Source of the DNA: Verrucomicrobiota bacterium
GTDB lineage: Bacteria > Verrucomicrobiota > Verrucomicrobiia > Limisphaerales > CANJSG01
Assembly: GCA_038209745.1 (NCBI GenBank)
Contig: JBBQXJ010000057.1
Span: 1-31,367, forward strand
Direction of reading: 5' to 3'
DNA length: 31,367 nt
The position numbers and the translations under genes were made by a program. Below are positions 1-31,367 of the stretch, piece after piece. A model generated the notes under the pieces. The model saw only the letters and a program-made list of their open reading frames with translations, was not told the DNA's origin and searched no databases. How positions within the stretch are numbered: the first letter of the stretch is position 1; each line of letters starts with the position of its first letter.

Positions 1-64
1 CAGGTATCATCGGACCTCACCATGCCATATCCTCCTTCAGCCACTGCAATCAGCGAGGAACCGA

Positions 65-172
65 AATTACGCTGCATTGTTGCAGGCCATGGGGCACAAC
101 CCGCAGCAAGTTTCGGCGCAGTTGAACGCGGTCGGGCAGCCCTTCGGCATCCAGTTCGGATCAAACACTTGA
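65..172 (+). pseudogene. Orphan C-terminal tail of a TPR-repeat protein
   Basis: Frame reads NYAALLQAMGHNPQQVSAQLNAVGQPFGIQFGSNT* (TGA 170-172, 3 nt before the next ATG). It resembles C-termini of NB-ARC/TPR proteins; the in-frame sequence upstream does not. Confidence 0.35.
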
Positions 173-175
173 ACC

Positions 176-1537
176 ATGCCCTACGACCTCTTCATCAGCT
201 ACTCGCGGCGTGATAACGAGCACGGGCGCATCACGCAGCTTGTCGAGCGCGTCAAGGCGGACTTCGCTCCGTTCGCGAAGCGCGAACTTGTGCCGTTCTT
301 TGATCAGCAGGAAATTCACGGCATGTCGGACTGGCGGCAGCGAATCCTTCAGGGACTCCGCGAATCGCGCCTGCTGCTTGCGTGTCTTTCGCCGGCGTAT
401 CTCCAGAGCGAGTATTGCGAGTGGGAGTTTGTCGAATATCTCAAATACGAGATCGGCCATCTGCACGGCTTCAATGGCGTCGCGCCGATTTATTTCGTCC
501 AAGTTCCCGGCTGGGACGACAAGGACTTTGATCAGAAGTGCGCCGCGTGGATTGCCGAGTTGCGCCGCCGCTAGAACTTCGATTTACGTCCGTGGTTTCA
601 CACCGGCGAGGACAGCCTGCGCGAAACCGCCGTGCAGGAGCGCATGGGCAAACTCAACCGCCAGATTGTCCAGACGATCACGCGCGGCGAACGCGCCGAA
701 AAAAGCCTCGGCAACGTGGACGCGCACAACCCGCACTTCATCGGTCGCACCGCCAATCTGCGGATGCTGCGCGAGAACTTCGTCCAGCCCGGTCACATCG
801 GCGTCGTCACCGCCGTCAATGGCGTCGGCGGGCTGGGCAAGACCGCCCTCGCCATCGAATACGCCCACGCCTTTGCCGACGAATACGGCGGCGGACGTTG
901 GCAGGTGCGCTGCGCGGGCAAGGACGACCTGCGCCTCGCCCTCGCCGAACTCGCCACGCCCATCGGCTTCGAGTTCACCGACGACGAAAAGAAAAACGCC
1001 GACCTCCAGTTCGAGCGCACCCGCCGCGAATTGAAGAAGCTCGCCGACGCCCGCGCGCCGCACCACTGTCTGCTCCTCCTCGACAACGTGGACCGGCCCG
1101 GCCTCCTCGACCCCGCGCAAGTCGCGCGGCTCAACGGCGGCGACTGACTGCACGTCCTCGCCACCACGCGGCTTGGCGAAAACGAACTGCACGGCGCGCA
1201 CCTCGACCGCTCGTTCCTGGCCGTGGACGAACTGCCGCCCGACGACGCCCTCGCGCTCATCGAGAGCTACCAGCCCGACGGACGTTTCCGCAGCGAGGCG
1301 GAACGCGACGCCGCGCGCGAGATGGTGCGGCTGCTCGGCTGCTTCACCCTCGCCGTGGAATCCGCCGCCGTGTATCTCGGCCAGTTTGCGAACGAAGTGA
1401 CCTGCGCCGCCTTTCTCACGCGGCTGAAAAAGGAAGGGCTGGAAGGACTCGACACCGCCGCCGAATCCATCTCCGCCTCCATTCGCAACATGGACTTGTT
1501 CGAGAGAAAATGGTTAACTCAGAGTTGTCCCCTATGA
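176..1537 (+). pseudogene. TIR-STAND (NB-ARC-like) NTPase, N-terminal part, with two in-frame nonsense codons
   Basis: ORFs 176-574, 632-1147 and 1223-1537 are all in one frame. TIR motifs YDLFISYS...SPAYLQSEYCEWE, Walker A GVGGLGKT and Walker B LLLLDNV are present. Stops are TAG 572-574 (RRR*NFDLRPW, probably CAG) and TGA 1145-1147 (GGD*LHVLATTR, probably TGG). The sequence character changes at about 1465. Confidence 0.85.
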
Positions 1538-3120
1538 AACGATTACCCGTCTATCTCCTTCTCGACTGCTCGGGCTCAATGGCTGGTGAGCCGATCCAAG
1601 CAGTCAAAATGGGCCTGAAGCAGCTGATCGACCAATTACGCAACGATCCTCATACCGTCGAAGCGGTTTCGCTTTCAATAATTACGTTCAGCGATTCAGC
1701 ACAACAGGCGGTTGCCCTAACGGATTTAGCGAGCTTTCCCGAACCGGATTTGCAAGCAAGTGGGCCGACCGCGTTAGGGTCAGCCCTTCGGTTGCTAAAG
1801 GAGTGCATTGAGCGTGAAGTCGGGAGGGCGAGCGGCACACAGCAAAGTGACTGGAAGCCTCTCATCTTTCTGATGACCGATGGAAGGCCAACGGACGATT
1901 GGGAGCAAGAGGCTGAGAATCTACGTCTGATGCGGCTCGGTAATATCATCGCTTGCGCTGCCGGAGATGCTGCGGATGAGCAGTTGCTAAAGCGCATCAC
2001 GGACTCGGTAATTAAATTGAATGACTTGCGAAGCGACACGCTGGTGGGATTCTTCAAGTGGTGCTCCAACTCAATCAGCAAGGCTTCACACTCGGATGTG
2101 TCTGCCCCGCATATTTCTTACGAATACGATCGGTCAGGAAGATTGGCGTCACTCTCAAGAAGTAGCGCGGACTTTTCCTACGATTACGAAGCTTCCGCCG
2201 CTCGACTTAGCAAGCATGGCCACGATCACACATCGGAAACCCAACCGCCATCTGCGGTCAGCTCTAGCCCGCAAAAGCATGAGTCGCAGACATCGAAAAC
2301 TGACAAAGTGCATTTCTTGGTTGCCTCTCCGCCTGCCGCCCCACCGGGAAGGAAATTCATCGTGGATGTTTGGGCGCACTTGGAACGGCAACGTGCAGAG
2401 GTTGAGCGCCGAGTCCGGCAAGCACGTCCTCAAACTGACTTGCCTCCCGTGATTCGTCCGAAAGGGCCGTTCAAAATCGAGCGCGGAACAAGACTGTTTG
2501 TCCGCTTGAAATTCCAAGACCTCCATGTTGATCCGCCGGAGGATGTGATCCTCTGGGAAGGCGAAATCGGCAACGCATCATTTGAAGTCGCCATTCCAAC
2601 TGAGATTACTGAAGGAGTGAAATGCGGCTTGGTGACCGTTCACTGGGAGGGCGGACTCCAAATCGCAAGAGTTCCTCTCCAGCTTCTCGTCGCCGCCAAG
2701 GCCGTTCCGGCTGCACCAACGACACAACCGCTTCATCATATCCGCAAAGCCTTCGCGTCGTATGCCAGCCCAGACCGAGACGAAGTTATTGGACGAATTC
2801 AGGGGATGCAGAAAATCGCGCCTGACCTCGACGTGTTTCTTGATGTTGTAAACTTGAGGTCGGGTGAGGATTGGGAGAAGAAACTGTGGCAAGTCATTCC
2901 TGAGAGCGACGTTTTCTACCTGTTCTGGTCTGCGGCTGCGAAAGCATCGCCGTGGGTCGAAAAAGAGTGGAGATGCGCGCTTAACAGCCGTGGCGAAGAA
3001 TTCATTGATCCCGTGCCACTCGTTTCTCCCGAGGAGGTGCGTCCGCCAGATGAATTGAGCAAAAAGCATTTCAACGATTGGATTTTAGCGTATCTGAGAG
3101 AAAAGCCGAAAGGCGAGTAG
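1534..3120 (+). CDS. TerY-like vWA domain protein with central beta-rich domain and C-terminal TIR domain (528 aa)
   Basis: MKRLPVYLLLDCSGSM has the MIDAS DxSxS motif, with GPTALG and FLMTDG, typical of TerY-family vWA. The C-terminal TIR reads AFASYASPD...SPWVEKEW. The ATG overlaps the upstream stop (ATGA); an alternative ATG lies at 1510. Confidence 0.85.
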   Translation: MKRLPVYLLLDCSGSMAGEPIQAVKMGLKQLIDQLRNDPHTVEAVSLSIITFSDSAQQAVALTDLASFPEPDLQASGPTALGSALRLLKECIEREVGRASGTQQSDWKPLIFLMTDGRPTDDWEQEAENLRLMRLGNIIACAAGDAADEQLLKRITDSVIKLNDLRSDTLVGFFKWCSNSISKASHSDVSAPHISYEYDRSGRLASLSRSSADFSYDYEASAARLSKHGHDHTSETQPPSAVSSSPQKHESQTSKTDKVHFLVASPPAAPPGRKFIVDVWAHLERQRAEVERRVRQARPQTDLPPVIRPKGPFKIERGTRLFVRLKFQDLHVDPPEDVILWEGEIGNASFEVAIPTEITEGVKCGLVTVHWEGGLQIARVPLQLLVAAKAVPAAPTTQPLHHIRKAFASYASPDRDEVIGRIQGMQKIAPDLDVFLDVVNLRSGEDWEKKLWQVIPESDVFYLFWSAAAKASPWVEKEWRCALNSRGEEFIDPVPLVSPEEVRPPDELSKKHFNDWILAYLREKPKGE

Positions 3121-3646
3121 TTACACGCGGCGCAAGCAGGGCCACGCCGGGCTGGCTGAACCTATCGACCGGAGAGTGGCAGCGACCACGGCAAAGCTGC
3201 TCGGGGACATCCATCCGCTGGCCATCCATCGCCGCAACAATCTGGTGCTCACCCTCATCCTGCTCGGAAAGCTCGAGGAAGCCCGCCAGATTCTCGCCGC
3301 GAACTGGCGTCTGAACGCTCCACCCCACGCCAACACCACCCCGCGCCTCGCCTTCCTCCGCCACCTCATCGCCCTGCTCGAATCGCAACCGAACACGCCC
3401 TTCCTCGGCCAGCTCAAAACCCTCCTCACCGGCCCCGAACTTCCCGTGGCCAGCGACGTGGCTATCCCGTAGGACATCGCCTACTTCATCGAGTAATTGA
3501 AACCCAAACTCGGCGAACCAGGCGCCGAATTCCTCGCCGCCCTCGTCGTTGCGCTGAACGACCGCGCGCGGCTGCCCGACCTCGACCGCTTCCCCGAATG
3601 GCGCAACCAGCCGCCCGTCCCGCTCGACACCCCGTGGCCTGATTAG
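3119..3646 (+). pseudogene. C-terminal TPR-like tail of the TIR-STAND protein, with two in-frame stops
   Basis: Same frame as 176-1537. It reads ...LLGDIHPLAIHRRNNLVLTLILLGKLEEARQIL...VAIP*DIAYFIE*LKPKLG...PLDTPWPD*, with internal TAG 3470-3472 and TAA 3494-3496 and terminal TAG 3644-3646. Confidence 0.7.
3283..3583 (+). repeat. ~300-bp direct repeat, copy 1 (TPR tail segment)
   Basis: ccgccagattctcgccgcgaac...ctgcccgacctc recurs, diverged, at 4262-4561. Confidence 0.9.
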
Positions 3647-3679
3647 GTTTTGATGCCCATGTGTTTTCGGTCCCCGCGT

Positions 3680-4006
3680 TCAAAGGCCGAGCAAATCACG
3701 AAGCGCCGTTTTGACTTCCTCCATTTGACCTTTTGTAAGCGTGCCCAAGCGGCGGGCGAGCTTGCTGCCGTCAAAACTCGCCAATCCTTGCACATTGACC
3801 GCAGACTCCTTGGGCAGCCAACGCGGCTTGCCGAGATGGACTTCGCCGCGCTGATGACGAATTTGTGAAGTCAGCGGCGCCACGATGACCAGCGCACGGG
3901 CATTGCGAGGCTCGTCGGGCGCGAGCACCAGCACCGGACGGCTCTTTTCAATCATCCCGAGTTCAGCGAACCAGACTTCACCCACGGCCGGCTCAATATG
4001 CGCCAT
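3680..4006 (-). CDS. Type II TA toxin, PemK/MazF family endoribonuclease
   Basis: GEVWFAELG..KSRPVLVL...VIVAPLTS...SAVNVQGLASFDGSKLARRLGTL is the PemK/MazF pattern; 108 aa from ATG 4006. Confidence 0.9.
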   Translation of the reverse strand: MAHIEPAVGEVWFAELGMIEKSRPVLVLAPDEPRNARALVIVAPLTSQIRHQRGEVHLGKPRWLPKESAVNVQGLASFDGSKLARRLGTLTKGQMEEVKTALRDLLGL

Positions 4007-4223
4007 AAGCCTTGGTCCATTCGCCGGCCTGTTCTTCAGCGTCGCGCAGCGGCTTCGGCTGCAACGACACGGCAAACGGCAAGGCTTTCCGAATCTCGAT
4101 CTGTGCGAGCATCAGGTTGAACGCATCGCCCGCACTCAGGCCGAGTTTTTGCAGCACGGCATTGGCCTTCTTGAGCCGGGAGTTGGAAACGGTGGTTTTG
4201 AATGTCGTCGTTGCTTGAGACAT
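3993..4223 (-). CDS. Type II TA antitoxin, RelB/DinJ-like
   Basis: 76 aa; LKKANAVLQKLGLSAGDAFNLMLAQIEIRKALPF matches the RelB/DinJ pattern. It lies directly upstream of the toxin and overlaps it by 14 nt. Confidence 0.85.
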   Translation of the reverse strand: MSQATTTFKTTVSNSRLKKANAVLQKLGLSAGDAFNLMLAQIEIRKALPFAVSLQPKPLRDAEEQAGEWTKAYGAY

Positions 4224-4261
4224 GCCATGACGATGCCTAGTCGAGCGCACTTGGTCAACGG

Positions 4262-4561
4262 CCGCCAGATTCTCGCCGCGAACGGCGTCTGAACGCTCCA
4301 CCCCACGCCAACACCACCCCACGCATCGCCTTCCTCCGCCACCTCATCGCCCTGCTCGAATCCCAACCGGACACGCCTTTCCTCGGCCAGCTCAAAACCC
4401 TCCTCACCGGCCCCGAACTTCCCGTGACGCCAAATGTGGCCGTCCCGTGCGACATCGCCTACTTCATCGGGCACCTGAAAGCGCAACTCGGGGCGCCGAA
4501 CGTGGAATTCCTCACCGCCCTCGTCGCCGCGCTGAACGACCACGCGAAGCTGCCCGACCTC
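4262..4561 (+). repeat. ~300-bp direct repeat, copy 2 (diverged TPR tail fragment)
   Basis: Aligns with 3283-3583. It has a 1-nt deletion (gaactggcgt vs gaacggcgt) and TGC/CAC where copy 1 has TAG/TAA. Confidence 0.9.
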
Positions 4562-4756
4562 TACCAGAACGCCGCAACCAAACCGCCCAACCGGCTATGC
4601 CAATGAGTTCACCAAGTTGTTTTCGCTTCTCCAGCCGTCCAAGCGCTTCATCTCCGTCAGCTACCACTTCTTGCTCCCTTCCGCCTTCAATGCCCCATTG
4701 CCGAGCGGGACATATCCCGGCACAAAGGTCGCGCGGACGAGAAGCCAGCCAACATC

Positions 4757-4972
4757 ATGAACAGCGCCGAACCGTGCATCTTCATCAGCTACAGCCACGC
4801 CGCCCAGAAAAGGCGATTTTGGAAGGCGCGACTACTGGAGCGTCTGGCCGTGTTTACGCGTCAAGACCTGGTCGCAGCGTGGGACGACACGGCGATTCTC
4901 AGCGACTGGCGTTGGCGCACTGAGATTGAGAGCCAAATCCATCGCACTACCGTCGAGACTTTTGCGAACTGA
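4757..4972 (+). pseudogene. Truncated TIR domain (N-terminal half only)
   Basis: CIFISYSH...AAWDDTAILSDWRWRTEIESQI stops before the third beta strand and the catalytic Glu helix. Confidence 0.75.
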
Positions 4973-4978
4973 ATTACC

Positions 4979-6106
4979 ATGAAAGGTCAGTCGACCAACC
5001 CTTCTGCGCCGCCCCAAAAATTGCGCCACAGGGCATTTATCAGCTACTCGCACGGGGATGAGAGGGAGTTTCTGGCCGTAAGGACGATGCTGGGGCGTCT
5101 CGGATTTGAGGACTCATCCGATCGGAGACTGAGTGCAGGCAGCGGATTCACGGAACAGATCCGGATGCTTATCACGCATTCCCACGTGTTTGTTCCCATC
5201 CTAACGCCACAATCACACAAACGGGGTTGGGTGCATCAGGAGATTGGGTTTTCGGTAGCGATGCGGATTCCGGTGGTGCCAGTCTGCATTGGAAGCCTCC
5301 CCGAGGGGATGATTAAGATGAATCAGGCCGTCGTTGTGCGAAGGACTGGGAGCGATCTAGAAGCCAAGTTGCGGAATGTGAACTTCAACTCGCTTATCGA
5401 GGAATCCGGCAAAGGCGGATTTCCGCAAATCTCCTGCGCATTGAGGCCGGAGGAACGAGCCAAGATGATCGAAGAGAGTGCCGACGACGCCCGTCGCTGC
5501 ATCGGGGCTCAGTTCATACGCTATTCAGCCGGACTGACCTCCTTCAGTCTGCCAGACGAATCGCCCGAGCACGACTCGTGGACGGCCCGTTATGCCGATG
5601 CGCCACGTAGCCGTTTCGCGTTCGAGTGGTTTCGGCGGGAGCGCCAGGCGTTGGAGAAGCATGCAAGGAAAGCGGGGTGCCGGCTGCTGATCCACACAGG
5701 CTTCGACGCGGACAAGGATTACGGTCCAGGCGCACAACACACGCGGCTACGGATTCTGACTGATTTCTTGGAGTCAGTGAATGGAAAGGTGGAAGCCTTC
5801 GTTTCAAAACAAGTCAACAAATCCTCGGTGCTGTTCGTGGGGGACTGGATGTTGGCGGAGTCCCACGCCCTGCGGCCGGTGCTTGGAATTCAACACACTT
5901 CCTTCACAGCCCACGCCCCAGCCATTCAACGTCGGCTTGAAGAATTCGACGGAGATTTTCTGCAACAACTGCACGAGGCGGGCATTGATCCGCTCGATTC
6001 CCGCCGAGTAGCGATACGGAAGTTGAAAGCGCTCCTCAAGTCGGCGCCACCTCATCCGCTGTGGCCAAGAAAGCAGACCGCCAAACGAAAGCGAGCCGAC
6101 CGATGA
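4979..6106 (+). CDS. TIR domain protein with uncharacterised C-terminal domain (375 aa)
   Basis: RAFISYSHGD...HVFVPILTPQSHKRGWVHQEIG retains the putative catalytic E88. The C-terminal ~210 aa were not recognised. Confidence 0.85.
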   Translation: MKGQSTNPSAPPQKLRHRAFISYSHGDEREFLAVRTMLGRLGFEDSSDRRLSAGSGFTEQIRMLITHSHVFVPILTPQSHKRGWVHQEIGFSVAMRIPVVPVCIGSLPEGMIKMNQAVVVRRTGSDLEAKLRNVNFNSLIEESGKGGFPQISCALRPEERAKMIEESADDARRCIGAQFIRYSAGLTSFSLPDESPEHDSWTARYADAPRSRFAFEWFRRERQALEKHARKAGCRLLIHTGFDADKDYGPGAQHTRLRILTDFLESVNGKVEAFVSKQVNKSSVLFVGDWMLAESHALRPVLGIQHTSFTAHAPAIQRRLEEFDGDFLQQLHEAGIDPLDSRRVAIRKLKALLKSAPPHPLWPRKQTAKRKRADR

Positions 6107-6323
6107 GGACTAATCCTCAGATGAACCACCTGAACGCTTTGCCAATTCTGACTCACGAGAGCCAGGTTACTGCGATGCATCCGACCGGCTCCTATTCGCT
6201 GAACATCCTTTCACGAGGAAGTTCCCGACAGGAGGACCTCGCTGCCGCCGGAGACCTCAGATCGGCAAGTTTGTCTTAGAGCTTGCTCGGACCGAACCAA
6301 CGAAGCCAACGAGGTGCGAGACG

Positions 6324-7301
6324 ATGGAACCCGTCCAAAGGCAGATTGAAAGTAGCGTGGCCGTTCCGGCGGACTCGGCCGGCCGCGCTGTGCTCCACTT
6401 GTTGAGCGATGAGCCGTTCGAGGCACTCAACGCGCTGGCGCACCTGGCCTCCCCGGGTCCGGACCACGACAAGACAAGGTTCGTCCCTTGCAGGGCGTCT
6501 GACGATGGTCCGCTGAAGCATGATCCTTGCTGCTCCGCGCTCGTGCGATTTGCCGAGGCCTTGAGACGCCTCGAATCCATCCGCGAAACGCTAACTGGAT
6601 TTGGGTGGGTGGAACGCGCTTTGCAGCTTTTTCTGACGGTCCACGTTGGCGATCCCGACTCGCTGCAGGCACTGCAAGGAATGGCCTCGTGGAAGCAAGA
6701 GCGGCCACCTTTTGGCCCGTCCGACGACATCGTCATTTTGGCCGGCGGGAGCGCGCCAGAATTGGAGGACGCCATGGACCAGCTGCGGCCGCATCTGCTA
6801 AAAGCCTTTGCCGGTCTATCCATCAAGCTCGTCTCCGGAGGCACCCAGTCCGGAATCAGCCGACTGGCAGGCGATATTGCCCAGGATTCGCACCGGGCCA
6901 TCACAGGAATTGGATACCTTCCAGGTTCGATGCCACCTGGCGCGAAGGAGGAGGTTGACGGCCGCCGCTTCTCGATCCGCGTCAAATCAACAGAAACGGA
7001 GTTCACTCCAATGGACCCGCTCCAGTTTTGGACCGACTTCATGGCGGCGGGGCTGGTCCCTGCGCGAGTCAAACTTCTCTGCTACGCTGGAGGGAGGATT
7101 TCCCGGACCGAAGTAGCCATCGCGCTGGCGATGGGTGCCCATGTGGCCGTCATCTTGAATCCTGAACTGTCCGAAGATCGCCGGTCTGTTGATCCGGATT
7201 GGCAGCATCACCCCCGCCTCATCACCCTGCCGATCGAAGCATCGGCTATTCGCACGTTTCTCAGGGCAGATCTTCGGCAATCGGGAGGCATAAATCGTTA
7301 G
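6324..7301 (+). CDS. SLOG-superfamily-like nucleotide-binding domain protein (325 aa)
   Basis: Rossmannoid pattern VILAGGS...LVSGGTQSGIS...GIGYLP...LCYAGGRISRTEVAIALAMG fits the SLOG glycine-rich loops and GGxxxxxE motif. The start codon is uncertain. Confidence 0.65.
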   Translation: MEPVQRQIESSVAVPADSAGRAVLHLLSDEPFEALNALAHLASPGPDHDKTRFVPCRASDDGPLKHDPCCSALVRFAEALRRLESIRETLTGFGWVERALQLFLTVHVGDPDSLQALQGMASWKQERPPFGPSDDIVILAGGSAPELEDAMDQLRPHLLKAFAGLSIKLVSGGTQSGISRLAGDIAQDSHRAITGIGYLPGSMPPGAKEEVDGRRFSIRVKSTETEFTPMDPLQFWTDFMAAGLVPARVKLLCYAGGRISRTEVAIALAMGAHVAVILNPELSEDRRSVDPDWQHHPRLITLPIEASAIRTFLRADLRQSGGINR

Positions 7302-7433
7302 TCAACTGTCAGTAAAACTGCCAGTAAAAGTAGTTCCAGAGCACGACCGAGCTGTAGCGGAGCAGTGCGAAAAAGGACTTCAAATTCCGCTATAACCGTC
7401 TAATATGGAGACAGAAAGAGCCGCTTTGCGGAC

Positions 7434-7454
7434 CGATTCCGGCCTCAGCCACCA
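7434..7454 (+). mobile_element. att-like site: isolated tRNA 3' end (T-arm 3' half, acceptor strand, CCA)
   Basis: CGATTCCGGCCTCAGCCACCA has no upstream D or anticodon arm. It is flanked by short tandem repeats at 7305-7329 and 7501-7524 and is followed by an integrase remnant. Confidence 0.7.
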
Positions 7455-7642
7455 CTTCCATCCCATTGATTGGGAAAGGATTGCAGAAGCGGGACCGGCG
7501 ACTGTCTGTGGAAATGTCAGTGGATTCACCGGCCAGAGAACCCCCTTCCCGGACTCCCCGACCCCTCCCTGTCTGCTCGCCGACCGCACGTTGACCGTGC
7601 GGGCCGTGGGTCTGGTTAGCTCTTCGACCAGAAAGACAGCCC

Positions 7643-7968
7643 ACGAAACCACGGTTCACCCTCTTCCGCCGAGGCCTGGTCTACTCCTCGCAGGACAAGG
7701 TCACGGGCAACCAGGCCAGTCTGCGCACCCACGACCGGTCCGAGGCGGGCTCCATGATCCATGCGGCCAACGAAGCCGTGCGTCAGCCCTGCCTCAACCT
7801 GCGCATCGCCCAAACCTATCTGGCGGCCTCGGATGAAAAGATGGCCCGTCGTACTTGGCAGGACGTGATGCACGAATTCGTCCTGACCAAGGCCGAGAAC
7901 AGCCGGCCCTACTGCCAGCGCGGGGTGGACGAGGCGGCCTTCGATCCCCTGCGCCCGCTGAAGGTGGT
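7643..7968 (+). pseudogene. N-terminal remnant of a tyrosine recombinase/integrase
   Basis: Reads (ACG)KPRFTLFRRGLVYSSQDKVTGNQASLRTHDRSEA...NEAVRQPCLNLRIAQTYLAASD...RTWQDVM, resembling the N-terminus of verrucomicrobial integrases. The start appears mutated to ACG and there is no catalytic domain. Confidence 0.7.
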
Positions 7969-8289
7969 CCCTCAGCTCCCATGCCCGGGCTCGGCCCGAA
8001 AACCGAACAACAAAGTTTTTCGGGGAGTCGTTTTCCCTTCGTCGGCGGAGAGCGTGGATTGCTGAGGGATTCCCTGGAGGACCAGCACAGGCGCTACGCC
8101 GCGATGACCTATCCCGAGAACCGGGTGCGGGTCGAAGAGTCCATCATCCCGACCGTCGACTCCCGCAGGGCGGTCTCTGGAGGCAGGCGCTGTCCGGCGT
8201 CCGATGCCGACGACGTGGTCCGGGAGATCCTGATCAAAATCCCAACGGCGATGCCGCGAGCCCCCCGTGGTCAAAGCCGGGCAGTCCAT

Positions 8290-8634
8290 CGGTTGGTGCT
8301 GGCTCGATCAGCCCACGGGCTTTGAGACGGACGATGATCGGGTCTTTCATTTCATGGGCGTAACGCAGGAGGGTCGAGTCCCGCCCGTGATGGATGATCG
8401 CTTCCATGACGGTTCCCCACACGCGGCCCGGAAGCTCCGCGTCACGGGCGGAGAGGAACACCCGGCCAAGGGCAAGAGAGTCATGGTGGGGGCGCGCTCG
8501 GCGTCGTTCATGGCGGCGAGCAGTTTCTCGGCTTGTTGCCTGTGGGAAGTGTGAAGAGTCTCCCGCTGTTGGGTGATGCGGCGATGCGCGTAGAACTGGG
8601 TTCCACGGCGAACGAGACGGAATGCTGATTTCAT
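8290..8634 (-). pseudogene. Second, frameshifted N-terminal integrase remnant of the same family
   Basis: MKSAFRLVRRGTQFYAH...QRETLHTSHRQQAEKLLAAMNDAERAP continues after a frameshift as FLSARDAELPGRVWGTVM, parallel to the 7643 remnant. Confidence 0.65.
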
Positions 8635-8831
8635 GACGGTCGATGGTTTAACGACCGGCGTGTTTTCCCTGACCGAGTTGCGGCGGAGTTGTTCCTTCGT
8701 CCTGCTCGGTTTTCAGCGCGTTCCGAGAACGGACACCGGAGCGGTGTCGTTTTTGGTATCACCACACGTCGATGGTCCGGAAAACTGCATCCAAATAATT
8801 GAACGACAATGGTCCAAAATTTCGTGCGCAC

Positions 8832-8971
8832 GCTCCCGCCAAGCCGCCGGAGGACGCGATGAAGCAAGGCAGTTTGCTCAGGCGACTCCGGGGCCTTCAT
8901 TCGTCGCCCATGATGCCGGTTTCGAAAGATCGTTCGCCACGAGGCGGCTTGGCGGAAGCCATCGACCTACC
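8832..8971. repeat. REP-like inverted repeat pair (GTAG-type)
   Basis: gctcccgccaagccgcc (8832-8848) pairs with ggcggcttggcggaagc (8943-8959). 8945-8971 matches the reverse complement of 27449-27475 at 24 of 27 positions. Confidence 0.7.
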
Positions 8972-8998
8972 GCCTGCGACCCTTGGGAATTCCATTCC

Positions 8999-10414
8999 AT
9001 GAACTGGAGCTTCGCCTATCTCGTCAGCGAATGGCTGATCCGCCTGGCCATGCTGGTCTACGTGCCCCAGCAGCGCTCCACCGCAGCCACCCGCACCTGG
9101 CTTCTCCTCATCTTCCTCTTTCCCCTGCCCGGCCTCGCGCTCTACGCGTTGATGGGACGGATCTACGTGCCGCGGCAACGCATCGAACAACAACGCCGCG
9201 CCTCCAGCCGCATCCGTGAAGCCCAAAAGGGCCTCGATCCCCAGCTCCACATCCATCCCGATCTACCGCCCCATCTCCAGCCGCTCGTCCAACTCGCGAC
9301 CACCCTTGGCGACTTCGAACCCTTCGGCGGCAACCAGGTCGAACTCCTCGCCGACTACGACGGAGCGATCCGTCGCCTCGTCGAAGACATCGACGGCGCC
9401 CAGCGACACGTCCATCTCCTCTTCTACATCTTCGAGGCCGACGCCACCGGCCACCGCGTCGCCGATGCCCTGATCCGCGCCGCCGGCCGGGGGGTGAAAT
9501 GCCGCGTGCTCATGGACGCCGTCGGTTCCAAAAAGGGCCTCGCTCGCCTCGGCAAGGAACTCCGCCAAGCCGGCGTCGAACTCCACGCTATGCTCCAGGT
9601 CGGCCTCTTCCGTCGCAACGCCTCCCGCTTCGACCTGCGCAACCACCGCAAGATCGCCGTCATCGACGGTGAGATCGGCCACACCGGTTCGCAGAACCTG
9701 GTGGACGGAGATTTTGTGAAGGGCTTCCCGAACGAAGAACTCATGGCCCGCGTAACCGGCCCGATCGCCACCCAGCTCCAGGCCGTCTTCGTCACCGACT
9801 ACTTCTTCGAGTCCGGCCAGACCCTCGACCGAGAGGCGCACTTTCCCGTGCTGGCACCGACCGGCACCGCCATCGCCCAGCTCCTGCCCAGCGGTCCCGG
9901 CTATCAGCGCGAGAATTCCCAGGAACACTTCGTCTCCCTCCTCTATGCCGCCCGCCGCCGCGTCGTGTTGACCACGCCCTATTTCATCCCCGACGAACCG
10001 TTCCTCCAGGCCATGCACTCCGCCGCGCGGCGTGGAGTGGAAGTCGTGCTCATGCTCTCGGCCCATGCCAACCAGCGTCTGACCCAGTTTGCGCAACGCG
10101 CCTTCTACGACGAGCTGCTGGAAGCCGGCGTCGAGATCCGCCTCTATCTGCCGGGCTTCCTCCACGCCAAGCACCTCACGGTGGACGACGACATCGCGGT
10201 CATCGGCTCGACCAACATCGACATCCGCTCCTTCGCCCTCAACGCCGAGATCAACCTCGTCCTCTACGACCGCGACGTCGTCCGCCGCCTCCGCGAAATC
10301 GAAGACCGCCGCCTCGCCGAAAGCGACCGCCTGACCCTGGCAGATTGGAGGAAACGCCCCGTCACGACCCGCGTGCTCCAGAACATCGCCCGGCTGGCGG
10401 ACTCGCTGCTGTGA
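8999..10414 (+). CDS. cls: Cardiolipin synthase
   Basis: Two N-terminal TM helices and two PLD motifs (NHRKIAVID, LHAKHLTVD...GSTNID). Confidence 0.93.
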   Translation: MNWSFAYLVSEWLIRLAMLVYVPQQRSTAATRTWLLLIFLFPLPGLALYALMGRIYVPRQRIEQQRRASSRIREAQKGLDPQLHIHPDLPPHLQPLVQLATTLGDFEPFGGNQVELLADYDGAIRRLVEDIDGAQRHVHLLFYIFEADATGHRVADALIRAAGRGVKCRVLMDAVGSKKGLARLGKELRQAGVELHAMLQVGLFRRNASRFDLRNHRKIAVIDGEIGHTGSQNLVDGDFVKGFPNEELMARVTGPIATQLQAVFVTDYFFESGQTLDREAHFPVLAPTGTAIAQLLPSGPGYQRENSQEHFVSLLYAARRRVVLTTPYFIPDEPFLQAMHSAARRGVEVVLMLSAHANQRLTQFAQRAFYDELLEAGVEIRLYLPGFLHAKHLTVDDDIAVIGSTNIDIRSFALNAEINLVLYDRDVVRRLREIEDRRLAESDRLTLADWRKRPVTTRVLQNIARLADSLL

Positions 10415-10554
10415 GCCACTCCTCGTCTTGGGCCTGACCCGTATCAACAATCACCATGGGCTCAACGAAAAACACCCGTCGGGGGCCGGCCTACCAGCAC
10501 GCGGGATTGCCGACGGTGTCCGCAGCGGGGTGAACAATCTGAATGGGCAGCCAA

Positions 10555-10731
10555 GGGCCAAAGGCCCGTCGCCAATCCAGCCCGGGGCATCGCCCTGGGG
10601 AAACTGCCGGCCGAAACAAAACGAAGCCCTGGAAGGGCGTTTTAGTTCGCTCCTTCAGGGCTCCGCTCCTGGCCGTATCGTCGCCTCCGGGGCGATGCCC
10701 CGGGCTTTTTTATGGCCGCACCTTCGGCGCT
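10555..10731. repeat. Nested palindromic REP/REPIN-like element between convergent genes
   Basis: Perfect 17-bp inverted repeat agcccggggcatcgccc (10579-10595) / gggcgatgccccgggct (10690-10706), enclosing agccctggaagggcg / cgctccttcagggct. Confidence 0.75.
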
Positions 10732-10763
10732 CCGAACATCGTGGCCAACCATCCGCCTTCGCT

Positions 10764-12083
10764 TCACCCGAGTTTCCAGCCCTTGCGGTATTCGTGGTGG
10801 ATGAACTTGTCGGCCTCGGGCACGCCCTTGGCTCGCAGCCGCACGGCGTCCCACTCGATCCGTTTGCCGGTGCGGAAGGCGATGTTGCCGAGCTGGCCGA
10901 TCTCCGTGAGCAGCCCGCCGTAGGCGAACGGCGAGTTGGTCCGGCCGAGCGCCGCGAACTGCGGCATCGCCAGGTTCTCGCCCTTCACGGCGCGGATCCA
11001 TTCCTGATGGTGCCCCACCGATTCCGCCAAGGTCTCAGCCGGCATCGGCGCGTCCTTGAAGCGATCCTCCGGCAGGAGCAGATGCCGGCCGTAGTCCGAA
11101 AGCAGCATCCCCTTCTCTCCGACGAAGAGCGTGCCGCCGCCCCATTGTGACAGGTCGGGCAGTCCCGCCATCTGAGGCCGTCCAGAACCCGAGTGCCAAT
11201 ACATCGTGACCGCTCGACGGAAGCCCCGGGCCGGGAATTCGTAGCGCACGCGCATCGCTTTCGGAACGCAGTTCGCATCGGGCGTCGGCCCTTCGGCTTC
11301 AATCACGGTCGGCAGAGCGAGGTCGAGCGCCCAGACCGAGAGATCGATGTGGTGGCAGCAGAAGTCGCTCAGCGTGCCGCCGCCGAAATGCCACCAGCCG
11401 CGCCAGTTGAAGGGCACCCATTCCTTGCTGTAGGGCATCCAGGAGACGGGGCCCACCCATTGGTCGTAGTCCAGCGTCGTCGGGACGGGTTCGGCGGCGG
11501 GCAAAGGCTTCAGCGGCCATTCGCTGCCGGCCCAATGGTGCACCTCGCGCACCGGCCCGATGACGCCCGCCTGGATCTTCTCGACCACGCGGCGGTAGTT
11601 CGCGCTGGCGTGGATCTGGTTGCCCGTCTGGGTCACGACGCCGGTCTTCTTCGCCACGTCCAGCATCCGGCGCATTTCGGAGACTTTGTGGGTCAGCGGC
11701 TTCTCGCAATAGACCGGCCGGCCGCTCTGCATCGCGGCGATGGCGATGATCGCGTGGTTGTGGTCGGGCGTGCTCACCACGATGCCGTCGAGATCGTTCC
11801 GGTCGATCAAGCGGCGGAAGTCCGACATGGTCGCCGCCTTGGGGAACTTGGCCGCCGCCCCGGCCAGCCGCACCGAATCCACGTCGCACAGCGCCACGAT
11901 GTTTTCGCCCATGACACCCGCCAGATTGTCACCACCACGACCCGCCACACCGATGACGCCGAGGTTCAGCTTGTCGTTGGCCGAGAGCCGGCGCATCGGC
12001 GGCTTGGGCGAGCTGCAGCCGGCCATGATGCCGGCGGTCAAGAGAGCAGTGTTCTGGAGGAACTGGCGGCGGGTGATGTGCAT
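10764..12083 (-). CDS. Gfo/Idh/MocA family oxidoreductase with Tat signal
   Basis: MHITRRQFL twin-arginine signal, GVIGVAGRG, VSTPDHNH and VYCEKP motifs. Confidence 0.92.
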   Translation of the reverse strand: MHITRRQFLQNTALLTAGIMAGCSSPKPPMRRLSANDKLNLGVIGVAGRGGDNLAGVMGENIVALCDVDSVRLAGAAAKFPKAATMSDFRRLIDRNDLDGIVVSTPDHNHAIIAIAAMQSGRPVYCEKPLTHKVSEMRRMLDVAKKTGVVTQTGNQIHASANYRRVVEKIQAGVIGPVREVHHWAGSEWPLKPLPAAEPVPTTLDYDQWVGPVSWMPYSKEWVPFNWRGWWHFGGGTLSDFCCHHIDLSVWALDLALPTVIEAEGPTPDANCVPKAMRVRYEFPARGFRRAVTMYWHSGSGRPQMAGLPDLSQWGGGTLFVGEKGMLLSDYGRHLLLPEDRFKDAPMPAETLAESVGHHQEWIRAVKGENLAMPQFAALGRTNSPFAYGGLLTEIGQLGNIAFRTGKRIEWDAVRLRAKGVPEADKFIHHEYRKGWKLG

Positions 12084-12177
12084 GGCCCATGGTTGACCCA
12101 CTGGACCATGGGTGAAAAGCCGCTCGGCCCCGCCCGATTCGGGGGGACTGCCACGTTGAACAAGGGTTTCCAACGCG

Positions 12178-12531
12178 TCAGCCCAAGAGCTGTTCCCAAT
12201 CCTCGGTCTTGAACCCCACGACGCCGCTTTCCTTCGTCAAAACAAAGGGCCGCTTCACCAGGTTCCCGTTCGACCCCAGCAGGGCCAACGCCTCGGACTC
12301 GGTCATCGTCGGGAGCTTGGCACAGAGGCCGAGCGCCCGATAGTCCAGCCCGGACGTGTTGAAGAGCTTGCGGATCTCGCCGCCGTAGAGGCCGAGCATC
12401 CGCTTCAGCTCCGCCTTCGTCGGCGGCTGCTCCCGGATGGGAACGACCTCGTGCGCGACGCCGCGTTCTTTGAGGAACTTCAGCGCCTTGCGGCACGTGT
12501 CGCAACCGGCGTAGGCATATACTTTCATCAT
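12178..12531 (-). CDS. ArsC/Spx/YffB family protein
   Basis: CDTCRKA, LFNTSG and LVKRPF motifs. Confidence 0.9.
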   Translation of the reverse strand: MMKVYAYAGCDTCRKALKFLKERGVAHEVVPIREQPPTKAELKRMLGLYGGEIRKLFNTSGLDYRALGLCAKLPTMTESEALALLGSNGNLVKRPFVLTKESGVVGFKTEDWEQLLG

Positions 12532-12582
12532 GTGGACCCGGAGCCTGCCGTTGCGGTTTCACGGAGCAAGTAAATCGGCTAT

Positions 12583-13169
12583 GTGGCCGAGGGTCTCGGC
12601 AAGGTCTTCCACATCGGACACGCCAACCTCGGCGATCCGGCTTCATGGAGCGTGCCTTTCTGGAAAGAAGACGTCGTCGCCTACGCCCTTGCGGAAAGCG
12701 GCTCTCCCGCTGGCCCCACCCGGGAAGAGGCTTTCTTCGCGAACGATTCCAGGAAGCCGGTCAACGATCTGCCGAAGGGTGCCGCCTGGGAATCCGCCGA
12801 CGTGCCGGACGAAGCCTATCCCGACGGCGGCATCCCGCGGAAGCGATCAAACGCCTGCAAGCGGCCAAGGCGTCGCCCGGGACGCCGTTATTCCTCGCCG
12901 TCGGTTTCGTGAAGCCCCATCTGCCCTTCTGCGCACCCACGAAGTATTGGGATCTCTACGACCGCTCGGCCTTCAAGCTCGCCGATCGTCAATACCCGCC
13001 GGATGGCGCTCCGTCCTATGCGCCGCAGATGAACATCGAGCTCTACGACTACCAGACCGATCCAGAGGAGACGCGAAACTTGGCTTCCGAGCAGCCCAAG
13101 ACCGTGGTCAAACTCCGCGCCATCCTCGCCACCCAGCCCGAGGCCAAGCCGCAGTGGCGCGCCCGCTGA
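12583..13169 (+). pseudogene. Sulfatase (iduronate-2-sulfatase-like) remnant
   Basis: GKVFH...VPDEAYPDG, then a frameshift near 12835 to FLAVGFVKPHLPFCAP..YWDLYD, then an abrupt jump to the C-terminal ELYDYQTDPEETRNLA. The N-terminal CxPxR region is absent. Confidence 0.85.
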
Positions 13170-13215
13170 GCCGCGGATGCCGTGTCGCTTTTTCGGTGGC
13201 GGGCGCTGGTAGACT

Positions 13216-14325
13216 ATGTTCATGAAGACCCTTGTGTCGGCGCTCAGCGAAGAGGAAATGACCATGGCGTGGGAGCGGAGGGATCCGGACTATGACGGGC
13301 TCTTCTGCTTCGCGGTGAAGACCACCGGGATCTTCTGCGTCCCTTCCTGTCCATCACGCCCCAACCGCGCCAACATCGAGTTTTTCCCCACGACCGGGGC
13401 CGCTGTCCGAGCCGGCTTCCGCCCGTGCAAACGCTGCCACCCCGAACTCGCCAACGGCCAGCCTCCCGAATGGATCTCCACCCTGATGCGCCGGGCCACC
13501 GGGGCTCCGGATCAAACCATCACCGCCGCCGATCTGCGCGCAGAAGGCATCGCGCCGGAGCGCGTTCGCCGATGGTTCCAGAAACACCATGGAATGACCT
13601 TCGCCGCTTGGTGCCGGGGACTGCGATTGTCGGAGGCTTTCACCCGGATCCGGCGCGGCGATCCGATGGACGACGTGATCCTCGGGCACGGTTTCGATTC
13701 GCACAGCGGCTTTCGCTCCGCCTTCACCAAGGCCTTCGGACACCCGCCAGGCCGATCAGTCGACCGTGAGCGGCTCGTGGTCGCTCTCGTCGAAACGCCG
13801 CTCGGCCCGATGCTGGCAGCCGCGAGCGACCACGGGGTTTGTCAGTTGGAATTCGCCGATCGGCGCGGTCTGGAACGGAGCTACGCGGAGACGCGGCGCC
13901 GGTTCCGCCTGCCCATAGTTCCCGGCGACTCCGCGATTCTGGCGCAGCTACGAAAGGAGCTCCGGGAATACTTCGCGGGCGAACGGCGGGAGTTCCACCT
14001 GCCGGTGGTGCTCAAGGGAACCGCCTTTCAGGAACGCGTCTGGTCCGAACTTCGCCGAATCCCGTTTGGCCAGACCGCCAGCTACGCGACAATTGCGCGG
14101 AGGATCGGTTCGCCGACCGCCTTTCGCGCCGTCGCGCGGGCCAACGGAACCAATCGCCTCTACTTGCTGGTGCCGTGTCATCGCGTGATCGCGAAGGACG
14201 GCAGCCTCAGCGGCTACGGCGGCGGAGTTTGGCGAAAGCAGCGGTTGCTCGATCTGGAGCAATGCGTTCAGCGCGGCGAATCCGCAGGACCCGCCGGAGC
14301 GGACCAGAGCGTCCGGACCCCGTAG
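13216..14325 (+). CDS. ada: Bifunctional transcriptional activator / O6-methylguanine-DNA methyltransferase Ada
   Basis: Zn-binding GIFCVPSC...FRPCKRC, an AraC-type HTH and the active-site PCHRV. Confidence 0.93.
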   Translation: MFMKTLVSALSEEEMTMAWERRDPDYDGLFCFAVKTTGIFCVPSCPSRPNRANIEFFPTTGAAVRAGFRPCKRCHPELANGQPPEWISTLMRRATGAPDQTITAADLRAEGIAPERVRRWFQKHHGMTFAAWCRGLRLSEAFTRIRRGDPMDDVILGHGFDSHSGFRSAFTKAFGHPPGRSVDRERLVVALVETPLGPMLAAASDHGVCQLEFADRRGLERSYAETRRRFRLPIVPGDSAILAQLRKELREYFAGERREFHLPVVLKGTAFQERVWSELRRIPFGQTASYATIARRIGSPTAFRAVARANGTNRLYLLVPCHRVIAKDGSLSGYGGGVWRKQRLLDLEQCVQRGESAGPAGADQSVRTP

Positions 14326-14469
14326 ATCAGCTCCTGTCCGCTGACCGCACAGCCCATGCCGGCCACCGTCGCTTGCCCGTGCCGCCCATGGGGAAGTGTT
14401 GCCGTGAGGCTCGGACCCAATGATCTGGCTCGCGCTGTCGAATATCCGCTCGATCAGCGAGGCCCGACC

Positions 14470-16011
14470 TCAGAAAGGTCGCGGCTGTTTGAACTGCTGG
14501 GGACGGGGGCGTCTGCGAGACGTGGTCAAGGCCGGCCGGAGATTGCCACCTTCCCGGTTGCCGTTGACCGATTCCCTCGTTTCCTGGGAACGCGGCGCGG
14601 ATGGGCGGCCGCCTCCGGGACGCTGGCCCGACCGATTGGGTTGCTGGGGCCGCCCTTGACCGCCGCCACGGGAGGGTCCGCCCTGGCGCCTTTGTCCACC
14701 ACCCTGTCCACCACCCTGTCCGCCACCTTGTCCGCCACCTTGTCCGCCACCTTGTCCGCCACCTTGTCCGCCACCTTGCGGGCGACGTCCACCTTGTCCC
14801 TGCTGCGATCTTTGCGGCGGCCTCTGCTGTTGGGTGGCCTCCGGTCGATTCGCCTGGGGATTTGGAGTAGAAGCGGCTCCATAGTCGAAGCCTTCGGCCC
14901 GTTTGCGGACAATTCCGCGGCCGATGAACTTCTCCAACGTCCGCAGTTCCTGTTGGTCCTCCGGCGTGACAAAGCTGATCGCGTCGCCCACCGCGTGGGC
15001 CCGGCCCGTGCGGCCGATGCGATGCACGTAGTCCTCGGCCTGCATCGGGAAATCGAAGTTCACCACGTGGGAAATTCCGTCCACGTCGATGCCCCGAGCC
15101 GCGATGTCCGTCGCCACCAGGACGCGGACCGCACCAGACTTGAAGTCTTTCAACGCCCGCAAGCGCTGGTTCTGCGACCGGTTGGAATGCAGCGTGCCGG
15201 TGCGGATGCCCTTGATCTCCAACTGCCGCGCGATGCGGTCGGCGCCGTGTTTCGTGCGGGAAAAGATCAGCACCATGTTCATGTCTGGCCCGTTCAGGAG
15301 ATGCGCTAGAAGCGCCGGCTTCAGATGCTTCGGCACCTCGTAGACCAACTGGGTGACGGTCTCGGCGGGGTTCGACCGCCGGCCGATCTGGATCGTCTTC
15401 GGTTGATGCTGGAACTCGTGCGTGAGCCGCTCGATCTCCGCGGAGAGCGTCGCCGAGAACATCAGCGTCTGGCGCTTCTGCGGCAATGATCGGACGATCT
15501 GCCGGATCGACGGGAGAAAACCCATGTCCAGCATCCGGTCCGCTTCGTCGAGGACGAGGTGCTGGAGATTCGAGAAGTCGGTGCAACGCTGGCCCATGAG
15601 GTCGAGCAAACGGCCCGGACAGGCGATCACGACATCCGTGCCGGCGCGCAATGCCCGAATCTGGGGACTCTCGCCCACGCCGCCGAAGACGGTCGCGACC
15701 GTCACCGTGAGGTGCTTCGCGTAGGCCAGCACATTCTCCTCGATCTGCACCACCAGCTCCCGGGTCGGGGCGACGATCAGCACCTTGGTTCCCCGGCGCT
15801 GCGATCCGGCCGCCACTGCGGCCATCTGGGAAAGGATCGGCAAAGTGAACGCCGCGGTCTTGCCGGTGCCCGTCTGGGCGATGCCGATGAGGTCGTGCCC
15901 GGCGAGCACATGGGGAATGGCGGCCGACTGGATCGGCGTGGGCTCGGTGTAGCCGGCCTCTTGGACCGCCTGCAAAATTCGGGCATCAAGCCCCAGACTG
16001 CTGAATGACAT
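14470..16011 (-). CDS. DEAD-box RNA helicase (RhlE-like) with G/Q/R-rich tail
   Basis: Q motif PTPIQ, AQTGTGKT, PTREL, DEAD, SAT, ARGID and HRIGRTGR; start MSFSSLGL at 16011. Confidence 0.95.
   Translation of the reverse strand: MSFSSLGLDARILQAVQEAGYTEPTPIQSAAIPHVLAGHDLIGIAQTGTGKTAAFTLPILSQMAAVAAGSQRRGTKVLIVAPTRELVVQIEENVLAYAKHLTVTVATVFGGVGESPQIRALRAGTDVVIACPGRLLDLMGQRCTDFSNLQHLVLDEADRMLDMGFLPSIRQIVRSLPQKRQTLMFSATLSAEIERLTHEFQHQPKTIQIGRRSNPAETVTQLVYEVPKHLKPALLAHLLNGPDMNMVLIFSRTKHGADRIARQLEIKGIRTGTLHSNRSQNQRLRALKDFKSGAVRVLVATDIAARGIDVDGISHVVNFDFPMQAEDYVHRIGRTGRAHAVGDAISFVTPEDQQELRTLEKFIGRGIVRKRAEGFDYGAASTPNPQANRPEATQQQRPPQRSQQGQGGRRPQGGGQGGGQGGGQGGGQGGGQGGGQGGGQRRQGGPSRGGGQGRPQQPNRSGQRPGGGRPSAPRSQETRESVNGNREGGNLRPALTTSRRRPRPQQFKQPRPF
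14692..14775. repeat. 7 x 12-bp coding tandem repeat (GGGQ)
   Basis: Units YTGTCCRCCACC in the helicase C-terminal tail. Confidence 0.95.
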
Positions 16012-16072
16012 GGGCGGGGACTGTAGCGGGGAGCCAACCGTTGGCACGCACCAAAATGCGAACCCGAAGCGG

Positions 16073-19000
16073 TCAGTTGCCTTTGACCGCGACTTCGTGC
16101 CATCCGCCCCCGAGCACTTTGACCAGCTGGACGGTGACACTGCGGCGCATTCCTTGGACGCGGGCGTTGTTCCGCTGGAACTGGAGCGCCGAGCGGTCGG
16201 CGTCCACGACTTCGAGATAGCTGGAGGTACCGGCATCGTAGCGCGCCCGAGCGATCCCGGCCGCCTTGCGAGCCGCCACAAGCGCACGTTCGGTGGCCTC
16301 TCCCTCTTCTCCGAGGAACTTGAGCGCCGAGAGATTTTCCTGAACTTCAGCGAACGCGACCAGGACCTGCTGCCGGTAGTTGGCGACGGATTCGTCGTAG
16401 GCCGCCCGGCTGCGGGCGAGGTTCGCGCGGCTGCGCCCCCCCTGGAAAAGAGGCAGCGAAAGACTGGGCCCGATCGACCAGGTGTGGCTGTCCCACTTGA
16501 AGAGCGTGTCCAGATCGGCGCTGAGGAATCCCCCGGAGCCGGTCAACCGCAGCACGGGAAAGAACGACGCCTTCGCGATGCCGATCTTGGCGTTGGCCGA
16601 AGCCAGGTGGCGCTCGGCCGACGCGATGTCCGGACGACGTTCGAGCAGTTCCGAAGGAAGTCCCGCCGGAATGGCCGGCACGTCCGGGTGATAGTGCCCG
16701 AAATCCTCCACGCTGAATTCCGGAGCCATTACGCCGACCAGCACCGCAATGGCGGCCGAGATCGAGGCACGGCTCTGATTGAGCGACGATAGCTCCGCCT
16801 GGGCCGAGGCGAGTTCCGTGTCGGCCCGCGCTAGATCCAGCTCCGTGGCGGTGCCCGCATCGACGCGCGACTTGATCAGGTCCCGCGCCTGTTGGCGCAG
16901 GGCGATCGTCTCCCGCACGATCCCGCGCTGGTTGTCGGTGCTGCGGAGGGAGAAGTAGTTGTGGGCGATGTCCGCCTGGAGAGCCAATTGGACGTTGCGG
17001 AAATCGGCTTCACTCGCGTCGGCGTCGGCCCGGGCGCTCTCGAACGAGCGGCGGACCCGTCCCCACAGGTCGATCTCGTAGCTCAGATCGATCGGCGTCC
17101 TGAACGTGTTGTAGGTGGCGTGGCCGAAGTTCGGAAACTGGTTTGGCGAAAGCCGGTCCCGCTGTACCGCCGGGTCGAAGCTCAGCGCGGGAAAAAACTC
17201 GCTCTTCGAACTGCGCGCCAGGGCACGGGACTGGTCGATGCGCGCCACGGCGGCCCGCAACGACTGGTTGTTCGTCGCTGCCCGGTCTTGGAACTCGTTC
17301 AAGGTCGGATCGTTGAAGACCGTCCACCACGCCCCCTTCGGTTGGTTGTCGCGCGGCGCGCCCTCTTTCCAGGCGCCCATCGCGACATCCTGGAAGGCCG
17401 CCGGTACGGCATTCGTCGGGCGTTGATAATCGGGTCCGATCGTCAGCGGCCCTCCGTGGGTGCTGCACCCTGAGACCGTGAGCAGCAGCGCCAGCGCGGT
17501 CACAGTCGTGACGGCGACGCCGGTGCCGGTGCCGCCTCCATCCTTCTTTTTCGGTGTCTTCGCTTCGTCTTTCTTCCAACCGATCGACATCAGCACCGAA
17601 TAGAAAACGGGCGTGAGGAACAGGCCGAAAAGAGTCACCCCGATCATCCCGGCGAACACGGCCACACCCATCGCCCGGCGCATTTCAGCTCCGGCGCCGT
17701 GTGCGCTGACCAACGGATAAACCGCGGCGATGAACGTCACCGAGGTCATCAAAATCGGCCGGAGGCGCAGTCGGCAGGCCTCTATGGCCGCGTCGAACGG
17801 AGACAGGCCCTCGTCCTGTTTCACCTTCGCGAACTCGACGATGAGGATGGCGTTCTTACAGGCCAGAGCCACCAGCACCACCAGTCCGATCTGGGTGAAG
17901 ATGTTGTTGTCGCCCCGGCTCAGGTACACGCCGGCGATGGCGAAGAGCAGACAGAGCGGCACCACCAGGATGATCGCCAACGGCATGCGGAAACTCTCGT
18001 ATTGCGCGGCCAGCACCAGGAACACGAGGAGGATGCAGAGCGGGTAGATGTAGATGGCGGAATTGCCGGAAAGGATCCGCTGATAGGTCAGGTCGGTCCA
18101 CTCGTAGGCCATGCCCTTCGGCAAGGTCCGCCCGGCGATGTTGCCGATGATCTCCTCGGCTTGGCCCGAGCTGAATCCAGGCCCCGGATTGCCCATGATT
18201 TCGGCGGCGGGATAGCCGTTGTAACGCATCGCCCGATCAGGGCCATAAGACGGCGTGACCTTCACGAGCGTCCCCAGCGGCACCATCTCGCCCTTGTCGT
18301 TGCGGGTCTTGAGCCGGGTGATGTCGGCCGGATCGTCGCGGAACTGCGCGTCCGCCTGGGCCACCACCTGATAGGTGCGGCCGAACAGGTTGAAGTCGTT
18401 CACGTAGAGCGATCCAAGATAGACCTGCATCGTATCGAAGAGGTTCTTCAAGGGCACGCCCTGGGCTTTGGCCTTCTCCCGATCGATCTCGGCGTCAAGC
18501 TGCGGAACATTGATCGTGAAGCCCGAGAAGACGCCGGCCAGGGCGTTGGTCTGCCGGCTTTGTCCGACGACCGCCTGGGTGTTCTGGAACAAAGCGTCGT
18601 AGCCGAGACCTGCCCGGTCTTCGACGTAGAGCTTGAAGCCGCCGACCGTTCCCAAGCCGTTTACCGCCGGGGGCATGACCGCGAGGATGAAGGCGTCCTG
18701 GATGACCGCGAACTCCTGGTTGAGGCGCGCCGCAATGGCCGGCCCGCTCAAGTCGGGTGAGCGCCGATCTTCAAAGGGATCCAGTCCCACGAAGACGATG
18801 CCGGCGTTCGGAGCCACGCTGAAGCCGCTGATGCTGAGTCCCGGAAACGCGATCGAGTCGTGGACGCCGGGAACCTTCAGCGCGATGTCGGTCATGCGGC
18901 GCAGGACCTCGTCGGAACGGTCGAGCGAAGCGGCGTCCGTCAACTGGGCGAAGGCGACGAGGTATTGCTTGTCCTGCGTGGGAACGAAGCCGCTCGGAAC

Positions 19001-20698
19001 CTTCGAGAAGCTCCAGCCGGTGAGGACCAAAAGACCAGCGTAGAGCACCAGCACGACGACGCTCTTCCGCAGGATGCCGGTGACGCTCCGACCATATTTT
19101 TCGGCCGACCAGTCGAAGAAGCGGTTGAAGGGCCGGAAGATCCAGCCGAGCAGGAGATCCATCGTTTTGGTCAACCGATCCTTGGGCTCGTGATGGCCTT
19201 TCAGCAGAACGGCGCAAAGCGCGGGAGACAGCGTCAGGGAGTTGAACGCCGAGATCACGGTCGAGATGGCGATGGTGATGGCGAACTGTTTGTAGAACTG
19301 GCCGGTCAACCCGCTGATGAAGGCCGTCGGCACAAAGACCGCACACAGCACCAGCGCGATCGCGATGATCGGCCCGGTGACTTCCTCCATCGCCTTCTTC
19401 GTTGCATCCAGCGAGGACAGGCCCAGGGAGATGTTCCGTTCCACGTTTTCGACGACGACGATCGCGTCGTCGACCACGATGCCGATCGCGAGAACCAGAC
19501 CGAACAGCGTCAGGTTGTTGATGCTGAAGCCGAGCGCGAGCATCACCGCGAAGGTGCCGATGATGGACACCGGCACGGCGGCCAGCGGAATGATCGACGC
19601 ACGCCACGTCTGGAGGAACAGCGTGACGATGAGCACGACCAGGATCACGGCTTCGAAGAGCGTGTGGACCACGGCGTCGATGGAATCCCGGACGAAGACG
19701 GTCGGGTCGTAGACCACGGAGTATTCGAGGTCCTCGGGGAAGTTCTTCTTAAGCTCCTCCATCGTCCGGCGCACGTCCGTGGAGAGTTGGAGGGCGTTCG
19801 CGCCGGGGGACTGGAAGATCGGGATGGCGACAGCGGACTTGTTGTTCAGCACGGAGCGCAGCGAATAGCCGGACGCGCCGAGTTCCAGCCGGGCGATGTC
19901 CTTGAGGCGGGTGCGTTCACCGTTGGCGCCGGTCTTGACGATGATGTCGCCGAACTCGCCCACGTCGACCAAACGACCCTTGGCGTTGATCAGCAGCTCT
20001 GTTTCCACGGGTTTCTTGACCGGTTGCTGGCCGATGGCGCCCGCGGCGATCTGGACGTTTTGTTCCCGGATGGCGGCGACGACATCGCCCGCCGTCAGAC
20101 CACGGGAAGCGGCTTTGTCCGGATCCAGCCAGACGCGCATCGCGTAGTCGCCCGAGCCGAAGAGCTGCACGGAACCCGCCCCTGGAATCCGCGCCAACAC
20201 ATCCTTCACCTGGAGCGAGGCGTAGTTGCGAAGATAGATCTCATCGTAGCGGCCCTTGGGCGAAGTGAGATGCACCACCATCGTCAGATCCGGCGACTGC
20301 TTGGTCGTCGTTACACCGAGACGGCGGACTTCTTCCGGCAGCTTCGGCAGCGCCTGCGCCACGCGGTTCTGCACCTGGACCTGGGCGTCGTTGATGTCCG
20401 TCCCCAGTGCGAAGGTCACGGTGAGCGTCATCACGCCGTCGCCCGTGGCTTGGGAGAACATGTAGAGCGAATGCTCCACTCCGTTGATCACCTGCTCCAG
20501 CGGCGCGGCGACGGTCTCGGCGATGGTCCGGGGATTGGCGCCGGGATACACCGCCATCACGACGATGGTCGGCGGCACGACCTCGGGATACTCGCTGATC
20601 GGCAGAATCCGCATCGAGATCAGCCCAACGAGGAGCGTCACGATGGAAAGCACTCCGGCGAATATCGGGCGGCGAATGAAAAAATGGGAAAAGTTCAT
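16073..20698 (-). CDS. HAE1-family RND permease fused to a NodT/TolC-type outer membrane factor (1541 aa)
   Basis: About 1040 aa of RND (FIRRPIFA, GIVVDDAIVVVENV, CKNAILIVEF, RLRPILMTS), a basic linker, a hydrophobic stretch with lipobox VSG-C1078, then OMF motifs (GPDYQRP, WWTVFNDPTL, SYEIDLWGRVR, LLERRPDI, KVLGGGW). No stop codon separates them. Confidence 0.9.
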   Translation of the reverse strand: MNFSHFFIRRPIFAGVLSIVTLLVGLISMRILPISEYPEVVPPTIVVMAVYPGANPRTIAETVAAPLEQVINGVEHSLYMFSQATGDGVMTLTVTFALGTDINDAQVQVQNRVAQALPKLPEEVRRLGVTTTKQSPDLTMVVHLTSPKGRYDEIYLRNYASLQVKDVLARIPGAGSVQLFGSGDYAMRVWLDPDKAASRGLTAGDVVAAIREQNVQIAAGAIGQQPVKKPVETELLINAKGRLVDVGEFGDIIVKTGANGERTRLKDIARLELGASGYSLRSVLNNKSAVAIPIFQSPGANALQLSTDVRRTMEELKKNFPEDLEYSVVYDPTVFVRDSIDAVVHTLFEAVILVVLIVTLFLQTWRASIIPLAAVPVSIIGTFAVMLALGFSINNLTLFGLVLAIGIVVDDAIVVVENVERNISLGLSSLDATKKAMEEVTGPIIAIALVLCAVFVPTAFISGLTGQFYKQFAITIAISTVISAFNSLTLSPALCAVLLKGHHEPKDRLTKTMDLLLGWIFRPFNRFFDWSAEKYGRSVTGILRKSVVVLVLYAGLLVLTGWSFSKVPSGFVPTQDKQYLVAFAQLTDAASLDRSDEVLRRMTDIALKVPGVHDSIAFPGLSISGFSVAPNAGIVFVGLDPFEDRRSPDLSGPAIAARLNQEFAVIQDAFILAVMPPAVNGLGTVGGFKLYVEDRAGLGYDALFQNTQAVVGQSRQTNALAGVFSGFTINVPQLDAEIDREKAKAQGVPLKNLFDTMQVYLGSLYVNDFNLFGRTYQVVAQADAQFRDDPADITRLKTRNDKGEMVPLGTLVKVTPSYGPDRAMRYNGYPAAEIMGNPGPGFSSGQAEEIIGNIAGRTLPKGMAYEWTDLTYQRILSGNSAIYIYPLCILLVFLVLAAQYESFRMPLAIILVVPLCLLFAIAGVYLSRGDNNIFTQIGLVVLVALACKNAILIVEFAKVKQDEGLSPFDAAIEACRLRLRPILMTSVTFIAAVYPLVSAHGAGAEMRRAMGVAVFAGMIGVTLFGLFLTPVFYSVLMSIGWKKDEAKTPKKKDGGGTGTGVAVTTVTALALLLTVSGCSTHGGPLTIGPDYQRPTNAVPAAFQDVAMGAWKEGAPRDNQPKGAWWTVFNDPTLNEFQDRAATNNQSLRAAVARIDQSRALARSSKSEFFPALSFDPAVQRDRLSPNQFPNFGHATYNTFRTPIDLSYEIDLWGRVRRSFESARADADASEADFRNVQLALQADIAHNYFSLRSTDNQRGIVRETIALRQQARDLIKSRVDAGTATELDLARADTELASAQAELSSLNQSRASISAAIAVLVGVMAPEFSVEDFGHYHPDVPAIPAGLPSELLERRPDIASAERHLASANAKIGIAKASFFPVLRLTGSGGFLSADLDTLFKWDSHTWSIGPSLSLPLFQGGRSRANLARSRAAYDESVANYRQQVLVAFAEVQENLSALKFLGEEGEATERALVAARKAAGIARARYDAGTSSYLEVVDADRSALQFQRNNARVQGMRRSVTVQLVKVLGGGWHEVAVKGN

Positions 20699-20791
20699 GG
20701 GATCTACGTCCGCGTACGGGGACGTTTCAGGATAGTTTTCAGGGAAGAATCGCGGTGGCGTGGCTCAAACCACCCATGCGATCCGATGGGC

Positions 20792-21958
20792 TCAGGGATT
20801 GGAGGCCTGAAGCTTGGCTTCTGTCTGCGGTGTCACCGTCATCCCGGCCTGTTGCACCCGCTGGAGTCCGTTGACGATGATGCGTTCACCTGCTTCGAGG
20901 CCTTCGCGGATGATGCGCTTGCCGTCGATGCTGGCCCCGATCTTCACGGCCCGGTAGGCCACGGTGTTCGACGACGTCACGGACCAGACGAATTTCTGGC
21001 TCTGGTCGGTGCCGATCGCGCGGTCGCTGATGAGCAGCGTCTTCAGCGGCGCACCCCTGGGAATGCGGACCCGGGTGAACAAACCGGGGATCAAAAGCCC
21101 GTCGTCGTTCTGGAAAACGGTGCGAACGAGGATGCTTCCCGTGTTCGGATTCAGCTCGTTGTCGATGGACTCGATGTAGCCCTTGCGCGGAAAGCCCGTT
21201 TCATCGGACAGCGCCATTTCCACGGCGACCCGGCCTTCTTTGTTCTTGGGCAACTTGTCCTCGAGAGCCAGCCGCTTGAACCGCAGCATCGTCGCCTCGT
21301 CGACGTCCGACATCACGTAGAACGGATCGACGGAGACAACCGTCGTGAGCAGCGTGGTGGCACTGTCTACCCCGCTGACGTTGTTGCCCAACGTGACCAG
21401 GGCGCGGCTGACCCGCCCGTCGATGGGCGACTTCACCTGGCAGAATTCGAGTTCCAGGTTGGCTGAATTCCGTGCCGCTTGGGATGCCGCCAAGGCCGCG
21501 CGGGCGTCCGCTACTTTATAGTTCCGCGTATCGGCCTCCTCCTTGGAGATGGCCTTCGATTCGAGCAGGCGCTCTGTGCGGCCGGCCTCTCGTTCGGCGT
21601 TGTCGAGCATGACCTGGGCACGCTGCAGATCGGCTTCGGCCCGGTTCAAAGCGGCTTGCCGAGTGCGCGGATCGATCACGAAGAGCACTTCGTCCCTCTT
21701 CACCTTCTGACCGGATTGAAAGCGTATCTCCTGGATGTAACCGGATACGCGGGGACGGATCTCGACGCGGTCGACCGCCTCGGTGCGGCCCACCACTTCG
21801 TCGTATTCGACAAGTTCACGCTGCTCGACCCCGGCTACCGTGACGGTCGGTGGCGGAAGCGCGCCCCGATTGGAGGCATTGCCCTTTGGCCCGCAGGCAA
21901 CGAGGAACAACGGAACCGCCCCGAAGGCGGCGATCTTGCAGATGCTGGAAACGTTCAT
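20792..21958 (-). CDS. RND periplasmic adaptor (membrane fusion protein)
   Basis: Lipobox LVAC, VEIRPRVSGYI, VKSPIDGRVS and GLEAGERIIVNGLQ. Confidence 0.93.
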   Translation of the reverse strand: MNVSSICKIAAFGAVPLFLVACGPKGNASNRGALPPPTVTVAGVEQRELVEYDEVVGRTEAVDRVEIRPRVSGYIQEIRFQSGQKVKRDEVLFVIDPRTRQAALNRAEADLQRAQVMLDNAEREAGRTERLLESKAISKEEADTRNYKVADARAALAASQAARNSANLELEFCQVKSPIDGRVSRALVTLGNNVSGVDSATTLLTTVVSVDPFYVMSDVDEATMLRFKRLALEDKLPKNKEGRVAVEMALSDETGFPRKGYIESIDNELNPNTGSILVRTVFQNDDGLLIPGLFTRVRIPRGAPLKTLLISDRAIGTDQSQKFVWSVTSSNTVAYRAVKIGASIDGKRIIREGLEAGERIIVNGLQRVQQAGMTVTPQTEAKLQASNP

Positions 21959-22007
21959 GGTCTAAATTTTAAGCAGGTTGAAGGTGGTGGCTTTTGAGGA
22001 GGTCCGT

Positions 22008-22313
22008 TCAGGCGGCGAAGGCCATTTCGATGCCTTCTTCCCACAGGTTTTGCTGACGCTCTTCCCAGTGCTGGACGGCGGCGATCTTCTCCTCGGCGAG
22101 CAACGGGAAAAGCAAAGCCGGATAACCGCTCTGCCAAGCCAGCGCTTCGGCCTCGTTCAACGCCAGATGGAGATGGTGGCGACGACTGCTCCGGTCTCTC
22201 GGCAAGCCGCCTTCGATCTCGCTGCGGATCTGCCTTACGACCACCTCCTCGGGTCGGGTCGATTCCTTCCACTGCACCGGAACGATTCTGGGAATCTTGA
22301 TGATTCGATTCAT
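22008..22313 (-). CDS. Small hypothetical protein in the efflux locus
   Basis: 101-aa ORF co-oriented between tetR and the MFP gene; helical motif LALNEAEALAWQSGYPALLFPLLAEEK. Confidence 0.7.
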   Translation of the reverse strand: MNRIIKIPRIVPVQWKESTRPEEVVVRQIRSEIEGGLPRDRSSRRHHLHLALNEAEALAWQSGYPALLFPLLAEEKIAAVQHWEERQQNLWEEGIEMAFAA

Positions 22314-22340
22314 AGCAAGTCGCCTTAAAGAGTAGTTGTC

Positions 22341-22353
22341 TGTTTAGTAAACA
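22341..22353. promoter_or_regulatory. Palindrome upstream of the efflux genes, possible operator
   Basis: TGTTTAgTAAACA in an AT-rich gap about 30 nt upstream of the 22313 start. Confidence 0.45.
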
Positions 22354-22371
22354 ATTGCGTGACAAAAAAAA

Positions 22372-22986
22372 TCAAACTTCGACCAGCACCGGCGGTTTCA
22401 CACCGAGGATCTGCCGAATCCCCATCGACATGCCTTTGAGCACGTTCAAATCGTTGAGGATCCGGGCTTGGGTCATCATTCCCTCGCTGTAGGCAAACAA
22501 CATCTGGGACGTTGCCTTGGCGTCCGACGCGGTGATGGCTCCGACGGTGTGGGCCTCTCGAACGGCGGACTCCAGATACATCACCCACAAAGCGAAGATC
22601 TCCTGGATCTTGACCCGCAGTCCCGCCTCCAAGGTGCACACTTCAGAACCAAGCGCAAACAAAGGGCATCCAAGCACATAACCGAACCGCTCCTGCTTCT
22701 CCCGCTGTTCTTCGTAAAGGTAGTCGCACAACCGGTCGAACCGTTCCAAAGGGGGGACCGCCGGGGAAAACATTCCATCCCAGATCGGACGCTTTTCGCT
22801 CAATTCCAAATCCAGCGACACACCGGCCAACTCGGCTTTGGAATCGAAGAAGTAGTAGAAGCTGCCTTTTTTGACGCCCGCCTTCTCACAGATCTGGTCG
22901 ATCGTCGTGCTGCCGTAGGAACCCGTCCAGATCAACTCCCGGACGGCTTCCAGCAAACGTTCTTTGGCATCACTGACTCGACCCAT
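22372..22986 (-). CDS. TetR/AcrR family regulator (NemR-like)
   Basis: GSYGSTTIDQICEKAGVKKGSFYYFFDSK HTH and the C-terminal-domain GCP motif. Confidence 0.92.
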   Translation of the reverse strand: MGRVSDAKERLLEAVRELIWTGSYGSTTIDQICEKAGVKKGSFYYFFDSKAELAGVSLDLELSEKRPIWDGMFSPAVPPLERFDRLCDYLYEEQREKQERFGYVLGCPLFALGSEVCTLEAGLRVKIQEIFALWVMYLESAVREAHTVGAITASDAKATSQMLFAYSEGMMTQARILNDLNVLKGMSMGIRQILGVKPPVLVEV

Positions 22987-23012
22987 AAATTTCAAAACAG
23001 AAACTATCGAAT

Positions 23013-23028
23013 TTGACCATTCGGTCAA
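23013..23028. promoter_or_regulatory. Probable TetR autoregulatory operator
   Basis: TTGACC-attc-GGTCAA, 26 nt upstream of the tetR ATG; it resembles NemR-type TAGACC-N4-GGTCTA boxes. Confidence 0.65.
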
Positions 23029-23213
23029 CAAACATTGTTCAACCGCTCTTTTCGAGTTTGACGAAGACGTGGCCAAGACTTCGGAAGCCCACTCTGACCG
23101 ACCGGATGTTTGTAGTCCCTGAAACCTTCTTCCGCAGTTGGTGATCAGATCACGGTGGAATCCCGGCCGACTTTCAATTGAGCCAACACCCCTTGCGCCC
23201 GTAGCCTTGCGCC

Positions 23214-23423
23214 ATGGCGCTCGACGTGGACCAACTTGCCCAAGCCCTAACCGCCCTCGGTTGTCCGCCGGAGAAATCCGGTGAGATGGCCGCGCAGCTG
23301 GACAAGCGCGCACACCAGCTCGCTGCCGAACGGAATCAAACGCACGACGAAGCCATGACGCACCTGCTCAAGCTCATGTCCCAGGGCTGGGCCGCCGCCG
23401 GCCGGGTCAACCCTTCGCTCTGA
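23214..23423 (+). CDS. Small hypothetical protein
   Basis: 69-aa ORF with GC-rich codon usage, directly upstream of and co-oriented with the NUDIX gene. Confidence 0.7.
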   Translation: MALDVDQLAQALTALGCPPEKSGEMAAQLDKRAHQLAAERNQTHDEAMTHLLKLMSQGWAAAGRVNPSL

Positions 23424-23477
23424 ACCGGCTTCGTCCGTAGACTCCCCTTCTCCACCGCCCGTTCGCCCATCCCATCC

Positions 23478-24035
23478 ATGCTCAAACCCTGGCCCCTCGT
23501 CTCCTCCAAGCCCGTCGGAGATTTCCGCATCTTCAGCATCCGCACGGATCAAAAGATCAATCCCCGCACGGGAAAGCCCTGCAACTTCTTCGTCATCGAT
23601 TCGGCCAACTGGGTCAACATCGTCGCCGTCACTCCCGACGATCATCTGGTCATGGTCGAGCAGTTCCGCCATGGCACGAACACGATTGAGCTGGAGATCC
23701 CCGGCGGCATCATGGATCCGGAAGACGCCTCGCCCATCGAGGCCGGCCTGCGCGAGCTCCGCGAAGAAACCGGCTATGAAGGATTGAACGCCCGGCTGCT
23801 CGGCGACGTGGCCGCGAACCCCGCGATCATGAGCAACACCTGCTTCACCGTCGTGGTGGAGAACTCTGTGTCGAAGCATTCGCTGAGCTTCGATGGCGGC
23901 GAAGACCTGATCACCAGGCTCGTGCCCGTGGCCGACTTGTCCCGATTGGTCGCCGAAGGCCGGATCAAGCACCCGCTGGTCATCGTGGCGCTCTTCCAGT
24001 TCGACTTGCTCCGGCGCGGGATCAAGAAGGTCTGA
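23478..24035 (+). CDS. NUDIX hydrolase (ADP-ribose pyrophosphatase-like)
   Basis: EQFRH...ELEIPGG...AGLRELREETGY Nudix box. Confidence 0.92.
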   Translation: MLKPWPLVSSKPVGDFRIFSIRTDQKINPRTGKPCNFFVIDSANWVNIVAVTPDDHLVMVEQFRHGTNTIELEIPGGIMDPEDASPIEAGLRELREETGYEGLNARLLGDVAANPAIMSNTCFTVVVENSVSKHSLSFDGGEDLITRLVPVADLSRLVAEGRIKHPLVIVALFQFDLLRRGIKKV

Positions 24036-24038
24036 ACC

Positions 24039-24113
24039 GTAGCTCCTGAGGCCAGGAGGCGGGATTTCGATCCTCTTCAGCGGCTCGCTTCCGCCTCGTC
24101 GCCTCGGCGGCAC
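24039..24113. repeat. Degenerate REP-like hairpin between convergent genes (possible terminator role)
   Basis: gtagctcctgaggccaggaggcggga pairs imperfectly with ttccgcctcgtcgcctcggcggcac. Confidence 0.55.
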
Positions 24114-24120
24114 CCCTGTC

Positions 24121-25509
24121 TCACAGCATCGTTCCACGCAGGATGCGGTAGGCGATGTTGAAGTAGATGATGAGGCCGGTGACGTCGACCAAGGTCGCCA
24201 CCAAAGGCGCCGACGCGACGGCGGGGTCCATCCGGACCATCCGCAACAGGAACGGCAGCATCGCGCCCACGACGCTCCCGAAGAGCACCACCCCCACAAG
24301 ACTGAAGCCGACCGTCAACGCGACCAACAGGAAGTGCGGCCCGTAGTCCTGGAAGCCCACCTTCTGCCACATCCAGATCCGGCAGAATCCAAGCACGGCC
24401 AAGGACAGGCCGAGCATCATTCCCGCCGCCAATTCCCGCCGGAGCACCTTCCACCAGTCGCGCACCGACACGTCGCCGACCGCCAGCGACCGGATGATGA
24501 GCGACGTGGCCTGCGAGCCGGAATTGCCGCCGCTGGAGATGATCAACGGCAGAAAGATCGACAGCACGACCGCCTTCGAGATCTCGCCTTCGAAGTGGCC
24601 CATCGCCGTGGCGGTGAGCATTTCCCCGAGAAACAGCACTGCCAGCCAGCCGGCACGTTTCCGCACCATTTTCATCAGTCCGATCTGCAGATAGGGCGCA
24701 TCGAGGGCGTCCATGCCGCCGAGTCGCTGGATGTCCTCGGTGGTCTCGCGTTGGGCCACGTCGAGCATGTCGTCCACCGTCACCACGCCCAGGAGGACGC
24801 CCTGTGAATCGACCACCGGCAGGACCGTGACGCCGTATTTGGTGAAAGCCGCGACCGCCACCTCCTGGTCGTCTTGCGGATGCAGCGGGATCAACGTGCC
24901 CTCCATCAGATCCGCCACCGGCGTCGTCGCTTCCGCCACCACGACGCGGTTCAACCGGACCCAGTCCAGCAGATGTTCCGCGGCGTCGACCACGTAGAGC
25001 TGGTTCAAGGTGATGCCCTCGTGCTCCCGGCCCACTTCCCGCAGCCGCTGGAGCACCTGCGCCACCGTCCACCCGTGCTCGATCGCCACGTATTCCGGCG
25101 TCATGCGGCGGCCGACCGAATGCCGCGGATACCCGAGCAGTTCCGAGGCGATCTCCCGCTGTTCGGGGGAAAGCAGACCCAGCAACCGCTGCGTCGCCTT
25201 CGCCGGCAATTCCTCCAGGAAGGCCGTCCGCTCGTCCGCCGGCAGGTCGTTCAGGATGTGCGCCACATCGGCGTCGCCCAGCGCGCGGACCAGCGACTCC
25301 TGGCAGCCGTGAGGGAGATGCTCGAAGACCTCGTTCGCAAAATCCTTCGGCAGGATCCGCAGCAGAACGGCCATGTCCGCCGGGGTGAGATCCTCGAGAA
25401 TCTCGGCCGCATCGGCGGCGCGGAATTCCGCGAGGATCCCCCGGAGCTGGTTGAAGTCCCGCCGGAGGATCAGTTCCTGGAGTTCTGGACCGAGGAGATT
25501 GCCGATCAT
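24121..25509 (-). CDS. mgtE: Magnesium transporter MgtE
   Basis: N domain, CBS pair, FLPLIISSGGNSGSQ and DPAVASAPLVATLVDVTG. Confidence 0.95.
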   Translation of the reverse strand: MIGNLLGPELQELILRRDFNQLRGILAEFRAADAAEILEDLTPADMAVLLRILPKDFANEVFEHLPHGCQESLVRALGDADVAHILNDLPADERTAFLEELPAKATQRLLGLLSPEQREIASELLGYPRHSVGRRMTPEYVAIEHGWTVAQVLQRLREVGREHEGITLNQLYVVDAAEHLLDWVRLNRVVVAEATTPVADLMEGTLIPLHPQDDQEVAVAAFTKYGVTVLPVVDSQGVLLGVVTVDDMLDVAQRETTEDIQRLGGMDALDAPYLQIGLMKMVRKRAGWLAVLFLGEMLTATAMGHFEGEISKAVVLSIFLPLIISSGGNSGSQATSLIIRSLAVGDVSVRDWWKVLRRELAAGMMLGLSLAVLGFCRIWMWQKVGFQDYGPHFLLVALTVGFSLVGVVLFGSVVGAMLPFLLRMVRMDPAVASAPLVATLVDVTGLIIYFNIAYRILRGTML

Positions 25510-25576
25510 TCGCCCGCGAGCAGAGCCGACGGCGGCTCCGTTGCCAAGCCGGAGTCCGCCGGATCTTCACCCGGCT

Positions 25577-27430
25577 TCAAGGCTGCGGCTTGAGGTAGGT
25601 CCAGGCGATGTCGTCGGCCGGGTTCTTCGCCGTTTCCCGAGCCTTCGGCTTGGAAGCGAGGATCCCGTGATCGTCGCTTCCATTCGGCCCCAATGAATAG
25701 ACCAGGAAACGCCCATCACTCGTCGCCCGATAGACCAGCAGTTTCCTGCTGAAGGGATCCAGCGGAACGCGTGGCATCAGCGCCGGCACCAGCTCGTCCA
25801 GCGACGCCGGGTATTTCCCGTGGGCGAGTTTGAACCGCTCCAATGCGATGGCCGTGCGCACGACGTCCATGCCCGCCTGAGCTGCGCTGGCCTTATCGCT
25901 CGCCTTTTTAACCGCCGGCACGAGCAAACGGGCGAGCATGTTTCCGGGACTCCGGGGTCCGAGGTAACTGACTTCGTCTTCCGTTTGGGATTCCTCTCCG
26001 TCCAATTGGCCTGCCCAAGATGAAACCTCGTGGGTCGAAACACCTTCGAATGCTGTCGTTCCATGCTTCAGCATCTCGTCGTAGAATCGGTTGATCGCGA
26101 TGACGTTTCGATAGGCGATGAAGCTCACGAGCCGACGGTTCGGGAAAGAAGGGAGATCCATCAATCCGACCATGTGGGCATCGTTCCCCAGAAATGTCTG
26201 CAACAGCCCGTAGGTTCCCAACACCCGCTCCCCCTCGAAATCCCATCGCATTGTCGCGTTGAAATCCGTCCGGGAAAGAGCGGCGTCGAGCCGTGCGAGC
26301 TGGGCCTCGTTCCACGATCCTTGCCGGAGCCCCTCCCAGATCGCCTGATTCATGATCCGATTGACCGCTATGGCAACTAATCCGCTGATCAAGGTAGGTT
26401 CCTCGGCCACCACTTCGCCGATGCGGAGACCCACAAGCACATCGTCCAGCGCTTTCTGCGGTTCTCCCGCCTGAACCTCCGCCGACGCCCGGAGGCTGAA
26501 GAGTTGGGACTGTCCTCTCATCGGTCCCAGATGCGGCAACAACGCCGCGAAGGTGTCTTCATAGCGGATCGGAAACCGCGAATGTGGGCGCTTCGCCGCC
26601 TCGGTCAACTCCGCCAGTTCCTTGTCCCAGTGCTTCATCGTCTCCAGCACACCGGCTGCAGTATCGGCACGCGCCACGTGGTTCGACATGTCCTTGTCCT
26701 CGCGGAACGCCTGCTGGATCGCCGCCATGTTGACCGTCGTTTGACGTCGCCAATCGCCCAGATCCTTCTCGTCCACCCGGGGCAGATGCATCGCGTTCAG
26801 CCGGTCGAAGGCCGCCTTTTCGTCAGGAGTCCGGGGAGATCCGTATCCGAAGAAGGATTCCGCCTGCCGATACAACGGTGTGGCCGCGAAGTTCTGGTCA
26901 TCGGGAATCGGCGGCGGCGTGATCTCCTCCGGTGTCAGCTTAACCCCCGCCGCGACCAGTTCCCGCCGATAGCTCTCCCACGCCAGCTTGGCGCGAAGAC
27001 TCGCCACTCCCGCCACTAGCACCAAAGGCAAGAATACCGCTAGGACGAGCACATAGGCCGGTCCGACCAACCACCGCAACCACCACGGCAGCCGCGACCG
27101 CGAGGGCTCCGCGCCGCCCGCAGCCGCCAGTGCCGCCGCCCGTCGATTCCACACCATCCGCGTGAGCGTGCCCCAGATGAGCGAAGCCGCGAACGCTGGC
27201 CAGAAGCCGTATTCCAAGGCCCACCAGGCTGTTCCTCCTCCCATCACCGGAGTGATGGACGCGCAATAGACCACCGCCCAGATCGTCCCCAGCACCAGCG
27301 CCTTCGCGAAGATCCGGCCCCAGCCGTAGCGCTCTCGCGGATCCGGCCGCAGCCGCAAAAGCCGGTTCAACGTCCAGCGCCGATCCGCCATCGCCAGCAA
27401 CGTGGCGCTCAATGTGTCTTTCAGTTTCAT
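25577..27430 (-). CDS. Hypothetical membrane protein with GspG-like C-terminal motif
   Basis: N-terminal TM helices; the C-terminus reads ALERFKLAHGKYPASLDELVP...DPF...YSLGPNGSDDHG. Confidence 0.8.
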   Translation of the reverse strand: MKLKDTLSATLLAMADRRWTLNRLLRLRPDPRERYGWGRIFAKALVLGTIWAVVYCASITPVMGGGTAWWALEYGFWPAFAASLIWGTLTRMVWNRRAAALAAAGGAEPSRSRLPWWLRWLVGPAYVLVLAVFLPLVLVAGVASLRAKLAWESYRRELVAAGVKLTPEEITPPPIPDDQNFAATPLYRQAESFFGYGSPRTPDEKAAFDRLNAMHLPRVDEKDLGDWRRQTTVNMAAIQQAFREDKDMSNHVARADTAAGVLETMKHWDKELAELTEAAKRPHSRFPIRYEDTFAALLPHLGPMRGQSQLFSLRASAEVQAGEPQKALDDVLVGLRIGEVVAEEPTLISGLVAIAVNRIMNQAIWEGLRQGSWNEAQLARLDAALSRTDFNATMRWDFEGERVLGTYGLLQTFLGNDAHMVGLMDLPSFPNRRLVSFIAYRNVIAINRFYDEMLKHGTTAFEGVSTHEVSSWAGQLDGEESQTEDEVSYLGPRSPGNMLARLLVPAVKKASDKASAAQAGMDVVRTAIALERFKLAHGKYPASLDELVPALMPRVPLDPFSRKLLVYRATSDGRFLVYSLGPNGSDDHGILASKPKARETAKNPADDIAWTYLKPQP

Positions 27431-27448
27431 AAATCAAACGGTCAATGA

Positions 27449-27598
27449 GGTAGGGCGCTGGCTCCCGCCAAGCCGACGGAAGATCTCCTCGGGACGACCA
27501 AGCTCCACGGGCCACTCCAGTCGGTTCCTGATTGGCCGGAGATGCTCCGGCCTAAGTGCGACTGGCCAAGGCGGCTCGACCGGAGTCTTCACCCGACC
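27449..27598. repeat. REP-like inverted repeat pair (GTAG-type)
   Basis: ggtagggcgctggctcccgccaagccg pairs imperfectly with cggctcgaccggagtcttcacccgacc; same family as 8832-8971. Confidence 0.65.
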
Positions 27599-27608
27599 GG
27601 CCACCCGC

Positions 27609-28133
27609 TCAGACCCAGCCCAACGCGACATCGTTGGTGCCGGATTGGTTGAGCTGGCGACGCGGTCGATTCTCGGCCGGCCTTGCGGTTGACGCGGGCC
27701 CCGGACCTGGAGCCGCCTCCTCCGTCAGTCCCAGTTCCCGCATCAACGATTCCCGCGACGCCATCAGGTAGATCGCACCCTCGATCGTCGGTCCGTCCCG
27801 GAGGGAACCCCGCGCCACGCTCACTCCGGATTCCGCGCCATCGGCCAACGACCAGTTCAGACCCACCGCCAGCAGGACCAACGCCGCGACCGCCGCCCAC
27901 TCGGCCGGCACCGCTCGCAGCCAATCCGGAATCCATTCCAGCCAGCCCGCGAAGGGCCGCTGCTCCCGTCGAACCGTCTTCGGAGCCGACGACGCCGTTG
28001 CTGGTTCCTCCGCCAAAGCCCGCGCCAAGATCTCTGCCTTCCACCCGGCGGGCGGCGCCTTCAGCGGCGTCCCCAGTATCCGACGCTCCAGCGCGTCGGG
28101 TTCGATTGGGACATTGTGATCGTCGAAGTTCAT
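27609..28133 (-). CDS. Putative membrane-anchored anti-sigma factor
   Basis: Lies 10 nt downstream of the ECF sigma gene and has a single TM helix (WAAVAALVLLAVGLNW). Confidence 0.65.
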   Translation of the reverse strand: MNFDDHNVPIEPDALERRILGTPLKAPPAGWKAEILARALAEEPATASSAPKTVRREQRPFAGWLEWIPDWLRAVPAEWAAVAALVLLAVGLNWSLADGAESGVSVARGSLRDGPTIEGAIYLMASRESLMRELGLTEEAAPGPGPASTARPAENRPRRQLNQSGTNDVALGWV

Positions 28134-28143
28134 GGGCGTTTTC

Positions 28144-28656
28144 CTAGCGGATCTCGTCGTAGAGAGGACGCAGCCGCGTCCGAAGTTTGTCTAATCCGTA
28201 GCGGTAGCGGCTGGCCGCCGTGTTGGGCGACAGATCGAGCGTCTCCGCGATCTGCTCGAAGGTCAGGCGCTCCCACAGCTTCAGATGCACCACCGCGCGC
28301 TGGTCTTCGGGCAATTCTCCCAACGCCTCCGACAGCTCGGCCCGAAACGTCGCTTCGTCCGGATCATCCGTTCCGGCGAAGACCCCCAGAGTCTCCGTCT
28401 GGAAGACATCGTTCCGCCGATTCCGCGTTTCCCGACGCCGGGCGGAATCCACCACCAGATTGTGCGTCCAGCGCAGGAGAAAAGACCGGGGTTCCCGCAC
28501 ACCCTCCAGCGCGTCCGGCTGCCGGGCCAACCGCACGAACACCTCCTGCAGCACATCCCGGGCGTCGGCCTCCGAGCGGGTCAGATTGAGCGCGAAGGCA
28601 TAGACCGGCCCGGAATGGGCGTCGTAGAGCGCTGCGATGTCGACCGGGTCGGGCAT
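28144..28656 (-). CDS. ECF RNA polymerase sigma-70 factor
   Basis: Region 2 DARDVLQEVF and region 4 LPEDQRAVVHLK...TFEQIAETL...NTAASRYRYG. Confidence 0.92.
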   Translation of the reverse strand: MPDPVDIAALYDAHSGPVYAFALNLTRSEADARDVLQEVFVRLARQPDALEGVREPRSFLLRWTHNLVVDSARRRETRNRRNDVFQTETLGVFAGTDDPDEATFRAELSEALGELPEDQRAVVHLKLWERLTFEQIAETLDLSPNTAASRYRYGLDKLRTRLRPLYDEIR

Positions 28657-28865
28657 TCGGATGGTTCGACCAAGAAGACGCGGCGAACTCACGCATTTGT
28701 CTAGAGCTTGTCTCCGAAACCTCGGCGCCACCTCCCTTGGACCTCGCTCCCGATCCGGCGATCTCCGCACGGGTCAGCCCGCATCCAGTGATCAGGGACT
28801 CTTCGCCAACCGAAAGCCCGGGGTGTGCCATCGGGTCCGCTCCGGCCTATGCCTCGACCGGGCCG

Positions 28866-29345
28866 TCATGGATCCGCCAAGATCTTCTTCAGCCGCTCAA
28901 CTTCAGCCGGCGGCATCTGTTTGAAGAGCGCCTTGAGCGTGCGATTGCCGACCATCTTGCCGTCCCGCCGGTAGAGCCAGTCTGAGATGTCCCCCTCCGG
29001 TATCTCGAGCCGGTCGCCCAGCTTCACGCTGGCGACCGTGTCCGGATCGTTGTTGATCGTGCCCATCGTCTTCCCGTCCCGCCGCTCGATGTCGGTCACC
29101 CAAAAGTGCTCCACCCCTTTCTTGTCCGTGATCCTGACCTTGAGAGCAAAGTCAGTCTCGCCGCGCTCTCGCTTCTCAAAAATCTGCCAGAACTTTGGAA
29201 GCGTGGCGCGCGCCTCGGAAATGGCCGCCGTCATCTCCGGGTCGTCCTCCGCGACGCCGACCACCTTGTCCCGTTGCGAGCACGCCGGCAGCGACGTCAG
29301 CAGCGCTGCGACCAGCACCAGTCCGATTCGTGGCTTGCGATTCAT
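28866..29345 (-). CDS. DUF2314/YegJ-like lipoprotein, probable degenerate cassette gene
   Basis: Lipobox-like LPAC; DDPEMTAAISEARATL, EHFWV, GTINNDP and ISDWLY...MVGNRT motifs. Confidence 0.85.
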   Translation of the reverse strand: MNRKPRIGLVLVAALLTSLPACSQRDKVVGVAEDDPEMTAAISEARATLPKFWQIFEKRERGETDFALKVRITDKKGVEHFWVTDIERRDGKTMGTINNDPDTVASVKLGDRLEIPEGDISDWLYRRDGKMVGNRTLKALFKQMPPAEVERLKKILADP

Positions 29346-29356
29346 TTTGACGCGGT

Positions 29357-29481
29357 TCGGATGAAAAAATGAGACACCGCCAACCGGCAGCGGTACTACG
29401 ATTTTGTGAAGCCTGTGGAAGTGCCGCCCATGACTCAACGGCCCGCCGGGGTGGCGGTTTGCCTCGCATGTCTGGTTCGGC
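29357..29481 (-). mobile_element. Degenerate attC site
   Basis: The minus strand begins GCCGAAC and has an imperfect inner inverted repeat (gagacaccgccaaccgg / ccggggtggcggtttgcctc). The R' box is eroded. It lies just upstream of the DUF2314 ATG. Confidence 0.5.
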
Positions 29482-29503
29482 CTTGCTTGCCGGGACAACC
29501 AAA

Positions 29504-29778
29504 CGACACCCGGTCGAACCAAGTCCTCTCTGCAAGAAGATCGGAACACAACGAAGCCCCTCCGCAAGGAAGGACGGAAAGGAAAGAGCTTTTAGCGAGA
29601 CCGCGAGCGCGAGAACCCGAAACAGCCGGAAGCCTCTGTCGTCAGCGGAGACAAACCGCTGCCGCGCGCGCCTCCGGCCGTGTGCCAACACCTCCACTGA
29701 CGCTCCGCTCCGCGCGGCGAAACCCTCACCGAATAAAACCTGCCGGACCCAGCCTCACCCGTTGACAAACCTCATAGG
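29504..29778 (+). mobile_element. Solo right end of an IS110/IS1111-type element (structured non-coding region)
   Basis: 29504-29603 matches 31268-31367 at 97 of 100 positions, and that copy follows the IS110 transposase remnant. It ends TTGACAAACCTCATAGG, abutting half of an attC. Confidence 0.7.
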
Positions 29779-29799
29779 CGCTGCAGCGCATGGGTAGGC
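29779..29799 (-). mobile_element. Truncated attC (R''/L'' half only)
   Basis: cgctgcagcgcatgggtaggc resembles the matching end of attC 30074-30166 (agatgcagcgcagggttagc) and lies 25 nt after the cassette ORF stop. Confidence 0.65.
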
Positions 29800-29824
29800 G
29801 TTGCGGATGTTGGGAACGATGTGC

Positions 29825-30043
29825 TCACTCGATAAGCATATTTGATGGAGCTTTGTCGGTCCAATAAAGCTCTACGTCGGCGACTCCGGTTGCATCGGTG
29901 AGGTCGTCGCGGCGGAAATGGAAGTGACTGCGGTGCTGCTGGAGAGCCTGAAGTCGCTCGATAAGCAGGACGATGTCCGAATCGGTGAGACCAACTTGGA
30001 TGCCGAACCATCCTGTCTTGAAGTCTTCGAGTGCGACGTTCAT
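29825..30043 (-). CDS. Integron cassette hypothetical protein (72 aa)
   Basis: A single lower-GC ORF filling the space between two attC sites. Confidence 0.7.
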   Translation of the reverse strand: MNVALEDFKTGWFGIQVGLTDSDIVLLIERLQALQQHRSHFHFRRDDLTDATGVADVELYWTDKAPSNMLIE

Positions 30044-30073
30044 TTGCTTTCAATCATGGATGGCGCGAAGGCC

Positions 30074-30166
30074 GCCTAACGACCCAAGCTCAGCGACGGC
30101 GGCCACGAGGCGCGCCGATTGCAACCGCGATGGCCCGCCGCCGTTAGATGCAGCGCAGGGTTAGCG
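30074..30166 (-). mobile_element. attC site (93 bp, complete)
   Basis: The minus strand reads CGCTAAC...GTTAGGC with an internal imperfect palindrome (cggcggcgggcc / ggccgccgtcg). Confidence 0.88.
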
Positions 30167-30294
30167 AACCAACCGCCTCGAAGGCGGAGCAATGACGTGA
30201 AGAGCTTTCTGGCAGGGTTCCACTGTCTGTCAGGCACTTGCGCGACCAGCTCTTCAGGAGGCGCCGTTCGTGGATTCGGTTGCAGCATGGAAAG

Positions 30295-30669
30295 TCAGTA
30301 ATGCCGTGACTGAGCGACTACCTGAAACTCGTCCTCATACAATATCATTCCTGGTCGTTCGGTTCTCAGCATCTGCACTGGTTGGTCGTATTGCTCAAGG
30401 ATGGCGATGAGGTCTCTGAACTTGGAAATCATGTCTCGGGCGGAAGCCTTGAACCATGAAATTGCGTCCGGCGACCAATCCTTTCCGTTGAACGGCGGAC
30501 AAGGAAGGTGTGCGTTGAGCCACGAAAAGATCTCTTCGACATGTTCAACTTCGTAAGCGGGGAGCTGTCCTCTGTCCCTCAGTAACCGAAGAGAGGTAAC
30601 AACGCCGGTCTGATGCTTCGGTTCCTCGCGGTTCGTGCCGACTACGAAGCGAATGTAAGTGCTTTTCAC
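30295..30669 (-). CDS. Integron cassette hypothetical protein (124 aa)
   Basis: GTG start 17 nt after the GTTAGGC of the upstream attC; lower GC; protein-like sequence ending PGMILYEDEFQVVA. Confidence 0.8.
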   Translation of the reverse strand: MKSTYIRFVVGTNREEPKHQTGVVTSLRLLRDRGQLPAYEVEHVEEIFSWLNAHLPCPPFNGKDWSPDAISWFKASARDMISKFRDLIAILEQYDQPVQMLRTERPGMILYEDEFQVVAQSRHY

Positions 30670-30686
30670 GGGAGACGTGACAAGTC

Positions 30687-30764
30687 GCCTAACGACCCAA
30701 GCTCAGCGACGGCGGCCACGAGGCGCGCCGAGTGCAACCGCGATGGCCCGCCGCCGTTAGATGC
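30687..30764 (-). mobile_element. attC site interrupted by an IS left end
   Basis: Matches 30074-30151 at 77 of 78 positions, then diverges abruptly into catgaagggttgagg. Confidence 0.85.
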
Positions 30765-31367
30765 CATGAAGGGTTGAGGAGCCTGGCCGACGGGGCCAAG
30801 CGTTGGTTGATGAAAACATATCTGCTCCGACCCTTCATGACACCCGCGACTCAATCCTCCTCCCCCGCCGTCGGCAAGCCCGCAGTGCCGCCCAAGCAGC
30901 CCCTGCTCTCGCCGGTCGTCGATCCGACGCGGCCCCGGCTGTGCCTAGGGCTGGACGTGCATCTGGAGTCCATCGTGGCGGTGGCCCAGCGGGACCAGCG
31001 GGACCACGGGGGCCGCAGGCACCGAGGAAGTTCACCCGGATCCTTCGGCTGGGGCGGCTCCTTCACCCGCGAACAGATCGGCAGCTCCACCGGCTGTTGT
31101 CCCGGCGAACACAGTTCCGGAGGGAAACGGCGCATCGGCGCCACCGACCGGATGGGCCACAAGGCTGCGCCTTGACGCCAGTGCGCTGCGCGCGAAGCGC
31201 AGTGGCCCTCCGCTAGGAGCAGGAGCAGGAGCGGGTGCGGGACGATCTCCCGACACGATGAGCGCGGCGACACCCGGTCGAACCAAGTTCTCTCTGCAAG
31301 AAGATCGGAACACAGCGAAGCCCCTCCGCAAGGAAGGGCGGAAAGGAAAGAGCTTTTAGCGAGACCG
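30765..31367 (+). mobile_element. Internally deleted IS110-family (IS1111-like) element, running off the window end
   Basis: Short left end, transposase remnant, and a right-end sequence repeated at 29504. Confidence 0.75.
30810..31175 (+). pseudogene. IS110-family transposase remnant
   Basis: The N-terminal DEDD motif LCLGLDVH is joined almost directly to the C-terminal-domain motif FTREQIGSSTGCCPGEHSSGGKRRIG; the middle and end are deleted. Confidence 0.82.

Follow-up and report, generated by a model that had tools for sequence, protein, structure and literature searches.

Insertion sequences of the IS1111-attC group were reportedly set out by Tetu & Holmes (2008) and Post & Hall (2009). 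The transposases of ISPst6, ISKpn4 and ISPa25 share a mutual identity of at least ~46%, and those of the IS1111 group have ~330-350 aa and a GL-P----S(t)G motif. Elements are recognised as IS1111-type by subterminal inverted repeats of ~7-17 bp with terminal extensions, and attC sites by the cores RYYYAAC ... GTTRRRY around an imperfect palindrome of ~60-140 nt that recurs between short ORFs. According to PMC11187229, the non-coding region downstream of the transposase gene of IS1111-type elements gives rise to a seekRNA of 70-100 nt, also in the attC-targeting ISKpn4 and ISPst6, and the top-strand match of these RNAs stands 5' of the bottom-strand match. For ISPpu9, the account in PMC12288879 lists circles that hold the transposase gene alone, the gene with ssr9 or ssr9 alone, and solo ssr9 copies exist.

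We analyzed contig JBBQXJ010000057.1 of a Verrucomicrobiota bacterium over its 31,367 nucleotides, the whole stretch being referred to here as the window. With a probability of roughly 0.85, the window's end is a short integron-type cassette array that was entered twice by one insertion sequence (IS), both copies of which have decayed. Its features are as follows.

29504..29783, plus strand: copy A, a right-end relic of the IS, equal to positions 1432-1689 of a full-length relative plus the shared core TG
29667-29670 with 29713-29716, plus strand: conserved stem CGCG/CGCG, enclosing a conserved CTCCG...GCGCTCC block
29762..29767, plus strand: TTGACA box, its TTGAC invariant in the family (columns T269-C273 of alignment A2, which holds copy A and 31 other right ends, 32 sequences)
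29768..29781, plus strand: right subterminal inverted repeat and terminal extension, AACCTCATAGG + CGC, the donor half-site
29782..29800, plus strand: 3' half of an attC-like site, TGCAGCGCATGG then a degenerate R' core GTAGGC, in the sequence and orientation of 30149-30166
29825..30043, minus strand: cassette ORF, 72 aa, no significant family (sole Pfam match E 0.035, under cut-off)
30074..30166, plus strand: intact attC-like site, GCCTAAC ... GTTAGATGCAGCGCAGG GTTAGCG, an uninterrupted target example
30295..30669, minus strand: cassette ORF, 124 aa, no family match
30687..30764, plus strand: attC-like site, 5' part only, with 94% identity to 30073-30162 as far as GTTAGATGC, after which the IS left end cuts it
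30765..31039, plus strand: copy B, left end and start of the transposase gene, IS positions 1-279, 75%
31043..31160, plus strand: copy B, fragment of the transposase C-terminal domain (...IGSSTGCCPGEHSSGGKRR...), IS positions 861-978, 80%
31161..31226, plus strand: copy B, 66-nt filler at the site of a 410-bp loss, a gap between blastn pieces
31227..31367, plus strand: copy B, last ~40 nt of the second RNA domain and start of the distal non-coding part, ending at the contig end

Two attC-like copies, at 30073-30162 and 30686-30775, are 94% identical over 90 nt. The second is interrupted at 30764/30765, exactly where an earlier note on this DNA had placed the cut by the IS left end: GTTAGATGC (30756-30764) is followed by CATGAAGGGTTGAGG from 30765. 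At the other junction, the right end runs ...TTGACAAACCTCATAGG up to 29778 and continues with CGCTGCAGCGCATGGGTAGGCG. As the intact site 30074-30166 carries GTTAGATGC at 30143-30151 and TGCAGCGCA at 30149-30157, the overlap of the two junctions comes down to the 3 nt TGC (30149-30151), a narrower interval than the ~6 nt within the intact attC that had been proposed for them. The sequence that meets the right end is indeed an attC half, but the description of this half as complementary does not hold, as it has the same orientation as the intact attC. Family comparison further places the true right terminus 3-5 nt right of 29778 (...CATAGG CGC + the shared TG, 29779-29783), the terminal NGC triplet being a part of the IS that moves with it and covaries with its RNA.

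The sites have inverted core sites and an imperfect palindrome and alternate with the 72- and 124-aa ORFs. The ends of 30074-30166, GCCTAAC and GTTAGCG, are one position off the attC consensus, and the site folds end to end into an imperfect hairpin with a fold energy no better than that of shuffles; a sister site on contig C86 has GTTAGGC, and related copies occur on 6 further contigs of the assembly (G000). The best score against the integron integrase model TIGR02249 in this assembly was 95.6 bits, as compared to a cut-off of 265, while one of four other host genomes contains a true IntI (435.9 bits), on a contig that differs from that of the IS copies. The arrays of G000 are attC site clusters without a detected integrase.

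Copy A is 73% identical to a full-length element over 295 nt (blastn) and 95% identical to G000:C29:50922-51196. It keeps only the last ~275 nt of the IS, without transposase gene, target loop or donor loop, and starts at IS position 1432, just beyond the 3' edge of the RNA domain. One contig spans 29300-29533 without difference, only 30 nt beyond the junction 29503/29504 (run X1), and normal IS interior precedes 29504 in runs X3 and X4. For copy B, blastn pieces against a full-length relative bear out the earlier statement that the transposase is deleted: ~581 bp and ~410 bp are missing (IS positions 280-860 and 979-1388), so that ~1 kb is, as judged from the sequence, gone. Little of the transposase gene and of the second RNA domain is left, and nothing of the target loop. 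The 410 bp absent at 31161..31226 had covered the 3' end of the transposase gene, all of the target loop and the larger part of the second RNA domain; the filler contains a GGAGCA-type hexamer expansion, and a whole-window search with the target-loop model gave only 10.6 bits (E 1.4) here. The translation of 30765..31039 includes a LCLGLDVHLESIVAVAQRD motif around the first catalytic Asp, 31043..31160 gives a weak PF02371 match (E 0.064) and 31227-31358 corresponds to IS positions 1389-1519 at 84% (blastn). The repeat of 97/100 identity that had been reported for the two right-end copies was recovered between 29504-29603 and 31268-31367.

To place these remains, we considered 43 related loci from Verrucomicrobiota MAGs, with both ends located in 30. 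The collection of full-length copies, which had been proposed as a check, upholds the reading of an attC-targeting IS110/IS1111-type element, as the insertions lie in attC-like sites at one fixed position and in one orientation. Full-length elements measure 1648-1891 bp. They encode an IS110-family RNA-guided transposase, with ~490 nt of non-coding DNA downstream of its gene (28 of the 30 have 459-552 nt; the other two 269 and 620 nt). The leader is 0-70 nt in 28/30; L063 and L060 have leaders of 173 and 197 nt, and their longest ORFs are short. A congener genome carries a full-length copy in an attC-like site (G005:C212), with a 394-aa ORF. Against NF033542 ('IS110 family RNA-guided transposase', cut-off 140) this ORF reaches 178.7 bits, against PF02371 (cut-off 21.3) 63.4 bits and against PF01548 22.5 bits, under the cut-off of 29. 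The transposase ORF has 372-394 aa and the motif GCCPGEHSSG, that is, G--P----SG without the L, and its only solved relative is the IS621 transposase (structure 8WT6, E 9e-4). A tblastn search of 72,556 plasmid records returned 663 matches, all below 60% identity; among the matches listed, identity was 23-46% and the nearest named relatives were ISEc45 and ISSso6 (27-28%). The one Klebsiella plasmid match examined lies outside any integron.

The layout is of the IS1111 type, with the longer non-coding region downstream of the transposase gene and with subterminal inverted repeats. The left repeat, ATGA(T)GGGTTG, lies 1-2 nt inside the end, while the right one, CAACCCTCAT, stops 5-8 nt before the terminus and agrees with the left at ~10/11 positions with one indel (30 junction pairs, by eye). 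As to the target, 29 of 33 left flanks end in AGATG followed by C or T, and the right junctions share a pattern; the strict core-site consensus near the insertion was found for R'' in 14/33, for R' in 16/33 and for both in 7/33. The IS is very probably a Verrucomicrobiota lineage of the IS110 family with IS1111-type layout, like ISKpn4 and ISPst6. The lineage is previously uncharacterised, while this kind of element is already known.

These full-length elements also bear on the nature of the conserved sequence itself. It repeatedly separates ordinary chromosomal genes from the attC half that opens an array (C57, C33, C54, C80, C22), in a genome with no transposase and no integron integrase above cut-off, and could on these grounds be taken for a native boundary element of the cassette array, such as an attI-like or terminal site, rather than for an IS end. 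We give this hardly any credence. In the 30 full-length elements the sequence forms the 3' end of a unit that includes a transposase, and the remaining half of the attC so interrupted holds a matching left end. Identity also fades leftwards to a different extent from copy to copy, as would be expected of relics.

Searches of the whole assembly (92% complete, 140 contigs) with PF01548 and PF02371 gave 0 matches. The assembly breaks at IS copies, so intact copies may exist unassembled. In attC context, G000 holds 6 right termini as compared to 3 left termini, without a transposase. Such an excess, together with the precedent of solo ssr9 copies in ISPpu9 (PMC12288879) and a copy A whose start coincides with the 3' limit of the RNA domain, is what one would see if the distal segment were a separate hitch-hiking module that moves or persists alone, and this would account for the transposase-less copies. 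Nonetheless, such a module is highly improbable. The other relics differ in where they were cut, retaining ~190 nt in C54, ~100 nt in C80 and C33 and ~37 nt in C22, and left of 29504 one finds an ordinary promoter region, with no attC half and no left-end-like box at 29504. Exact right termini are, moreover, few in the four other host genomes (6, 2, 4 and 0, besides one 1-mismatch and one 2-mismatch site), and in G007 (6) and G008 (2) they equal the fetched full-length copies. A variant 5' domain occurs on C29 and C91, and only two partial matches in 151 genomes of the order cover its variant part.

The earlier note had held that the guide of IS1111-group elements is encoded in the right end and had proposed a search for covariation of loop segments with target and donor. 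Both points hold in the full-length relatives: the family encodes a predicted guide RNA downstream of the transposase gene, and the covariation is found in the proximal non-coding region. The guide RNA is placed by these comparisons within the first ~245 nt of the downstream non-coding region. One internal loop between covarying stems contains two segments that track each element's own flanks (target loop, IS positions 1250-1340), and a second RNA domain contains a segment that matches the IS right terminus (at 1384); measured from the right terminus of full-length relatives, the target-matching segments lie ~375-415 nt and the terminus-matching segment ~300 nt away. The proximal RNA has a consensus energy of -67.7 kcal/mol and 75% mean column identity over 31 distinct sequences, in which 97.5% of cells were paired as compared to 89.8% in shuffles, and 17 pairs were changed on both sides as compared to 10.8, the observed values being reached by 0/500 shuffles. 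In controls with the partner slid by 1-3 columns, 36-48% were paired. Loop-segment types in the family include GCTGCAGC/GGTTAGATG and GCCGGAGC/CGGTTAGAAG.

There are 15 distinct guide pairs among the 33 elements with both flanks. Guides match their own flanks at 7.47/8 and 8.47/10 positions and those of other elements at 5.22/8 and 6.88/10, and the own-flank values were reached by 0/10000 permutations. Among later non-duplicate elements from the RNA-model search, the rule is obeyed in 3 of 4 with a right junction, one of them with a new pair. The exceptions concern the right-side guide, with 3/8 in L068 (and its duplicate L105), 6/8 in L061 and 5/8 in L104. In the second domain, RNA AGC or AGT covaries with terminus NGC or NGT (5/5 and 30/31), and in the family RNA the segment complementary to the top strand stands 5' of that complementary to the bottom strand. 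In the largest subfamily, with right flank GGCTCCGGCGAC, the left guide is GTTAGAAG and the flank GTTAGATG, and this mismatch makes the exact core provisional. No uninterrupted target site of this subtype was found in the flanks examined, and a loose genome pattern search for it gave 128 matches, mostly chance. For the left IS end, the candidate guide segments on the 5' side of the second domain show no covariation with that end.

With the guide so placed, the claim that 29504-29778 encodes a guide for this attC family cannot be kept, as the stretch begins just 3' of the RNA and contains no guide loop. Copy A starts downstream of the RNA segments, at IS 1432, and the stretch is thus the DNA tail of the element. 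That it encodes the bridge or seek RNA, or a necessary part of it, is very improbable, even though it is 95-97% identical between copies in the genome, contains one stem with family-wide compensatory changes and could conceivably be a 3' extension, given the long seekRNA forms of 145-170 nt described, with an unsettled role, in PMC11187229. All target- and terminus-matching segments lie upstream of IS position 1432, and the complementarity of the stretch is not above chance: the longest match of 29504-29758 to target and donor was reached by 223/300 and 85/300 shuffles, whereas the same test on the proximal region of a full-length copy gave 10/300 and 6/300. The best match of the target-loop covariance model had 14.5 bits in the window (E 0.18) and an E of 0.73 in the genome, neither being significant, as compared to 106 bits on a full-length copy, and no Rfam 15 family matched the window at gathering thresholds. 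The distal consensus fold is also weak: its 359 columns hold 15 pairs and have a mean identity of 50%, and its energy of -5.4 kcal/mol is far from the -67.7 kcal/mol of the proximal part.

Two hairpins had been pointed out in this stretch, cagcgg/ccgctg and gccgcgcg/cgcgcggc. Both are present in the minimum-energy fold of 29640-29735, although 16/200 shuffles fold as well; gccgcgcg/cgcgcggc is kept family-wide as a 4-bp core, whereas cagcgg/ccgctg is absent from the consensus structure. This core is the CGCG stem (RNAalifold, A2 columns 235-238 with 281-284), with compensatory changes in 11/32 and 6/32 sequences at its two middle pairs. On account of the covarying 4-bp stem and the conserved blocks, the distal region may belong to a longer transcript.

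In this tail lie the subterminal inverted repeat, the TTGACA box, the end nucleotides that the RNA would read and ~230 nt of poorly conserved spacer. The donor half-site 29768..29781 matches the RNA segment CGGATAGGAGCTGG, and by inspection the left end ATGA(T)GGGTTG was compared with the reverse complement of the right end, ATGAGGGTTG. With the IS ends joined, a spacing of 17 nt would separate the TTGACA box from CATGAT/CATGAA of the left end, and the box would be the -35 of a promoter created when the IS ends join, as described for other family members (PMC11187229).

The sequence anatomy, the covariation and the deletions are observed directly, whereas the making of the RNA, its binding by the transposase, the strand-exchange steps and the junction promoter are inferred. 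The intact element comprises a short left end, the transposase gene and ~490 nt of non-coding DNA, with subterminal inverted repeats, and most likely an RNA is made from the first ~245 nt past the transposase stop codon. In its first domain (~90 nt), a stem is predicted to lead through an internal loop to a hairpin. One strand of the loop, the 5' one, is complementary to top-strand sequence that spans the right junction, and the 3' strand, being equal to the left flank GGTTAGATG, would pair with the bottom strand, while CGGATAGGAGCTGG in the second domain matches the IS's own right terminus. Bound by the transposase, the RNA would carry the joined IS ends to attC, where strand exchange would take place at the shared T(G) core, ~10 nt before the GTTRRRY core.

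Taken alone, the flagged stretch is an ordinary decayed IS tail. As the IS1111-type guide is transposase-proximal in right ends of ~500 nt, a conserved right terminus by itself is no evidence of a guide, which should be considered when annotating IS1111-type elements with such right ends. The family is nonetheless useful: the 15 natural guide pairs that track flanks in 33 copies form a natural reprogramming series of the kind used for the seekRNA and bridge RNA rules, in a phylum and branch far from the studied examples. Each right-end relic retains the IS donor half-site fused to an attC half, and at two places (C57, C80) a cassette block has a right-end relic on one side and a left end on the other. 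It is conceivable, though unlikely, that such relics are active in RNA-guided cassette shuffling. A full-length element elsewhere in the population would then supply transposase and RNA to the relic junctions, and half-matching junctions would recombine with attC sites or with each other without the integron integrase, so that cassette blocks could be moved, deleted or fixed in arrays with no detected integrase. This would explain the survival of six right ends at array edges. A separate idea, equally doubtful, is that attC targeting arose in this family a second time, independently, and was followed by 10 or more natural retargetings among attC subtypes.

Among known systems, the IS1111-attC group (ISKpn4, ISPst6, ISPa21, ISPa25) resembles this family in taking one position and orientation in the attC of gene cassettes, and in having a long downstream non-coding region and subterminal inverted repeats. 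According to PMC11187229, its RNA of ~80-90 nt has the same segment order as in the Verrucomicrobiota family. The hosts differ, being Gammaproteobacteria in that group and Verrucomicrobiota here, as does the transposase, with ~340 aa there and ~372-394 aa here. ISPpu9 with ssr9 (PMC12288879) shares the IS110 family, a downstream non-coding module and transposase-less solo downstream copies in the genome; its solo copies are described as discrete modules made as circles, while the solo pieces found here are variably truncated and look like decay products. With IS621 and the IS110-group bridge RNA (Durrant et al. 2024, PMC11208160), the family shares the DEDD/RuvC-type recombinase, one loop for both target strands with a second part for the donor, and a short shared core. 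It differs from IS621, however, in that the RNA is encoded in the right end instead of the left, in the reversed order of the target segments and in its long inverted repeats.

The end of the window carries two partial copies of an insertion sequence (IS) set among attC-like sites and short ORFs:

29504 to ~29783: right-end fragment (copy A), then half an attC-like site
29825-30043, minus strand: short ORF
30074-30166: intact attC-like site, between both short ORFs
30295-30669, minus strand: short ORF
from 30687: second attC-like site, broken by the IS left end at 30764/30765

This left end belongs to copy B, which extends from 30765 up to the contig end. The repeat finder agrees with the earlier note that the right-end region is 97/100 identical between the two copies (29504-29603 versus 31268-31367), and gives 94% identity between 30073-30162 and 30686-30775. 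As GTTAGATGC occupies 30143-30151 of the intact site and TGCAGCGCA 30149-30157, the left and right junctions share one TGC; they thus fall at the same place in the attC, as had been claimed, although the overlap is this TGC and not a ~6-nt window, and the half site at 29779, described as complementary to the intact attC, lies in the same orientation. Rfam gave zero matches within the window. The region 27609-28770 and 28866-29346 (both minus strand) carries a putative ECF-sigma-like ORF with a downstream ORF, named by eye, and next to it a gene for a DUF2314 lipoprotein (PF10077, 90 bits), which directly adjoins copy A and whose promoter region starts at the end of the relic. Elsewhere in the window, a 282-nt direct repeat (family D1; 3306-3587 and 4284-4565, 87% identity, 978 nt apart) probably represents paralogous gene segments, and a 12-nt tandem repeat (CTGTCCGCCACC-like) at 14680-14790, found as seven overlapping 39-nt units (family D2), is presumably a low-complexity coding repeat.

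Neither IS110-family transposase domain was matched in the window's assembly, G000 (140 contigs, 92% complete). A copy in a same-genus genome is ~1 kb longer, sits in an attC-like site and has an ORF of 394 aa, which scores 178.7 bits against NF033542 'IS110 family RNA-guided transposase' (cut-off 140), 63.4 bits against PF02371 and 22.5 bits, under the cut-off of 29, against PF01548; the sole solved relative is the IS621 transposase (E 9e-4). With this protein as query, 43 related loci were found at 65-100% identity, nearly all in Verrucomicrobiota MAGs, and element lengths and junctions were taken from the 30 with both ends located. These elements measure 1648-1891 bp, with 459-552 nt of non-coding DNA 3' of the transposase stop in 28 and with 269 and 620 nt in the remaining two, whose longest ORF is a different one. 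The sequence at the left junction is ...TTAGATG(C/T) and then CATGATGGGTTGA, and at the right junction TTGACAACCCTCATAGG and then NGC..., followed by an attC 3' half. Full-length relatives with both ends in attC-like halves, one of them with a transposase above the NF033542 cut-off, bear out the proposed attC-targeting IS110-type element. Matches in 72,556 plasmid records were all <60% identical; among the matches listed, the top near-full-length one reached 31.5% identity, and the closest named elements were ISEc45 and ISSso6 (27-28%).

The target sites have GCCTAAC ... GTTAG(G/C)(C/G) cores, their two ends pair in the fold, short ORFs alternate with them, and related attC-like copies occur on six further contigs. 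Fold energy of the attC-like site showed no improvement over shuffles, and the strict core consensus near insertions was found for R'' in 14, R' in 16 and both in 7 of 33 elements. No integron integrase scored above cut-off in G000, and one did in 1 of 4 other host genomes. On contig C54, ~600 nt from the right-end relic there, 31689-31811 weakly matches the start of the integron-integrase model (42 positions; 21.3 bits, E 4e-4; one in-frame TGA) and may be what is left of an intI gene. G000 has six right termini in attC context (C22, C29, C33, C54, C80 and the window's contig, C57) and three left termini (C36, C57, C80); those outside the window are:

C22:~26256: right-end relic
C33:~29212: right-end relic
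C54:~31056: right-end relic
C29:~51180: right-end relic
C80:~683, minus strand: right-end relic
C36:~7324, minus strand: left end
C80:~127, minus strand: left end

The relics are cut at differing points and are 76-95% identical. Each right-end relic (~37 to ~560 nt) has chromosomal genes on one side and an array-starting attC half on the other, and on C57 and C80 the IS left end closes the far side of a short cassette array. In genomes G007 and G008, exact-match right termini equal the fetched full-length copies in number (6 and 2, respectively). By comparison, the copies in G000 are a set of relics, unless intact ones are missing from the assembly, whose contigs break at IS repeats. Two other sediment/soil metagenome runs (X3 and X4) gave depths of ~60-980 over 29504-29782 and 30749-31300 and of 0-27 over the neighboring chromosomal part; these figures, which add up contigs and do not measure copy number, suggest many related copies or hosts.

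A short-match search of each element's non-coding region against its own flanks revealed two recurrent places, namely ~405-415 nt from the right end, where the 8 nt after CATAGG(N) recur in reverse-complement form, and ~375 nt from it, where the left flank is copied in the same sense. The alignment of 31 distinct proximal regions has a consensus fold of -67.7 kcal/mol, in which columns 14-34 pair with 81-99 as an outer stem, and inside it lie an internal loop and, at the apex, a hairpin (47-54 with 61-67). Both flank-matching segments occupy the internal loop, the first on its 5' strand and the second on its 3' strand. A second domain consists of a covarying hairpin (129-138 with 148-158) and then invariant CGGATAGGAGCTGG. 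Paired cells amount to 97.5%, versus 89.8% when shuffled, and pairs altered on both sides to 17 versus 10.8, values reached by 0/500 shuffles; displacing the partners by 1-3 columns leaves 36-48% of cells paired. On the full-length relative G005:C212, the target loop spans IS 1250-1340 with guides at 1277 and 1309, a terminus-matching segment lies at 1384, and the second domain ends at ~1437.

The predicted guides follow their flanks. The 33 elements for which both flanks are available carry 15 different guide pairs; the right-side guide (8 nt) matches its own flank at 7.47/8 and other elements' flanks at 5.22/8, the left-side guide (10 nt) at 8.47/10 and 6.88/10, and the observed sums were reached by 0/10000 permutations. 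Examples of guide and flank are GCCGGAGC and GCTCCGGC, ACTGGAGC and GCTCCAGT, and GCTGCACT and AGTGCAGC, while left guides GCATTAGATG, ACTTTAGATG and CATTCAGATG each match their own flank 10/10. L068 (3/8) and L061 (6/8) are off-rule. When 151 sampled genomes of the order were searched with R1, a covariance model built on the first domain, 8 gave matches. Of the new non-duplicate elements, four had their right junction in the locus (a fifth new element had no flank there); three follow the rule, one with a new guide pair (GCTGGCGT 8/8, GCCTTAGATG 10/10), and the fourth scores 5/8. In the second domain, AGC/AGT covaries with the IS terminus NGC/NGT (T-T 5/5, C-C 30/31), and no guide for the left IS end could be assigned among its candidate segments. 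Collecting full-length copies, modeling covariance and comparing loops with targets, as the earlier note proposed, did reveal covariation with the flanks, in the proximal region.

That note had placed the guide in 29504-29778, and this location does not hold. Copy A corresponds to IS 1432-1689 and is thus wholly 3' of the RNA, and R1 has no significant match there. The longest target and donor-junction matches of 29504-29758 were equaled by 223/300 and 85/300 dinucleotide shuffles; the same test on a full-length copy gave 10/300 and 6/300 for the proximal region and 263/300 and 293/300 for the distal region. Mean column identity is 50% among 32 aligned right ends versus 75% in the proximal part, and the right-end consensus fold reaches -5.4 kcal/mol with 15 pairs. 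Its sole supported element is a 4-bp stem (29667-29670 with 29713-29716) whose two middle pairs show compensatory changes, in 11 and 6 sequences; it makes up the core of the previously reported hairpin gccgcgcg/cgcgcggc, whereas its companion, cagcgg/ccgctg, is missing from the consensus. The final ~20 nt of right ends are nearly invariant, TTGAC (in 29762-29767) fully so, and the right inverted repeat lies in CCTCATAGG. With ends joined, the distance between TTGACA and CATGAT (the window copies have CATGAA) would be 17 nt, a spacing which, by analogy, suggests a junction promoter as described for relatives.

Copy B retains IS 1-279, 861-978 and the part from 1389 on, with 66 unalignable nt (31161-31226) in place of IS 979-1388, such that it lacks the entire target loop and the greater part of both the transposase gene and the second domain. 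A short GGAGCA-type hexamer expansion (GGAGCAGGAGCAGGAGCGGG) occupies 31195-31225, where relatives carry an invariant GGATAGGAGCTGG segment. R1, which scores 106 bits on the full-length copy, reached at best 14.5 bits (E 0.18) in the window, at an unrelated location, 10.6 bits (E 1.4, whole-window search) at the expected spot of copy B, and E 0.73 in the G000 genome. Two further G000 loci, L081 (C29:50636-50921) and L092 (C91:17061-17336), have the second domain behind a 5' domain that is longer than and unlike that of the family (...CCCGTAGTTCTTTTC...GAGCTGATGATGG instead of ...CCGTAGCTGCAGC...CGGTTAGATGG), and no transposase gene upstream; the right end of the C29 copy is still normal and lies in an attC half. 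For the variant 5' part, the 151 genomes gave only two partial matches; it may represent a guide that has been retargeted or has degenerated.

We estimate at roughly 85% the probability that the attC-targeting IS is real, with a well-supported family guide RNA that is absent from 29504-29778 and intact nowhere in the window. The value of the family rests on its natural reprogramming series and not on that stretch. The element is a distant new lineage of a kind already known experimentally (ISKpn4, ISPst6), of which the window carries relics only. Its layout agrees with that of IS1111-type seekRNAs, including those of attC-targeting ISKpn4 and ISPst6, as given in PMC11187229 and PMC11208160: the shared features are a non-coding region downstream of the gene, a target domain of ~90 nt, a top-strand match 5' of the bottom-strand match, and subterminal inverted repeats.
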